NCBI GenBank assembly: GCA_027310185.1
Contig: DAIDBH010000018.1
Span: forward strand, 128,001 to 192,000
Direction of reading: 5' to 3'
Length of the DNA stretch: 64,000 nucleotides
DNA from: Thermoplasmatales archaeon
Lineage (GTDB): Archaea > Thermoplasmatota > Thermoplasmata > Thermoplasmatales > Thermoplasmataceae
Positions 1 through 64,000 of this stretch are shown one piece after another. Numbering within the stretch: position 1 is the stretch's first letter; every line of letters starts with the position of its first letter. Made by a program: the position numbers and the translations under genes. The notes under the pieces were generated by a model. The model was not told the origin of the DNA. It saw only the letters and a program-made list of their open reading frames with translations, and did no database searches.

Positions 1-185
1 ATGCTACCCTTGAACAGATAAAGAAGGTCGCACAGGCAAAGAAGGATTCCATGATGGCCAACGATCTTAAGGGTGCAGTGCTTGAGGTTCTGGGAACGGC
101 TTTTTCATCTGGAATAAAGGTGGATGGAAAGGATGCAAGAGATGTCCAGAAATTGATAATTAGCGGAGAAATAAAGATAGAATAA
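1..185 (+). CDS. rpl11: 50S ribosomal protein L11 (uL11), 3' part, truncated by window edge
   Basis: Frame from nt 3 reads ATLEQIKKVAQAKKDSMMANDLKGAVLEVLGTAFSSGIKVDGKD...KIE, TAA at 183-185; directly upstream of rpl1. Confidence 0.93.
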   Translation, partial: ATLEQIKKVAQAKKDSMMANDLKGAVLEVLGTAFSSGIKVDGKDARDVQKLIISGEIKIE

Positions 186-277
186 GGGAAAATATTTAAT
201 TCCACATTTCAATAGGGGATACAGAAGCTATAGTAGAACAAACCCGTTTTACTGCGGCAATGCCTCAGGAGGGAAAT

Positions 278-919
278 ATGTCAATAGAAGAAAAAGTGAA
301 ACAAGCGTTAAAGGAGTCGAAGGAGAGGAAATTTACAGAATCTCTAGATCTTTCAGTTAACCTGAAAGGGGTTGATTTAAGCAACCCAAAAAACAGGATT
401 AACGATGAGATATCACTTCCTAAAGGAAGAGGAAAGGAGATCAAGGTTGCCTTATTCGGGAGTGAAGAGATGAGAGGAAAAGTGAAGGATACAGCCGATT
501 ATGTTTTTGGCGCGGAGGACCTATCCAAATTCGCCGAAGACAAGAAAGGATTCAAGAAAATAGTGAATCAGGCAGATTTCTTCCTTGCGGAAGCAAATCT
601 TATGACAACGATCGGTAGATCACTAGGTCAGGTTCTTGGTCCAAGAGGAAAAATACCCAGAGCCGTACCACCAAGCCAGGACCCCTCAAGTCTTATAGTC
701 TCACTGAAAAAAACAGTTAGAGTGAGAAGCAGGGATAAGAGAACATTCCACGTACCCGTTGGAATGAAGACAATGCCGGAGAAGGATATAGCAGATAATG
801 TGAGAGAAGTCATAAAGAGGATCACTTCCCATCTTGAAAAAGGTTACGGGAACATAGACAGCATATACATAAAAACAACAATGGGTAAAGCTGTAAAGAT
901 AGATGAAGGTGATTTCTGA
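278..919 (+). CDS. rpl1: 50S ribosomal protein L1
   Basis: RKFTESLDL, LGQVLGPRGK and KTTMG motifs; SD GGAGGG precedes ATG 278. Confidence 0.97.
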   Translation: MSIEEKVKQALKESKERKFTESLDLSVNLKGVDLSNPKNRINDEISLPKGRGKEIKVALFGSEEMRGKVKDTADYVFGAEDLSKFAEDKKGFKKIVNQADFFLAEANLMTTIGRSLGQVLGPRGKIPRAVPPSQDPSSLIVSLKKTVRVRSRDKRTFHVPVGMKTMPEKDIADNVREVIKRITSHLEKGYGNIDSIYIKTTMGKAVKIDEGDF

Positions 920-1845
920 TGACAGTTACACCTCAATGGAAAGTTGATCTTGTTGATCATATTGCATCAACAATCTCAGAAAGCCCGGTAACTGCGTTTG
1001 TGAGCATCAAGGGAATAAGGAACAAACAGTTGCAGGGAATAAGAAGGGCACTGAGAGGAGAAGCATCAATAAGAGTGGTAAGAGGGACGCTTCTTGAAAA
1101 AGCTCTTGAAAAGGCAGGAAAGAAAAATATAGATAAACTGAAGGCATTCGTCGGAGGCCAGATCGCACTTGTCACAACAACAGACTCACCTGCAAAGCTG
1201 TACTCAAAACTGGAAAAGAACAGGCAAAAGTCAGCTGCAAGGGGTGGAGAAATTGCTGAAGAGGATATAGTTGTACCAGCCAAGGATACAAACTTTCCTC
1301 CAGGCCCAATGATCAGTGAGTTTCAGAAAGTCGGTTTACAGGCAGCTATCGAGAAGGGAAAAATAGTAATAAAGAAGGAAATGCTCTTTGTCAAGAAAGG
1401 GGACAAGATATCAAAAGAAAAGGCAAAGATACTTGAGAAACTTGAAATTCTTCCTCTTGATGTAGGCCTTGATGTAGTATCTGCATACGAAGATGGCATC
1501 ATATTTGACAGGGAAGCCATGTCCCTGACACCAGAAAAGGTAATGTCTGACATTGCATCTGCTTTCTCGCAGGGTAAGTTCCTTGCAACTGACATAACAT
1601 TCATTGTGAATGAAATAATGCCAGAATTAATAGTGAAGGCAAGAATGCAGGCAGAGTCCCTTGCAATGGCAGCCAATTTCATAGATGAGAACAATATGGC
1701 ATCGTTCATTCTGAAGGCAGCATCGCAGGCTTCGGCACTTCAGAACGAGCTCGAGGGAGAACCCGAGGAAACTAAGGAAGAGACAAAGGAAGAAAAGCCC
1801 AAGGAAGAGGATGGGGCTGCAGGGTTTGGAGCCCTGTTCGGATAA
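919..1845 (+). CDS. rpl10: 50S ribosomal protein L10/P0
   Basis: PQWKV, TNFPPGP and acidic C-terminus ending GFGALFG; TGATG coupling to rpl1. Confidence 0.97.
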
Positions 1846-1859
1846 AGGAGGTAAAAAGA

Positions 1860-2165
1860 ATGGAATATATATACGGAGCCCTGTTGCTTCATGCAGCAGG
1901 AAAAGAAGTAGATGAGGAAAAACTGAAAAAGGTGCTTGAAGACGCTGGTGTAACACCAGACGAAGCAAGACTGAAATCTTTGGTATCAAGTCTCAAGGAC
2001 GTAAATATTGAAGATGTAATAAAGCATGCAGCAGCTGCACCAGTAGCCGCTGCTCCTGCACAGGCACCTGCAAAGAAAGAGGAGAAGAAGGAAGAAAAGA
2101 AGGAAGAAAAGCCTGAAGCTAATGAAGAAGATGCAATGGCTGGACTGAGTTCATTATTCGGATGA
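1860..2165 (+). CDS. rpl12: 50S ribosomal protein L12/aP1
   Basis: [11 protein letters not shown] start, Ala-rich hinge, acidic tail, GLSSLFG. Confidence 0.97.
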
Positions 2166-2169
2166 ACAG

Positions 2170-2364
2170 ATGAACTGGAAAGAGTTTATTTCAGGAATTA
2201 TTCTTTATTTCCTTCCCATAGCCATTTTCTTGGTATCTATATTCATAATACCAAATGCGTTGTGGGTTGCGATATCGATAACCTGGATATTCACTTCACT
2301 TTTCTATAAACTTTTGACCCTTCCAGATTCCCAGGAAAGAAGGGAAAGGAACAACTCATTCTAA
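2170..2364 (+). CDS. Small membrane protein (2 TM), unknown function
   Basis: Two hydrophobic segments; 4 nt after the rpl12 stop. Confidence 0.6.
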   Translation: MNWKEFISGIILYFLPIAIFLVSIFIIPNALWVAISITWIFTSLFYKLLTLPDSQERRERNNSF

Positions 2365-2636
2365 CTCTTTTAAATTGATAAGAAGTTATTATTGAATATT
2401 GTTAATTAACGCATTTTATGATTGGATACTGTAACTCACTAATCGTTGAAGTTCTATCGATGATCAAGGTGTTATTTTAAATCATTGCATATGCTGAAGA
2501 CAAAATGCTTCATTTTTTAGGATTTAAACGTCATCATCTTACATCTGATGAATTTCTGTTCATTGGTCACAACCAATAACTGATAGCCCAGGTAAAAAAA
2601 TAAGTAAAATTAAATGAAGTTGATTTAAAAATATGC

Positions 2637-3167
2637 TTAATAGGTCATTTCTGGATTTGGAGGTAGCTGTTTCCTCTTCATGACCAGTCCAACTATTAAT
2701 ACTATGAAGCCTACGAATCCCAGAACTCCTCCAAGCAAAACTGGAAGAAGCGATACGAGTAAAGAGTCAATTGATTTCTTTATCATACTAACTTTTGCCT
2801 GATGGGTACCAAAAGTAATAATGACATACGTACCTGGAGATATACTGGTGTATTCAATTGTAGTTACACCAGAGGTTGTAGAGACCGTCCCATTTACCTC
2901 ATAACTACCAACATTGCTTGAGGTGACTGAGCTTGCATCGCTTCCTGGAACCAGATACGTCTTGCTGTCGTTGGAAGTAAGCACAATGAGCTGGCCAGAT
3001 GAAACCTGAATGCTGGAACTGTCCCACTGGGAAGTTCCTTTTTCTGTAAAAGTTGGAGAAGTTGTAATTCCTGATATTCCAAGGTCTCCTCCTGCATAGA
3101 AAAGGGCAACTCCCACTATAAGTAGAACAAGCCCTATAATGACGATATTTTTACGCATTGAAATCAC
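2637..3167 (-). CDS. Membrane protein, N- and C-terminal TM with Ser/Thr-rich extracellular domain
   Basis: Hydrophobic termini; SD-like AGGTGA at the 5' end. Confidence 0.7.
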   Translation of the reverse strand: MISMRKNIVIIGLVLLIVGVALFYAGGDLGISGITTSPTFTEKGTSQWDSSSIQVSSGQLIVLTSNDSKTYLVPGSDASSVTSSNVGSYEVNGTVSTTSGVTTIEYTSISPGTYVIITFGTHQAKVSMIKKSIDSLLVSLLPVLLGGVLGFVGFIVLIVGLVMKRKQLPPNPEMTY

Positions 3168-3491
3168 CTTACTTATTGAAATTGAGTTAATTAAAATTTG
3201 TGGACACCAATGTATAATTTTCTTTTTAAGATATTAAATAAACGAATTTAGTCTCATTCAATTGAAACAATTCTGAGACAGATTCATAATCAAATAAATT
3301 CAATAACTCACAGGGGGCATTCTCAATCTGAAAGAACATGAATTCCATAGGGATTACAAAAATAAAAATCAGTTCTTAATGACATAAATCAAGCAGATAT
3401 GAAGCCTGACTATCCTTGAATTTCAGTTGAATCTTAACTTATAGTAAGAAGAGAAACCAAAACTAATATTCACGATCATATTACATCAAAT

Positions 3492-4139
3492 GTGACTTTT
3501 AAAATTTTGATCACAGGGTTTGAACCATTTCTTGAATTCACAACTAACCCTTCTGGAAAAATAGCAGAGTATTTTGAAGGAAGAGTTGAAGGCAACATAG
3601 AATATCATGGAGTGATATTGCCAGTAGATTATTCCTCACTCGAATCCATGCTTATCGAGTCAATAGATAAAATCAATCCTGTTCTGGTCATAGGCACAGG
3701 ACTGGCAGCTGGCAGATCTAAAATGTCATTAGAAAAAATAGGAATGAACTATAAATATTCTAAAAGTCCAGACAACAGTGGGAAAACCATGAATGGTGAA
3801 ATTATAGATCCAGGTTTGCCAGCAGGCATATTCTCCATGTTGGATGTTGAGTCGCTGGTAGATGATCTGAACAGCAGGGGAATACCTGCAGAAATGAGTT
3901 TTACTGCCGGGGCTTATCTTTGCAACAATGCTCTTTTCCTCATACTCAGGGAATGCAGGAAGAGAAATATAAAGGGAGGTTTCATTCATCTTCCAATCAA
4001 TACTGAGTACGCAGCTAAATTCAGTAACAAAAATTATCCAAGCCTGCCCATAAGTGTAATGATTGAAGGGGTAAGGCATGTTGTTCAGAATGAAATTATT
4101 CGTGAATCAGCAAAATCGGAGCTACCGGGGGCAAATTAA
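3492..4139 (+). CDS. pcp: Pyrrolidone-carboxylate peptidase (peptidase C15)
   Basis: ILITGFEPF...NPS, catalytic Cys in AGAYLCN, His in GFIHLP. Confidence 0.93.
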   Translation: MTFKILITGFEPFLEFTTNPSGKIAEYFEGRVEGNIEYHGVILPVDYSSLESMLIESIDKINPVLVIGTGLAAGRSKMSLEKIGMNYKYSKSPDNSGKTMNGEIIDPGLPAGIFSMLDVESLVDDLNSRGIPAEMSFTAGAYLCNNALFLILRECRKRNIKGGFIHLPINTEYAAKFSNKNYPSLPISVMIEGVRHVVQNEIIRESAKSELPGAN

Positions 4140-4215
4140 ATTTTAAGTTATTGAAGCTGAACATTAACATATAAGAGTAGGGTTAATTTAATTTCCTCAA
4201 TTGTATGTGGGTATT

Positions 4216-5112
4216 ATGAAGATAGTAGAGTGTGTCCCGAATTTTAGTGAAGGCAGGGATAGGGAGAAGGTAGAAGCAATTACAAGGGAAATTGCCTCTG
4301 TCGGAAATGTTAAAATTCTTGATATGGAAATGGATGCAAACCACAACAGGAGTGTTGTTACTTTTACCTGCGAACCTCAATATGCAGTTGAGGCTGCTTT
4401 CAGGGGAATAAAGAAAGCATCTGAACTAATAGATATGGACAATCATCAGGGTGAACATCCCAGGTTTGGGTCAGCGGATGTCATCCCATTTATTCCAGTG
4501 TCTGAAGTTTCACTTAAGGAATGTGTAGACCTTGCAAACCAGCTTGGAAAGAGAGTAGGAGAGGAGTTGAATATCCCGGTATTTATGTACTCAGATGCTG
4601 CTGTAACAGAGAAGAGAAAGAACCTGGAAAATATAAGACACAAAAACTTCCAGTATGAACAATTAAAGACAGAAATTGGTAAGGGAGATTACATTCCTGA
4701 TTTTGGGCCTCTTGAACTAAGCAAAGCTGGTGCCTCAATTATTGGAGCAAGAGATTTTCTGGTTGCATACAATGTTAATCTAAGATCTCAGGACATGGAG
4801 GCAGGAAAGAAAATTGCAAAGGCTTTGAGGGCTAAGGATGGGGGACTAAGCTTCGTAAAAGCCCTGGCTTTCTATCTTGAAGACAAGAAGTGTGTCCAGA
4901 TATCAATGAACCTTACAAATTATAAGAAAACTCCAGTATACCGGGCATATGAAATGGTAAAGCTTGAAGCATCCAGGTACGGTATTGAGATCATGGAGTC
5001 AGAAGTTATCGGGCTTATACCACTGGATGCCATTTTAGAAACTGGAAGATTCTATATGAGAATGAATAGCTTCAAGTCAAACCAGATATTTGAAAAGAAG
5101 GTGTGGGAATGA
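4216..5112 (+). CDS. ftcD: Glutamate formiminotransferase
   Basis: VECVPNFSEGRD, HNRSV, GEHPRFGSADVIPFIP, VQISMNL. Confidence 0.93.
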   Translation: MKIVECVPNFSEGRDREKVEAITREIASVGNVKILDMEMDANHNRSVVTFTCEPQYAVEAAFRGIKKASELIDMDNHQGEHPRFGSADVIPFIPVSEVSLKECVDLANQLGKRVGEELNIPVFMYSDAAVTEKRKNLENIRHKNFQYEQLKTEIGKGDYIPDFGPLELSKAGASIIGARDFLVAYNVNLRSQDMEAGKKIAKALRAKDGGLSFVKALAFYLEDKKCVQISMNLTNYKKTPVYRAYEMVKLEASRYGIEIMESEVIGLIPLDAILETGRFYMRMNSFKSNQIFEKKVWE

Positions 5113-5741
5113 TCGACCTGAATAATTTCATGAAAGAACTGGAATCATCATCTCCTGCACCAGGTGGGGGATCTGCAGCTGCACTTGTAGGGGCAGTTTC
5201 TGCATCTCTTGGCCTGATGGTTTCACACCTGACGGAGGGAAAGAAGGGATATGAAGCACAGCAGGATGAAATCGGCAGGATAATCAGTGAAATGATTGAG
5301 GTAAAAGCCCTACTAATGAAAGGAATAGAAGATGATACCGAAGCATTCAACGGGATTGCTTCAGCAAGGAAACTTCCAAAATCCAACGAAGAGGAAAGGA
5401 AGATCAGAAAGGAGGCGATGGATATTGCAATGAAGGATGCAATAAGAAGCCCATGGAGGATCGCAATGAACTGCCAGAGAGCAATGAGGCTGAACAGCAG
5501 GTTACTGAAAATAGGAAACAGGAATGCATCGTCGGATGCTGCAGCGGGTCTTATCATGGCTAAGGCTGCTGCTGACTCAGCGCTCCTCAATGTGAGAATA
5601 AACCTGAAGTTCATGAATAAGGACTCCTACAGTGATGAACAGCAACTAAAGGTCAAATTCTTCAATGAAGACTGCGAAACCATTCTTAGGGATTCACTTA
5701 GCACCTTCAACAAGTTGATGGAACCTGAGGGTGGCGCCTGA
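5109..5741 (+). CDS. Formiminotetrahydrofolate cyclodeaminase (FTCD C-terminal domain)
   Basis: SSSPAPGGGSAAA, DTEAF, GNRNASSD, LLNVRINL; ATGA overlap with upstream gene. Confidence 0.9.
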   Translation: MIDLNNFMKELESSSPAPGGGSAAALVGAVSASLGLMVSHLTEGKKGYEAQQDEIGRIISEMIEVKALLMKGIEDDTEAFNGIASARKLPKSNEEERKIRKEAMDIAMKDAIRSPWRIAMNCQRAMRLNSRLLKIGNRNASSDAAAGLIMAKAAADSALLNVRINLKFMNKDSYSDEQQLKVKFFNEDCETILRDSLSTFNKLMEPEGGA

Positions 5742-5742
5742 T

Positions 5743-6969
5743 ATGTCAGAAAACAAACAAATGCCAACAATTGAAGACATACGAGATGCAAGAGAATTCC
5801 TCAGAGGGAAAACAGAGATAACACCCTTGATGTATTCAAAAACATTTTCAGACATGTTCAACGCACCCATATACCTGAAACTTGAGAATTTTCAGAAGAC
5901 GGGGTCGTTCAAATCCAGGGGGGCACTGTTCAAGATAAGCAAGCTTACAGAACAGGAAAAAGGCGCAGGTGTAGTTGCATGCAGTGCAGGGAATCACGCG
6001 CAGGGAGTTGCTTTTGCAGCGAAGGCAAGCGGAATAAGTTCAAAAATAGTAATGCCTTCTTACACAATCAGTGCCAAGATCAACGCAGTGAGGAATTATG
6101 GGGCTGAAATACTTCTTCATGGGGATAGCTATGCGGAATCATACATGGAGGCAAAGAGGATCTCAATGAGTGAAGGCAGAACTTTCATAGATGGATTCAA
6201 TGACAGGTTCATAATCTCAGGACAGGGAACCATTGGGCTGGAAATTATCGAACAGTTGCCGGAAGTTCAGAACGTGATTGTGCCAACGGGTGGAGGAGGG
6301 CTCATATCCGGTATAGCGATGGCAATAAAGGAATCTGGAAAAAATGTCAATATTTATGGAGTACAGAGTGAAAACTGTGATGCAGTAATCCAGAATCTTT
6401 CAGGTGGACCGGTTGTAGGGTCCAGAGGTTTCACAATAGCCGATGGAATCGCTGTCCAGAATCCTGGAGATATGAACATTGATCTGATCAGGAAATACGT
6501 AGATAGTGTAGTCAGCGTCAATGATGAACAGATGGCATACGCACTTTTCAAGTTACTAGAAAGGCAGAAAATAGTTGTGGAAGCATCAGGTGCAGCACCT
6601 ATTGCAGCAGTAATGTCAGGGAAGATAGACCTCAAGGGAAAGCCAACAGTACTGGTAGTTTCCGGAGGGAACATTGATCTTCTTCTTCTTTCAAAGATAA
6701 TATTCAAGAGCATGGAGATAGATCTTGGACTGGTCAGGATTGAGTGCAAGATACCTGACAGGCCAGGAACACTCCAGAGAATTACCTCATCCATATCAGC
6801 GTCAGGGGCAAACATATTTCATGCAGAGGTGGATAACCTTTCCCAGGATACGCCTGTAGGTTATCAGGACATCCGTTTCAGCATAAATGTCAGGGATAAG
6901 GATCACCTGGATATACTTCTTGAAAGATTGAAGGAATCAGGCTATAAATTCGTTGTAAAATCTGATTGA
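5743..6969 (+). CDS. ilvA: Threonine/serine ammonia-lyase with C-terminal ACT domain
   Basis: KLENFQKTGSFKSRGA PLP lysine, SAGNHAQG, GGGGLISG, ACT motif PDRPGTL. Confidence 0.9.
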   Translation: MSENKQMPTIEDIRDAREFLRGKTEITPLMYSKTFSDMFNAPIYLKLENFQKTGSFKSRGALFKISKLTEQEKGAGVVACSAGNHAQGVAFAAKASGISSKIVMPSYTISAKINAVRNYGAEILLHGDSYAESYMEAKRISMSEGRTFIDGFNDRFIISGQGTIGLEIIEQLPEVQNVIVPTGGGGLISGIAMAIKESGKNVNIYGVQSENCDAVIQNLSGGPVVGSRGFTIADGIAVQNPGDMNIDLIRKYVDSVVSVNDEQMAYALFKLLERQKIVVEASGAAPIAAVMSGKIDLKGKPTVLVVSGGNIDLLLLSKIIFKSMEIDLGLVRIECKIPDRPGTLQRITSSISASGANIFHAEVDNLSQDTPVGYQDIRFSINVRDKDHLDILLERLKESGYKFVVKSD

Positions 6970-7071
6970 TATCTTTTTTACCATCTGGACTTCCTTCAAT
7001 CTATTTTCCAGATCTGTAGACCGTATTGAGTATATTTATCATTCTTCATCAGCCTGTGATAAAAATTAAAA

Positions 7072-8160
7072 TCAGAATTTACTGATGACTGTTACGATAT
7101 CCCCATCTGATACGCCGTAATCAAGACCAACTCTCATGTCCCTTATCTTTGCGGATTCACTGGTTATGATAGCATACCTGAAAGATTCGATCATCTCCCT
7201 GCTTATCTTCCTGCATACTTCCCTTATGGTTGCACCCTCTGTAAGCACAAGAGGTCTTTCAAAGTCAATTACGCCTGCCTTATTCCTGAGGAATACTCTT
7301 ACAAGGTTTAATTCCCCATACAGAGCCTCCTTCAATTCATCAATGCCCACCTTCGATGAGGCAGATACTCTCACCACCTTTCCATATCTCTTCATGGCAT
7401 CTATCCTGCTTTCATCGTGAGGCATATCAATTTTATTGATAACAACAAGGGCCGGTATGTAAACAACATTTCCCCTGAAAAAATCAATAAGGTCATCGTC
7501 AGTTATATTCTCTCTTATGTACAGTTCCAGATTTGTCAACTTGAACTCCTTGGCAATTGCCTTGATCCGGTCTTCGTTCAGTTCGAGGCTCCTTGGTTTC
7601 CTGATTTTTATTCCACCCGTATTCATCCGCTTCATGGAGATATTCTTCTTCTTCCTGTTTATAACTATACCTGACTTTCTCAGTTCCTCTATGATCCTGT
7701 CCATGCCCTTGCATTCAACATCAGATATGAGCAGGATAAGATCAACTGCCCTTACCATGCTCAGAACTTCCCTCCCTCTTCCAGATCCAAGGGCAGCGTT
7801 ATCTATGATACCGGGAAGATCAAGTATCTGTATCTGGGTGCCTTTGTATTTCAGCGTTCCAGGGATTACTGTAAGGGTTGTGAATGCAAAATTTCCCACT
7901 TCGCTTTCAGTTCCTGTAATGGCATTTAGGAGGCTGCTTTTTCCAACATTCGGGTATCCCACAAGAGCAACTGATGCATCTCCTGACTTCGGGATGGAAA
8001 ATCCACCTTTTCCACCCGAATGACCAGCTTTTTCAGCGTCAAGCTGAAGCTTTGCCATCTTGGCCTTAAGAAGGCCAATATGTGATTCAGTTGCCTTGTT
8101 GTATTTTGTTTTATGAATCTCTTCTTCTATCTCCCTAATCCTGTCCTCTATAGTGGTCAA
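7072..8160 (-). CDS. DRG/Rbg-family OBG-like GTPase with TGS domain
   Basis: GYPNVGKS, FTT, DLPG, NKID motifs and NKATESH N-terminus; TTG start with SD GAGGAGG. Confidence 0.92.
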   Translation of the reverse strand: MTTIEDRIREIEEEIHKTKYNKATESHIGLLKAKMAKLQLDAEKAGHSGGKGGFSIPKSGDASVALVGYPNVGKSSLLNAITGTESEVGNFAFTTLTVIPGTLKYKGTQIQILDLPGIIDNAALGSGRGREVLSMVRAVDLILLISDVECKGMDRIIEELRKSGIVINRKKKNISMKRMNTGGIKIRKPRSLELNEDRIKAIAKEFKLTNLELYIRENITDDDLIDFFRGNVVYIPALVVINKIDMPHDESRIDAMKRYGKVVRVSASSKVGIDELKEALYGELNLVRVFLRNKAGVIDFERPLVLTEGATIREVCRKISREMIESFRYAIITSESAKIRDMRVGLDYGVSDGDIVTVISKF

Positions 8161-8404
8161 TTATCCTCCTCTTTAAATATCAAATTCCTTACAAACAACA
8201 CTCCTGACTCTTTCATCCTTTTGCAAACATTTCAGCAACTTTCTACTACGATTTCCGTATAATGGTTAATGTATTAATTTATCTTTTTATTGTACAGCAT
8301 TTTTTGCAGCAAATGATCTCATTTGATCTAAAAAGAGAAAGTTTCATAAAGTTAGAAAATTTTTTCAGGGAGACACTCTTTTTCCATTACCTCGGAAATG
8401 ATAA

Positions 8405-9679
8405 TTATTCTTTGATTATTGTGCTCTCCCTTATCTTACCTATGGATATGATCCTTACAGGCTTCCCGCAAAGTTTTTCAATTGTTTCAATGTAATTCTT
8501 CATCTCTGGTGGCACGCTTTTATAGCCGGTTTCAACTATATGCTCTATCTCAGATTCCTTGAGCGACCCCCAGCTATCCATATGAATATACTGCGGTTCT
8601 GCCCTGTCATAGCCCATCAGTACTGTCATTGGGTTTATGACATCTGGCTTATAAGATTTGCATATGGAGATTTCCTTGAAAGTTCCAAGAACATCCAGTT
8701 TAGTAATGGAGAGTTCGTCAACATCGTTGAGTTCAGATGCATATCTTACAAGTGGAATATCGAGCCATCCTACTCTCCTGGGTCTTCCTGTAGTTGTACC
8801 ATATTCTGCACCAGCCTCCCTGAGACGATTAGCATCAGCTCCACTGAGCTCTGTGGGAAATGGTCCCTCTCCAACCCTCGAGGTATAGGATTTTATAACA
8901 CCAATTATCCTGTTTATCTTTCTCAGGGAAACTCCAGAACCCGTGTGAATGGCACCAGATATTGTGTTTGATGATGTAACATAGGGGTATGATCCGAAAT
9001 CAATGTCAAGCATTGTTCCATGGCCTCCCTCAAACACCATCTCCTCATTTTTATTCACGCAGTCAAACAGGAAAGATTCAGTCCTGGTAACATAATCCCT
9101 GATCTGTGGCCAGAAGCCGGCAAGTTCAACAGCGAGCTGGTTGAGTTTTTCCTCCGACTGGTATTCAGTTCCCCTGAGCTCAGATTCCCTCATTCTTGAA
9201 ATGAGGGAAAGTTTCTGCCTCACAATATTAATGTCTTTCAGGTCTCCAATCCTTATACCATTTCTTGAGTATTTTTCCTCATATGTTGGGCCTATTCCAT
9301 GGGAAGTTGTTCCTATCTTGCTCGCCCCACGCATTTCCTCCTGAGATTTGTCCATTGCCTTATGAAGTTTTGTAACAACGTTCGCGGCTGAACTTATGAG
9401 TATTCTCAGTTGAGGATTTTCTGGTAGTATGGTCTTAATCTCTGCAATAAGCGCTTCCGGATCTATTACCATTCCATTCCCAAGAACAATGGTTTTAGAT
9501 CTTAGAGATCCGGCGGGAAGAAGATGAAACTTGAATGTTCCCTTGCTTGTGACAACAGTATGGCCGGCATTTGTACCTCCATTGTATCTTACCATAATTG
9601 AATCCTTTCCGGAAACAAAATCAGTTATCTTACCCTTACCCTCATCACCAAACTGCAATCCAAGTACAAGGCTTCTCAT
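8405..9679 (-). CDS. purA: Adenylosuccinate synthetase
   Basis: GLQFGDEGKGK, NAGHT, GTTTGRPRRVGWLD. Confidence 0.97.
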   Translation of the reverse strand: MRSLVLGLQFGDEGKGKITDFVSGKDSIMVRYNGGTNAGHTVVTSKGTFKFHLLPAGSLRSKTIVLGNGMVIDPEALIAEIKTILPENPQLRILISSAANVVTKLHKAMDKSQEEMRGASKIGTTSHGIGPTYEEKYSRNGIRIGDLKDINIVRQKLSLISRMRESELRGTEYQSEEKLNQLAVELAGFWPQIRDYVTRTESFLFDCVNKNEEMVFEGGHGTMLDIDFGSYPYVTSSNTISGAIHTGSGVSLRKINRIIGVIKSYTSRVGEGPFPTELSGADANRLREAGAEYGTTTGRPRRVGWLDIPLVRYASELNDVDELSITKLDVLGTFKEISICKSYKPDVINPMTVLMGYDRAEPQYIHMDSWGSLKESEIEHIVETGYKSVPPEMKNYIETIEKLCGKPVRIISIGKIRESTIIKE

Positions 9680-9792
9680 AGTTTTTCAATGGAATTTGTT
9701 TCATCTATTAATTACCTTTGCTAAGAATTCATGGAAAAAATTATAGATCATGAAGAATGTGAAAGAAGATCGGGTGACTTTGATTGGGAGAT

Positions 9793-10668
9793 ATGCGGGA
9801 CATTGATTTGATAAAGCTTATAAAGGACAGTTTCCCAGAAATTAAAATAAAAAATACCTTGCACATTGAATATGGATGGAACAACCATGTGGTGATTGTG
9901 AATGATGATCTAGTTTTCAGAATTCCAAGAAACAAAAGGAACGAATCAATCCTGAGAAACGAGTTAAATCTTATTAAAATTCTTAAAAATTGCCCATTCA
10001 GCATTCCAGATTATACTTATCTGAATCATGATGGTATATTCTTTGGGGGATACAGAATGATTCATGGGGACTATCTGAGTAATTCAGTAACACTGGGAAA
10101 TGGCTTGATCAGAGACTTTCTATCCCTCCGATCATTCCTGGAAACAATAGGATCAGATGATCTTGGGAGGACAGGGACACCTGTGTACAATCATGAAGCA
10201 TGGGTCAAGAAGCAGGCGGAAATGATGGAGAAATACAGGCTTTCTCTCAATGATATTATTCCTGGGAAGTTTATTGATGCAGTGGAGGAAAAGTGGTATG
10301 CGGTTTCTGAAGACATGGAAGAGTTAGATATGGGTCTGATTCACGGCGACCTTTACAGGAAGAATGTTATAATATCAGGAAACCACAGAAAGATTAGAGG
10401 CATAATAGACTGGGCAGATTCATCCTACGGAGATCGTGCTCTGGATTATGCTGCATTTGGATATGACTTCACAATGAGGGAAAACATGTCACTGCTTCAG
10501 GCACGTCAGGATCAATTCTCAGAAAGAGCCATGAAGAGAATTGTTTTTTACAGGAATACTGATAGATTCTACCTGGCTCACTATCTTGCAAAAACAGGAA
10601 AAAAGCAGGAGGCAGAAATGGAATGTGGAAATATTGTGAACATATGGAAGCGATATGGCTGGTATTGA
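9793..10668 (+). CDS. Aminoglycoside phosphotransferase/choline kinase-like protein
   Basis: GWNN loop, VFRIP, LIHGDLYRKNV, GIIDWAD. Confidence 0.85.
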   Translation: MRDIDLIKLIKDSFPEIKIKNTLHIEYGWNNHVVIVNDDLVFRIPRNKRNESILRNELNLIKILKNCPFSIPDYTYLNHDGIFFGGYRMIHGDYLSNSVTLGNGLIRDFLSLRSFLETIGSDDLGRTGTPVYNHEAWVKKQAEMMEKYRLSLNDIIPGKFIDAVEEKWYAVSEDMEELDMGLIHGDLYRKNVIISGNHRKIRGIIDWADSSYGDRALDYAAFGYDFTMRENMSLLQARQDQFSERAMKRIVFYRNTDRFYLAHYLAKTGKKQEAEMECGNIVNIWKRYGWY

Positions 10669-10776
10669 TATTAATTCCCGAAACATTAAGTTAGTAACAC
10701 ATCTCAATACTGCAATTTCTTTTTAAAAGAAAAAACCTTTAAAAAAAGCATTTATCTGAAGTGAGCATATGGAACC

Positions 10777-11988
10777 ATGGCGTATATAACAGTAGATAGC
10801 GATAATAAATTAAAGGTACCAAACAGGGCAACAATCGGTTACATTGAAGGAGACGGAATCGGTCCGGATATCACAAAAGCCATGATTAATACTGTGAATG
10901 CTTCCATAGAAGTCGCCTATTCGGGTGAGAGATCAATAGAATGGGAAAAAATAATGGCAGGAGAAGAAGCCTTTGAAAAAACGGGGGAACATTTACCCAA
11001 GGATTCACTGAAGCAGATTGAAAAGTGCGTTGTGTCAATAAAGGGACCACTGACAACTCCCATAGGACAGGGATTCAGGAGTCTTAATGTCACATTGCGT
11101 CAACAGTTTGACCTTTATGCCAATGTAAGGCCTGTAAGGTATTTTCCAGGGGTTCCATCACCTGTGGTACATCCAGAGAATATGAATATGGTTGTATTCA
11201 GGGAGAATACAGAAGACCTTTATTCAGGTATCGAATGGAAATATGACTCTGAAGGCGCGAAGAAAGTGAGAGAGTTTTTATCACAGGAGTTTGGAATAAG
11301 CCTGACCGATGATACGGGCATTGGAATAAAGCCAATAAGCAAGTTCAAGAGTCAGAGGCTTGTAAGGAAGGCAATAGAATTTGCCATAGCGAACAGGAGA
11401 AGAAGCGTTACCCTGATGCACAAGGGAAACATAATGAAGTACACTGAAGGAGCTTTCAAGGACTGGGGATACGAAATTGCAAGAAATGAATTTTCCCAGC
11501 AAACTGTTACGGAGGAAGAATATCTCCAGAATCCAGATGCAATGGGAGACAAGATAGTGATAAAGGACAGGATCGCGGACAACATGTTCCAGCAGGCTCT
11601 CACCAGGACAGCTGAATATGATATCATTGCCGCTCCAAATCTTAATGGAGATTATATATCAGATGCACTTGCAGCCCAGGTTGGAGGGATCGGAATCGCA
11701 CCAGGTGCCAATATAGGAGATGTTTATGCAATTTTTGAGGCAGTCCATGGCACAGCACCAAAATACGCAGGAATGGACGTTGCAAATCCAACATCACTAA
11801 TCCTGTCAGCAACAATGCTACTGAGGCATATCGGCTGGACAGAAGCTGCAGACATACTTGATAACGCCGTAACTGCATGTTACAAAGATCAGAAGGTCAC
11901 ACAGGATCTTGCAAGAATACTGAATATAAGAGCACTTAAATGCTCAGAATTCGGTGGCGAAATAATAAAGAGAATGAAGAAGGAATAG
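10777..11988 (+). CDS. icd: NADP-dependent isocitrate dehydrogenase
   Basis: EGDGIGPDI, KGPLTTPIGQGFRSLNV, HKGNIMK, NLNGDYISD, HGTAPKYAG. Confidence 0.97.
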   Translation: MAYITVDSDNKLKVPNRATIGYIEGDGIGPDITKAMINTVNASIEVAYSGERSIEWEKIMAGEEAFEKTGEHLPKDSLKQIEKCVVSIKGPLTTPIGQGFRSLNVTLRQQFDLYANVRPVRYFPGVPSPVVHPENMNMVVFRENTEDLYSGIEWKYDSEGAKKVREFLSQEFGISLTDDTGIGIKPISKFKSQRLVRKAIEFAIANRRRSVTLMHKGNIMKYTEGAFKDWGYEIARNEFSQQTVTEEEYLQNPDAMGDKIVIKDRIADNMFQQALTRTAEYDIIAAPNLNGDYISDALAAQVGGIGIAPGANIGDVYAIFEAVHGTAPKYAGMDVANPTSLILSATMLLRHIGWTEAADILDNAVTACYKDQKVTQDLARILNIRALKCSEFGGEIIKRMKKE

Positions 11989-11990
11989 AA

Positions 11991-13175
11991 CTATAGGAGC
12001 AGGGTTCTGCTGCTCTCTACATTCCTCAATATTTCAATACCGGTCCTGCTTTTTGCAAAATCTACTGCATTGTATGAATCGGTGAACAGATTTATGAAGC
12101 TGCAGTTTTTCACCGACATAGCCTTTTCCACAGCATCTTTCATGCTCTTGAAGTGATATAAAACGATAACGGGCCCAGGTATCTGTTCCATAGGAACAAT
12201 CTTCTCACCGTACCTGTTCTCAAGAAGGTGAACGCTCTCGTGAAGTCCATCAACATAATCAAAGTCATTTTCTAGGAGTTTCTTCACCGATTGTCTCGCT
12301 CTTTCTGCATCTTCCTGTGTGTTGAAGTAGTTTATATCACCATCGGGTCCATATCCATTTTTTACATCCCTTTTCAGGAATTCTACAATCCTGTTTTTGA
12401 AGAAGATATATTCCTTGTCAGAAACAAGAAAGACCTGACTCCTTAGAAACCTGTTTGATACGGAAATATATGAAAGCCCGGGAACTGCATTTGTTGCCAT
12501 TTCAAGATGGCTGCTATCTGGAACAATACTAACACCATTTTCAAATCGCTTCCAGATTATGTTGTTTCTATTCACAGCCTTCTGGATATCAACAAAATCC
12601 CCTGTATTTCCATAGAAAAGTATCCGTTCTCCTTCGCCCCATTTATCAAAGGCTTTTATAGCGTTATCTTCAGCAACATCCAGGATGTATCCACCAGTCT
12701 CCCTGAGTGATTCATACATATCATTACTGAGGGTCATAGTGCTTATGGGGCATTGTGAATTATGGAGTATCATCGGTCTTGTACCTTGGAGAAGTGATTC
12801 AATTATTCCCCTGAACATCGTGTAAACCGGTATGGAAGCATCGGGAATTACGGCTGATATTTTCCTGAATTGGTCAGTTCTCACATGTTCAGTTCCAAAT
12901 TTCTCAATCAGCCTTTGGGTATATGTGTACCTCATCAATTGTGAAGTTCTAAGTAATTCTTCTCTGCAGGAAAGTGCAGTTCTTCCAGTCTCCATTGATA
13001 AAATGGAAATACGCTCATCTGAACCATAAAACTTTTCAAGAACAGAAATCATTGTTTCCATCAATCTTGAGGGATTCATTCTTGAATCACTGGAATTTTC
13101 AGTTTTAAGTTCTGAAAGCTTTATATCCTCTACTTCTCCAATTTCACTGGAATCAAATTTGCTCTTCACTTTCAT
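11991..13175 (-). CDS. Divergent aldehyde dehydrogenase-fold protein, catalytic residues apparently absent
   Basis: Colinear ALDH-like segments AVIPDASIP, ILFYGNT, FENG, EQIPGPVIVLYHFKSMKDAVEKA. Confidence 0.65.
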   Translation of the reverse strand: MKVKSKFDSSEIGEVEDIKLSELKTENSSDSRMNPSRLMETMISVLEKFYGSDERISILSMETGRTALSCREELLRTSQLMRYTYTQRLIEKFGTEHVRTDQFRKISAVIPDASIPVYTMFRGIIESLLQGTRPMILHNSQCPISTMTLSNDMYESLRETGGYILDVAEDNAIKAFDKWGEGERILFYGNTGDFVDIQKAVNRNNIIWKRFENGVSIVPDSSHLEMATNAVPGLSYISVSNRFLRSQVFLVSDKEYIFFKNRIVEFLKRDVKNGYGPDGDINYFNTQEDAERARQSVKKLLENDFDYVDGLHESVHLLENRYGEKIVPMEQIPGPVIVLYHFKSMKDAVEKAMSVKNCSFINLFTDSYNAVDFAKSRTGIEILRNVESSRTLLL

Positions 13176-13589
13176 ATTGAACAGATTAGTATGTATTCGA
13201 GCATAAAGAGTGTTTCTTAAAATTTTACTGTAATTCCAGACGAGAAAGACATTTAATCTGCCGTGAAATAGACTGTGTCCTGTTCATAAATTAAAGATGT
13301 GCATAATCTTTAAGGGAATACTAATGGTTATAAAGGTTCAAGACAAAGTATGCCTCCAGTATTTAATGCATTTAAAAATCTCAAATGGATGAGGATAATT
13401 CTTCAGTACCAAATTGATGAAGAGATGTTTTGTAACTGTAAGAGAACATTTCTGGAAAATAATTTTAAATTTTGGGATTTGTTGTGATGGAACTCATTCT
13501 ATTTTGAATGAACACTAAATTTACAAATGATCGTTTAAAAATAAAGTTAAAAAAGGAAACATTATAGCACAGGCTTATGATATATAAAG

Positions 13590-13910
13590 ATGAAAGTAGT
13601 AATACAGGTATCAGAAAAGGAAAAAATTCCAATGGGAAATATTGTAGGCTCACACATTGCAGTACTGAAGGATGTTGAAACCATAGAGGTGGTTTTCCTG
13701 GAAAGCGCCATTGTAGCAACAACAAATGAGGAAATGATAAAACCTCTACTTGAAGACAAAAAACTCATATTAATGGCATGCAAAACTTCCATGGAAATGA
13801 GCAACATAAAAGCCTCCGATCTTGTAAAAGGTGTTTCAGCAACACCCCAGGGTGGATTCATAGAAATTATAAGGAGACAGCAGGAAGGTTGGTTCTACAT
13901 CCACGTCTAA
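13590..13910 (+). CDS. DsrE/DsrF-like protein
   Basis: IEVVFLESAI, conserved Cys in MACKTSM, C-terminal EIIRRQQEGWFYI. Confidence 0.8.
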   Translation: MKVVIQVSEKEKIPMGNIVGSHIAVLKDVETIEVVFLESAIVATTNEEMIKPLLEDKKLILMACKTSMEMSNIKASDLVKGVSATPQGGFIEIIRRQQEGWFYIHV

Positions 13911-14338
13911 TTTTTACAAAACTAGAAGAATGTAACTTCCTCTCACAGCTTTCGCAAGGAACCTCCAGATTCAAAGATTGTTTCTGGAATCCTAAAGAGT
14001 TTGAATTCTCTTCAACAGAGAGTCTTATATCCATAATGTAAGAAATCAGACTTTACGAAAGGTCCATTTTATTGGTTATCTTGGTCATTCATTCACTGTT
14101 ACATTCACCCTGAATTATAAGAGGTATTTGCATGCATCAATATCTTCAGTTACAAAAGAGGCGTCGAGGTTTGTAATATAAATCGAGTTTAAATTCACCG
14201 TAAAACCATATGTATATTCAGGAAAAGGTAAACAAGCTTCCCCGGTAAAATATATATTAATTAAATATAATATACCATTCTACATATCTTATTTTCCGTG
14301 TAACCAAAATTAATATATGACGCATTCTTTAAGTAAGC

Positions 14339-14770
14339 ATGAAAAGACGAATGTTGGATTCAGATGAATCCAGCGGAAGTATGTTGAAGGGAATAGTTGC
14401 AACCTTTCTCTCTATGTTGATACTAGGTCCATTTATGGGATTAGGATGGGTTCTGTCAGGACTTTTCGGAGGAATTGCATCAAGAGGTGGCCTTAGAGGA
14501 TTTGTTGCAGGCCTGATTGGAGGGATAGTCCTGGCTCTCATACTCATAGAGATATCATACTATGTAGCACCTGCAACTATAAACCAGATAATGAGTTACA
14601 CTGGTAATTTCTACTTTGTTAACAACATAAAGACAATTTATCTTGAAACAAGGCAACAGCTTGGTGTAGATCCATTACACACAATAATAAGTGTTGTAGC
14701 GGAGGGGGCAATAGTACCAGCTGTTGGTGGGCTCATAGGTGGCTTTTTCCTGTCAAGAGATTCAGAATAA
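14339..14770 (+). CDS. Gly-rich membrane protein (DUF5518-like)
   Basis: Several GxxxG-containing TM helices. Confidence 0.65.
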   Translation: MKRRMLDSDESSGSMLKGIVATFLSMLILGPFMGLGWVLSGLFGGIASRGGLRGFVAGLIGGIVLALILIEISYYVAPATINQIMSYTGNFYFVNNIKTIYLETRQQLGVDPLHTIISVVAEGAIVPAVGGLIGGFFLSRDSE

Positions 14771-14772
14771 AT

Positions 14773-15450
14773 TTATAAATTATTTTTTACATTGTCAGCA
14801 AAATATTCTTCATTTTTTCTATCCAGAACCCTGTATGAAGATCGGAGTGTATCAAGAATTGAAAGTACCAGCTTTTCCTTTTCAATTCCAAGGTATCCCA
14901 TTACACTGGAATCAAGTCCACATGGTTTTATCCTCATGAAACCATCAAGGGCTGTTTCCCCATAATTTATTGCCAGTCCATGGTATGAAACACCCCTGTC
15001 GATCTTCATTCCAAGGGAGCAGACTTTCCTGTCACCCAGAGGGGAGTTGGTTACCCAGATACCCGGTTCTTCTCCAAGATGGGGTTCAAATCCGAGCTTC
15101 CTGAACGTATCCATAACTATATTTTCAAGCGTCTGAACAAATAATCTGACATCCTTCCTTTCATTTTCCCTGAAGACCCTGACAATTGGATAAATCAGAA
15201 GCTGGCCTGGGCCGTGATATGTTACATCCCCTCCCCTTTCAATGAGTATTGGGTTCAGTCCCCTGTAATTGTCAGGATTCGCACCTCTGCCTATGGTATA
15301 CACTCCTGGAGAATGTTCAACAAAAATAAATGTATCCTCTATAAAATCGTTGTACCTCAGGAAATGAAGTTTTTTCTGGAATTTCCAGATTTCTTCATAA
15401 TCCCTTATTCCAAGATCAAGATATTGGCTTGAAGTGTAGAGGTTTATCAT
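14773..15450 (-). CDS. lipB: Octanoyltransferase LipB
   Basis: EHxPxVYTIG, RGGDVTYHGPGQ, RKVCSLG, SYHGLAIN, IKPCG. Confidence 0.93.
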   Translation of the reverse strand: MINLYTSSQYLDLGIRDYEEIWKFQKKLHFLRYNDFIEDTFIFVEHSPGVYTIGRGANPDNYRGLNPILIERGGDVTYHGPGQLLIYPIVRVFRENERKDVRLFVQTLENIVMDTFRKLGFEPHLGEEPGIWVTNSPLGDRKVCSLGMKIDRGVSYHGLAINYGETALDGFMRIKPCGLDSSVMGYLGIEKEKLVLSILDTLRSSYRVLDRKNEEYFADNVKNNL

Positions 15451-16738
15451 ATGCTATCTCAGCCGACTCCTGTATGCCTTCAGAGAGTGTCGGATGAGGA
15501 TGAATTGTTGATCCAATATCCTCTACATTCATTCCCGTTTCAACAGCGAGACTCAGCTCACTTATCATCTCGGAAGCACGAGGTGCGGCAATGCCAGCTC
15601 CTGTCACAGTGCCATCTTCGTCATAATAAATGCTGTAGAATCCATTTGAACTGTTGAGTCCCTGGCTTCTGCCATTTGCTGCTAGAGGATATCTTGTGGA
15701 TTTCTGTCCCCTGTTTCCGGTAAAGGCAATTTCCGGGTCTGAATAAACTACCATAGGCATGGCATAATAATCTACAGTTGTTTTGTCACCTGCAATGTTA
15801 TGTGCAGCCACCCTACCATCATAGAACGCTCTGTGGGCAAGCATTGGACCTCCAGTTGACACATCACCGACTGCGTAAACGCCTCTCTCACTGGTCATCT
15901 TGTACTTGTCTGTCTTTATGAATCCATTTTCCATTTCTAGTTTAAGGTTTTCAAGTCCGAAGCCTTCTGTATTTGGTCTCCTTCCTACTGTAACAAGAAC
16001 AGCTTCGGCAGAAATACTTGCACCCGATTCCATCTTGACAAAATACTTATCCTTCTTCTCAACAGATGAAACTTTTGCAGATAGGAGTATTCTAATTCCC
16101 ATCTCCTTCATCTTCCTCTCCACAGGTTTAATGAGTTCCGGATCAATTCCCGTTAGAATGCTTGGTAGCATTTCAATAAGCGTAACCTGCGATCCAAGTT
16201 TCGCAAAGGCGGTTCCAAGTTCCACACCAATATACCCGCCACCTATTATGACAAGGTCCTTCGGAACTGTCTTTATATCAAGGATTTCTTTGTTATACAT
16301 AACATCCTTGAAAGCATCTATCCTGGTTGGAGAAGATCCTGTGGCAATAACAAGGCTATCACACTGATGGGTTTCAGAACCGATCTGCACATGCTGCTTG
16401 TCTACTATCTTGGCATCTCCATTAATTATTTTCACTCCATATGCCCTGCAAAGGGTTTCAACTCCAGATACCAGCCTGTTGATCATTGACCACTTCCACC
16501 CCTGCCACTGGTTCATGTCAATATTGTAACTGAGTCTTACACCTGGAAGCGTTTTCAGATATGATAGGCTCTCAGACATCTCTATAAGTGCCTTGGATGG
16601 TATACATCCGTAATTCAGGCATTCACCGCCAACTTTATTCTTCTCTACTAGCAGAACACTTCTTCCAAGTTGCCCCAGCCTGATTGCAGTAGAATATCCA
16701 CCCGGGCCACCACCAATAATTATAGCATCATACTTCAT
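15416..16738 (-). CDS. lpdA: Dihydrolipoamide dehydrogenase (E3)
   Basis: GGGPGGY, GGECLNYGCIPSK redox disulfide, HPHPTLSE. Confidence 0.96.
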   Translation of the reverse strand: MKYDAIIIGGGPGGYSTAIRLGQLGRSVLLVEKNKVGGECLNYGCIPSKALIEMSESLSYLKTLPGVRLSYNIDMNQWQGWKWSMINRLVSGVETLCRAYGVKIINGDAKIVDKQHVQIGSETHQCDSLVIATGSSPTRIDAFKDVMYNKEILDIKTVPKDLVIIGGGYIGVELGTAFAKLGSQVTLIEMLPSILTGIDPELIKPVERKMKEMGIRILLSAKVSSVEKKDKYFVKMESGASISAEAVLVTVGRRPNTEGFGLENLKLEMENGFIKTDKYKMTSERGVYAVGDVSTGGPMLAHRAFYDGRVAAHNIAGDKTTVDYYAMPMVVYSDPEIAFTGNRGQKSTRYPLAANGRSQGLNSSNGFYSIYYDEDGTVTGAGIAAPRASEMISELSLAVETGMNVEDIGSTIHPHPTLSEGIQESAEIAYDKPLHFKPIS

Positions 16739-16742
16739 GAGA

Positions 16743-18131
16743 TCACCTTATCAGGAATGATATTGGGTCTTCCAGATATGATTTTACCTTCACTATGAAT
16801 CTGGCAGCATCTGCACCATCTATCAGCCTGTGGTCACAGGAAAGTGAGATGATCGTACTGTCATCGCCAGATTCGAAGTTAGTCCCTTTCTTTGTGGATC
16901 TGTGAACAGCAAGTATGGCAACTTCAGGATAATTTATGATGGGTGTTGATATCAGGCCACCTATAGATCCTACGTTGGATATTGTAAAGGTTGAATCCTG
17001 CACGTCAGTCAGGGTTAATTTATTCTCTCTCGCCTTCTTTGCAAGATCAGATATCTCCGAAGATATTTGAACGACTGATTTGTCTATGGCATTTTTGACA
17101 ACGGCCACTGTCAATCCGGAGGGTGTATCGATTGCAACACCCATGTTAATGCTCTTTCTGAAGATGTACCTCTTGTTTGCTTCATCATAATGGGCATTGA
17201 ACTTGGGAAACTCTGTAAGTGCTACTGCCACCGCCTTTACAAAGAATGGGGTCAGTGTAACCTTTGTACCATTTTCCCTCATATCATTCATGGTCTTGGT
17301 AAGTTTTGAAATATCAACAGTTTCCGCGACCATGAAATGAGGCATTATCTGTTTCGATTTTGACATCTTTTCGAAGATCAGTCTCCTTAGGCCGTGAGGT
17401 TCAAAGACCTGATCGCCCTCAGAAGTGCTGGCAGTTTCTTCTACGTGAACAACTGGCTCTGGTTCCTTTCCCTGGGGGGAAGAACCCACTTTTGGCTCAT
17501 CCTTGACCGGGGTTGGTTCCTGCATCTTCTGGCTCTGTGACTCAGGAGCTTTTGGTTGTTCAACCTGTCTGGCAGTCGCTGGTGGAACAGGTGCCATCCT
17601 TATGCCAGAACTCTTTGGTGCTTCTGTCTTCTGTTTCATCTCTCTTTCTGCATTATCCAGATCTTCCAGAGTTACCCTGCCATTAGGTCCGGTTGGTGTT
17701 ATGTTATCCAGATCTATGCCTCTATCTTTTGCAATTCTCCTTATTGTAGGAGAAGCCAGTATTCTTCTATTCTGATCATCATTCATCAATTTCTTCTCAC
17801 CTCCCTCCTCTTTAACTGTTTCAGCAACAGACATCTTCTGCTGGGGTTCGTCCTTAAATTCAGCCGGGGATTCAGATTTTTTCTCATCGCCCTTCGATCC
17901 ATCATCGATCTCGATGATGACTTCACCAACTTTAACAACCTGTCCTTCCTTAAAAAGTATTCTGTTAACCTTTCCCTCAACTGGACTTGGTATGTTTATA
18001 TTGACCTTATCGGTCATTATCTCTACCATATCCTGCTCTTTCTTTACCACGTCACCTTCCTTGACAATCCACTTGATTATTTCTCCTTCTGTGACACCCT
18101 CTCCGATGTCCGGCAAAGTAAATTTAAACAT
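16743..18131 (-). CDS. pdhC: 2-oxoacid dehydrogenase E2 dihydrolipoamide acyltransferase
   Basis: Lipoyl domain MTDKV, E3-binding ASPTIRRIA...GPNGRV, DHRLIDG. Confidence 0.95.
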   Translation of the reverse strand: MFKFTLPDIGEGVTEGEIIKWIVKEGDVVKKEQDMVEIMTDKVNINIPSPVEGKVNRILFKEGQVVKVGEVIIEIDDGSKGDEKKSESPAEFKDEPQQKMSVAETVKEEGGEKKLMNDDQNRRILASPTIRRIAKDRGIDLDNITPTGPNGRVTLEDLDNAEREMKQKTEAPKSSGIRMAPVPPATARQVEQPKAPESQSQKMQEPTPVKDEPKVGSSPQGKEPEPVVHVEETASTSEGDQVFEPHGLRRLIFEKMSKSKQIMPHFMVAETVDISKLTKTMNDMRENGTKVTLTPFFVKAVAVALTEFPKFNAHYDEANKRYIFRKSINMGVAIDTPSGLTVAVVKNAIDKSVVQISSEISDLAKKARENKLTLTDVQDSTFTISNVGSIGGLISTPIINYPEVAILAVHRSTKKGTNFESGDDSTIISLSCDHRLIDGADAARFIVKVKSYLEDPISFLIR

Positions 18132-18137
18132 TCTTCA

Positions 18138-19112
18138 TCACCTGTATTGCTGCATCTTGTTTACAGCTTTTAGTATCCTCATCTCATTTGGCATGTAATA
18201 ATCCTCTAGCCTGTATGGGAACGGTGTATCTGGACCTGTTACCCTTATGATTGGACCAAGCAGGTAATCAATGGCTCTTTCTGATATGAAAGCAGAAATT
18301 TCGGCTCCCATACCAAGTGTCCTTGGGGCTTCATGCACTATAATTACCCTGCCAGTTTTCTTTACTGAATTCAGTATTGTTTCTCCATCATAGGGAACCA
18401 GCGTCCTCAGGTCTATAACATCTGCGTCAAGGTTATTTTTGCTTACTGTATTCATCACTGTAGGAACCATGGAGCCATAGGTTATAAACGTAAAGTCATT
18501 TCCTTCATGCAATAGGGATGCCTTTCCTATGGGTATCTCATACTCTTCGTCAGGAACCTCCTGTTTCTGGCTTCTGTAAAGCTTTTTAGGTTCCAGGAAT
18601 ATTACTGGGTCATTCAGTCTCAGACTCTTTATGAGCAAACCTTTGGCGTCATACGGGTTCGATGGAGTAACAACCGTTAGACCTGCAGTATGTGCAAAAT
18701 ATGCCTCCCCACTCTGCGAATGGTAAAGACCACCCCTGATACCTCCACCATATGGCGTCCTCAATACCATGGGTACATTGTATTCACCACCACTCCTGTA
18801 TCTCATTTTTGCAGCCTGATTCACAATCTGATCAAATGCAGTGTAGATGAAATCCTGAAACTGTATCTCAGGAACTGCTCTCAGTCCAGTCATTGACATG
18901 CCGATTGCCATTCCAACAATTCCAAGTTCAACAAGTGGCATATCTATTACTCTTTCTGCACCATATTTCTTCTGCAATCCCTCAGTTACCCTGAATACTC
19001 CTCCATCAACACCAATATCCTCGCCCAGAAGTATTATGGAAGTGTCCGTGGTCATCATATAATCAAGTGTTGAATTAATGGACTGTACAAGATTCATAGT
19101 CCTGGAACTCAC
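18138..19112 (-). CDS. pdhB: 2-oxoacid dehydrogenase E1 beta
   Basis: GEDIGVDGGVFRVT, EIQFQDF, YHSQSGEA. Confidence 0.95.
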   Translation of the reverse strand: MSSRTMNLVQSINSTLDYMMTTDTSIILLGEDIGVDGGVFRVTEGLQKKYGAERVIDMPLVELGIVGMAIGMSMTGLRAVPEIQFQDFIYTAFDQIVNQAAKMRYRSGGEYNVPMVLRTPYGGGIRGGLYHSQSGEAYFAHTAGLTVVTPSNPYDAKGLLIKSLRLNDPVIFLEPKKLYRSQKQEVPDEEYEIPIGKASLLHEGNDFTFITYGSMVPTVMNTVSKNNLDADVIDLRTLVPYDGETILNSVKKTGRVIIVHEAPRTLGMGAEISAFISERAIDYLLGPIIRVTGPDTPFPYRLEDYYMPNEMRILKAVNKMQQYR

Positions 19113-20101
19113 AGTATCTCACCTCTCTCTTCATCAATAATCCAGTTGGAATTCTCGTACACATCCTGGAACATTGTTTCGGGGTCTGGAGGTGCTATTT
19201 TTTCCCTTTCATCAAATATCCTGTCTATGCGTTCCTTTGCCTCTGTTTTTATTTTTTCTATGGTCTGGTCGTCAATATAATTAAGCATCTTCAACTTCCT
19301 CTCCGCAATAACGATGGGGTCCTTGTCTGACCCTTCCTTTACATCATCCGCCCTGTATTTGGATGGATCATCCGACGTTGAATGTGGCCCCATCCTGTAA
19401 CTTACGGCTTCTATTAGAACTGGTTTACCATCAACTCTAACCCTGTCTATTTCCTCCTTTGAAACCTTGTACATTTCCAGAAGATCATTCCCATCTACCT
19501 TAACACCCCTCATCCCATAAGCATCTGCTTTCTTCCATATTTCTGCCCTTGTTTGCTTTTCAACTGGCAGGGATATAGCCCATTTATTGTTTTCACATAG
19601 GAAAACTACCGGTAGATCAAAATCGGCAGCTATATTCAGTGCTGCATGAAAATCTGGAGTGGAAGTAGAACCGTCGCCGAATGTGGCCAGAACAATTCCA
19701 TCCTTTTTATGATATCTTATGGAGTAAGCTGCACCAACTGCAAGAGGTAGATTGGTTGCAACAGGACTCTGAACAGACATGAAGTTGTGATCTTTTGCTG
19801 TGTAATGGGATGGCATCTGCCTTCCTTTCTCCTTGTCTTTAGAATTCCCCATAATCTGATCAATAATCGTCCTAGGATCTACGCCCCTGTGAAGCATCAG
19901 TGGAACATCCCTGTAATACTCAAACAGGATGTCCTCATCTTCCAGGGCCATGGACAATCCAACCTGTGTTGCCTCCTGACCCATGGTGGGGGTGTAAAAG
20001 CCAACCCTGCCCTGTCTCTGTGACATTACAATTTTCTTGTCAAGGGTTCTGGATAGTACCATAGCCTTGTACGCTTCGATTATTTTATCTTTTTCATCCA
20101 T
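19109..20101 (-). CDS. pdhA: 2-oxoacid dehydrogenase E1 alpha
   Basis: GQEA, GRQMPSH, TPP motif GDGSTS...NNKWAIS, YRMGPHSTSDDP; SD AGGTGA favours ATG 20101. Confidence 0.95.
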   Translation of the reverse strand: MDEKDKIIEAYKAMVLSRTLDKKIVMSQRQGRVGFYTPTMGQEATQVGLSMALEDEDILFEYYRDVPLMLHRGVDPRTIIDQIMGNSKDKEKGRQMPSHYTAKDHNFMSVQSPVATNLPLAVGAAYSIRYHKKDGIVLATFGDGSTSTPDFHAALNIAADFDLPVVFLCENNKWAISLPVEKQTRAEIWKKADAYGMRGVKVDGNDLLEMYKVSKEEIDRVRVDGKPVLIEAVSYRMGPHSTSDDPSKYRADDVKEGSDKDPIVIAERKLKMLNYIDDQTIEKIKTEAKERIDRIFDEREKIAPPDPETMFQDVYENSNWIIDEERGEIL

Positions 20102-20115
20102 ATACTTTCTCACCT

Positions 20116-20976
20116 TTAATTAAGCTTGATATTTTGAGCTGCCCATGCCTCAAATGCCCTGTATGAAGTCCTCACCAATGGTCCGGAAGCTACAAACCTG
20201 AAACCGTGTTTATAACCCAAGGCCTCGAGCCTTTTGTACCTCTCCGAGGAACAGTATTCCTTCACCTCTATCTGTTTCTTTGAAGGCCTGAGATACTGGC
20301 CAATGGTTAATATATCCACTCCATTCTCAATGAGGTCTTCCATCGCCTGCTCCACCTCATCATCAGTTTCTCCATGGCCAAGCATGATAGAAGACTTTGT
20401 AATCATATAGGGGTTTTCCTCTTTTATATACGAAAGAACAGACAGTGACTGATCATATCCTGCCCTTGCGTCCCGTATGACTGGTGTAAGTCTTCTCACA
20501 GTCTCAATATTATGGGCCAGAACATCTGGTCTTGCTTCAATAATTGTTCTTATCAATTTCCTGTCGCCACGGAAATCCGGTATAAGTGCCTCAACCTTAA
20601 TCCCAAGGGTCTTTACCTGTTTTATTGTTTCAGCATAATGCATGGAACCCTGGTCCGGTAGATCATCCCTATCAACAGAGGTTATGACAGCATACTTCAG
20701 GCCCATGCTTTTGACCGAATCCCTGACCTTGATGGGTTCATCAATATCAAGTGGCTCCATATTTCCATGTGTGACTGAACAGAATCGACATCCTCTTGAG
20801 CAATTCTTACCTAAAATCATGAAAGTTGCTGTACCTGACTCCCAGCATTCTGACACATTGGGGCATCTGGCCTCTTCACACACTGTATGAAGTGAGTTGC
20901 CTTTTATCAGACTGTTGAGGCTGTAAAAAGTATCTCCTGAGGGGAGTTTTACTTTAACATAGTCAGGTCTTTCCAT
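20116..20976 (-). CDS. lipA: Lipoyl synthase
   Basis: CEEARCPNVSEC and radical SAM CSRGCRFC, C-terminal LVRTSY. Confidence 0.96.
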   Translation of the reverse strand: MERPDYVKVKLPSGDTFYSLNSLIKGNSLHTVCEEARCPNVSECWESGTATFMILGKNCSRGCRFCSVTHGNMEPLDIDEPIKVRDSVKSMGLKYAVITSVDRDDLPDQGSMHYAETIKQVKTLGIKVEALIPDFRGDRKLIRTIIEARPDVLAHNIETVRRLTPVIRDARAGYDQSLSVLSYIKEENPYMITKSSIMLGHGETDDEVEQAMEDLIENGVDILTIGQYLRPSKKQIEVKEYCSSERYKRLEALGYKHGFRFVASGPLVRTSYRAFEAWAAQNIKLN

Positions 20977-21158
20977 CAGGGTTATATTTTTTCGTCTTAT
21001 ACTAAATTATCTTTTTTTATAAAGGGTAAGCCAAATGAATGATTGTAAGGATTGAGACTTTTTTTTAAAAACGCATCAGCAAAACTTGTAAAAATCAATT
21101 CAGATATGCAGAGTTCCATTCGAAACTTTTATTACTTTACGAAAAATCAAGGTCAAAA

Positions 21159-21233
21159 GGGGTCATAGCTTAGCATGGTTTGAGCACCCGGCTGATAACC
21201 GGGAGGTCACCGGTTCAAATCCGGTTGGCCCCA
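21159..21233 (+). tRNA. tRNA-Ile(GAT)
   Basis: Cloverleaf GGGGTCA/TGGCCCC, anticodon arm CCCGG-CTGATAA-CCGGG, TTCAAAT loop; CCA not encoded. Confidence 0.97.
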
Positions 21234-21523
21234 TCAGTCTCAGGATCAGGTACATTCCACTTCGCACCTTTTGTAACGTATCCCCATGTTTTCTTCTTTC
21301 CCCTATAGCCCGGCAATATGGTTCTTACCCTGTTTGCGACAGATTCAGTTGTTACATGTGTATACTGCTGTGTTGTAGAAAGTGACACATGACCCATATG
21401 GATTTGTACCATCCTTATGTCAAGTGGAATCGTTCCGCGATACCCTAAAAGAAGCATTGTGGCACACTTATGCCTTGCAGAGTGTGGATGGAACTTGGGT
21501 ACACCTGATTTGCTTAAATGAGA
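21215..21523 (-). pseudogene. C-terminal remnant of a tyrosine recombinase/integrase
   Basis: Open frame SHLSKSGVPKFHPHSARHKCATMLL...DIRMVQIHMGHVSLSTTQQYTH (HxxR, H, Y catalytic boxes); stop upstream at 21524-21526 and no N-terminal part. Confidence 0.88.
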
Positions 21524-21698
21524 TTAATCTTTGAAAAATGGCAAATTAGGCAAGTCCAAAGTAAAACTCAGGCAATGATATAAAATCCTAAAATCCGTGA
21601 TGAACCAGTTATTTTAACTTAATTTATTAAATTTGAATATTAATCTGAGGAAAAACGGTTACAGTAAATTATATAGTGCACGGAGCCAATCCTATATC

Positions 21699-23678
21699 AT
21701 GTTAGAAGATATGTTCAACCCTAATTCGATTGCCGTTGTTGGTGCATCGAATAACAGGGATAAGATTGGAAATATACTCGTGAGAAATATAAAAGCATCA
21801 TACAGGGGTAAACTTTATCCCATAAACCTTAAGGAATCTGAAATTGAAGGCCTAAAAGCTTATAGATCAGTTAAGGAAATAGGTTCGAAGGTTGATCTGG
21901 TGATAATTAGTGTTCCAAGAGAAGCTGTTGTAGATGTTATGGTGGAGGCGGGCGAAGCAGGAACGAGGGCTGCGGTGATAATAACCTCGGGGTTCAGGGA
22001 AGTTGATGAGAAAGGGAAGGAGCTTGAATTAAAGATAATGGAGGTGGCAAAAAAATATTCCATAAGGTTTCTCGGTCCAAACACAATGGGGTTCATCACG
22101 CCATCATTCAACGCCACCTTTGCATATGAAGATGTAAAGCAGGGTAACATAGCAATAGTTGCACAATCAGGTGGAATGGGTGCTTATATGCTTGACTGGG
22201 CAGAGAAAACAAAAACTGGGCTCAGCTATTTTGTAAGCCTTGGAAATCAGACGGATTTAAATGAAATAGATATTTTCCACTTTCTGGCTGATGACCTGGA
22301 TACAAAGGCTATCTTTTCCTATATAGAAGGTGTTGCAGACGGTGAAAGATTCCTTGCTGAGGTACCGGAAATCACAGCCAAAAAACATCTGGTATTTATA
22401 AAAGGTGGAACAGGAAAATATGGGGCCATGGCAGTTCAGACCCACACGGGAAGCATAGCCGGATCAATTGAATTATTCCGGGCTGCAGTGAAAACTGTTG
22501 GAGGAATACTTGTAAACAATCTTGATGATTTTCTCAACCTCATTACAATAATTCAGTCAGATGAGAAATTTTTAAGCGATATTCTTGTTGTGACTAACTC
22601 AGGAGGGCACGGAGTTTTAACTACAGATGAAATAGAACGTCAATCACTGAACCTGATAGATTTGACAGACAGCATGAAGGCTGACCTGAGAAAAATACTT
22701 CCAGACCAGAGTACTCCAAAGAACCCACTGGATCTTTCAGGGGACGCTAGTGGTGAAAGATTCATGAAGGCAATGAACCTGACAAAGGGTCTGGAATGCA
22801 CAAAGATCGTTCTCGTTCAGGAACTGGCAACAGTAAGTTGCGTAGAAGTTGCAAAGGTTCTTGTAAAATTCAAGGGCAGGAGAATAATAGGTGTTATGAT
22901 GGGAAAGGATGCAGAGTCTGCACTGAGGATTCTTTCATCTGCAGGAATACCCGGATACAGTTTTCCTGAAGATGCAGTAAAGGCAATAAAGCATATACTG
23001 GATGTTAGACCCCCGCTGAAGAAGATAAGAATATCCGAACCCGTTAAGGGCGCGCTGGATCTGGTTAAGGATAGAAGCACACTAAGCGATGAATTTTCCT
23101 TCAAGCTCATGGCATTGTATGGCATAAGAGTACCTGACTGGGGAATCGTTTCTTCCATTGAGGAGGCTAAGGACCTCTGCAAGAAAATAAGTTATCCAGT
23201 TGTCATGAAGGTTTCTTCTGATCAGCCAATTCACAAGACAGAGATCGGAGGAGTGATAATGAATGTTGAGGCAGGGAGCATGGAGTCATCATTCACCACA
23301 CTGATAAGTAAGACTGGAAAGGTAATGATTCAAAAACAGCTTACTGGTGTTGAGATTTTCCTTGGAGGCTTAAATGACCCATCATTTGGTCCATCCATTC
23401 TTACGGGACTTGGGGGGATATATGTTGAAGTGCTAAAAAGCATCAGCTATGGACTTGTTCCTGTATCAGAAAACGAGGCTCTTGAAATGATGTCAGATAG
23501 CAAGGTACTTTCGCTGCTTAATGCGAGAAAGAGAAATTACAATGTTGACGCAACGATCAGGGCTATAACAGGAATATCCAGGATGATTGAGGACCTTGGC
23601 ATAAAGGAGATGGATATAAATCCGTTAATCGTCACACAGGAAGATGCATATGCCGTTGATATCAGGATTGTGCTGTAA
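21699..23678 (+). CDS. acdAB: Acetate--CoA ligase (ADP-forming), fused alpha/beta
   Basis: SIAVVGAS, LGPNTMG, SLGN, THTGSIAG phospho-His, NPLDL, HKTEIGGV, EMDINPL. Confidence 0.92.
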   Translation: MLEDMFNPNSIAVVGASNNRDKIGNILVRNIKASYRGKLYPINLKESEIEGLKAYRSVKEIGSKVDLVIISVPREAVVDVMVEAGEAGTRAAVIITSGFREVDEKGKELELKIMEVAKKYSIRFLGPNTMGFITPSFNATFAYEDVKQGNIAIVAQSGGMGAYMLDWAEKTKTGLSYFVSLGNQTDLNEIDIFHFLADDLDTKAIFSYIEGVADGERFLAEVPEITAKKHLVFIKGGTGKYGAMAVQTHTGSIAGSIELFRAAVKTVGGILVNNLDDFLNLITIIQSDEKFLSDILVVTNSGGHGVLTTDEIERQSLNLIDLTDSMKADLRKILPDQSTPKNPLDLSGDASGERFMKAMNLTKGLECTKIVLVQELATVSCVEVAKVLVKFKGRRIIGVMMGKDAESALRILSSAGIPGYSFPEDAVKAIKHILDVRPPLKKIRISEPVKGALDLVKDRSTLSDEFSFKLMALYGIRVPDWGIVSSIEEAKDLCKKISYPVVMKVSSDQPIHKTEIGGVIMNVEAGSMESSFTTLISKTGKVMIQKQLTGVEIFLGGLNDPSFGPSILTGLGGIYVEVLKSISYGLVPVSENEALEMMSDSKVLSLLNARKRNYNVDATIRAITGISRMIEDLGIKEMDINPLIVTQEDAYAVDIRIVL

Positions 23679-23760
23679 TTACAAATAAACATCCTTCACA
23701 TGTTATGGGTGCTGGTTAGAACTTAAAAACTATAACAGTGCTGAATGTTATTATATATAA

Positions 23761-24441
23761 ATGAATACTATCATGATCATGTTCATTCCTGTAATGGAAA
23801 ATAACTTTGCTTGGAGGACACAGGATCCTGAGTATGACTGGGACATGGTAGGTCATTTATTGATAAAAAATGGAAGTATTCTATTGATCGACCCTCCATA
23901 TGTGCACGGTATTGAACAGGCAGTTACATTCATGGGAAAACCAGAGGCTATTATAATAACAACCGCTGACCATACCAGAGGATCGAGATATCTCTCATAT
24001 AAATTAAAGATTCCGCTATACGTTCCAGATCAGGGTGATTCAATTTCTGTCTCACCCGGTGAAATTTATAGAGAAAAGAAAATTGCTAATTATAAGCCCT
24101 ACAACGAAGGTCCTATATTCTGGCTAAATGCAAAGCGAGTTAAGGTATACCGGAAGAGGGAAGATAAAGTCCCATATAAAGATGAAATGATTCTTGCAGA
24201 TAATGATGGAAACATATTCACCGGGGATATCGCTATGGGATCTTCATCTTGTGAACTGTTAACCTGCAACGAAGGATTTACAGATGAGCCAGATGCCATG
24301 CTGGTTAAATCATCATTTGAATCATTGAAAAATGCCACAGAGGAACTCAATAAAAATAATCTGATTTCCTCTCATGGTACTGATATTGTTGGAAACCTGG
24401 ATGAGAAAATAAAGAAAAAAATGAGATTAATTTCAGATTAG
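23761..24441 (+). CDS. Metallo-beta-lactamase-fold protein with atypical metal motif
   Basis: ILLIDPP, IIITTADHTRG, FTGD, SSHG. Confidence 0.7.
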   Translation: MNTIMIMFIPVMENNFAWRTQDPEYDWDMVGHLLIKNGSILLIDPPYVHGIEQAVTFMGKPEAIIITTADHTRGSRYLSYKLKIPLYVPDQGDSISVSPGEIYREKKIANYKPYNEGPIFWLNAKRVKVYRKREDKVPYKDEMILADNDGNIFTGDIAMGSSSCELLTCNEGFTDEPDAMLVKSSFESLKNATEELNKNNLISSHGTDIVGNLDEKIKKKMRLISD

Positions 24442-24450
24442 TTGAAAAAA

Positions 24451-26229
24451 TTATTTCTCATAATTTTTAGAGAATACATACTGGATGAAGCTTGCTATAT
24501 ATGATACTTCATCAACAGTATCCTCCAGTCCTGAACCAAGATGACCTCCCTCCCCAATCATTAGATATGCCTCGTTTCCATAGGACTTGAGTTTTTCATA
24601 GAATTTCAATGCATGTGCCGGGTGAACCCTGTCATCTTCCATTCTTGAATATGTTAGGGAAGGAGGATATTTTCCCGGCTTCAACTGTTCATAGGAAGAG
24701 TATTTCCTAAGGAATTTTGCATCATTTTGATCATCAGGATTGCCATATTCACTTACCCAGTACTGTCCTGCCAGCAGCCTATGAAACCTCATGAGATCTA
24801 TTACTGGATTTCCGATAACCGCTCCATCAAGTTCTCCAGGAATCTTTGCAAGTGTATATGAGGAAAGCAGTCCCCCATTGCTAACTCCATAGCATATTAC
24901 GTGATATCTATCATTTCTCAATTTCCTTATTATTGCCTGGAAAGATTCATACACATTTATCTTCTTCTCTCTCATGCCAAATTTGTGCCACTCTTCTCCA
25001 TATTCTCCACCTCCAGGAAGATTACATATTGCAACATTAACATCATTGTCAAGGAGATAAGCAAATAAATTGTTGTATGAAGGCAAAAGAGATATGTTGA
25101 AGCCACCATAACCGTATACCAGAGTGTTTCTCGTATCACTACCTGCACTAAGGAAGAAATAATGAACTTTCTTTCCATTAACTTCCACGCAGCTTTCAGA
25201 GGCATTGAATTTTGAAACTTCATTTCTCTCCCTCAGTTCCATTTTCCCATTCTCAAAGGAATAGATTTCAAATGTTGTACCGAAATCTCCCATTACAAGA
25301 GTTGCCCTCACCTCATCTGAACTCAATGCAATCAGTCCCTTGTAAGTGTTTAGGGAAAACTCTCTTATTTTCTGGCCATCATTGCCATAAAGAACAGGCA
25401 CAGATTTAGCATCCCTCATATGAACAACAAGAAATCCCTCTTTCACTCTCACTGCATCCTCTACAGGTTCGTTTAGGCAGTATTCCTTTTCTCCCACTGT
25501 AATGATACCATTCCCCTCAAACCGCAAGGTATAAAGTGTGTCATCTTCATAATCAATAACCTTAACCTCATGATCATATTTTCTGAAGAGCTTCCACGAT
25601 GATGGATCATTTATCATGCCCATATATATGTCAGTTGAAATGTTATCGCTTGCCTGTATAATGACTGAGTCTCCGTATCTTTCTCCACTGAGTCCTCTTC
25701 CTGACTCAATACCCTTCCCGAAAACATATTTACCATCTAGAAAAATTCCGTTTGATGAATCTTTTGTATTTGAGATGCTTTCATCCCTTTTCTCCTTTAT
25801 AAGATAAAATTCATCATCTAAATATATTATATCATGTATAAATCCATCTTCTGTATATATCTGCCTATCTCTCGAAAATACACGTAGTGTTCCTTCATCT
25901 GAGCCAGAGGTTTCAAAAAGGGCAATCCTGTCACCATTTTTTTCAGGTTTTGTCCAGACTATAATCCCAGAAGTTGAATAGATTTCTTCTCCATTTACAA
26001 CAAGGTTGTTTTTACCATTCTCAACAGTGACAAAGTATTCGTCAGTTTTAGTAAGGTCAACGGACTTTATCTTTTTCTGATAAACAAATTTCTTCATCTC
26101 TGGTCTTATCTTCTCATATATACCTTTCACTTCCTTCTTGAAAATATCTGTTTGCCCCATTGCAAATTCTTTCACTTCCCTATTCATTACTTCAAAATTC
26201 AGTTCAGTCATAATGTCAATCATAAACAA
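24451..26229 (-). CDS. Prolyl oligopeptidase (S9A)
   Basis: YGYGGF, GGGEYGEEWH, GVSNGG nucleophile, DDRVHP, GGH. Confidence 0.92.
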   Translation of the reverse strand: MFMIDIMTELNFEVMNREVKEFAMGQTDIFKKEVKGIYEKIRPEMKKFVYQKKIKSVDLTKTDEYFVTVENGKNNLVVNGEEIYSTSGIIVWTKPEKNGDRIALFETSGSDEGTLRVFSRDRQIYTEDGFIHDIIYLDDEFYLIKEKRDESISNTKDSSNGIFLDGKYVFGKGIESGRGLSGERYGDSVIIQASDNISTDIYMGMINDPSSWKLFRKYDHEVKVIDYEDDTLYTLRFEGNGIITVGEKEYCLNEPVEDAVRVKEGFLVVHMRDAKSVPVLYGNDGQKIREFSLNTYKGLIALSSDEVRATLVMGDFGTTFEIYSFENGKMELRERNEVSKFNASESCVEVNGKKVHYFFLSAGSDTRNTLVYGYGGFNISLLPSYNNLFAYLLDNDVNVAICNLPGGGEYGEEWHKFGMREKKINVYESFQAIIRKLRNDRYHVICYGVSNGGLLSSYTLAKIPGELDGAVIGNPVIDLMRFHRLLAGQYWVSEYGNPDDQNDAKFLRKYSSYEQLKPGKYPPSLTYSRMEDDRVHPAHALKFYEKLKSYGNEAYLMIGEGGHLGSGLEDTVDEVSYIASFIQYVFSKNYEK

Positions 26230-26299
26230 ATCACGTATTTATAATGTTTTACAGGGTAGAAATGGCATGAAGCAATAAGTTCATGATTATTATAAATTA

Positions 26300-26707
26300 T
26301 CAGTGATAAAACTTGAGTTTGTATACAATATATATCTGGGGTATAAGTGAAAGGATTGCGGCAAATGCCAGTGGAAATTTGAAACCACATATGGTAAAGC
26401 AGGCAATCTGTATTATTAACCCGTATGTATCGTGCGTTCTGCCATTCTTGAACTGTTGAATCCATCCCTCCCTATCGACCGGTGATTTCCATTCATCATT
26501 GAAAAGATGGGAAACATAGTCCACAAGAACACCGAAGGCGGTGAAAGCACCGATTTCAGATATGATAAAGTAAAATAGAAATATTCTTGAGTAGAGTATT
26601 GCAACTGCGAAGAGTGCAAATGAAATTACAGCTAGATATGTTGCAGAGGTTTTGCCTTTCATGAACAGTTTTTCCCATTCCCTGAAGTTTATATTTTCAG
26701 TAACCAT
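26300..26707 (-). CDS. Hypothetical membrane protein
   Basis: Several hydrophobic segments. Confidence 0.6.
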   Translation of the reverse strand: MVTENINFREWEKLFMKGKTSATYLAVISFALFAVAILYSRIFLFYFIISEIGAFTAFGVLVDYVSHLFNDEWKSPVDREGWIQQFKNGRTHDTYGLIIQIACFTICGFKFPLAFAAILSLIPQIYIVYKLKFYH

Positions 26708-26814
26708 GATTCACAGATCGAATTCACATAACATTATGTTTAATTATATTTATTATCTGTTAAAATTGGTTTTTATAGGATATAGCTTTTATAGGATGTT
26801 TTGATTTAAAGCCC

Positions 26815-27207
26815 ATGGAAATATTCAAAAAAGAAAGAATTCTGGAAACTACAAAAAGTCTTGATGAGATCATAAAATCATTTACAGCTTACCTGATAAA
26901 TGACGGCTGGAAAGTACAGAGTAACGTACAGCAGGATAAGGCAATCCTTCAGGCCCAGAAATTTGGAATACTGAGGGGTCTCATAGCAGAGGATAGAGCA
27001 TTGACATTTGTGTTCACAGCTGAATCAGGCGGCCAGGTAAAGGTTAACGTTGGAGTCGGGAGACTGCTGGGAGATATAACTATTACAGCAATTGAGGTGA
27101 TTCTGCTGTCAGAAATATTCATCGTTATTGATATTCCTGAAATTGCATGGTCAGACCACGTAGAAAAGGAATTGCTGAATGAATTGCAAACAATAGCCAC
27201 TCAGTGA
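26815..27207 (+). CDS. Hypothetical protein
   Basis: 130-aa ORF with upstream TATA-like TTTTATA. Confidence 0.65.
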   Translation: MEIFKKERILETTKSLDEIIKSFTAYLINDGWKVQSNVQQDKAILQAQKFGILRGLIAEDRALTFVFTAESGGQVKVNVGVGRLLGDITITAIEVILLSEIFIVIDIPEIAWSDHVEKELLNELQTIATQ

Positions 27208-27394
27208 ATCTAATTTTTCATAATTTCAAGTTGATATAATATTTTTAAGTGAAATATAAGTATTTTTCAGAAATGCTATTCCGTGAACAGGACTTCTTTT
27301 TCAAATATTTTATGCTTCTATGAATGTCTGTCATGCAGTGCTCAGCCAAAAATTGCAGGATAAAAGTCATATATTTCATTCAGATTATTTGAAA

Positions 27395-27973
27395 ATGACT
27401 ATTTCTCCAAATTATGGCACATATCACCACACATCACCAGGGCAATCTGAGAACATTAGAAAAGAATAAAGGAAAGCATTCTATGAGATGTTTGAAATTA
27501 TGGACAGAACAGACACTGTCAATTGGATTTTAGATGCAGGATGCGGACTGGGATACCTGTGTGAAGTTTCCGCTTTCTTTTTCAAGAATGCCAAAGTAAC
27601 AGGAGTTGATCTTTTTGGCACATCCAGTCTACCGGAGGGAAATATGAAAAAGGCAATTGAAAACATGGAGGCAGTTGGATTGGAAAGTAGAGTAAACTTT
27701 TTCTGTTCTGATCTACGAAAACCTGTATTACCTAGGGACAGCATTGATCTTTGTGTATCCAGTCCTGTCTTTCATAATCTGGGCGGGGAAAGATTCAAAG
27801 CATATTCTAACATTTTTGAAATTTTAACGAAAAATTGGTATTTCATAGTAGGTGACTTTTTCATGAAAGGGAGCGATAGGGGGTTCCTGAAGGAATTGTT
27901 TTCCATAGTAAAGGTGAAGGAAAATATCAGGAATATGCCGGAACAGCATTCTATCCTGGTTCTTAGAAAATGA
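27395..27973 (+). pseudogene. Class I SAM-dependent methyltransferase with in-frame TAA near the N-terminus
   Basis: ILDAGCGLG motif I; ATG 27395 is in frame with the 27488 ORF but interrupted by TAA at 27467-27469. Confidence 0.65.
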
Positions 27974-28119
27974 TGAATAAGCGAAGTTTTTATGGCAGTA
28001 GGCCAGGTTGAATAACAAAAGACTGCAAAATACAGTTCTGACCTTAACTGAAATTGGAACGGACCGGTGGTTAAAAAGAAACTATAAAACTTTTATTTCT
28101 ATGTTCTCAATTACCTAAA

Positions 28120-28575
28120 ATGGAAGATACCGATTATGCTTCGTTTCTGGTTGAGGCTAAAACGAAGGGTTACTCATCAGGAGTTTCGTATCTGCCATGG
28201 GCAATCAAGGGCACAAAGGAGTTCACTTACGAAAAGGGAAGGATGAAATATATGGATATATACTCCGGTTCACTGTACTTTATCGGGCAAGAACTTATTA
28301 TTGAAGGCAATGTCCCCCAGTGGGGAATGGTATATTCAGGTGGCCTAATGGACGACAACTACGGAACTAAGGAGGTGTATGACTTCCTAAGGGATGCACT
28401 GAAAAGAGTTCCTGCGGACCTCCCATTAAGGGGAAAGGAATTCTTTTCCAACAGCAGGTTTGTATATAAGAATCTTACAGAAGGAGATCTTGGACACTTC
28501 CTCGGATACGAAACAATAGAGCACGGGGAAAATCTGGTGTACGAATTACACTATTCCGGCGGCTTCATAGAATAA
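28120..28575 (+). CDS. DUF5680-like protein
   Basis: FLVEAKTKGY, YMDIYSG, FIGQE, WGMVYSG, PLRG, YSGGFI pattern. Confidence 0.75.
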   Translation: MEDTDYASFLVEAKTKGYSSGVSYLPWAIKGTKEFTYEKGRMKYMDIYSGSLYFIGQELIIEGNVPQWGMVYSGGLMDDNYGTKEVYDFLRDALKRVPADLPLRGKEFFSNSRFVYKNLTEGDLGHFLGYETIEHGENLVYELHYSGGFIE

Positions 28576-28583
28576 GGAGAATG

Positions 28584-29021
28584 TCAGGATGATGTTATGA
28601 ACTCCAGAGAAAGGTTGCCTGCGTAATTGTGAGATGGCATTGTCACAATTACTGGTATGGTTCCACCTGGTCCTGTCAACTGGTAACTAGATTGTTCGAG
28701 CGCAGCAGTAAATCCTGAAGTCATTGATACTACCCCTGTTATATCAACAGTGGTGCTGATTCCATTATCCTTAAGCTGAATATCAAGAACCATTTTTTTT
28801 CCTGTAGAAAATGTATCCTTGCCATATGCATAGGAATATGTCTTGATTTTCTTATCCGAAAAACTTACACTTATACTCTGGATATTTACAGTTCCGCCAT
28901 TATAAAAACCAAGTACTGCAAGAATTGCGAAGGCAATGATAAAAACTACTATAACTGAACCAAAAACCTTCAACCCAAGCCTTCTTCTTATCCATGGTCT
29001 TTCTACTTCAAGCGGTTTCAT
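28584..29021 (-). CDS. Membrane-anchored hypothetical protein with beta-rich domain
   Basis: Basic N-terminus, single TM, Ser/Thr-rich beta-strand region. Confidence 0.65.
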   Translation of the reverse strand: MKPLEVERPWIRRRLGLKVFGSVIVVFIIAFAILAVLGFYNGGTVNIQSISVSFSDKKIKTYSYAYGKDTFSTGKKMVLDIQLKDNGISTTVDITGVVSMTSGFTAALEQSSYQLTGPGGTIPVIVTMPSHNYAGNLSLEFITSS

Positions 29022-29109
29022 TCCAAGCGAAAAGAAATTTGTTCTGGCTATTTACATTTTTGCAGTATTTTGATTTTCTTTTCTTACCGGTTTTGTTTCT
29101 CATCCAGAA

Positions 29110-29610
29110 TCATCTGAAGACATATGAAAAAAAATCCTTAGAAATCCCAGTTATCGTGGAATATGATCCCAAACCAAAGCTTTCAATTATGTTTCCCACT
29201 TCTGTCATAGTATTCTTCTTTACATTATCTTCAATATCCTTCCAGTAAGTGAACAGGGAATCCTCTTCACTGTTGTTATGATCCTGCAACAGTTTGAAGA
29301 AAAGTGGAACCCTTGTTTTCAGAATATCAAAATTCTCTTCATCTTTCCATTTTATTATATTGGAGGCAAGAGTCTCCAGTAATCTGTGATCTGCCATTAT
29401 CCTATCAACATTTCTTATCAGATCCATTTTCTCTCCATCATAAACATCCTTTATCACAGGAACAAAAACTCTTTCCTCAATTTCAATATGGCATTTCTTC
29501 AGATACTCAACAAAAACTTGAAAATCGCTGGATTCAGAATCAAACTTGAAATTGTTGCTAATGTGCCTGATAGCACTATGCTCAGTCATGAGAACTTCAA
29601 CAACATCCAT
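29110..29610 (-). CDS. Hemerythrin/HHE cation-binding domain protein
   Basis: LMTEH, HIEIEE..F.P, MADH, HNNSEE..LF repeated HHE motifs. Confidence 0.85.
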   Translation of the reverse strand: MDVVEVLMTEHSAIRHISNNFKFDSESSDFQVFVEYLKKCHIEIEERVFVPVIKDVYDGEKMDLIRNVDRIMADHRLLETLASNIIKWKDEENFDILKTRVPLFFKLLQDHNNSEEDSLFTYWKDIEDNVKKNTMTEVGNIIESFGLGSYSTITGISKDFFSYVFR

Positions 29611-29707
29611 GTGAATGGATCATACCTATCTATTCAAACGTTTGGAAACAAACTTTACTCTCTACAAGTTTTTGACAAGTTGAAATAGAAGTATGGCATG
29701 TAAATTC

Positions 29708-30682
29708 ATGAAGGCATATGTTATGGATAAATTTGGAATCGAGAATATTGAGATAAAGGAGGTTAAGGAACCATCTTCTACAAAAGGTTTCGTCAAGGTA
29801 AGTCCAGTAATGGCAGGAATTAACCCGCTGGATTATAACGTTATAGCAGGAAAGGTTCTGTATGGTATCCAGCCAATGCCACACATACCGGGTTCAGAGA
29901 TACTAGCCGTGGTGAAGGAGGATAACGGCAAATTCAAGAAAGGGGATCGTGTTGTTGTATACAACAGGATATATGATGGAACATGCGAATACTGCATATC
30001 CGGAAGAGAATACCTGTGCTCTAACGGGGGTATTTACGGGGTGGTTAGTAATGGTGGATTTGCAGAAACCCTTTTGATCAGGGAAGAAAATCTATTCCGG
30101 GTACCTGATATGATTTCAGATGAGGTTGCTGTTTCCTTTCCGATAGCAGCAATGACACCATATCATGCACTCAAGGAGGCAGGGGCAAGGGCAGGCCAGT
30201 CATTGATAGTATATGGTGCTTCAGGAAACACTGGCATATTTGCTATGCAGCTAGCAAACATTATGGGCATGAAAGTTTTTGCAGTATCCACAAAGGGTTA
30301 TCTTGATGAATACGGGGCCACAGAAACATTTCAGGCTGAAAAAATTCCAGAGAATTTCAAAGCAGATATAGTGATCAATCCACTGGGTGGCGAGCTGTTC
30401 TCAAAGTCTCTTGCCCATGTTCAGAAGAGGGGAAAGCTCATAACATTTGGAGTGCTGAACGGTCGGGAGACCACAATAGACATAGGCAGGATATATACAA
30501 ATGAATTGAGTATTATGGGATCAACAGGTGGAAGCAGGAAAGACATGAAGGAACTGATTGACCTGGCTTCAGAGAGAAAACTGAAGGTTAAAATAGATCG
30601 AATCTTTAAGCACGATGAACTTAAAGATGCACTGGTTTATTTTGGGAAACCAAGAGACGGAAGGGTATTGATCAGGTTTTAG
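29708..30682 (+). CDS. MDR-family (zinc alcohol dehydrogenase-like) oxidoreductase
   Basis: GINPLD, PHIPGSE, structural Zn DGTCEYCISGREYLC, YGASGNTG. Confidence 0.88.
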   Translation: MKAYVMDKFGIENIEIKEVKEPSSTKGFVKVSPVMAGINPLDYNVIAGKVLYGIQPMPHIPGSEILAVVKEDNGKFKKGDRVVVYNRIYDGTCEYCISGREYLCSNGGIYGVVSNGGFAETLLIREENLFRVPDMISDEVAVSFPIAAMTPYHALKEAGARAGQSLIVYGASGNTGIFAMQLANIMGMKVFAVSTKGYLDEYGATETFQAEKIPENFKADIVINPLGGELFSKSLAHVQKRGKLITFGVLNGRETTIDIGRIYTNELSIMGSTGGSRKDMKELIDLASERKLKVKIDRIFKHDELKDALVYFGKPRDGRVLIRF

Positions 30683-31328
30683 ATCTTGCAAGATTTTTAA
30701 GATTGGAAATATTCTTCCTGATATCTCCACCATAAATATATGAAGCGGAAACAAGTATGTCTGCTCCAGAATCAACTGCAATCTGGCCTGTATTATTATT
30801 GATGCCACCGTCTATTTCAATCTGGGTATCAAGGGAGTTTTCGTAGATATATTCCCTAGCTTCCCTAATCTTTTGTGTCATTCCATTTATGAAACCCTGT
30901 CCTGAAAATCCAGGATAAACAGTCATTATAAGAAGTATTTCCGCTTCACTCAAAAGGTCACTGACAGCAGAGAAAGGTGTGTCTGGATTGATTACTATCC
31001 CATAGCTTTTTCCCGCCTCTTTCACTTCCCTGAAACACTTTTTCAGGTTGACAGGCGACTCGTAATGAAACATAAGTATGTCAGCACCGGCTTTAGAGAA
31101 AACCTTCCAGTACTTATCAGGATTAGTCACCATCATATGTGCCTCGAGAGGAAGATCAGTGCACCTCCTTATGGCGGAAATCAAGTCCCCTCCCATTGTG
31201 AGATTTGGAACAAAATGGCCATCCATTATATCCAGATGAAACTGATCTGCACCAGAATCTACGCTTATTTCAATCTGATCCCTGAGAAGTTCCAGTCTGC
31301 ATGATATGACTGAAGGTGAAACTTTCAT
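30672..31328 (-). CDS. rpe: Ribulose-phosphate 3-epimerase
   Basis: HLDIMDGHFVPNLT, MTVYPGFSGQ, IEIDGGI. Confidence 0.95.
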   Translation of the reverse strand: MKVSPSVISCRLELLRDQIEISVDSGADQFHLDIMDGHFVPNLTMGGDLISAIRRCTDLPLEAHMMVTNPDKYWKVFSKAGADILMFHYESPVNLKKCFREVKEAGKSYGIVINPDTPFSAVSDLLSEAEILLIMTVYPGFSGQGFINGMTQKIREAREYIYENSLDTQIEIDGGINNNTGQIAVDSGADILVSASYIYGGDIRKNISNLKNLARSKT

Positions 31329-31481
31329 GTTTATTCCATATGTATTACACGTGATTTACTTTTCTAAAGTAAGTGACTTCCTGAATACTCCTGGTATATA
31401 AACAATGGAATCTGGACTGCATAAATATAAGCAATATTGATCATGGGATATATTTAAATACTGTGTAATAGATTGTTGATC

Positions 31482-31979
31482 ATGGTGGAAAATAGAGACA
31501 CTGTTTCGGGTAAGCCACCAGATGAAGTGATGGAGAAGATAGTCTCGAAACTTATTTCTGTGAAGAGGAACGTAATAAGTAAATACGAAGCAATAAGAGA
31601 AGTCAGCAAACTCCACAACACAATCCAGATTCTGGATGAATTGATAGAACTGGAGAACAGGGACATAGAGATACTGGAGAATGCCGAAGCATTAGAGCAG
31701 GTAATGTATTCAAGAAGAAGCGGGAAAGAGCAGGACTATGGATCCCTGGATCATATCATATCAACCGATCCAGAGCCAGAGAAGGATGATCCAAAGAGTA
31801 TTCTGGCATGGTCAATTTCAAAATCCGATGAAATATACAAAATAGCTGATCTTCTGAGTGGAGAGTATGATGATGAAAACCTTAAGAAGCTCTTGAAGAA
31901 CATTGCAGAGAGTGAAATGAAAAGGAAGAACAGGATGACGGAACTCTACGAAGATATAATAAACAAGGATGACTGGTAA
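31482..31979 (+). CDS. Ferritin/rubrerythrin-like helical protein (degenerate)
   Basis: Repeated helical pattern Y..L.....D...K.LL..IA..E. Confidence 0.55.
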   Translation: MVENRDTVSGKPPDEVMEKIVSKLISVKRNVISKYEAIREVSKLHNTIQILDELIELENRDIEILENAEALEQVMYSRRSGKEQDYGSLDHIISTDPEPEKDDPKSILAWSISKSDEIYKIADLLSGEYDDENLKKLLKNIAESEMKRKNRMTELYEDIINKDDW

Positions 31980-32097
31980 TCCTCACTTACATTTTATGAT
32001 CCACAAAAACTTGGTCAATACCTGTATTCCCATTTTCGTTCCATAAAAGTTAAAACATTCCAGTATATGTTAAATACAATCTGAAATTACCATTTTC

Positions 32098-33660
32098 ATG
32101 GAAGAAGACAGGGATATTCTGAAAGGACTACTCAGGAGGGAGATACGAATATTCTTTCTTCTTTATCCCACATTCAGACGATTCCAGAAAGACAGGAAAA
32201 GCGCTAAAAGTGAGAGTGGAAAGGACTGGGACTACCGCAGGGAAAGGAATGGTAAGAAAGCAGTTCAGCTTTTCATAGAACTTGGTCCTGCTTTCATAAA
32301 ACTTGGGCAGATACTTTCTGCAAGACCGGACCTGCTCCCCAAGGAATATATATCTTCCTTTGAGAAGTTGCAGGATAGTGTTCCACCATCACCATTTGAA
32401 GATGTCAGACCAACCCTGGAAAAGAATCTAGGAAAACTTGATGAAGTGTTCGATAAATTTGATGAGGAAGCGATCTCCGGAGCATCACTTGGACAGGTAT
32501 ATAGGGCAACGTACATGGGCAGGGATGTGGCTGTAAAGGTGAACAGACCAGATGCAGAGTTCATCATAAAGAGGGATATTGTCATCCTTGACAGGATACT
32601 GAAGCTTGCAAAAGGAAGAATCGAGAACTTCCTGTATATGAGTATCAACAATGTTCTCAGAGATTTCCGTAAGAGGATAATTGACGAGATGAACTATGAA
32701 AAGGAGGCATCCAATTCAAAGAGAATTGCAAAGAATATAGCAGGAAGGGAAAGGATCATAGTGCCCAGGGTTTACGATGAAATATCATCGAAACAGGTGC
32801 TCGTAATGGATTATATTTCTGGAACGAAGATAACCGATATAAAAAAGCTAAAGGAAAAAAATATTGATACTGTGAAACTTGCCTATGACCTTGACATTTC
32901 CTTCATAAGGATGCTCCTCAGGGATGATATTTTTCATGCAGATCCTCATCCAGGAAACCTTTCGGTAACTGATTCCGGTGAAATCATTCTTTATGATTTC
33001 GGGATGGTAGGGGACCTTGATGATAATACCAGGTATTATCTCCTGTCACTATACGATGGCCTTACCAGGGGCGACATAGATCAGATAGTAGATTCTCTTA
33101 TCGGTGTTAAAGCCCTCTCTCCTGCCGCAAACAGGGGGATCATAAAGAGAAGTGTTGAACTTGGGATGGCTGGCATGTCCGGAAAGAGGGCTGAGGATAG
33201 CGAGATAAGGGAATTACTGGAAGTTGCAAACGATGTCGTCTTCGAATTTCCATTCAGGCTTCCAACATCCCTTGTCCTCTACATGAGAATGAGTTCACTG
33301 CTGGAAGGAATTTGCCTCTCCCTCGATCCTGAGTTCAAGTTTGTGAAGGTCCTGAGAAAACTGTTCATGGAAGAAGGATTATTGAAAGAATTATATGAAA
33401 AGCAGATAAGCATGTTCCTGGAAGACTCTGTTCGTTCCATAGAGGCAGGAGTGGCAATACTTCCACTTCTCAGGAGAAAACTTGAGAGCGAGGAAGAGAG
33501 GCTTCAGTTCCGTCAAAGAGGAAATTTAAGTTTTACCCTTTTTGGTGGCTTTCTCATGCTGATTGGCATATACGAATATAGGCAGTTAAAAATGATCGGT
33601 ACTTCCATTCTTATAATAGGATTCCTGGTAAGTGTTTATGGTATTTTAAAACGATCCTGA
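32098..33660 (+). CDS. ABC1/AarF/UbiB family atypical kinase
   Basis: LGPAFIKLGQ, ASLGQVY, VAVKV, FHADPHPGN, YDFGM; C-terminal TMs. Confidence 0.92.
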   Translation: MEEDRDILKGLLRREIRIFFLLYPTFRRFQKDRKSAKSESGKDWDYRRERNGKKAVQLFIELGPAFIKLGQILSARPDLLPKEYISSFEKLQDSVPPSPFEDVRPTLEKNLGKLDEVFDKFDEEAISGASLGQVYRATYMGRDVAVKVNRPDAEFIIKRDIVILDRILKLAKGRIENFLYMSINNVLRDFRKRIIDEMNYEKEASNSKRIAKNIAGRERIIVPRVYDEISSKQVLVMDYISGTKITDIKKLKEKNIDTVKLAYDLDISFIRMLLRDDIFHADPHPGNLSVTDSGEIILYDFGMVGDLDDNTRYYLLSLYDGLTRGDIDQIVDSLIGVKALSPAANRGIIKRSVELGMAGMSGKRAEDSEIRELLEVANDVVFEFPFRLPTSLVLYMRMSSLLEGICLSLDPEFKFVKVLRKLFMEEGLLKELYEKQISMFLEDSVRSIEAGVAILPLLRRKLESEEERLQFRQRGNLSFTLFGGFLMLIGIYEYRQLKMIGTSILIIGFLVSVYGILKRS

Positions 33661-33704
33661 AATGTAAGGCAGCATATTTAATATTATATCTATTATGACA
33701 GAAT

Positions 33705-34163
33705 ATGTCTTTAAACATGCAATATATAGCTAAATCTTTAACCGGTGGTTACACACCTATAAAGATTCTAAGATTTGCCATAATGGCATTTGCCATCATC
33801 GATGCGGCTGCACATCTTTATGCAAGCCCTGCCTCCTATCCCCTTGTAACTTTTTGGCTTGAGATAGAAGTGGCAGCGTTCATAGTTATAGGAATGGTAT
33901 TTCTACTAGGACTGAAGATATGGTATATCCCATCCATAGTTTTTACTCTGTTCAATCTGGTTGTATTTCTGGTCTCTGGAGTTATAGCCATTCCCCCCAT
34001 ATCTTCAGCAGCACTGGTCGGCCATGTACAATTTGCGGATTATTCCTTTGGAAGGGCCTTTTCACTGGCGGCATGGTTATTTATAATAATTGTTGGTACA
34101 ATTTTATTATTCGTAGATAAGGGATCGAAACTCAATGACCTTCTGAGGGAGGACAACAATTAA
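33705..34163 (+). CDS. Hypothetical membrane protein (4 TM)
   Basis: Hydrophobic segments. Confidence 0.7.
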   Translation: MSLNMQYIAKSLTGGYTPIKILRFAIMAFAIIDAAAHLYASPASYPLVTFWLEIEVAAFIVIGMVFLLGLKIWYIPSIVFTLFNLVVFLVSGVIAIPPISSAALVGHVQFADYSFGRAFSLAAWLFIIIVGTILLFVDKGSKLNDLLREDNN

Positions 34164-34938
34164 AATCTTTTTTTCCAAATAGCAGGAAAGATACATAGCC
34201 AAGTAATGCGCTTAAATTTCTTAAGAGCCAGTAAATACCTATTTCTCCAAGGTCAATTTTTTCCTTTTTAATATCGTCCCACATGATTTTATTCTTACTC
34301 TTCAACTGACCTCTTCCATATCCATTCCAGAAAGCCTGATTGAGAAATGAACGAAGATCTTGTCTTGCAATATGTAATACCCTGCAGCTATTACAAAATA
34401 TACTTTTATAGTCCATAGAAATAATTCTGAGGTTCAAATCTATATCTTCAGCAGTGATAAATTTTGGATCAAAACCGCCTATCCTTATAAAAACATCTCT
34501 CTTGATTCCCATATTCATAGAAGGGGAAGTAATTTCAAAGTTTCTGTAAAATAGTTTAACTCGTTTGAAGGAAGCGTAGCGTTTCATCCCCTTCTGAACA
34601 GTTTCTCCTGTAACCAGATCGGCGTTATTAAGACATTTGGTCATGCACTCTACCCAGCTACTATCAGGTATGGCGTCACCGTCTGTGAACAAAATCAATC
34701 TGGATGAAGACATTTCAACTCCAAGGTTCCTACCCTCTCCTCTGGTGCACTTCTTTATTTTATAGGACACCTTCTGTGTGTCAAACTTTTTCAATGCATC
34801 TACGGTACCGTCATTGCTTTCAGAATCTACAACGACTATATGGCACTGCATGGTTTGAGATAAAAGACTGTTTATCAACGTGTCAATATTTTTGATCTCA
34901 TTGTATGTTGTAATAACAACTGTTGGAATTTCTTCCAT
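34132..34938 (-). CDS. Glycosyltransferase family 2
   Basis: VVITTYNE, VVDSESNDGT, FTDGD, GGFD, EDIDL; ATG 34938 overlaps upstream stop (TGATG). Confidence 0.9.
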   Translation of the reverse strand: MEEIPTVVITTYNEIKNIDTLINSLLSQTMQCHIVVVDSESNDGTVDALKKFDTQKVSYKIKKCTRGEGRNLGVEMSSSRLILFTDGDAIPDSSWVECMTKCLNNADLVTGETVQKGMKRYASFKRVKLFYRNFEITSPSMNMGIKRDVFIRIGGFDPKFITAEDIDLNLRIISMDYKSIFCNSCRVLHIARQDLRSFLNQAFWNGYGRGQLKSKNKIMWDDIKKEKIDLGEIGIYWLLRNLSALLGYVSFLLFGKKDFNCCPPSEGH

Positions 34939-35129
34939 CAGATCCAGTCCGCTCTCCTCGCTTCCCTCTCCTTCTTTGTCTCTTTCTTGTATTTCTTGTA
35001 GTGTTCCCTGCATAGATGCACCTTTGTCGCCTTTGCATCGAAGGTAAATACCTTGTTTGCAAGCTCAGCTGGAACTGTTTGATAACTCTCTTCTTCGCAT
35101 CCCTTAACATCACACTTCTTTTCAGACAT
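34938..35129 (-). CDS. Small basic zinc-finger-like protein
   Basis: CDVKGC...HLCREHY, Lys/Arg-rich tail. Confidence 0.75.
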   Translation of the reverse strand: MSEKKCDVKGCEEESYQTVPAELANKVFTFDAKATKVHLCREHYKKYKKETKKEREARRADWI

Positions 35130-35185
35130 GGTGATGTATATGCATCTCATTTATTATTTTTAGTCATTGAAGATAAGTTATTAAA

Positions 35186-35508
35186 TGGGAATGCCCGGAG
35201 TAAGCTCCCTTCTGTTCCCCTGTAAAACAGGCTGGCAGCATTCGACTATGGCCGTAAGGCACGCTGCGTCCTACCCGACCCTCAGAGTGGTTTCACGGGG
35301 TCTCTTTGGACTTTCTCCAACCAGGTCAGCTGTCCCATCACCAATCCAGGAAACGTCATCCTCAGGGAATCATTCTTTACCTGGAAATGTTTCTTTCTTT
35401 TGCCGTTGCCATTCCTCTCGGAATACCTGCATGGCAGGTTGGTATCCACCCGGGAGGGGAGACTTTCCTCACTCCAGTGGAGCGTAAGCTGCCCTCGGGC
35501 TTTCCCAA
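35186..35508 (-). ncRNA. rnpB: RNase P RNA
   Basis: Minus strand has GAGGAAAGTCTCCC (CR-I) and AACAGAAGGGAGCTTA (CR-V) forming P4; terminal P1 TGGGAAAGCCCG/CGGGCATTCCCA. Confidence 0.95.
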
Positions 35509-35696
35509 TGGTGATCTGAAGTTAATTAATTAAAATGTCGCAACAAAGAACATGAATAGTGTATGGATTCAGGGAATCTTTTCTTCAGTTCCAGAAAGTC
35601 TTGCGTCAACAAAATTTTTTACTCTACTTTTAGGATAAAGATTGTACTATACCTCTGTACCATAACTTAGTTAATAACTGCATCGATTGTAGGAGT

Positions 35697-37511
35697 ATGA
35701 ATAAAATTACCATAGCGGCAATAGCAGTGGTGTTTCTACTGGCCAGCGGGAGTGCAATATCTCTTGCCTCCAGTGGAAATGTGAATGGAACGGTAACGAC
35801 CAAAACTATCGATGGATACTCAGTGTCCTATAATAGCACAAATGGATACATAAGAGATGTCTCATATGAATATTTGACTGGTGGCCATGTCACCTTATCC
35901 AGTGGCATATATGTCAATGGAACACAGGTTTCTACAAACATGTTCCTGAAAAACGAGATATCCATGGATAGCGGGAACGTGATCCTATTTGGAAACAGTG
36001 AACCACAATCTATTGGAATAATGACAGGTTCAGCGGGACATAGCAATATGAATATACATCTCAATGAAAGTGCAAGAATTCTAGAAAGCAATTTTAAGTT
36101 GAGTTCATCAAACCAGTTCCAGTTCGGTGGAATGGGAATGAAAACATATTCCGGAATGGAATTCAGGTCCTATGAAATCATGAATGGAAATTTCACAGGG
36201 GTTATAGTCACCGATGGGAAGGTCTCACTGAAAGGGAGTGACTCAAATACAGTAATGAGCATTGAGCAGGCTAACAGTACATTTATGGAAAAACTAACAC
36301 CGTTGTTTGCTGTGTTTGTCACGTCACAGAATATTCAGAATTTGCTTCAAAATCATAAAAACCAGTTGATCAGTAATAAATTTTCGTACAATAACACAAC
36401 CGGAAAGGTTCTTGGAAAATATGTGAGTTTCATATTCGATAATTCCACAAATACCATAAATAACATGAATCTAACAAGTCAGAACATAAACTCAACACTG
36501 TTTTCCTCAGTTAAAATATCCGGAAATGGAACAATCGGGAGAGGATTCAATATACCTTCATTCAGAATGGGAAGTGTACAGACATATGGCTCAATATTCT
36601 TCTATGCAAACGACACTTACATAATGACAGTACACGACAATCCTGTTGCACAATCATCGTATATAGTGAACAATGGCACAATAGTCTTTTCACTGCCGGA
36701 GCACAGCAATGTGACCATGCTGAAAATGAATGGTATTGATACCAGGTTCAATGAATCGATGATACTCACGGGCTCATCCTTCCAGGAAAACGAAATGTTC
36801 GGTCTGAACAACAGGGTAAGTTTTGGTACAGAAGTTCTGAAAATTAACACACCTAATGTTACAGAGATGATGGTTGTAAATGGAGGCAATATCACAGTGA
36901 AGAACAACTCAACCATTGCAGTAAAAACAGGTAACTACGAAATGATAAACATTGTAGCACCACCTGGATTACATAACCTCGGAAAGTACCAGAAGAGAGT
37001 GGATAAAGCACTGAGTTCAGGACAAATTGCAGCGGAACTTTCAATTAATGGAAACACAAATTCACAGAACTTCACGATGTCATTCAATTCTACAGTGATC
37101 ACAAACATAACATCAATCAGCTCTGGACATGCGATGATATCATTAAGTGCAGTTCCGGGACATAAGAAGGGAACTAACGTGGCAATATTCATCTCAAATT
37201 CATTCCTGCAGAATTCCCATAATGTCTACATAAAGTTCGATGGAACAGTCATAAGCTCCCTCAGCATGAACGGACTCCTGAATGATACGAGCTCAGTTTC
37301 AGCAGCTTATTCTGTGTACGCTGAAAGTAACGGAGATCTTGTCATAGTGCACGTCCCGCATTTCTCCAATCACACCATAGAAATATCTGACACTGCATTC
37401 CCGGCTTCCTCATCAGCAGTCAGTTCGCTTGTAATTCCTGCAATCGGAATAGTAATTGCAGCAGTAATCGTAATTGGGGCAGTTGTATATCTCAGAAAGA
37501 GAAACAACTAA
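35697..37511 (+). CDS. Large cell-surface (glyco)protein with signal peptide and C-terminal TM anchor
   Basis: N-terminal signal peptide, Asn/Ser/Thr-rich with many NxS/T sequons, VPHFS, TM followed by RKR. Confidence 0.8.
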   Translation: MNKITIAAIAVVFLLASGSAISLASSGNVNGTVTTKTIDGYSVSYNSTNGYIRDVSYEYLTGGHVTLSSGIYVNGTQVSTNMFLKNEISMDSGNVILFGNSEPQSIGIMTGSAGHSNMNIHLNESARILESNFKLSSSNQFQFGGMGMKTYSGMEFRSYEIMNGNFTGVIVTDGKVSLKGSDSNTVMSIEQANSTFMEKLTPLFAVFVTSQNIQNLLQNHKNQLISNKFSYNNTTGKVLGKYVSFIFDNSTNTINNMNLTSQNINSTLFSSVKISGNGTIGRGFNIPSFRMGSVQTYGSIFFYANDTYIMTVHDNPVAQSSYIVNNGTIVFSLPEHSNVTMLKMNGIDTRFNESMILTGSSFQENEMFGLNNRVSFGTEVLKINTPNVTEMMVVNGGNITVKNNSTIAVKTGNYEMINIVAPPGLHNLGKYQKRVDKALSSGQIAAELSINGNTNSQNFTMSFNSTVITNITSISSGHAMISLSAVPGHKKGTNVAIFISNSFLQNSHNVYIKFDGTVISSLSMNGLLNDTSSVSAAYSVYAESNGDLVIVHVPHFSNHTIEISDTAFPASSSAVSSLVIPAIGIVIAAVIVIGAVVYLRKRNN

Positions 37512-37524
37512 AAATTTTTAAAAT

Positions 37525-38190
37525 TCAATTTTTTATTATATCCTCAAGTAAAATTTTTCTTGCATATTTTCTTGAAACAAGTATTTCTGTTACTGTATCA
37601 GGAAGAAATATTATATCACCCTTATGTAGATAAAAGTCTCCTACGGAGGTTGCCACAGGCAAAAAGTCTGCAGTTACGGAAACGGTTGACATGTTTTCCG
37701 CTTCTTGTTTGATCTTCCCCGGTTTCTCAATTTTCTGTTCCTCCACATTTGTGTCTGGGCTGGAAATACTTTCTTCATTTCCTTCTTCTTTTCCTGGCTC
37801 CTCTTCAGGTTTGATTATTCTCTCGAGATAAGCCATCATTTTGTTGTGGTTTTCCATTATGAATGTTTTTTCTTCTGGGGCGAGAGGCTCGTAAGTCTTA
37901 GAACTTATGTCAAAGAGTGAATCCCGAAGTAGTTTTTCATATCTCTTGAGGAGAAAATTTCTCAGGTTGTTCTCCAGTTTTTCTTTCTTGTCCATCACTT
38001 TCCTGTAATTTTCTATTCTTGATTCAGAGACGCTTTTTGCTGCCATTTCATTCAGGGTTGTAAGCGCTTCCCTTACTTCATTATAAAAACTGGGCTTTAT
38101 CCTCTGAATAGACTGGCTGGAACTCTCTATTCTGTAGTATTCCCTTATTTCTTTCGTGATCCTTTCTATTTCTACTATTGATAAACCCAT
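37525..38190 (-). CDS. GINS complex subunit (Gins51-like)
   Basis: Helical A domain (IQRIKPSFYNEV, RYEKLL, LAPEEK), acidic linker, beta B domain (LHKGDIIFLP...L). Confidence 0.8.
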   Translation of the reverse strand: MGLSIVEIERITKEIREYYRIESSSQSIQRIKPSFYNEVREALTTLNEMAAKSVSESRIENYRKVMDKKEKLENNLRNFLLKRYEKLLRDSLFDISSKTYEPLAPEEKTFIMENHNKMMAYLERIIKPEEEPGKEEGNEESISSPDTNVEEQKIEKPGKIKQEAENMSTVSVTADFLPVATSVGDFYLHKGDIIFLPDTVTEILVSRKYARKILLEDIIKN

Positions 38191-38229
38191 CTTTTCTGAT
38201 CATATATCATTCTTGTTAAAAAATATATA

Positions 38230-39075
38230 TTATTGTAGAAGGGACTCGAATGGTTCACTCCCAAAGATTTCTAAAGGGAGGTCCCTGAACGTACTGTTGA
38301 ATGTATGTTCCCAGGAATCAGGATAATTCTGTCTTATCATGATTGCGCGAAGCGGAACAGAGTCAGGCGGCAGAAATCTATTATCATCACCCGGATCATT
38401 AATGTAGTCAGTCTCCAGAAGAAATTTCTTTTCCGTGGATATGGACTCTCTAACAAATTTCCTGGTAGCTGGAATGGAAAAACGCATCCATGAGTCACTC
38501 CAGAGATTTACCGGCAACGCGTGATGCTTTACAACCTTCCGCGGGTCGAGACCATTCTTCCTGGCAAAAGCCTCTATTTCCAATATCCTGGTATTATCAA
38601 GATCTTCCGTATGCAATATTGCAGGGCATTCCAGTTCACCGCATCTGGAAAAGGCATATTCAAGCAGCCTATTGGATTCATCCACAACTGAAGCTGAAAC
38701 TGGAAAATGAGGTCTTCCTATCTCCCCCATAGCATTTACAACCCCTTCCCCAATGAGTTTTGCCGCTCTGTCTATTCCATTCATCACAAGAGTTTCCCCA
38801 TCAAGACCAATTTCTGAAAAGCGAGCATAATCAAGTGGATATGGACCTATGGTGATTAGGACCGTTAAACCTGTTTCTCTTCTTACAGCCTCTGCCATCT
38901 TTATTGTCCTTTCATATATTGTTTCATAATAATGATCAGGGAACAGGGAATAGTCTGGAAGGTTAGTAAGATTGATTGCATTGCCACCCGCTTTCTTGAA
39001 TCGTAATGCACCTTCAATAAAATTCCCTCCATAATTGAGATGGAAGTGATTGTCAAAAATCAGATAATCACCCAT
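38230..39075 (-). CDS. TatD-family metallohydrolase/nuclease
   Basis: FDNHFH, GEIGRPH, ILHTE, VVKH, LLETD. Confidence 0.85.
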   Translation of the reverse strand: MGDYLIFDNHFHLNYGGNFIEGALRFKKAGGNAINLTNLPDYSLFPDHYYETIYERTIKMAEAVRRETGLTVLITIGPYPLDYARFSEIGLDGETLVMNGIDRAAKLIGEGVVNAMGEIGRPHFPVSASVVDESNRLLEYAFSRCGELECPAILHTEDLDNTRILEIEAFARKNGLDPRKVVKHHALPVNLWSDSWMRFSIPATRKFVRESISTEKKFLLETDYINDPGDDNRFLPPDSVPLRAIMIRQNYPDSWEHTFNSTFRDLPLEIFGSEPFESLLQ

Positions 39076-40271
39076 CAGAAATCAACCAGCCTCTTCTGCC
39101 TCTGTTGATTTTTCAGAATCCACGACATTTCCTTTGCCTTTTCTATACCCAATCTTGATTCCTTCATGAATTCATCGGTCGAAGAAAATTTAACGGGCCT
39201 GGTTTTCATGGCCTCTCTGACAGAACTCCTTATGACCCATACACCAAGGGGAGAATGATATTCTGAGCCAATAGTTCTTACAACAATGACAGATGCCTGT
39301 TTTCTCACCGATTTAAGGTATCTTGCAATTGATAGCCTTGCGGCATAGTATGCCCCTGTAATATTTGAAGCATATTTAGTCCTCCCATTTGGCCCTTCAT
39401 AATCAATTGAAACAGAACCCTGGCCCCACAGGGAACCTCTGTTCCACTGCTCAAGCATTTCAAAGGAAAATGGTCCAGGAAGGAGTACAACCTGAAACGA
39501 ATTACCCACATAACTCATGTCGAATTGCATGATATCTGAAATCCATGGGTAGTGAATAATATCCTTTTTTAGCTCTTTGAAAAGAACGTCATCAGTGGCA
39601 GTTATTGCCCATCTTGTAGGTACCATCTTCCTCTGGTGATCTATCCCTATCAAACCACCGGCAAGTATGTTTTGCAGATATTCTGGCTGAAAGCCCTCCT
39701 GAAACAGTTTGAAAAGGGCCTGTGAAGACTTCAGATCATTATCTTCGTGAATGTAATCAACCATTCTTGGTATTTTGGGATTTCCCGTAACCCTGAGATT
39801 GGAGACCATTGCAGTTGATCCAACCGGAGTATCAAAAAAATCTCCTGTATCAGGACCATGCATGGAAAAGTGATCGGTCTTGAAAGCGATCTCAAATGGT
39901 TTCACAGAAGAAGCACTTTCCAGTATATATTCATGAAATTTCTCATCTGGTCTTCTTATGGACATCTTTGATGCTGTTCTGTAGACATTTGAATTCATGG
40001 AAATAACTTCCTCCAGTTTCATCCCAAATCTGTCCTTACCATAATCAAAAACATCCTGATTAAAGAGGGCAGTTGGACCCGCAAGAACTTCTGGATATCC
40101 ATAATTGCCGACAAATATACCTGGGGGAGTATCTGTTTCTGCTTCTCCACTGACCATCCTGAGTTCAAGACCGCTGGATTTGAGGTTCTTTATTATGGGA
40201 CAATATCCAAGTCCACATAAATTCTTTTTTGCCTTACAGGAACTGCAATATGGAAACACTTTATTATACAT
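39075..40271 (-). CDS. nreA: DNA repair protein NreA
   Basis: N-terminal CxxC...LCG...CP, VPTRWAITATDD, GAYYAAR, PLGVW, C-terminal PIP box QKRLVDF. Confidence 0.9.
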   Translation of the reverse strand: MYNKVFPYCSSCKAKKNLCGLGYCPIIKNLKSSGLELRMVSGEAETDTPPGIFVGNYGYPEVLAGPTALFNQDVFDYGKDRFGMKLEEVISMNSNVYRTASKMSIRRPDEKFHEYILESASSVKPFEIAFKTDHFSMHGPDTGDFFDTPVGSTAMVSNLRVTGNPKIPRMVDYIHEDNDLKSSQALFKLFQEGFQPEYLQNILAGGLIGIDHQRKMVPTRWAITATDDVLFKELKKDIIHYPWISDIMQFDMSYVGNSFQVVLLPGPFSFEMLEQWNRGSLWGQGSVSIDYEGPNGRTKYASNITGAYYAARLSIARYLKSVRKQASVIVVRTIGSEYHSPLGVWVIRSSVREAMKTRPVKFSSTDEFMKESRLGIEKAKEMSWILKNQQRQKRLVDF

Positions 40272-40360
40272 GATTATGGAACTAATAATTTTATCTTTTT
40301 CGAGAGGTAATACATGACACGAAAAGAGAATTAGAGCGAGTGTTTAATTCAGAGAATGAT

Positions 40361-40640
40361 GCAATCTAAACTGTCCTCACATGAGGCAGCAAGAAACTCT
40401 GTTTGAGGGCAGGACAGTTAGGACGAACTGCCCATAAGAACACATGGGATTCAATGACCTGCTCGTCCTATGGAAATGAAGCATATACCTTCATGACTAT
40501 GCTGAAATCAGGCTGTTGAGACATGTAAGAAAGAGATAAATAATGGTCTTTCACGTCTGGCAAAGTAATGTAAATCAGTTGCCATTGCTTGATTATATTT
40601 ACAATACCTTCCGTCAGAGAGGGTTGGTTGAAACCTCACA
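40361..40640. ncRNA. Putative unannotated structured RNA (array of abutting hairpins)
   Basis: Stems 40369-40377/40411-40419, 40419-40428/40461-40470, 40481-40485/40498-40502, 40519-40525/40552-40558, 40558-40563/40579-40584, possibly closed by GCAAT/ATTGC. Confidence 0.5.
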
Positions 40641-40704
40641 ACAAAAGGAAAAATTAGAAAAGATTTATTAGAGAAACATGTTAAGGGAGATAAGGTGAAA
40701 ATAA

Positions 40705-41409
40705 ATGCAACAGGGACAAATGGCATATGATAGAGCAATTACAGTTTTCTCCCCTGATGGGAGACTATTTCAGGTTGAATATGCAAGAGAAGCAGTAAAA
40801 AGAGGCTCCACTGCTCTTGGAATCAAGTTCAAGGATGGCGTTCTTCTCATTTCAGAAAAAAGACCAAGAAGCAAGTTAATGGAACAGAACTCCCTGGAAA
40901 AAATTCAGTTAATAGATGATTTTGTAGGTTGTGTCACATCAGGTCTCGGGGCAGATGCAAGAGTCCTAATAGATTTCGCAAGGATAGTAACCCAGCAGGA
41001 AAAGGTCAGCTATGGTTCTCTTGTCAACATAGAGAATCTTGTCAAGAAGGTAGCAGACCAGATGCAGCAATATACACAGTACGGCGGGGTAAGGCCATAT
41101 GGTGTTTCCATTATTTTTGCAGGAATCGACCAGGTTGGAGCAAGGCTTTTTGATTCAGATCCATCCGGTGTCATTAATGAATATAAAGCAACTGCAATCG
41201 GTGCAGGAAGAGATCAGGTTCTTTCCTATCTCGAAAAGGAATACAAAGAGGACGCTGATGAAAAAACAGCAATCGGAATAGGCATTGCAGCTCTAAAATC
41301 TTCAATGGAAGAGGGAGCTGAATACAAGACTCCAGAAGTAGCCTCAATTAGAAGTGACTCAACTTTCAAAATATTTACCAAGGATGAAATTGAGAAACTG
41401 GTAAAATAA
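40705..41409 (+). CDS. psmA: Proteasome subunit alpha
   Basis: [35 protein letters not shown]. Confidence 0.98.
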
Positions 41410-41446
41410 GGAAAAGATTTAAAACCAATATTATTTTTATTTAATC

Positions 41447-41866
41447 ATGAATGAAACAAGTGTTATACGTGAAGTTTTTAGAGACAACAAAAGTGTGGCA
41501 GTAGTTGGCATAAGTAATAAAACAGACAGGGACAGCTACAAAGTTTCAAAATATCTAATGGAACATGGTTTCAAGGTTATACCAATAAACCCAGCATTGA
41601 CTGAATGGGAAGGTATCAAATGTTACCCTGATCTTGAATCAGCTTCACTGGAAAACAAGATTGAGGTTGTAGATATTTTCAGGAAATCAGAAGCGGTAGT
41701 GCCAGTAATTGAAGAAGCCCTAAAAATAATGCCAGATGTTATATGGATGCAGCTAGGTGTAGAGAATATGGAAGGGGCTAAACTTGCTGAAGATAACTCC
41801 ATAAAAGTCATAATGAATAAATGCATCATGGAGGAACATAAGAAAATGAATGTCGGGGTAGCCTAG
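41447..41866 (+). CDS. CoA-binding protein (YccU-like)
   Basis: VAVVGIS...RDS, IPINP, VVDIFR, IWMQLG, MNKC. Confidence 0.9.
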   Translation: MNETSVIREVFRDNKSVAVVGISNKTDRDSYKVSKYLMEHGFKVIPINPALTEWEGIKCYPDLESASLENKIEVVDIFRKSEAVVPVIEEALKIMPDVIWMQLGVENMEGAKLAEDNSIKVIMNKCIMEEHKKMNVGVA

Positions 41867-41934
41867 CCCGGTAAGGCGGTAGATTCGAAATCTACCGCTC
41901 TTGTAGCTCGGGAGTTCAAATCTCCCCCCCGGCG
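41852..41934 (+). tRNA. tRNA-Ser(CGA)
   Basis: GTCGGGG/CCCCGGC acceptor, GTAGA-TTCGAAA-TCTAC anticodon arm, long variable arm, discriminator G. Confidence 0.96.
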
Positions 41935-42307
41935 TCAGAATAAACATCTAAATCTCTGGCTAGAAAAAAGTTTAGTATGCCTCCAGCGTTGAACAATTGT
42001 TTAAGTAACCTGTAGTAAAATTTGCATATTCTGTTCATGTGACGACTTCTTATTATTATACATTTGCGCCCTTATCTTCCAGATAAGAAAGGTTCATTTA
42101 TACATATCCTGTGAGTATTTTCTATACCTTTTTCATACAAAATATATTGGAATCTTCCTGGAAATGAGGTACCCCAGATCTCGCATGTTCTAATGTGAAT
42201 AGATCGATATCCATACAGATCACCATACAACACTGATTCTCCACTCCTAGTTCTTCGTTCATAGATCAGGGTAAAGTTATAATAACTGTAATTCCAAAAA
42301 ATTGACT

Positions 42308-43458
42308 AGAGGTTTTCTATTTTCTACCACATTCTGTAAATTTCCTGAATAAATTCCTGATTACCGCTGAAGATCAACCTATTTTTAACTGTTTAATCCA
42401 TTAATTATCCCTTTTTATAACTGTTTCTCCTGAAATTTCTTAAATAATTGATAGCTCACGCTATCCATTGATGATCTTCAATGCATGTACATTGTAAGCA
42501 AAACATGCAAACATGAACTTCACCACACTCTTCTTAATGTTGTAACCATGACATGTGAGAAATGAAATACTCTTTTCATGATTGCATATGGATATTCCAC
42601 AAGTGATCTCTTCCTTGAGATCCTCAGATTTCTTCGTATGGATTCCATGGATAGTTTATGATTCCTTACGGATCGATCCATTGTTCCATCTATGCCTTTT
42701 GGATCATGCCCAAAGTATCCCTTATCCCTGTACACTGTGATTCCTGTTTTTGAAAGATCGATTGTTGTGTCATGATCCCTTGCTGTTGATACAGCATAGG
42801 ATCTTATTACTGGAACAGGAATGTTGTCATCAACAATTGTATGTCCCCTGTATCCGAAGAATGTTTTATTGTTCTTTTTGGTGAATGATCCATCTTTTGA
42901 TCCCCTTGTCCTTCCATCTGATCTTTTTTCCTCATGCTTAACATGACCAGGATCTGATTTGATAAATGTTGCATCCTGTGCAGATCCCTTCTTAACTTTG
43001 ATGCCCTTGGATTCAAGCTGTCTCTGCAACTCATTCCATATTATACGATCTCTTCCTGTCCTCGATAATCTTTCCCTGAATAACCATATGGTTCTTGCAT
43101 CGGGATACTGATCAGGATAATCAAGAAAGTTCATGAATGATATCCTGTCATGGATCTCCTTCTCCGCCTGTTCATCTGCAAGATTGTACAGGCTCTGGAG
43201 GTATAGAACCTTCACCATGGTTTTTACAGGTATGTTTGGCCTTCCACCATTATCTGTATCATTGTGATACAGATCATTCAATAATGGTGTGAATGCATCC
43301 CAGTCAATGGCATTCTTTACGAATATTAATGGATCATTTGTCTTCATTGAATTGTATTTCTCCTTCAACGCATGATCAAGCAGGTCACTCATGCTGTAAC
43401 ATGCGTGTTTCATGAATAAATATTACGGTGTTTCTTCGAGGGTTATTAGAAAGCCTCT
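42308..43458 (-). mobile_element. IS5-family insertion sequence (~1.15 kb)
   Basis: Imperfect terminal inverted repeats AGAGGTTTTCTA (42308-42319) and TAGAAAGCCTCT (43447-43458) enclosing a DDE transposase. Confidence 0.88.
42461..43392 (-). pseudogene. IS5 transposase with 1-nt frameshift near the C-terminus
   Basis: GGRP, PDARTIWLFRERL, QDATFI, FGYRGH, RDKGY, RSLVEYPY; ends RRVW-stop while another frame continues VKFMFACFAYNVHALKIING-stop. Confidence 0.82.
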
Positions 43459-43718
43459 TATATCTATGCACTTTTGTTAAGTACCTTTCCAATAGGGACT
43501 TTTTAGGTTACAGTTCTTCAAATGGCAATGGTTACTTAAAGATACTCTTTTTCTCAATTAAGGTGTAGCGAGCTATAAATATGGTGACTGGCGTGATTGT
43601 CATAGTTAGGTGATTGTGGACAACGGAAATATCAACAATTATCGTTAATAATTAGAAAAGGAAACAAGAGTGAGAAAACTTTATCACAATCTTTCACGCC
43701 AATAAGATAGTGTGATTA

Positions 43719-43738
43719 GTAATGTAAAGTAATGTAAA
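43719..43738 (+). repeat. Tandem direct repeat GTAATGTAAA x2, candidate operator
   Basis: Perfect 10-nt tandem repeat next to the TATA-like TTAATATA upstream of 43769. Confidence 0.55.
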
Positions 43739-43768
43739 AGTATTAATATATCACCAATATACCAAAAT

Positions 43769-44065
43769 ATGTCTAAAATAGGATTGAAAATAGATGGGAT
43801 GACCTATGATAAATTGAAGTGGTTAAAAACGCGATTTGAGTTTGTTTATGAGAACAATATGAACTGGGATGAATTCTTTCAGACAATTGTAAAAGATAGT
43901 CTCCTCATTCTGGCGCAGGATCTGATTAACCTAAAAAAGGGAAAAGTTACTGTAAATGAAATTATGGAAATATTAAGTGGTTCTAATAAATTCATGGCTG
44001 AGGAACTGAAAGTTCATATGATAAATGCAGGTCTGATATCACGTAATGATCTTTCCATTCAGTGA
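43769..44065 (+). CDS. Putative ribbon-helix-helix DNA-binding protein
   Basis: N-terminal alternating strand KIGLKI, helix DGMTYDKLKWLK, second helix NWDEFFQTIV. Confidence 0.55.
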   Translation: MSKIGLKIDGMTYDKLKWLKTRFEFVYENNMNWDEFFQTIVKDSLLILAQDLINLKKGKVTVNEIMEILSGSNKFMAEELKVHMINAGLISRNDLSIQ

Positions 44066-44769
44066 TTGATAAAATGACCGAACAGGCAAAGCAAAAAATT
44101 AGGATTACACTTTCTGAAAGCAAAAGAAGGTTTGGTTTTAAGGAATTCAAGAAATTTGGAAAACTCTACATCATTATAGTCATATTAATTGCTGGATTAG
44201 AAGCAATTCTTGACCTTACAGGAATCATGATTTTCAGCTTTACTGAAGGCATGGTAGACTTTTTTGCATTAACGATCTCCTTTGTTGTTGGCATTTTCAC
44301 TCTACCAATAATGAGGACAAAGTTATACAGACAGAGATATACTTCAATGCTTGAGATTGCAGGGTTATTTGTTTCAATCCAAATAGCAGGTCTATTGACT
44401 TTTTATTTCCTTTTTCCCTCTCTCAGCTCTACGACGGATTTTGTTGTATTCATAAGTTCAGAAATAGTGTATCAGATAGCATTCAACCTTGTTGTTAGAA
44501 GCTATAAATTCAATAGAAGATTTTTTTCTGTCCAAACCCACAATGGAATAAAGATTCATCAGAATGCAGATGGTTCTGTCCAAACTATTGATAGATCTGA
44601 CTTTTTGACAGGGGATATGAAGAAGATAATCGAGGATAAAATCAGAGGGACAATTGGTGAAGAAGAGTTCCTTGAAGCAATTTCCACTCTGGATTCAACG
44701 CAGAAAGAATTTGTCATCTCTTTAACATCAGGAATAGAGTCAAGACTTAAAAATAAATACAGACTGTAG
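44062..44769 (+). CDS. Hypothetical 4-TM membrane protein with soluble C-terminal domain
   Basis: Four hydrophobic segments; GTGA overlap with upstream ORF. Confidence 0.7.
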   Translation: MIDKMTEQAKQKIRITLSESKRRFGFKEFKKFGKLYIIIVILIAGLEAILDLTGIMIFSFTEGMVDFFALTISFVVGIFTLPIMRTKLYRQRYTSMLEIAGLFVSIQIAGLLTFYFLFPSLSSTTDFVVFISSEIVYQIAFNLVVRSYKFNRRFFSVQTHNGIKIHQNADGSVQTIDRSDFLTGDMKKIIEDKIRGTIGEEEFLEAISTLDSTQKEFVISLTSGIESRLKNKYRL

Positions 44770-45512
44770 ATTACTTTATCTGAATATTTTTCTACAGGCA
44801 TTGATTCTTTCAAACGAATATTCATCAGTGATATTATCATAGAACATTCTCAACCCCTCAATTTCATATAGAAATTTCCTCATTATAGTTGTATTACGAA
44901 TGTAATTCCAAGAATGAGAAATCAAAACATTCTATCTAAAAGCAAGGATAGAGGCCAGCATTAACTCTAATATGTGCAGGATACTTAGTTCCGAAAAGAA
45001 TCTAAATTTGTGATATAACTCACAGATACATCAAAACAGGAAAGTCAGTTTATAAGATTTTTTAGGTTTTCATCTTAAGTAATCCGGTTCATTATAATTA
45101 TTAGAAGGCACAATTGTTATATGCCACTATCCAAACTTAAACTAATCACTACGTTAGCAATGCATTAATGTGTTCAACATTAAATGAGTTGTGGAAACAA
45201 CATAAAACCTATCATTAGTGGAATCATGAACTTCCTACCCCTAGAAGCCCCAAATAAATGGTTAATAAAACAGAGATAAAACCGAAATTGTTTAACTTTA
45301 TGGAATATTGAGTCTAACCTGAACAGAAGATAATTAAATTATTTTTTAATATTATATATTCTCTAGATCTCTATCAAACTCCAATTTAGTAAAGTGTATG
45401 GAATATACAAAAATCAGCACAACTTCAACATCACATTTATATTGTCTGAAAAATGTTTAAAAAAATTTATAGCAAGTTGAAATATAGTATTGAATAAGGT
45501 AGTGACAAAATC

Positions 45513-47249
45513 ATGGATCAAAATGAAGTTATCGTCAGAGTAGGCGGGGCTGCCGGAGACGGTGTTCAGTCTGCAGGGTTAATAATAGCAAGAGTTTTTT
45601 CGAGGAGCGGATTGTACGTCTCCACTTACAACTATTATCAGAGCATAATAAGGGGCGGACAAAGCTGGTATCAGGTAAGAGCATCGATAAAGAAGGTGAA
45701 AAATCAGGGAGACGATTTGGATATCCTCATCGCATTGAATAAGGATGCACTGGAAAGGCACACCAACCCTGAGATAAATGAAGGTGGAGCATCGCCAGTC
45801 AAAGGGATTGTTGTTTACGACAAAGGTGTTGGTGACTTCAAGAAATTTGACGGTATAAAATACTGCGAAATGTCACTAGGTGAAATTGCGCAGAAATACA
45901 GTAAAAACACTCTTTTGAAAAACACAGTTGCCATAGGAGCAGTATTTGGATATTTATCAATTGATTTTGAAGAGCTTGCAAATGTCATAAGAGATCAGTT
46001 TGGGGGCAAGGGTGAAATAGCAGAACTTAACGTAAAGGCTGCACAGGAAGGTTACGACACTTTTGTAGAAAAATATGGGAAGGCCGCAAAAGAACTCAAA
46101 ACTCCAAAGAAGAAGATGTATCTTATGGCTGGAGGAGAAGCTGCAGGATTGGGAGCAGTAAGGGCAGGACTGAAGGCATATTTTGGATACCCTATGACCC
46201 CTGCGTCATCCATCATCCATTATCTCGCATCACATGAAAAGAAATTCAATGTATTCGTTAAAATAACAGAAGATGAAATTTCAGCAATTAACATGGCCAT
46301 AGGAGCTAATTATGCCGGAATCAGGGCAATGACAGGATCATCTGGCGGAGGTTTTGCACTAATGACCGAAGCTGTAGGTATGTCTGCGGAAATGGAAATA
46401 CCACTAGTTGTGTATGAGGCTCAGAGAGCGGGTCCATCCACCGGGCTTCCAACAAAAACCGAGCAGGGAGACCTGCTCCAGATTCTGGGGGCATCCCAGG
46501 GGGATTTTCCAAAGGCAATTTTCTCTCCTAGAAACATTGAAGAAACTTATTATATGGTAGGAGAAGCATTGAATCTTGCTGAAAAATACCAGATACCAAT
46601 ATTCTTCATGGTTGATCTTTATCTTGCTGAGCATGATGAGACTATCGAGAACCTGAAGCTTGATTCCAATATTGTAAGAGACCAATTTGCAACAGGTAGC
46701 GAAAAGAATTACAAGAGATATGAATTCACTGAAAATGGAATTTCAACGAGAGCATTACCAGGAACACCAAATTTAATGCACAACGAGGATTCAGATGAGC
46801 ATGATGAAAAGGGAGATGTAGTCAGCGATGCTGTAACTGATCCAATGATACGAAAGAAAATAATGGAAAAGAGAATGAAGAAATTGGAGCAGTTGAAAAA
46901 AGAACTCCCTCCAACGCCTCAGTACAGGTTGGACGATGCTGAATACGCAGTGGTACAGTGGGGATCAACACAGGGAGCTGTGGAGGAGGCTGTAGATATG
47001 TTAAGGAATAAGGGAATAAAGGTAGGTGCCATTGAAGTGAACAGGCCCTATCCAGTAAATCCAGACATATTGAAACTTACAAAGGGAAAGAAAAAGATAA
47101 TATTTGTAGAAAATAACTACACAGGGCAGTTATTGAGACTCATCAAGTCAGAAATGAGTCTTGAGGCAGACCTGATCACCAAATATGATGGCGAATCGTT
47201 CTACCCAGGTGCGCTGGCTGTGGAAATAGAGAAAAAAATAAAGGAGTGA
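45513..47249 (+). CDS. korA: 2-oxoacid:ferredoxin oxidoreductase alpha subunit
   Basis: GGAAGDGV, IRGGQS, GYPMTPAS, EDEISA, QRAGPSTGLPTKTEQGD. Confidence 0.94.
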   Translation: MDQNEVIVRVGGAAGDGVQSAGLIIARVFSRSGLYVSTYNYYQSIIRGGQSWYQVRASIKKVKNQGDDLDILIALNKDALERHTNPEINEGGASPVKGIVVYDKGVGDFKKFDGIKYCEMSLGEIAQKYSKNTLLKNTVAIGAVFGYLSIDFEELANVIRDQFGGKGEIAELNVKAAQEGYDTFVEKYGKAAKELKTPKKKMYLMAGGEAAGLGAVRAGLKAYFGYPMTPASSIIHYLASHEKKFNVFVKITEDEISAINMAIGANYAGIRAMTGSSGGGFALMTEAVGMSAEMEIPLVVYEAQRAGPSTGLPTKTEQGDLLQILGASQGDFPKAIFSPRNIEETYYMVGEALNLAEKYQIPIFFMVDLYLAEHDETIENLKLDSNIVRDQFATGSEKNYKRYEFTENGISTRALPGTPNLMHNEDSDEHDEKGDVVSDAVTDPMIRKKIMEKRMKKLEQLKKELPPTPQYRLDDAEYAVVQWGSTQGAVEEAVDMLRNKGIKVGAIEVNRPYPVNPDILKLTKGKKKIIFVENNYTGQLLRLIKSEMSLEADLITKYDGESFYPGALAVEIEKKIKE

Positions 47250-47255
47250 AAAAAG

Positions 47256-48107
47256 ATGGTTACATTAGCAGATTTTAAAGGGACCGTGAAAGCGGATTGG
47301 TGCCCGGGATGTGGAAATTTTGCACAGTTGACTGCAATCCCAATGGCACTCGCAGAGTTAGGTATTAAACCAGAAGACACAGTAATAGTGTCTGGTATAG
47401 GCTGTTCAAGCAACATGCCTGAATTCGTAAAGGCATATGGATTTCATGGAATACATGGAAGATCTCTGCCAGCTGCCTCAGGAATAAAATGGGCAAATCC
47501 TGAATTAACAGTAATTGCATATGGTGGTGACGGTGACGGTTTTAACGAAGGAACCCAGCATTTCTACCATGCAGCAAGAAGAAATCCAGACATAACTTAC
47601 ATAGTTTCGGATAACCAGATTTTCGGACTTACAACGGGACAGGCATCACCAACATCAAGACTAGGCATGAGGACAAAGACCACTCCCGATGGAAACATTG
47701 AACCTCCAATAAACCCAGTAACAATGGCCCTAAACGCAGGTGCAACATTTGTGGCAAGAGAATTTTCAGGGGATGTCAAACATATGCAAGCGACAATAAA
47801 GAAGGCCATACAGCACAAGGGATTCTCATTCGTTGATGTTTTCAGTCCCTGTGTGACTTATAACAAAGATAACACTTATGATTTCTTCAGGAAGAGGGTT
47901 TACAAAGTAGAAGATGAAAAACACGATCCCACAGATTTCATGGCAGCATACAAAAGAGCCGATGAATGGGGGGACAAAATACCGATTGGAATCCTTTACG
48001 AAGCTAATGACATGACATATGAAGAAAGGGACTCCGTGATGAAGACTCCACTTATAAAGCAGCCAATAACTAAGTTGACCGAAGAAGATCTTCAGGAATT
48101 CTACTGA
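47256..48107 (+). CDS. korB: 2-oxoacid:ferredoxin oxidoreductase beta subunit
   Basis: WCPGCG, SGIGCS, GGDGD TPP motif, GQASPT, SPCVTYN. Confidence 0.94.
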   Translation: MVTLADFKGTVKADWCPGCGNFAQLTAIPMALAELGIKPEDTVIVSGIGCSSNMPEFVKAYGFHGIHGRSLPAASGIKWANPELTVIAYGGDGDGFNEGTQHFYHAARRNPDITYIVSDNQIFGLTTGQASPTSRLGMRTKTTPDGNIEPPINPVTMALNAGATFVAREFSGDVKHMQATIKKAIQHKGFSFVDVFSPCVTYNKDNTYDFFRKRVYKVEDEKHDPTDFMAAYKRADEWGDKIPIGILYEANDMTYEERDSVMKTPLIKQPITKLTEEDLQEFY

Positions 48108-48122
48108 TCATCCTGAAGTTTA
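48090..48122 (+). terminator. Possible terminator hairpin after OFOR beta
   Basis: CTTCAGGA...TCCTGAAG 8-bp stem spanning the stop codon, followed by Ts. Confidence 0.4.
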
Positions 48123-48167
48123 CTTCATATTTATAAAATTTATTATACTATTTTTAAATCCGTCTCC

Positions 48168-49475
48168 ATGAATTTTTCTTTCAGGCAACTTACGTTTCAG
48201 TCATTTGGTTCAGTAGGTCCTGCATTGAATTTTGTGGCACTACTACCCTTAATAGCATTTTTCTCAGGTAGCATGATGCCTGTTGTAGTCACCGTTGCTT
48301 TCATCATTAGTTTCATGAGCTTCCTGCCTATCATTTTATTTTCTTCTAAAATTTCTAATGGATCGGGGTACGCAGCATATGCAATGTATTCTCTTGGATT
48401 CAGGATTGCAGTCTTTACAGGATTGGTCTACATAATGTATTCTATCCTTGTAATTCCCAATATAATTATGTTCTCATCGTTTTTTGTGCAATCATATTTC
48501 ATTTCAGGAAACAAGATCGTTTTTGATCTGCTATTTGCAGCAATATTAATCATCTTTCTATCTGTTCCATTATTAAAGAGGAGGAATCTTGCAATTTTCG
48601 TAATAACAGCTATCGGAATGATTGAAATCCTCGGAATTCTTGTTCTAAGTATAGCTATGATCTTAATGATGAGCAATTCTACCATTTCCATAAGTTTATC
48701 GCGTGTTTTTTCTGGGAATTTCTGGGAAGGAGTCATGCTCGGAGTTCTTATGTTTTCTGGCAGCGGCAGCGGAATATTCCTCTTCAGCAAATCCAGCATC
48801 CCATCTACACGGGTAAACAAAACACTGATCTTTTCTTACCTCATTACTGGATTTGTCATGATAATATCTTCATATTCTCTCACTGTTTTTCTTGGAAGCA
48901 ATATAAACTACTACTCATCAAACCCGGCCATATTGCTGAGAATCCTTGGTACAGATATGGGAGGGATAGTTCCATATTTACTGGTAGCCTTATTACTGCT
49001 TAGTGCCTATAATCTAATGTTATCATACTCTCACGCATTGTTGAACATGTATGAAGATTTTCAGGGTATGATTTTAAGGAAGATGAGGTATATAAAAACA
49101 GGTACATTCTTTATTATTTTACTGGTATTAGACACAGTAATAATATTGATTTCAAGGTCTACAATTGGTTTCTATAACGCCTTTGTGGTAATAGCTGAAA
49201 TAGTCAGCCTTTCCTATGTTGTTGTACACATTATTGTTGGTCTATCACTTTTCAACTCCAGAAAATTCAGGAGAGAAATAAGAATGGTAGGGCTTGTTTC
49301 AATGTCTCTCCTCTTCATTGCCATGATAGGTTCTCTTATCAACAGTTCTGGTCTATTCTACCTTACTCTCTCATCATTCATTATTATAATTTTAATTTCC
49401 GTACTGGGCTCATCATTAATATCAAGAAATTATGACAGGACTGAAAGTTTACATGAAAATCTCATTTCATCTTGA
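48168..49475 (+). CDS. APC-family amino acid permease (divergent)
   Basis: SFGSVGPA in TM1, GSGYAAY, about 12 TM. Confidence 0.75.
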   Translation: MNFSFRQLTFQSFGSVGPALNFVALLPLIAFFSGSMMPVVVTVAFIISFMSFLPIILFSSKISNGSGYAAYAMYSLGFRIAVFTGLVYIMYSILVIPNIIMFSSFFVQSYFISGNKIVFDLLFAAILIIFLSVPLLKRRNLAIFVITAIGMIEILGILVLSIAMILMMSNSTISISLSRVFSGNFWEGVMLGVLMFSGSGSGIFLFSKSSIPSTRVNKTLIFSYLITGFVMIISSYSLTVFLGSNINYYSSNPAILLRILGTDMGGIVPYLLVALLLLSAYNLMLSYSHALLNMYEDFQGMILRKMRYIKTGTFFIILLVLDTVIILISRSTIGFYNAFVVIAEIVSLSYVVVHIIVGLSLFNSRKFRREIRMVGLVSMSLLFIAMIGSLINSSGLFYLTLSSFIIIILISVLGSSLISRNYDRTESLHENLISS

Positions 49476-50730
49476 TTGTGCCTCCAGAAGGGCTTCCCGG
49501 GATCTTCTGCCTGTATAATATGGAAAATAGTCCAAGAGGCGTTCTTCCCTTTTTCTCAGGTTCTTTTAATTTCAGGAATAAGAAGGATGAGGAAAATCTT
49601 CCTACAAACACTATCATATACGAGACTTCGAGGGCTTTCACAAGTGGAAACACAGAAAGTGCATATTGAAGAAGATAACCGCCAGCGAGTGCACCCATTA
49701 GATATACCAGTCCGTTGAAACCATTGATTATTGATATATATTCTGCCCTCCTGGTTGTTGGTATAATGTCCAGTAGATAAGAATTCATTACAATATTTTG
49801 TAAAGCTCCAAGAAAACCGCTGTATGATTCAAGAAGAACAAACAACAGGAAGGAATGAAAAAATGCATAAAATACTGGAATGAAGCTCAACATTACCCTG
49901 TTAACGAAGATCAGTGGGGGCCGTTGGGTCTTATCAGTTATTCTCCCTAAAAGAGTCTGAATAACTATGGTCACAGACAATGATACTATGGTAAGAATGG
50001 CCACAGCTCTAAGCCCAAAACCCATAACAGAAACTATAGTAATTGGAAACATTGGCCAGGCCATGGACCAGAAAAACCCCTGAATGTTTGTTGCCCTGAA
50101 ATAAGGGAAGAAGTTTTCGTCATATCTGATCTTCCTTATGGTTGCAAGGAGAGATCCGTCAAACCTTGCATTGTGCTTTGTTTCTTTCAAGGAAACCAGG
50201 AAGACGCTGGAAACAAGATATGTTGCAGAAGAAAGGAAGAATGGCAGCATTATGTTTGACTGGAGATCTCCTCCAAAAAGAAAGACCATGACAATCAGGG
50301 AAATTATCGTACCTGCTGATGAAATATTATTGATGAAGGTCAGGAACTTACCTCTCACACTTGAATCAGAAATATCAGCGATGAGGGAAAACCAGTTTAC
50401 CGTAATCATTGAACCAAAGAGGGCTATAAGGGAATAAATCACTATCAAATTGACTGGGTTCGATGCAAAGGGCATCAGGGCCCAGAGTGTAGCAAGTATG
50501 ATGCTTCCAATTATGAGGAATATCCTTCGTGAACCTGTTCTATCGCTTATCTTTCCCCAGAGTATTTGCCCTCCGTTTGATATTGCATTTGCAGAGGACT
50601 GTAACCAGCCCATTTCACTTGCACTTGCACCTATAAGAACGGCGTAAATCCCAACAAAAGTGGATGCTGCAGTTGCACCTACGGATGACAAAAAAGATCT
50701 AATTCCTATAATTGATTTATTACTTGGCAA
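49462..50730 (-). CDS. MFS transporter
   Basis: Motif A GKISDRTGSRR, about 12 TM. Confidence 0.88.
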   Translation of the reverse strand: MPSNKSIIGIRSFLSSVGATAASTFVGIYAVLIGASASEMGWLQSSANAISNGGQILWGKISDRTGSRRIFLIIGSIILATLWALMPFASNPVNLIVIYSLIALFGSMITVNWFSLIADISDSSVRGKFLTFINNISSAGTIISLIVMVFLFGGDLQSNIMLPFFLSSATYLVSSVFLVSLKETKHNARFDGSLLATIRKIRYDENFFPYFRATNIQGFFWSMAWPMFPITIVSVMGFGLRAVAILTIVSLSVTIVIQTLLGRITDKTQRPPLIFVNRVMLSFIPVFYAFFHSFLLFVLLESYSGFLGALQNIVMNSYLLDIIPTTRRAEYISIINGFNGLVYLMGALAGGYLLQYALSVFPLVKALEVSYMIVFVGRFSSSFLFLKLKEPEKKGRTPLGLFSILYRQKIPGSPSGGTIKMK

Positions 50731-51073
50731 TTTGTGTTCTGTGGGATTAATCCCTAAAAGATAAATATATCCATTTTGAAATCACTTCAAAAATACACCG
50801 AGTCTGAAGTTTGACAATGCAGAATTTCAGAAAAGGTAAACCTTTTCATGCTGTTCACTACCTATAAACGTGTTCAAAGAGATATCGTGCAAAAAAACAT
50901 TATCCACTAAATAATCTTAACCTGAACATAAGAAATTATATGTCTCTGAAGAATCATGGAAAACAGCAGTTGCAATAAGAATAAAGCAATAGGGACAATA
51001 GCATTTATATGCATATTTCTATTACCCTACTACTCAATCAGGTTCAAAATTTGAATTAAACTAGGGTGATATA

Positions 51074-51502
51074 TTGGCGAATGGAGAAAATGCAGGATCA
51101 AAGTTAAGCAGTGATAGGGAAAAATTCAGATGGTCTAACAGTAAGTATAAGAGAAGAGTGCTGGAATTAAAAAAGAAGAGTGATCCACTTGAAGGATCAC
51201 CTCAGGCCAGAGGAATCGTTATAGAAAAAATTGGTATTGAAGCAAAGCAGCCTAATTCAGCCATAAGGAAGTGCGTAAAAGTTCAGCTTATAAAAAATGG
51301 CAGGCAGGTTACTGCGTTTGCTCCTGGTGATGGTGCCATAAACTACATAGATGAGCACGATGAAGTCCTGGTGGAAGGAATAGGTGGAAGTAAAGGTAGA
51401 AGCAAGGGAGATATCCCCGGAGTCAGATATAAGGTCGTTGGAGTCAATGGCATCTCGTTATCTGAGTTAGTGAGAGGAAGAAAGGAGAAGACGGTGAGAT
51501 AA
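51074..51502 (+). CDS. rps12: 30S ribosomal protein S12
   Basis: [21 protein letters not shown]; TTG start with SD GGGTGA. Confidence 0.97.
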
Positions 51503-52065
51503 TGGATCTTAAAATTTTTGGAAAATATGATGTAAGCGGAATCGAGGTCCATGATTTGGGACTCTCTAAATATATTAACCTGAATTCGTACATGAACCTG
51601 CATACAGGTGGAAGATTTTCAAACTATTCAGCTGGAAAGAAGAATGTAAACACAGTTGAAAGGTTGATTAACAAACTTATGAGAACAGAAAAGTGGACTG
51701 GAAAGAAGTATGGAGCATACAGGATTTTAAGGGACGCATTTGAAATAATCGAAGAGAAGACAAAGCAGAACCCTCTCCAGCTTCTCATAAACGCAATAGA
51801 GAACGCTGCTCCAAGAGAGGAAGTGACAAGGTTGAAATATGGTGGTATCGCGGTACCCAAGGCAGTGGATGTTGCCCCTTCAAGAAGAGTGGATGAAGCA
51901 CTGAGAAACATTGCTATTGGTTCAACAGACGCTTCATACAAAAACAAGAAATCAATTGAGGCATGCCTCGCAGATGAGATTATACTTGCATCAAAGAACG
52001 ACCAGAATTCTCACGCAGTAGCCAAAAAGGAAGAAGTGGAAAGAATAGCAGCCTCCGCAAGGTAA
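51502..52065 (+). CDS. rps7: 30S ribosomal protein S7
   Basis: NPLQ...[30 protein letters not shown]; TAATG overlap. Confidence 0.97.
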
Positions 52066-52146
52066 TCCCAATATTACAACCAATTTTTTTTAACTTTAAA
52101 GTTTTCATAAACAAGTGTTTATATATTTTTTGATGATGGTCATCAA

Positions 52147-52617
52147 ATGAGAAATAAGTTAGTAACTGGAATAGTGAGCCTCCTCTTCGGTGTTCTCATC
52201 TTGATTTCCCTCATAATACCATGGTGGAATGAGGCTTTGGGCATATTTGGTCCAGCCGGTACATTTTATCCCCTGTCCACACCTACTATTCCACAGGATA
52301 TGCCACGATATCTTTCGTACATCACAGGAATTCTGATTATAGTATCAGGCATTAGTGCCATTGTTTTCGGGTCCATTATGATCTACAAAAAGAAAAGCCA
52401 GAAGTCAAACATCGGTTCGGTTATAGCCGGTATAATAGGAATAGTGGCATTAATCGTTTATATAATATTCATCTACAAGGTTTCTCCAGATCTCAATGGA
52501 CATGTATTCTATTTCAGCAGCTATGCTGGAGTGGATTACGGTCTTCAGGCAGGTTTCTATGTAGAAGGTATTTCTTCGTTCATATTGTTTGTCTTTGGGC
52601 TTGTTTCCCTGGCCTAG
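52147..52617 (+). CDS. Hypothetical membrane protein (4 TM)
   Basis: Hydrophobic segments, PWW and YGLQAGFY. Confidence 0.7.
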   Translation: MRNKLVTGIVSLLFGVLILISLIIPWWNEALGIFGPAGTFYPLSTPTIPQDMPRYLSYITGILIIVSGISAIVFGSIMIYKKKSQKSNIGSVIAGIIGIVALIVYIIFIYKVSPDLNGHVFYFSSYAGVDYGLQAGFYVEGISSFILFVFGLVSLA

Positions 52618-52925
52618 TTCCAGCCGCAACCCCACGTGAATCAGGCGAATAGTTCTAAAATAGGTTCAAAGACCTTTAATATAGTAATATGGGTATGAAT
52701 GGTTAACTTTTGTTGATTTAACTCAAAGAGCAATCATTTTAAATCTTCATGTTGCCTTCTTACATTACCAGATCCGTTCTCGCTGACTGTCAAAACCTTT
52801 CTAAAACCAATGCACGAAAGTTTTTGTCTAATACTGCCATAGAACAGCTTAAATGTTTCCCTTATCATAAAAAACCATCTGAACTGTTTAAGAGAAAGAT
52901 CCTGCCATGTATTCTTATATCATAA

Positions 52926-53423
52926 TCAGTAAAACTGAAGTGCAACAGCTGCTATAGTTATGGCGATCATCAGTCCCAGTGTAATATAAGAAAGCATGTG
53001 AGACCATTTCCTCAGTTTTCTAAGTTCATCCATCCTTCCTTCTCTGGCCATCTTCATGATCCTCTTTCCGTGGTAGAGGTTGTTTCCATACATTATGAGG
53101 ATCATTGCACCCACGAGTACAATTTTCACCAGAAGAATGTTTCCTCCCTGCGTATTGAAAAGTGCAAAAAAATTGTAATTCAGATACCAGGTTGCATTAT
53201 ATATGCCTGTGAAAACCAGTATTATCAGGAAAACATTAGTAATCCAGGCGAACTGTTTTCCTATGAGCCCCACTATTCTCGTCCTTAGCTTCTCATCATC
53301 AGTTATCTTATACGAGGCAGGAATCACAACCACCCATATGAAAAAGGAACCTCCAACAAATATTATCGCTGAAAATATGTGCAGCCACAGAATTATTGTA
53401 TTAAATAAGGTCAAATCCATCAA
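52926..53423 (-). CDS. CopD/DUF4149-like membrane protein
   Basis: LWLHIFSAIIFVGG, VFTGIY, LLVKIVLV. Confidence 0.75.
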   Translation of the reverse strand: MMDLTLFNTIILWLHIFSAIIFVGGSFFIWVVVIPASYKITDDEKLRTRIVGLIGKQFAWITNVFLIILVFTGIYNATWYLNYNFFALFNTQGGNILLVKIVLVGAMILIMYGNNLYHGKRIMKMAREGRMDELRKLRKWSHMLSYITLGLMIAITIAAVALQFY

Positions 53424-53462
53424 TTATCACTCCTTCTAATATAGATCTCCTGATATGTCATA

Positions 53463-53963
53463 TTACTGCTTAATTTTTGGTTTTTCTGCAGAGAGTATCT
53501 CTTTGATGACCTCATTGAGATTTGAAACCATTCTATCTATTGCCTCAGTATTTCCTGCTTTTTTAAGCACAAAGGCAACTTTCACCTGCCTTATAATTAC
53601 AGAGGCCATCATGTCTATTGCCTCATTCAGAATTGTAGTGTCTTCAATACTTGCGAGAACATCAGGAAACAGTAGATCCCTTCCCATGGACACCGCCAGC
53701 ATTCTTTCTCTTATATTTTCCCTGAAAAGGCGCAGATTTGAAACATACTTTTCGCCCTTTGACGTGAGATGATATACCTTTGCCCTTCCCCTCATTTCAT
53801 ATCTTATGAAGCCGTGATATTCAAGGGACTTTAGCAATGGTCTTATGGTGCCTCCCGAAACCATTGAACCATCCCATTTCAATTTTCTTGAAAGTTCATA
53901 ACCACTCATTGGTTTCAGCGAAAGAATGAAAAGTGCACTATCGGAATATTCTCCTAAATTCAT
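53463..53963 (-). CDS. PadR-family transcriptional regulator
   Basis: PMSGYEL, GTIRPLLKSLE..GFI, KVYHLTSKG. Confidence 0.88.
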   Translation of the reverse strand: MNLGEYSDSALFILSLKPMSGYELSRKLKWDGSMVSGGTIRPLLKSLEYHGFIRYEMRGRAKVYHLTSKGEKYVSNLRLFRENIRERMLAVSMGRDLLFPDVLASIEDTTILNEAIDMMASVIIRQVKVAFVLKKAGNTEAIDRMVSNLNEVIKEILSAEKPKIKQ

Positions 53964-53979
53964 GTATCGAATTCGACAT
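53962..53979. promoter_or_regulatory. Candidate PadR operator ATGT-N10-ACAT
   Basis: ATGT ATCGAATTCG ACAT overlapping the padR start codon; contains palindrome TCGAATTCGA. Confidence 0.55.
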
Positions 53980-54129
53980 TTTGAATTTGTATTTAAGAAT
54001 AACTATGTATTTAAATTCAAATTATCTTTATAAACAATGTTATCAACACCAAATGTTTAATATATAAATTTATAAAAAAATTTGCCCAACTTCACGGACC
54101 CCTCTCATATTACCATGGTCATGATAATA

Positions 54130-55548
54130 TCAAACATATCCGCTCTCGACCATCCTGTATAAGCCATTCTTCCAGTGATCCTCCCTGAACAGAAACACAG
54201 CAAGGAAAATTCCTGCACCGAGTATTGTATATGGCAGTGATCCAACAAAAAAGGCTACAATGAAAAGTATAACTAGCATTATGAAAGAGACAGGAAGAAG
54301 GATGAATTGAGTCAGATTGTAAGTCGAAGGCAGAACATCCTCCTGCGTGATCTGGAATGTCTTCCTGTAAAATGACATGGAAAAACTGATGCCGCAATAT
54401 ATGGGGACAAGCAGGGCAAAAATCCATATGAATTCAAAGGAAAAAGGGATACCAAGTATGGCCAGAATGATGTTTGCTGTGATCATGGGAATGGACACAA
54501 AAAGTGCCTGTGTCATCTTGGCAAGTGCGGTGAGCTGCATATATCGTTCTACCGGAAAAGAGATAAAAGCCAGCCATGCCCTCTCCTTTGACAGAGTTCC
54601 CGTGCTGAGTCCAAGTGAAATTCCCCATGCTATGTAAATTTCAGGAAACAATATATAGAGAAGAGAATCAGATGCTACCTTTGAAAGAGTTCTCACATAA
54701 TAGAGCTGAAATATAACAAAGGCAACTCCCAGGAAGGTAGTTAGAAGTCCTATTGTGTAAATACTCACTCTATTTACCTTAACTCTTATATTTCCCATAC
54801 TTGCAGTTCTTGATGAGAAATCTACCTGTTTGAAATGCAGTTCAAAAACAGCGAGTGCAGGTTTTTTGCCTCTGAATTTAAAGAGGTCCTTAAATCCCTT
54901 TGACTTTGATGCCATAGCGGAAAGTTTGAATGGGAGAGATTCCTGGCTTATTGCCTTGAAGGAAACCCCTGTCGCAACAACTGTAACAATAATAAGAAAC
55001 ACTGACGACTCAAATAGATGGCCCGAAAGGAATGACAATGGTCCCAGTGGGAAACCCAGGTAAGATGAGATCACCCATAAGCCAGCGATAGCTGCGCCTC
55101 CAATTCTTGCAGGTCTTGGAGTACCTGCCATATTCAGGCTCATTGAAATTGGAAGGATGGCCATGCATATAATATCCACAACACCAACGAGTAGTGCTGT
55201 TTCATTACTCTTTAATACAATGAAAGAAGCAGAGGCGGCCGAAATGAAAATAAGAGATGAAGCAAGAGCCTGGGAGATGAAGAAGGCAGGAACGAGAACA
55301 TGATTGTCAATGGCAGATGTAAGAAGAAAGTCCCTGTCCGCAGATGTGGTTGATATACCACCTGTATATATGGCAGAAAGCAGAAACAGGAGAAAGAAAA
55401 ATGCAAGGTAATATGAGCCAAAGTTAGAAGTATCATCCAGTCCAAAATTTACAGTAAAAATGGAATATATGAAAATAAACAGTATTACAAGAAGGTAATT
55501 TCTTGAAAATCTTGACTTGATAAGAAGTTTCAGCACCTTAAGAAACAT
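54130..55548 (-). CDS. ABC exporter permease
   Basis: Multi-TM protein with DRDFLLTSAI motif; overlaps the ABC ATPase stop. Confidence 0.75.
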   Translation of the reverse strand: MFLKVLKLLIKSRFSRNYLLVILFIFIYSIFTVNFGLDDTSNFGSYYLAFFFLLFLLSAIYTGGISTTSADRDFLLTSAIDNHVLVPAFFISQALASSLIFISAASASFIVLKSNETALLVGVVDIICMAILPISMSLNMAGTPRPARIGGAAIAGLWVISSYLGFPLGPLSFLSGHLFESSVFLIIVTVVATGVSFKAISQESLPFKLSAMASKSKGFKDLFKFRGKKPALAVFELHFKQVDFSSRTASMGNIRVKVNRVSIYTIGLLTTFLGVAFVIFQLYYVRTLSKVASDSLLYILFPEIYIAWGISLGLSTGTLSKERAWLAFISFPVERYMQLTALAKMTQALFVSIPMITANIILAILGIPFSFEFIWIFALLVPIYCGISFSMSFYRKTFQITQEDVLPSTYNLTQFILLPVSFIMLVILFIVAFFVGSLPYTILGAGIFLAVFLFREDHWKNGLYRMVESGYV

Positions 55549-56284
55549 GTTTCATCAGTTCCGACACGATACTTTCTATGGTTTTTGTACCTTCCGTAAG
55601 GTCCTCAAGTTCAGAAATCTGTCCTTCCCATACCTTTTTTCCAGAGGACAGAATAATCACCTTGCTTGTCAATCTTCTCGCGATGGATAAGATGTGAGTT
55701 GACACTAGAAACGTTGCATTCATCTTCTCAAAATATTCGAATACCTTTTCCTGTGTTGGTATATCAAGATAATTCAACGGTTCATCCATGATTGCAAATC
55801 TCGGCTGATGAATAATCGAGAGAGCGAGGCACAGTTTTTGCCGGTTTCCTCTGGATAGTGTAAGAGGTTTCTGTTTCTCCATTTCCCTCAGATCGAGCAT
55901 ATCCAGGAAAAAATCTATTCTCTCCTGAAGATTCTCAGTTCTTCTAATTGTTCCTATGTATTCAAGATTCTCCCTGACAGAAAGATTCAGGTATGGACTT
56001 GCATCTTCTGGAAGATATCCAATGTATTTTTTCGCTTCAATTGAACTCGGCCTGTGGCCATATACTCTCACCAGACCACTATCAGGCTTCATCAAGCCAG
56101 AAATTATCCTGATTGTTGTTGATTTTCCTGCACCGTTTTCTCCAAGCAGAGCTACCCTTTCTCTATCTCTTATCTGAATATCTACGCCATCAACAGCCTT
56201 AATAGTTCCGAATGTTTTTACAACTGATTCCATCCTGAGCGCGATTAATGAATCTTCAGAATCCATCTGATTTTCCTGTAGCAT
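55538..56284 (-). CDS. ABC transporter ATP-binding protein
   Basis: GENGAGKST, LSRGNRQK, MDEP, STH. Confidence 0.93.
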   Translation of the reverse strand: MLQENQMDSEDSLIALRMESVVKTFGTIKAVDGVDIQIRDRERVALLGENGAGKSTTIRIISGLMKPDSGLVRVYGHRPSSIEAKKYIGYLPEDASPYLNLSVRENLEYIGTIRRTENLQERIDFFLDMLDLREMEKQKPLTLSRGNRQKLCLALSIIHQPRFAIMDEPLNYLDIPTQEKVFEYFEKMNATFLVSTHILSIARRLTSKVIILSSGKKVWEGQISELEDLTEGTKTIESIVSELMKHVS

Positions 56285-56360
56285 CAGTTTCCTATCACGC
56301 GCATTTAAATAAATATTTTGTGGGAATTAATAGGAAGTGATAGAAATTCACAATGAAATT

Positions 56361-57632
56361 TCATGTGCCGTCAATCTGAACTATTTCTGCACTTCTGAAG
56401 TCATTTTCATAACCATATATTTCTCTGAATAGAAGCACTGAAACCAAAAGGCCGGTAGCTGGTGCCACGGCCAGTATTATTGTAGATAGCCCTATTCCTA
56501 TTATGCCAGCTACCAAGGGGAAAATGGTTATGGAAAGAAAAGCAGGAAGCTCTGAAATGAAGTTGGAAAAACCTGTTGCCCTACCACGGTACAGTGGATC
56601 TGATATCAGGGACTGTGATGTCAATACGGGTTGATTGTTCCAGTGATTTCCCCACACAAAAAGTATCATGAACATTGGCACTATTAAATAATCTCCATAG
56701 ATGATAAATATTCCAGTCCCTATAAGTGAGATCAGCGTGATTGAATACCCATATATGCTCAGGTTTTTTAGTCCTATTTTCGGCAGGAATCTTGGTCCCA
56801 GAACACCTGCTGGAAGACCAAAGGAATAAATAAAGACGATCAGGAATCGCTGATCTATGATACTGGAAATCCTGAAGTTAGATATCATGAGTGGGATAAA
56901 GAATGCAAATGTTCCAACTTCAACCGAACTTGCTATGCCGGAGATCCAGCTGAACTTTGTGGTTCTCCATTTCAAGCTGTCACTCCTTAGCTGCCTTAGA
57001 AATTCAAAATAGCGAACGTTTCTGCGTTCATCAGATTTATTCCAGTAGGGGCTCTCCTTAAGGGTCCTCGATACCAGTAAAGCTATGATGGCCGGGATAG
57101 CTGATATTCCCATTGACAGTCTCCATATTGCACTGTAATCAACATTGCCAAAGAGTAAGAATAGAATCAGGAAATTTATAACCATAATGGCAAGGCTTGC
57201 CATGAGGGTATTCTTAACCCCTGTGATTTCTCTGTCTCCTCTGCTCATAGCATCCATGATAAAGCAATAACAATTTGCCAGGTCAGACCCAACTGCAATT
57301 CCAGCTATAAATCTCAAAATGATAAATACGGTCTGGTCAGGTGAAATTGCAGAACCGAGATCAGCTAGAATGAATATAATCATGTTGTAGATGAAGACCT
57401 TTTTCCTCCCAATTCTGTCTGAAAGGATTCCACCTACCATGGAACCAGCCGCTGCGCCACCTATTATGGCTCCGCTTGCAAGGCCAAATATCAAATTTGT
57501 CCTGATGAAAGAATTCTTTATAAAAAAATTGGACATTGGAACTACAAAGACATTCCACTGATCCACAAACAGAGAAAGAAGCATCAGAGTTGCAACCGTA
57601 CTTTTATCATTTTTATTGATTAATTTCTCCAT
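56361..57632 (-). CDS. MFS transporter (sugar porter/metabolite-like)
   Basis: GILSDRIGRKK, LRFIAGIAVG, KESPYW. Confidence 0.88.
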   Translation of the reverse strand: MEKLINKNDKSTVATLMLLSLFVDQWNVFVVPMSNFFIKNSFIRTNLIFGLASGAIIGGAAAGSMVGGILSDRIGRKKVFIYNMIIFILADLGSAISPDQTVFIILRFIAGIAVGSDLANCYCFIMDAMSRGDREITGVKNTLMASLAIMVINFLILFLLFGNVDYSAIWRLSMGISAIPAIIALLVSRTLKESPYWNKSDERRNVRYFEFLRQLRSDSLKWRTTKFSWISGIASSVEVGTFAFFIPLMISNFRISSIIDQRFLIVFIYSFGLPAGVLGPRFLPKIGLKNLSIYGYSITLISLIGTGIFIIYGDYLIVPMFMILFVWGNHWNNQPVLTSQSLISDPLYRGRATGFSNFISELPAFLSITIFPLVAGIIGIGLSTIILAVAPATGLLVSVLLFREIYGYENDFRSAEIVQIDGT

Positions 57633-57813
57633 AAATCCAATTTTATGATTATTTGATCCCTAATAAACTTGAAGTAATAATATATTATGGGGTTAGTCTG
57701 AGGCATTTCTCCTCACAGATACACAGGGTGCTCTTTCTACAGAATATTATACAGTATGATGAGTCAGTAACAAAGAAAGGTAAAATACCTGTATTAGAAC
57801 CCAATCACTTATC

Positions 57814-58752
57814 ATGTTGCCAGATAGGAAAAAAATATTGAACAATCCTGTAAAGGATGAAAAAATAACAAAAAACACAACACTTGGTGAGCTGATTTCG
57901 CAGTTTCTGGAATCTGGGGGTTTCACATCATCAAAAATCGGAGTGGCCTACGAGATTCTGAAGGAAATGGTTGAAGAGGAAAACACAACATTCCTTTCAT
58001 TCCCAGCGGACATAATATCTACCGGCACAAGGGGAATCATCAACGAAATGGTCAAGAGAAAGATGGTTGATGTAATAATTACAACATGTGGAACACTTGA
58101 TCACGACATAGCCCGGTCTTTCAGGGATTATTATTGCGGTTCCTTCGACTATAACGACAGGGAACTGAAAGACCTTGGAATAAACAGGCTTGGCAGTGTT
58201 GTAATTCCAGATGAAAGCTACGGGGAGATCATGGAAGAGTTCATGCAGAAAGAGCTCGAGAAGTTATATGGAGAGAATAAGAAGTGGACTACATGGAAAC
58301 TCATAGAAAAAATCGGAAGCGCGATAAAAAATGATGACTCCATACTTTATAATGCGGCTAAAAATCATATTCCGATCTTTGTTCCAGGAATAACCGATGG
58401 TTCCTTCGGATCCCAGCTATGGTCTTTCAAGGAAATGAATCCCGACTTCATGATTGATGTTCTCCAGGATGAACACGATCTATCAGACATAATCTTTGAT
58501 GCAAAGAAGACAGGGGCGCTCATGATCGGTGGAGGGATTTCAAAGCATCACACCATATGGTGGAACCAGTTCAGGGGTGGCCTTGACTCTGCAATTTACA
58601 TTACAACCGCTCAGGAATATGACGGATCCCTATCCGGAGCTAAACTTGAGGAAGCCATATCATGGAAAAAGGTAAAGCCAGATGCCAGGTTTGTAAACGT
58701 TTATGGGGATATTACTGCTTTATTGCCCTTGCTCGTGGGGCCATTACTGTAG
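57814..58752 (+). CDS. dys: Deoxyhypusine synthase
   Basis: GINRLG, PGITDGSFG, GGGISKHH, DGSLSGA...EAISWKK. Confidence 0.94.
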   Translation: MLPDRKKILNNPVKDEKITKNTTLGELISQFLESGGFTSSKIGVAYEILKEMVEEENTTFLSFPADIISTGTRGIINEMVKRKMVDVIITTCGTLDHDIARSFRDYYCGSFDYNDRELKDLGINRLGSVVIPDESYGEIMEEFMQKELEKLYGENKKWTTWKLIEKIGSAIKNDDSILYNAAKNHIPIFVPGITDGSFGSQLWSFKEMNPDFMIDVLQDEHDLSDIIFDAKKTGALMIGGGISKHHTIWWNQFRGGLDSAIYITTAQEYDGSLSGAKLEEAISWKKVKPDARFVNVYGDITALLPLLVGPLL

Positions 58753-58875
58753 GATAATTCTCAGTAAAACAACTGGAATACACATCTACCAGCCAGTGTA
58801 TCAATTTTAGAATAAATTGAGTCAAAGACGAATGACATCTTTTATTAACAACATTTTTTTAACATCATATGATTC

Positions 58876-59178
58876 GTGATCATGTTGGATAAACCATGGG
58901 TAGAGGAGAAGAAGCTTAAGGAGTACATTTTACAGAACAGATCATATAACCTTTTTGAGAATAAGGATAATACTGTAGAACTCAGGTTTTCCCCGGAAAT
59001 GCCAGAAGCACAGGCCCATCTTCCAAACGGTCAGCCAGTTGAACACATCATGAAGGGCATAAAAGAGGATGGAAAGATATATTTCCTCTCATTCCGGACA
59101 ATCAGCTCCATAGGAGAAACAGAAACCCAGCTGGAAGGAGAGGATGATCCCATAATGCTCTGGTTGCAGTTTATCTGA
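58876..59178 (+). CDS. Hypothetical protein
   Basis: 100-aa ORF with plausible composition and upstream TATA-like element. Confidence 0.6.
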   Translation: MIMLDKPWVEEKKLKEYILQNRSYNLFENKDNTVELRFSPEMPEAQAHLPNGQPVEHIMKGIKEDGKIYFLSFRTISSIGETETQLEGEDDPIMLWLQFI

Positions 59179-59402
59179 AATCTTCTCCATCCCAATCAAT
59201 TAGAGGTTTCTGATTCATGGAGTGGCAAACTCTATGCTGCCATTTGAGAGTCCTGACAGTGTAATCCTTTTCAAAGGCATGGAATTTGTAATCTCCTTTC
59301 TTGCTTTTACTGCTTTGTTTTATACTCACATAAATGCATTTGCTTCTGTTGAGGGAAGTCAGTTTATCCTTATGATGGAGCATTGAAGTTTTACTGCCTC
59401 AT

Positions 59403-60632
59403 TCAAACACCTAACGACATCATGAATCTTTTCAATCTCAGGTTGAACATGTAAAGTATCATAGAAAGGGTCATGGCAATTAGCATAATTATTCCGGTAA
59501 TAGTTATTAGAACAGATGGGCCTACAAATTCAATTGAAACAGTAAAAACAAGAAGCAATACGAGTCTTGTTATGTTGCTAAACAATTCTATTCCCGCGTA
59601 GAATCTTCCAGAATACTCACCGGAAATGCCATTCATGATCAGGGTATTTCTACTTATCCTATTTCCAGGGTTTCCAATTCCATGTGTGGACTGAAAACCA
59701 ATATACATGGCAAAACTTGTGGAAGACGGAATAAGAAAGCATCCCAGGGTAAAGATAAGCATAAAGAGATAGACGTGCTTCAGACTGAATTTCATTCCCA
59801 ACACAGAGAGTATGGCTCCAGTTGAAATTCCAAGCGCGGAATACGTGATCTCTGAAAAAGAAATTCCAGTTGCGTTTCCATGAAGGACATTCACAATGAA
59901 GATGGGCTTTAGAAAATTACCGAGTGTTGTAACTATAAAGGTAAAATTCAGTAAATAGAAAAAGAAAACTATTGAAAAATTTTTCCGAACGAAGGTGAGG
60001 GAACCTTCTCTTCGCTTGCTCAGTGTGTCTCCAGTTTTCGCAGGAGAGAAATTTTCCCTCAACCCTCTGAGGAACATCATGCTAATAATAATGAAAGGAA
60101 CCTGAATTATTAAGGAGAATCTAGGTCCTAATAAAGAGAGAACCGGTATAGCAATGGAAGCGCCGATCACTGTAGGAAGCTGACCTGAAATCTCCGCAAT
60201 CGAATTGCTCAATCCATATTTTTTATCGGTAATTATGGTCTGTTGAATCGACCTCAAGATAGAAAAGAATATCCCCTCTGTGAGATCAATAATCACAAAT
60301 ATGACGGGAATAATCAGGTGAACGAGCTTTGCATCTGAATTCCAGATGATCGAGCCGGAGATTGAAATACTTATCCAGAGAAGCAGATTCGTATTCAGTA
60401 TTGTCTTTCTATGATATCTATCCATCAGGCTTCCTATTTTAGGTCCGGAAAATATTCCTATAAAAATAGATAACATCATTATTGAACCAAGTTCAAGTTT
60501 TCCTGTCTCCGAACTGCTAAGGTAAAGAAGCGAATATATCTGGAATGGACCGAGGGAGGAAAGGGAAAGAACCTTTATGAGATTGAATCTTAGAAGAACC
60601 TTTCCATCTGAATATGAATTCCGAGTTATCAT
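59403..60632 (-). CDS. MFS transporter
   Basis: GSLMDRYHRK motif A, about 12 TM. Confidence 0.85.
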   Translation of the reverse strand: MITRNSYSDGKVLLRFNLIKVLSLSSLGPFQIYSLLYLSSSETGKLELGSIMMLSIFIGIFSGPKIGSLMDRYHRKTILNTNLLLWISISISGSIIWNSDAKLVHLIIPVIFVIIDLTEGIFFSILRSIQQTIITDKKYGLSNSIAEISGQLPTVIGASIAIPVLSLLGPRFSLIIQVPFIIISMMFLRGLRENFSPAKTGDTLSKRREGSLTFVRKNFSIVFFFYLLNFTFIVTTLGNFLKPIFIVNVLHGNATGISFSEITYSALGISTGAILSVLGMKFSLKHVYLFMLIFTLGCFLIPSSTSFAMYIGFQSTHGIGNPGNRISRNTLIMNGISGEYSGRFYAGIELFSNITRLVLLLVFTVSIEFVGPSVLITITGIIMLIAMTLSMILYMFNLRLKRFMMSLGV

Positions 60633-60672
60633 AGGGAAATATGAGAAAGCTAATTATAAACAATATATATTA

Positions 60673-60690
60673 TAAAGTTTACAAACTTTA
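60673..60690. promoter_or_regulatory. Perfect inverted repeat, candidate operator
   Basis: TAAAGTTT-AC-AAACTTTA between the divergent MFS and HTH regulator genes. Confidence 0.55.
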
Positions 60691-60731
60691 ACATAAGTAA
60701 AGTATATTTTGTATGTGGTAATCCTTAAAAC

Positions 60732-61343
60732 ATGGATACAAGAACAGAGATTCAACTCCTACTTGAAAGAGAACCCAGACTGAGTATCCAGGAAATGGCT
60801 GATCGCATTGGGCTATCTAAAATGGCAGTTCTGAAACACATAGAAATTCTTGAAAATGCGGGAATAGTCGAAAGGACTATTTTCAAGGCAAAAGTTGGAA
60901 GACCATTCTACAGATACAGCCTGGTAGAGAACAATACAGACCAGCTTGTAAATTCAGACAGCCAAATGTTACAGTCCCTGTTGGATTATCTTTTGGAAAG
61001 TGGAAACGAAGTTCTACTCAATTCTTTTCTTGAAAATAGACAGAAAATAATTCTATCAAACTATAGAGAAAAACTAAGGGATGTGAAGGATGAGGACAAA
61101 CTCCTGAAGCTTGCTGCTCTGAGGAAGGTGGATAATTATTTTCCTGAAATCAGGAAGATTGATGATTCAACTTCAGCACTGATAGAACTAAACTGCCCGG
61201 TACTTAAAATTGCAATGAAGAATGGAAAAGCGTGCACACTTGAAAACAGAATGTTTGCTGCACTGCTTGACGCAGATGTCGAATCATTGCATAAAAAAAT
61301 CGACGGAAATGGAGCCTGCAGGTTTATAATACGAAAGCGATGA
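60732..61343 (+). CDS. wHTH transcriptional regulator, SufR-like with C-terminal Cys motif
   Basis: LSIQEMADRIGLSKMAVLKHI, VGRP, NCP...AC...GAC. Confidence 0.82.
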   Translation: MDTRTEIQLLLEREPRLSIQEMADRIGLSKMAVLKHIEILENAGIVERTIFKAKVGRPFYRYSLVENNTDQLVNSDSQMLQSLLDYLLESGNEVLLNSFLENRQKIILSNYREKLRDVKDEDKLLKLAALRKVDNYFPEIRKIDDSTSALIELNCPVLKIAMKNGKACTLENRMFAALLDADVESLHKKIDGNGACRFIIRKR

Positions 61344-61482
61344 ACTGAAGAAATTGATGATATATCCCTAACTGTCCTAAAAATAATATATAACTAACTT
61401 CTCACATAGTAAATTACCAAAAGAAACTCATAATTAATCAAAAAACATTTCTTGGCAACAGGGGACTAAACTTTTTGAAGTG

Positions 61483-61555
61483 TGCCGTGAGCCGGGATTG
61501 AACCAGCGACCTCCAGATCTTCAGTCTGGCGCTCTCCCAACTGAGCTATCACGGC
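61483..61555 (-). tRNA. tRNA-Phe(GAA)
   Basis: GCCGTGA/TCACGGC acceptor, CCAGA-CTGAAGA-TCTGG anticodon arm. Confidence 0.97.
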
Positions 61556-61662
61556 TGTAGTACGGGAATACTGTCACTTTATTTAAATCTTTAAGGGATT
61601 TTCTGGAATTCAAGAAGTAGTTGAAAGCCAAATCATTTATTCTTATTAGTATTTACTCAAAC

Positions 61663-62028
61663 ATGATCCCGGGAAAAATGAATTCAAGGGAAGTAAAAAG
61701 AATGATGCAACAGATGGGAATCAAACAGGTCGAATATCCTGATGTTAAAAGGGTTGTCATGGAAGCTGGAGAAAAAAACTACATTATAGAGAATCCCCAG
61801 GTAGTAGCAATAGAAGCTCAGGGACAGAAATCATTCCAGATAACTGGTACCCTGAAAGAAATAGCCGGGAAGAAAAAGGAAGTAGCAAAAGAAGGATCAG
61901 AATTTCCCGAAGAAGACATAAAACTTGTAATGGACCAAACGTCAGTTTCAAGGGAAAAGGCAATCGAGGCCTTGAAGAAAGCTGAGGGTCAGCCAGCAGA
62001 TGCAATAATGAGTCTGATGTCCAATTAA
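61663..62028 (+). CDS. nac: Nascent polypeptide-associated complex protein
   Basis: REVKRMMQQMGI, NPQV...FQITG, UBA-like EEDIKLVMDQT...A..AL. Confidence 0.92.
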   Translation: MIPGKMNSREVKRMMQQMGIKQVEYPDVKRVVMEAGEKNYIIENPQVVAIEAQGQKSFQITGTLKEIAGKKKEVAKEGSEFPEEDIKLVMDQTSVSREKAIEALKKAEGQPADAIMSLMSN

Positions 62029-62029
62029 C

Positions 62030-63364
62030 ATGGATTATAAAGAACTCTTGAAAAAATACAAGCTTTCAAGCGATGAAAGGGCATATAGAGAAGCTCTGAT
62101 AAGCAATGTAATTCAGAAAATAAATGAGATAATTGAGGATATGAATCTTGAAGCTTCCCCTGTGCTCGTTGGTTCGTCTGCCAGAGGTACATCGCTTAAG
62201 AACAGTGATATAGATATATTCATACGATTCTCTACAGAATATGATAAGAAGCAGCTTGAACGGTACGGTCTTGATATAGGATTCAAGGTGATCAGTGACG
62301 GAGTGGCGAAATATGCCGAGCATCCATATGTATCAGGTTTTGTTGACAACATAAAGATTGACATAGTTCCATGCTACAGGATGAAAATGGGGGAGAGAAC
62401 AAAGTCATCAGTTGACAGAACACCACTGCATACAGAATTTCTGAATTCTGTCATGAATGATGAAGAGCGGGATCAGGCAATTATTCTGAAACTATTTCTC
62501 AAGAGAATTGGAGTTTATGGTTCTGAACTAAGAACAGAAGGATTTTCAGGATATGTTTCAGAGCTATGTATCCACTACTTCAATACCTTTGAAAATTTCC
62601 TGAGGTTTGTATGCAATTCAAGAGGTCAGCTTGTCATAGGGCCTAAATTATCAGAATTCAATTCACCGGTAATACTTATGGATCCGGTTGATAGTAATAG
62701 AAATGCGGCTTCCGCAGTGAGCAAGAAGTCTCTGTCCATTCTGAGAATTGCATCTTCACTTTATCTTGAAACTCCCGATCCAGGGTTTATAGATCCCGAG
62801 AATATTTACATTGTCGACCGGGAAATTCATGACAGAAAAACTTACCTCATCATGCTGGAACTGAAGAAACCAAACATAATTGACGATATTCTTTATCCCC
62901 AGATAGAGTTGATGAAGAGGAATCTTGGCAATTTTGCAGAGCGGGAAGATTTTACTGTTATGAACACCTTCAGTTCAGTCAACGAGAAGACTATCCAGGT
63001 ACTTCTGGAACTGCAAACTGGTTCACTACCAGCTGTAAAAATTCATGAGGGACCTCCTGCAGATAATCCAAATGCCCTGAAATTCTACGAAAAATATAAG
63101 ACAGATTCAAAGGTTTCAAGAGGTCCATATGTGAAAAATGACCGGATATATGTGGAGTTGAAAAGGGATGAAACTGACTTCAGGATCATCCTGAAAAGTG
63201 AATTAAAAAGTATAAATTTTGGTCACAATCTCAATCTTCTTAAAGAAACAAGTAGAACCTATACTTCAAAGAAGAAAATTATGTCTTCAGCGGTATACAG
63301 GAATTTCATGTCAGTCTGCGAGCCACCAGATTTATCCACCAGAAAAAATCTCGAGAAACAGTAG
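62030..63364 (+). CDS. cca: CCA-adding enzyme (class I)
   Basis: LVGSSARGT...DIDIF, YAEHPY, DIVPCY, VDRTPLHT, GFSGY. Confidence 0.95.
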   Translation: MDYKELLKKYKLSSDERAYREALISNVIQKINEIIEDMNLEASPVLVGSSARGTSLKNSDIDIFIRFSTEYDKKQLERYGLDIGFKVISDGVAKYAEHPYVSGFVDNIKIDIVPCYRMKMGERTKSSVDRTPLHTEFLNSVMNDEERDQAIILKLFLKRIGVYGSELRTEGFSGYVSELCIHYFNTFENFLRFVCNSRGQLVIGPKLSEFNSPVILMDPVDSNRNAASAVSKKSLSILRIASSLYLETPDPGFIDPENIYIVDREIHDRKTYLIMLELKKPNIIDDILYPQIELMKRNLGNFAEREDFTVMNTFSSVNEKTIQVLLELQTGSLPAVKIHEGPPADNPNALKFYEKYKTDSKVSRGPYVKNDRIYVELKRDETDFRIILKSELKSINFGHNLNLLKETSRTYTSKKKIMSSAVYRNFMSVCEPPDLSTRKNLEKQ

Positions 63365-63526
63365 ATCCTGATCCGGAGATACAATAACGTCCTTCGTCAC
63401 AGGAGTTCCATTGAGCAAATATACAAATCTTTCGTCTGATATTCCGAGCCTTTCCATTACGTCGCCTACGGAACATGATTGTTCCAGTTTCTCTGATCTG
63501 CTTTGCCTTCCAACAATTCTTATCAT
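63332..63526 (-). CDS. Ubiquitin-like ThiS/MoaD/SAMP sulfur carrier
   Basis: 64 aa, LLNG, C-terminal FSGG; SD GAGGT. Confidence 0.85.
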   Translation of the reverse strand: MIRIVGRQSRSEKLEQSCSVGDVMERLGISDERFVYLLNGTPVTKDVIVSPDQDLLFLEIFSGG

Positions 63527-63537
63527 GTCAACCTCGA

Positions 63538-63610
63538 TAGCCCCGGGCAGATTCGAACTGCCGTCATCGGATCCAAAGTCCGGTATGCTTGGCCACTACA
63601 CCACGGAGCT
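63538..63610 (-). tRNA. tRNA-Gln(TTG)
   Basis: AGCTCCG/CGGGGCT acceptor with A1-U72, anticodon loop CT-TTG-GA, TTCGAAT loop. Confidence 0.95.
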
Positions 63611-63636
63611 AAGCTATCTTTAAAATAATAAAAAAA

Positions 63637-64000
63637 TTATGGGGTTATTTTAATTGCTCTTGTTGGACAGACACTCTCACAGGCCATACAGAATATACAC
63701 TCATTCTCCCTTACCGGGTCGCATTTATCGGTTCTGTACTTATCATAAAGCGCCTTGTCTCCCTTGATATCCTTATCGTTGCCAGTACCCATTTGTCCGG
63801 GATTCAATTCCCATTCATATAAACTGACAGGGCAGACATCCATGCAAGCGCCGTCCGCTATACAAGTTTCCCAGTCAACTGCAACCTTAGTGCCATGTAT
63901 ACCGTTCTTTGTTGGATATGGCTTTCCATCCGCGTCCATTCTCTGCTTACCTTCAGCCCTGACATCATGGTCGTGATGCTTACCTGTTACAGGGTAGTTT
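63637..64000 (-). CDS. zfx: Zinc-containing dicluster ferredoxin, N-terminus beyond window edge
   Basis: Frame open to the edge: GKHHDHDV...GIHGTKVAVDWETCIADGACMDVCP...CIFCMACESVCP. Confidence 0.92.
   Translation of the reverse strand, partial: NYPVTGKHHDHDVRAEGKQRMDADGKPYPTKNGIHGTKVAVDWETCIADGACMDVCPVSLYEWELNPGQMGTGNDKDIKGDKALYDKYRTDKCDPVRENECIFCMACESVCPTRAIKITP

What the first reader, a model, noticed from the sequence alone, without database searches (positions are those of the whole stretch)
40361..40640. Unexplained ~280-nt multi-hairpin element between nreA and the proteasome alpha gene
Seen: this 430-nt spacer has no credible ORF but carries near-abutting stems. They are AACTGTCCT/AGGACAGTT (40369-40419, inner AGGCAG/CTGTTT), TAGGACGA/TCGTCCTA (40419-40470, inner CCCAT/ATGGG), GCATA/TATGC (40481-40502), AGACATG..GAAAGA/TCTTTC..CACGTCT (40519-40558) and TGGCAA/TTGCCA (40558-40584). 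GCAAT 40361 / ATTGC 40584 could close them into one multibranch fold, and a GAGG/CCTC hairpin lies near 40619-40637. Two A-C mismatches become G-U pairs on the minus strand, which would put the RNA upstream of nreA, but one inner stem favours plus. The first two hairpins have a stem/internal loop/stem guide-like architecture. I do not recognise it as tRNA, SRP, RNase P, a TPP riboswitch or a CRISPR repeat. Inference: a novel ncRNA, such as an H/ACA-like or other guide, a cis-regulator of nreA or psmA, or a non-autonomous element. This is my best candidate for an undescribed system.
Basis: partly seen in the sequence, partly recalled or inferred. Interest (0 to 1): 0.7.

Follow-up and report, generated by a model that had tools for sequence, protein, structure and literature searches.

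The report
Decayed guide-RNA-bearing mini-transposon copy
The hairpin-rich stretch between the nreA and proteasome-alpha genes is one diverged copy of a small protein-less mobile element descended from IS200/IS605 transposons, which carries the folded guide-RNA part of such transposons; it is an ordinary kind of thing, though this family has not been catalogued.

Summary
They fold barely better than shuffles (z -1.7 to -2.1), and most of the proposed stems are not conserved in relatives.

The core of the spacer, window 40295-40632 on the + strand (338 nt), is an insertion:
- Two same-genus genomes have an empty site.
- Others carry unrelated sequence there.
- Both promoter-proximal flanks are conserved.

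The insert is the only copy in this genome of a patchy, multicopy repeat of Thermoplasmatales. A profile built without it hits it at E 1.6e-20. Full copies have a left end preceded by TTTAT, a structured core, and a right end with a hairpin stopping at GTTGAC. The same two ends flank a 376-aa TnpB gene in other genera, whose stop codon lies inside GTTGAC.

Covariation (92.8% of cells paired against 28-52% in slid controls) and G-U excess (118 against 23) place a structured RNA on the + strand. A hairpin-loop hexamer is complementary to the 3' terminus, as in TnpB omegaRNA pseudoknots.

Verdict: a tnpB-less IS200/IS605 derivative (PATE) carrying an omegaRNA-like scaffold. This copy is the most diverged one and is probably a relic. 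It is a known kind in an uncatalogued family. No transcript evidence was obtained.

The parts
39075..40271 (-). nreA (398 aa), left flanking gene. It is not part of the element.
   Evidence: ORF list. Pfam Nre_N 1.5e-69 and Nre_C 2.5e-29.
40290..40294 (+). TTTAT, the likely target or transposon-adjacent motif just 5' of the left end. It lies in the conserved TAATAATTTTAT block next to the nreA start.
   Evidence: TTTATC sits 3-4 nt before the conserved GTGAGC/GCGAGC left-end motif in 10 of 14 type-A left ends inspected, and the flanks diverge upstream of it. The empty sites in G003 and G016 read TTTTATG and then run straight into the psmA-side flank. The TAM role is inferred.
40295..40632 (+). 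The whole inserted element (338 nt), a tnpB-less IS200/IS605 derivative (PATE-like).
   Evidence: The boundaries come from comparison with the empty sites and from the family alignment, in which all copies stop at GTTGAC or GTTGAA. It is a single copy in G000.
40295..40345 (+). Left-end region, a diverged version of the family motif GTGAGCGGGAAGACCCC..hairpin..GATGAAAGCGA.
   Evidence: Aligned in A2 and compared by eye. It was not picked up by the profile, whose match starts at 40362, so this assignment is weaker.
40343..40349 (+). TTTAATT, an A/T-rich patch 23-29 nt upstream of the conserved core start. It may be an archaeal TATA-like promoter for the element's RNA.
   Evidence: Most of the 28 copies have an A/T-rich patch at -35 to -21 from TGTCC. 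In the tnpB-bearing copy the same position lies about 25 nt upstream of the tnpB ATG. This is inference only, in an AT-rich genome.
40362..40578 (+). Core that matches the family profile. It includes conserved helices H1 40397-40400/40406-40409, H2 40447-40456/40500-40509 (8 of 10 pairs kept), H3 40463-40467/40472-40476 (3 of 5) and H5 40511-40515/40576-40580 (5 of 5).
   Evidence: nhmmer E 1.6e-20, model positions 67-284 of 383, the only hit in G000. Helices from RNAalifold and covariation counts. Window pairs listed.
40570..40575 (+). GTAAAT, the counterpart of the family's hairpin-loop hexamer GTCAAC (5' half of the proposed pseudoknot).
   Evidence: Columns 6-11 of A3 pair with columns 99-104 in 91% of cells. 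In the window 4 of 6 pairs are possible (my reading of A3).
40606..40624 (+). Right-end terminal hairpin (6-bp stem, 7-nt loop).
   Evidence: The 18-mer 40607-40624 is identical to the right end of a tnpB-pseudogene element in G009 (L035) and occurs once in G000. The family hairpin covaries, with 6 of 8 pairs showing double changes.
40627..40632 (+). GTTGAA, the terminal motif of the right end (family GTTGAC) and the 3' half of the proposed pseudoknot.
   Evidence: All 28 aligned copies end here, and the flanks diverge after it. In the tnpB-bearing copy the tnpB stop codon TGA lies inside this motif.
40633..40652 (+). The flank that would serve as the guide segment if the RNA works like an omegaRNA.
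   Evidence: Inferred from the published omegaRNA layout, in which the guide lies 3' of the right end (PMC10097598, passages read). Not tested.
40645..40704 (+). Conserved psmA upstream block (AAAAATTAGAAAAGATTTATTAG..AAGGTGA). It is not part of the element.
   Evidence: Conserved in all 12 same-genus spacers compared.
40705..41409 (+). psmA (proteasome alpha, 234 aa), right flanking gene.
   Evidence: ORF list. Pfam Proteasome 2.1e-55 and Proteasome_A_N 1.9e-14.

Best explanation
Window 40295-40632 (+ strand) is one copy of a non-autonomous, protein-less derivative of an IS200/IS605-type insertion sequence, that is, a palindrome-associated transposable element (PATE).

It inserted just 3' of a TTTAT motif between the divergent nreA and psmA promoters.

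The family keeps four parts:
- the transposon left end;
- an A/T-rich patch where the tnpB promoter would be;
- a roughly 215-nt structured core;
- the last roughly 70 nt of tnpB with the right end.

Together these fold, on the tnpB-sense strand, into an omegaRNA-like scaffold. In that scaffold a hairpin-loop hexamer pairs with the terminal GTTGAC immediately before the flanking DNA, which would be the guide.

By analogy with published systems, such elements would be moved in trans by a Y1 transposase (TnpA). Their RNA would be used in trans by a TnpB nuclease to cut emptied sites.

Shown here: the insertion, family membership, shared ends with tnpB elements, the conserved fold and the strand.

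Inferred only: transcription, the TAM, the guide, and use by TnpA or TnpB.

The window copy is the most diverged member, and its right-end domain no longer scores with the family's covariance model. I therefore think it is most likely a decaying relic without a role for nreA or psmA.
For: 1. Insertion.
- The nreA/psmA divergent pair is kept in 11 other same-genus loci whose spacer I extracted. Spacer length between the start codons is 433 nt in G011, G012 and this genome, and 323 nt in G015. By my estimate from the tblastn coordinates it is about 260 nt in G006, about 210 in G013, about 120-135 in four others, and about 90-95 in G003 and G016.
- Both promoter-proximal blocks are conserved. The core matches none of the 11 above shuffle level (best local score 35 against a shuffle maximum of 31, and that score lies at the conserved edge).

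2. Family.
- A 15-copy profile built without the window hits G000 once, at window 40362-40578 on the + strand, E 1.6e-20.
- A 421-nt copy from another genus finds matches in 37 of 103 family genomes at E<=1e-5. By my count of the listed rows, 20 of the other 102 genomes have a match of at least 200 nt that includes the core.
- Up to 6 places per genome were scored, which is the cap, and several lie at contig ends.
- At class level the core and right-end part of that copy (286 nt) finds 11 of 301 sampled genomes: 9 in the window's family, one in a sister family, and G000 itself.

3. Link to IS200/IS605.
- The same left end and right end flank a 376-aa ORF with Pfam Cas12f1-like_TNB (1.8e-20) and OrfB_IS605 (1.3e-9) in L072. 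A copy 83% identical at protein level is in L073.
- Internally deleted copies are in L065/L074 and L067, and a frameshifted copy is in L035.
- The tnpB stop codon lies inside the terminal GTTGAC.
- G000's own tnpA+tnpB element (contig C3) has the same left-end motif.

4. PATE traits.
- No ORF.
- No terminal inverted repeat between the two ends and no flanking direct repeat.
- Near-terminal hairpins.

5. Structured RNA on the + strand.
- 31 consensus pairs, 19 with a compensatory change. 92.8% of cells are paired against 28-52% when partners are slid. 70 double-change cells against 20.5 +/- 5.7 in shuffles, with 0 of 500 shuffles reaching any of the five measures.
- GU+UG 118 cells against AC+CA 23.
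- Alignment fold energy -112.5 on the + strand against -93.6 on the - strand.
- Right-end domain, including 4 tnpB-linked copies: 88.1% paired against 27-54% slid, and 59 double-change cells against 20.6 +/- 3.8.

6. Right end of the window copy. The 18-mer 40607-40624 is identical to the right end of L035.

7. Literature. PATEs lack protein genes, have near-terminal palindromes, make no target duplication and derive from IS605-type elements (PMC3119063, passages). PATEs 'often encode omegaRNAs' that TnpB would use in trans (PMC10055086, passages).
Against: - The covariance model of the right-end domain (built without the window) gives the window copy only 11.5 bits, E 1.4. A search of the whole genome with it found nothing at E<=1.
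- The profile match covers only 40362-40578. The left-end and right-end assignments in the window therefore rest on the MAFFT alignment, the shared 18-mer and the empty-site comparison.
- The window copy keeps 23 of 31 consensus pairs, the second lowest of 28. Its median identity to other copies is 53%, against 67% among the others.
- The proposed pseudoknot helix is mostly invariant, with one pair showing a double change and three pairs departing only by mismatches. Covariation therefore hardly tests it.
- The 215-nt core shows no significant similarity to tnpB. tblastn recognises only the last 22-26 codons. Permissive DNA alignment of the tnpB 3' region scores 33.5-37 against a shuffle mean of 38-39. 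Calling the whole core 'omegaRNA' is thus an extrapolation.
- No tnpB lies directly upstream of the 17 core-bearing copies examined.
- The closest TnpB-like ORF in G000 is only 41% identical to the family's TnpB over residues 156-345.
- Single-sequence folding z-scores are weak, both for the window (-2.06) and for a well-conserved copy (-1.34).
Confidence: 0.8

Rival explanations
1. The copy is not a relic. It is transcribed from its own promoter, and a resident TnpB uses it in trans as a working omegaRNA. That RNA would target the emptied TTTAT + 40633-40652 site and so keep the insertion in the population.
For: G000 has three open TnpB-like frames (345, 420 and 390 aa) and two intact Y1 transposase genes. 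Their left ends resemble the family's. H1, H2 (8 of 10 pairs) and H5 (5 of 5 pairs) and the terminal hairpin survive in the window copy. An A/T-rich patch lies 23-29 nt upstream of the core start.
Against: The right-end domain does not score with the model (E 1.4). Pseudoknot complementarity is 4 of 6. The resident TnpBs are at most 41% identical to the family's TnpB, and their own right ends finish differently (ATGTCA). No transcript evidence was obtained.
Confidence: 0.15
2. It is a host non-coding RNA or cis-regulatory element serving nreA or psmA: an H/ACA-like guide, a leader, or an insulator between the two promoters.
For: It sits between two divergent promoters and has several hairpins.
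Against: Same-genus relatives keep both genes and both promoter blocks but lack this sequence, and two have no insert at all. Homologues lie at unrelated loci, in several copies, next to unrelated genes. There is no Rfam hit.
Confidence: 0.04
3. The hairpins are chance features of a fast-evolving spacer.
For: Folding z-scores of only -1.7 to -2.1.
Against: Genome-wide profile match at E 1.6e-20. Exact 18-mer shared with a transposon right end. Precise insertion boundaries.
Confidence: 0.02
4. It is an IscB-type omegaRNA (HEARO) on the minus strand.
For: A relative (L026) gives a weak HEARO hit on the minus strand: 24.8 bits, E 0.0043.
Against: The gathering score is 83. The hit skips 116 model positions. 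There is no HEARO hit in the window. G-U asymmetry and tnpB orientation both point to the plus strand. The associated protein is TnpB, not IscB.
Confidence: 0.01

Closest known systems
PATEs (palindrome-associated transposable elements) of haloarchaea, derived from IS605/IS1341-type elements (PMC3119063, passages read)
   Same: It is too short to encode a protein, has no terminal inverted repeats and makes no target duplication. It has near-terminal hairpins, and its ends are shared with tnpB-bearing elements. Some copies retain part of the tnpB C-terminal coding region. It is multicopy, patchy and heterogeneous.
   Different: It occurs in a different lineage (Thermoplasmatales). A conserved, covarying core of about 215 nt has no detectable tnpB origin. 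I could not compare terminal sequences with the paper's supplementary tables, which were closed.
TnpB omegaRNA / reRNA of IS200/IS605, e.g. ISDra2 (PMC10097598, passages read) and PATE-borne omegaRNAs in Geobacillus (PMC10055086, passages read)
   Same: The sense is the same as tnpB. The scaffold ends at the transposon right end, with the flank as the presumed guide. A short helix joins the last bases before the guide to an upstream hairpin loop (a pseudoknot). In the gene-bearing copies the scaffold lies inside the 3' end of tnpB.
   Different: From the conserved core start to the right end the family RNA would be about 260-310 nt, against a 116-nt scaffold in ISDra2. The window copy has no tnpB. 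Binding, processing, TAM and cleavage are untested.
MITEs
   Same: Both are small, non-autonomous, multicopy derivatives of insertion sequences.
   Different: MITEs have terminal inverted repeats and usually make target duplications. Neither is present here.
HEARO RNA (Rfam RF02033, the IscB omegaRNA)
   Same: It is also a transposon-borne structured guide RNA that often occurs without its ORF.
   Different: Only a sub-threshold hit (24.8 bits against 83) on the opposite strand of a relative, and none in the window. The partner protein here is TnpB.

Membership tests
PATE (non-autonomous IS200/IS605 derivative) | Too short to encode a transposase, with no real ORF | tested here: met
   The element is 338 nt. 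ORFs in the spacer are 76 aa or shorter, and 0 of the 4 tested reach Pfam at E<=0.001.
PATE (non-autonomous IS200/IS605 derivative) | No terminal inverted repeats and no target-site duplication | tested here: met
   The repeat finder on 40280-40650 finds no inverted pair joining the two termini and no direct repeat at the flanks. The empty sites are contiguous.
PATE (non-autonomous IS200/IS605 derivative) | Near-terminal palindromes (hairpins) at both ends | tested here: inconclusive
   The right-end hairpin is present in the window (40606-40624) and covaries in the family. The left-end hairpin is clear in the family (CCCCTTG..CAAGGGG). In the window only weak A/T-rich pairings are visible.
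PATE (non-autonomous IS200/IS605 derivative) | Ends related to those of tnpB/tnpA-bearing IS605-type elements | tested here: met
   The family's left end and right end flank TnpB ORFs in L072 and L073 and deleted forms in L065/L074, L067 and L035. G000's own IS605 shares the left-end motif. The window's right-end 18-mer is identical to that of L035.
PATE (non-autonomous IS200/IS605 derivative) | Evidence of mobility: multicopy, and present or absent at orthologous sites | tested here: met
   37 of 103 family genomes have matches, with up to 6 scored places per genome. The nreA-psmA site is empty in G003 and G016.
TnpB omegaRNA (reRNA) | Encoded in the 3' end of tnpB plus the right end, on the tnpB-sense strand | tested here: not met
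   This is met for the gene-bearing relatives (L072, with the stop codon inside the terminal GTTGAC). The window copy has no tnpB, and only the last 22-26 codons are recognisable in PATE copies. The strand is + by G-U excess, 118 against 23.
TnpB omegaRNA (reRNA) | Conserved scaffold with a pseudoknot next to the guide | tested here: inconclusive
   The hairpin-loop GUCAAC pairs with the terminal GUUGAC in 91% of cells across 34 sequences, but only one pair has a double change. The window keeps 4 of 6 pairs. The covariance model of the domain scores the window at E 1.4.
TnpB omegaRNA (reRNA) | Transcribed and processed RNA whose 3' segment is the flanking DNA (the guide) | tested here: inconclusive
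   Only assembled contigs of RNA libraries could be laid, and none covers the spacer. That is neither support nor evidence against.
TnpB omegaRNA (reRNA) | Bound by TnpB, with TAM-dependent RNA-guided DNA cleavage | not testable with these tools
   This needs biochemistry or an interference assay.
HEARO (RF02033) | Score at or above Rfam's gathering threshold | tested here: not met
   No hit in the window. 24.8 bits against 83 on the minus strand of L026.
Archaeal H/ACA guide sRNA | Match to a curated H/ACA family, and conservation as a host gene | tested here: not met
   No Rfam match in the window. The sequence is absent at the orthologous site in relatives. ACA-box and K-turn geometry were not examined separately.

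The most novel reading that the evidence does not exclude
The conserved core of about 215 nt (window about 40372-40510 plus the H5 interior) is a new RNA module, not a leftover of tnpB. PATEs of acidophilic Thermoplasmatales would carry it as cargo.

Two possibilities fit the evidence. It could be an enlarged 5' extension that lets a protein-less element make a stable, self-promoted guide RNA and so parasitise resident TnpB nucleases ('guide-only' parasites). Or it could be an RNA with a function of its own.

Three observations do not exclude this:
- Its helices covary.
- It is 80-90% identical between genera.
- It has no Rfam family and no detectable similarity to tnpB.

The nreA-psmA site, filled by three different inserts that all end in GTTGA in three species, would then mark a recurrent targeted landing site at a TATA-like TTTAT.
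Probability: 0.15. Interest if true: 0.6.

Novelty: new member of a known kind. Interest (0 to 1): 0.3.

Why it matters
For this window it removes a candidate 'new ncRNA system'. The hairpins belong to a mobile-element relic, and nothing suggests a role for nreA or the proteasome gene.

The family has some wider value:
- It is absent from Rfam. I found no description of it in three literature searches.
- It offers a covariation-supported, unusually long omegaRNA-like scaffold from extreme acidophiles.
- It gives a natural series running from tnpB-bearing copies, through internally deleted copies, to protein-less copies.

That series could help show how guide RNAs survive the loss of their nuclease gene, and which TAM these archaeal TnpBs use. 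A model of the family would also stop these repeats from being flagged again as novel RNAs in Thermoplasmatales genomes.

Tried and rejected
- **Rfam.** The whole window at gathering score gave only RNase P RNA and four tRNAs. The spacer at E<=10 gave only rliE, 17 bits. Five relatives' loci at gathering score gave nothing. L026 at E<=10 gave a weak HEARO hit on the minus strand, rejected on score, strand and partner protein.
- **Inversion test.** The reverse complement of the equally long (433 nt) G011/G012 spacer does not match the window core either. Ungapped identity is 30.6% against a shuffle mean of 27% and a maximum of 35%. That spacer core is single-copy and was found only in G011 and G012 among 103 genomes.
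- **RNA evidence.** The look-up of sequencing runs listed 12 RNA runs holding part of 40100-40900. I laid 4 of them. In X1 and X2, contigs with no differences from the window cover nreA up to 40231 or 40218 and psmA from 40708 or 40775. No contig covers or bridges the spacer. These are assembled contigs, so this says nothing about transcription either way.
- **Origin of the core in tnpB.** tblastn with five TnpB proteins against 28 copies recognised only the last 22-26 codons; all other hits had E>0.05. Permissive local DNA alignment of the 127 nt upstream of the shared TCAGGCTG scored 33.5-37 against a shuffle mean of 38-39. A GCAAGAA.ACAT.GG resemblance and a possible H2-like helix in L072, both seen by eye, are therefore not claimed.
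- **Covariance model R1** of the right-end domain. It found nothing in G000 at E<=1. The window copy scored 11.5 bits, E 1.4, and G011/G012 gave nothing. The G015 spacer scored 35.5 bits, E 3.4e-7, and G000's IS605 right end 16.6 bits, E 0.055.
- **Single-sequence folding** as a test of structure was uninformative. A well-conserved copy gives z -1.34.
- **Bacterial promoter and terminator scan.** Not run, because the organism is an archaeon.
The PATE terminal-sequence tables of PMC3119063 and the extended data of PMC10055086 could bear on how close these ends are to described PATEs.
Full report
**The locus.** The finding lies in the 433-nt spacer between two divergently transcribed genes. One is nreA (39075-40271, minus strand; Pfam Nre_N and Nre_C). 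The other is the proteasome alpha gene (40705-41409, plus strand; Pfam Proteasome and Proteasome_A_N). The window is contig C18:128001-192000 of a 1.88-Mb archaeal genome. Close relatives of the psmA gene are titled Thermoplasmatales or Thermoplasmata archaeon, and at 80-84% identity Cuniculiplasma.

**Check of the observation.**
Two inner strings are one base off.
- There is no credible ORF and no Pfam match.
- No Rfam family matches at gathering score, nor at E<=10 apart from a meaningless rliE hit.
- As a single sequence the region does not fold notably better than shuffles. Window 40355-40645 gives z -1.66 on the + strand and -1.67 on the - strand. The element's core plus right end gives -2.06.

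**The core is an insertion.** I searched 40 relatives with the spacer and its gene edges, and extracted the spacer from 11 other same-genus loci that keep the nreA/psmA pair.
- Two blocks are conserved everywhere. One is about 25 nt next to nreA that ends in TAATAATTTTAT. The other is about 65 nt next to psmA (AAAAATTAGAAAAGATTTATTAG...AAGGTGA).
- Between them the sequence is not conserved at all.
- Spacer length between the start codons is 433 nt here and in G011 and G012, and 323 nt in G015. By my estimate from the tblastn coordinates it is about 260 nt in G006, about 210 in G013, about 120-135 in four others, and about 90-95 in G003 and G016, which have no insert.
- The window core matches none of them on either strand above shuffle level.
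- Comparison with the empty sites places the insertion exactly between TTTTAT and (A/G)CCT..CAAC. The insert is therefore window 40295-40632.

**It belongs to a repeat family.**
- The core is single-copy in its own genome.
- It has BLAST matches at unrelated loci in other genera of the family.
- Those homologues are 330-380-nt elements that are 86% identical between two genera.
- Using one of them as a query, 37 of 103 family genomes have matches at E<=1e-5. By my count of the listed rows, 20 of the other 102 genomes have a match of at least 200 nt that includes the core. Up to six places per genome were scored, which is the cap, so copy numbers are lower bounds. Several copies sit at contig ends.
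- In a class-wide sample, the core and right-end part of that element (286 nt) finds 11 of 301 genomes: 9 in the window's family, one in a sister family, and G000 itself.
- A profile HMM built from 15 copies without the window hits the 1.88-Mb genome exactly once, at window 40362-40578 on the + strand, E 1.6e-20.

**What the family is.** The 28-copy alignment and the flanks show five parts:
- a left end, in two variants; the commoner is GTGAGCGGGAAGACCCC-hairpin-GATGAAAGCGAAC;
- an unconserved A/T-rich linker;
- a sharply bounded conserved core that starts at TGTCCACACC;
- in most copies, an extra hairpin;
- a right end with a covarying hairpin, followed by TAGTTGAC, after which all flanks diverge.

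TTTATC precedes the type-A left end in 10 of 14 copies inspected.

The same left end and right end flank a 376-aa ORF in two other genera (L072, L073). Pfam calls it Cas12f1-like_TNB plus OrfB_IS605, so it is a TnpB. Internally deleted and frameshifted tnpB versions with the same ends also exist (L065/L074, L067, L035). In L072 the tnpB stop codon TGA lies inside the terminal GTTGAC.

G000 itself carries three open TnpB-like frames and two intact Y1 transposase genes. Its tnpA+tnpB element on contig C3 has the same left-end motif.

The window element has no terminal inverted repeats and no target duplication. These are the defining traits of PATEs as described for haloarchaea (PMC3119063, passages). 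PATEs carrying omegaRNAs have been noted in Geobacillus (PMC10055086, passages).

**Structure and strand.**
- RNAalifold on the 28 copies predicts 31 pairs on the plus strand, 19 of them with compensatory changes.
- On my count, 92.8% of cells pair against 28-52% when the 3' partners are slid by 1-3 columns. There are 70 double-change cells against 20.5 +/- 5.7 in shuffles, and 0 of 500 shuffles reach any of the five measures.
- G-U/U-G cells outnumber A-C/C-A cells by 118 to 23.
- The alignment folds to -112.5 on the plus strand against -93.6 on the minus strand.
- So the conserved fold is on the plus strand, which is the tnpB-sense strand and points towards psmA.
- For the right-end domain I aligned 34 sequences, including four tnpB-linked copies and the G015 spacer.
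- I tested four helices: GUCAAC with the terminal GUUGAC, GUUGC with GCAAC, the optional hairpin, and the terminal hairpin.
- 88.1% of cells pair against 27-54% when slid, with 59 double-change cells against 20.6 +/- 3.8.
- GUCAAC lies in the loop of the GGCUG/CAGCC hairpin (helix H5), so its pairing with the 3' terminus is a pseudoknot.
- That layout matches the published TnpB omegaRNA (PMC10097598, passages).
- This helix is nearly invariant, so covariation barely tests it.

**The window copy in particular.** It is the most diverged member.
- Its median identity to the other copies is 53%, against 67% among the others. It keeps 23 of 31 consensus pairs, the second lowest of 28.
- H1 (4 of 4 pairs), H2 (8 of 10) and H5 (5 of 5) survive. 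H3 keeps 3 of 5.
- The covariance model of the right-end domain, built without the window, scores it at only 11.5 bits, E 1.4, and finds nothing in the genome at E<=1.
- Against that, the 18-mer 40607-40624, which forms the terminal hairpin, is identical to the right end of a tnpB-pseudogene element in a same-genus genome. The copy also ends in GTTGAA, as three other family members do.
The rest are specific to this copy.

**How it most likely works.**
- Shown: the insertion, family membership, shared ends with tnpB elements, and a conserved plus-strand fold.
- Inferred from the published mechanism of IS200/IS605: mobilisation as single-stranded DNA by a Y1 TnpA acting in trans, with insertion 3' of TTTAT.
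- Inferred and from the tnpB-bearing copy: transcription from the A/T-rich patch about 25 nt upstream of the core, where the tnpB promoter would sit.
- Inferred: use of the RNA by a TnpB in trans, with the flank 40633-40652 as guide against emptied sites.
- Given the decay of this copy and the distance of the resident TnpBs (at most 41% identity), I think it is most likely an inert relic sitting harmlessly between two intact promoters.

**What remains open.** The 215-nt core has no detectable relationship to tnpB or to any Rfam family, yet it is the best conserved part and it covaries. Whether it is an enlarged omegaRNA 5' domain or something else is not settled. No transcript evidence could be obtained, because RNA-library contigs cover both genes but not the spacer, which proves nothing.

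**Novelty.** The kind of element (a PATE with an omegaRNA-like scaffold) is known. This family is not in Rfam. I found no description of it in three full-text searches: Thermoplasmatales/TnpB/MITE, Cuniculiplasma/transposase/IS200, and Thermoplasma/IS605/non-autonomous. A Cuniculiplasma genome paper only lists IS200/605 among the IS families present (PMC5155288, passages). An archaeal IS survey does not treat non-autonomous derivatives of this lineage (PMC13343696, passages). I read only the abstract of PMC12558985, on expressed archaeal omegaRNAs.

Noticed in passing
L003/L004 (G011, G012) and L005 (G015), nreA-psmA spacers; window 40290-40640 is the orthologous site: The same site, after TTTTATC and before ..CAACAAAAGG, holds three different inserts in three species, and each ends in GTTGA(A/C/T). 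G015's insert carries a clear right-end domain of the family (35.5 bits, E 3.4e-7) but a different 5' part. The G011/G012 insert is unrelated, single-copy, found only in those two of 103 genomes, and gives a spacer of exactly the same length (433 nt). This could be a recurrent landing site at a TATA-like TTTAT, or serial replacement.
   Followed up: partly
window 35189-35504 (-): Archaeal RNase P RNA, 184.4 bits, full length.
   Followed up: no
window 41852-41934 (+): An 83-nt tRNA hit (53.9 bits) that overlaps the last bases of the 139-aa ORF 41447-41866. Its length suggests a long variable arm or an intron.
   Followed up: no
G000 contigs C2:13.4-15.0 kb, C3:51.1-52.9 kb, C17:200.5-201.7 kb, C7:22.07-22.39 kb: Resident IS200/IS605 elements. 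Two have intact tnpA+tnpB, one has tnpB only, and one tnpA is broken by stop codons. Their left ends share the family motif, but their right ends finish in ATGTCA(C/G) rather than GTTGAC.
   Followed up: partly
window 4243-4422 (+) (G000:C18:132243-132422): A sub-threshold Y1_Tnp match (18.8 bits, E 0.002) inside a 306-aa open frame.
   Followed up: no
L075 (G114:C46) 1676-3321 (-): A 402-aa TnpB of a different subfamily (29% identical to the family's) lies about 140 nt upstream of, and on the same strand as, an internally deleted family copy. This may be nesting next to another element's right end.
   Followed up: no
G088 contigs C34, C51, C50, C47: Four near-identical family copies sit within 44-265 nt of contig ends, so the repeat breaks that assembly.
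   Followed up: no
window 40562-40575 / 40597-40610: A 14-nt, 86% complementary inverted repeat specific to the window copy. It would sequester the hexamer that forms the pseudoknot in other copies.
   Followed up: no
L025 about 2000-2140 and L026 about 990-1100: Masked stretches (runs of N, read as X in ORFs) lie close to family copies in two relatives' loci.
   Followed up: no
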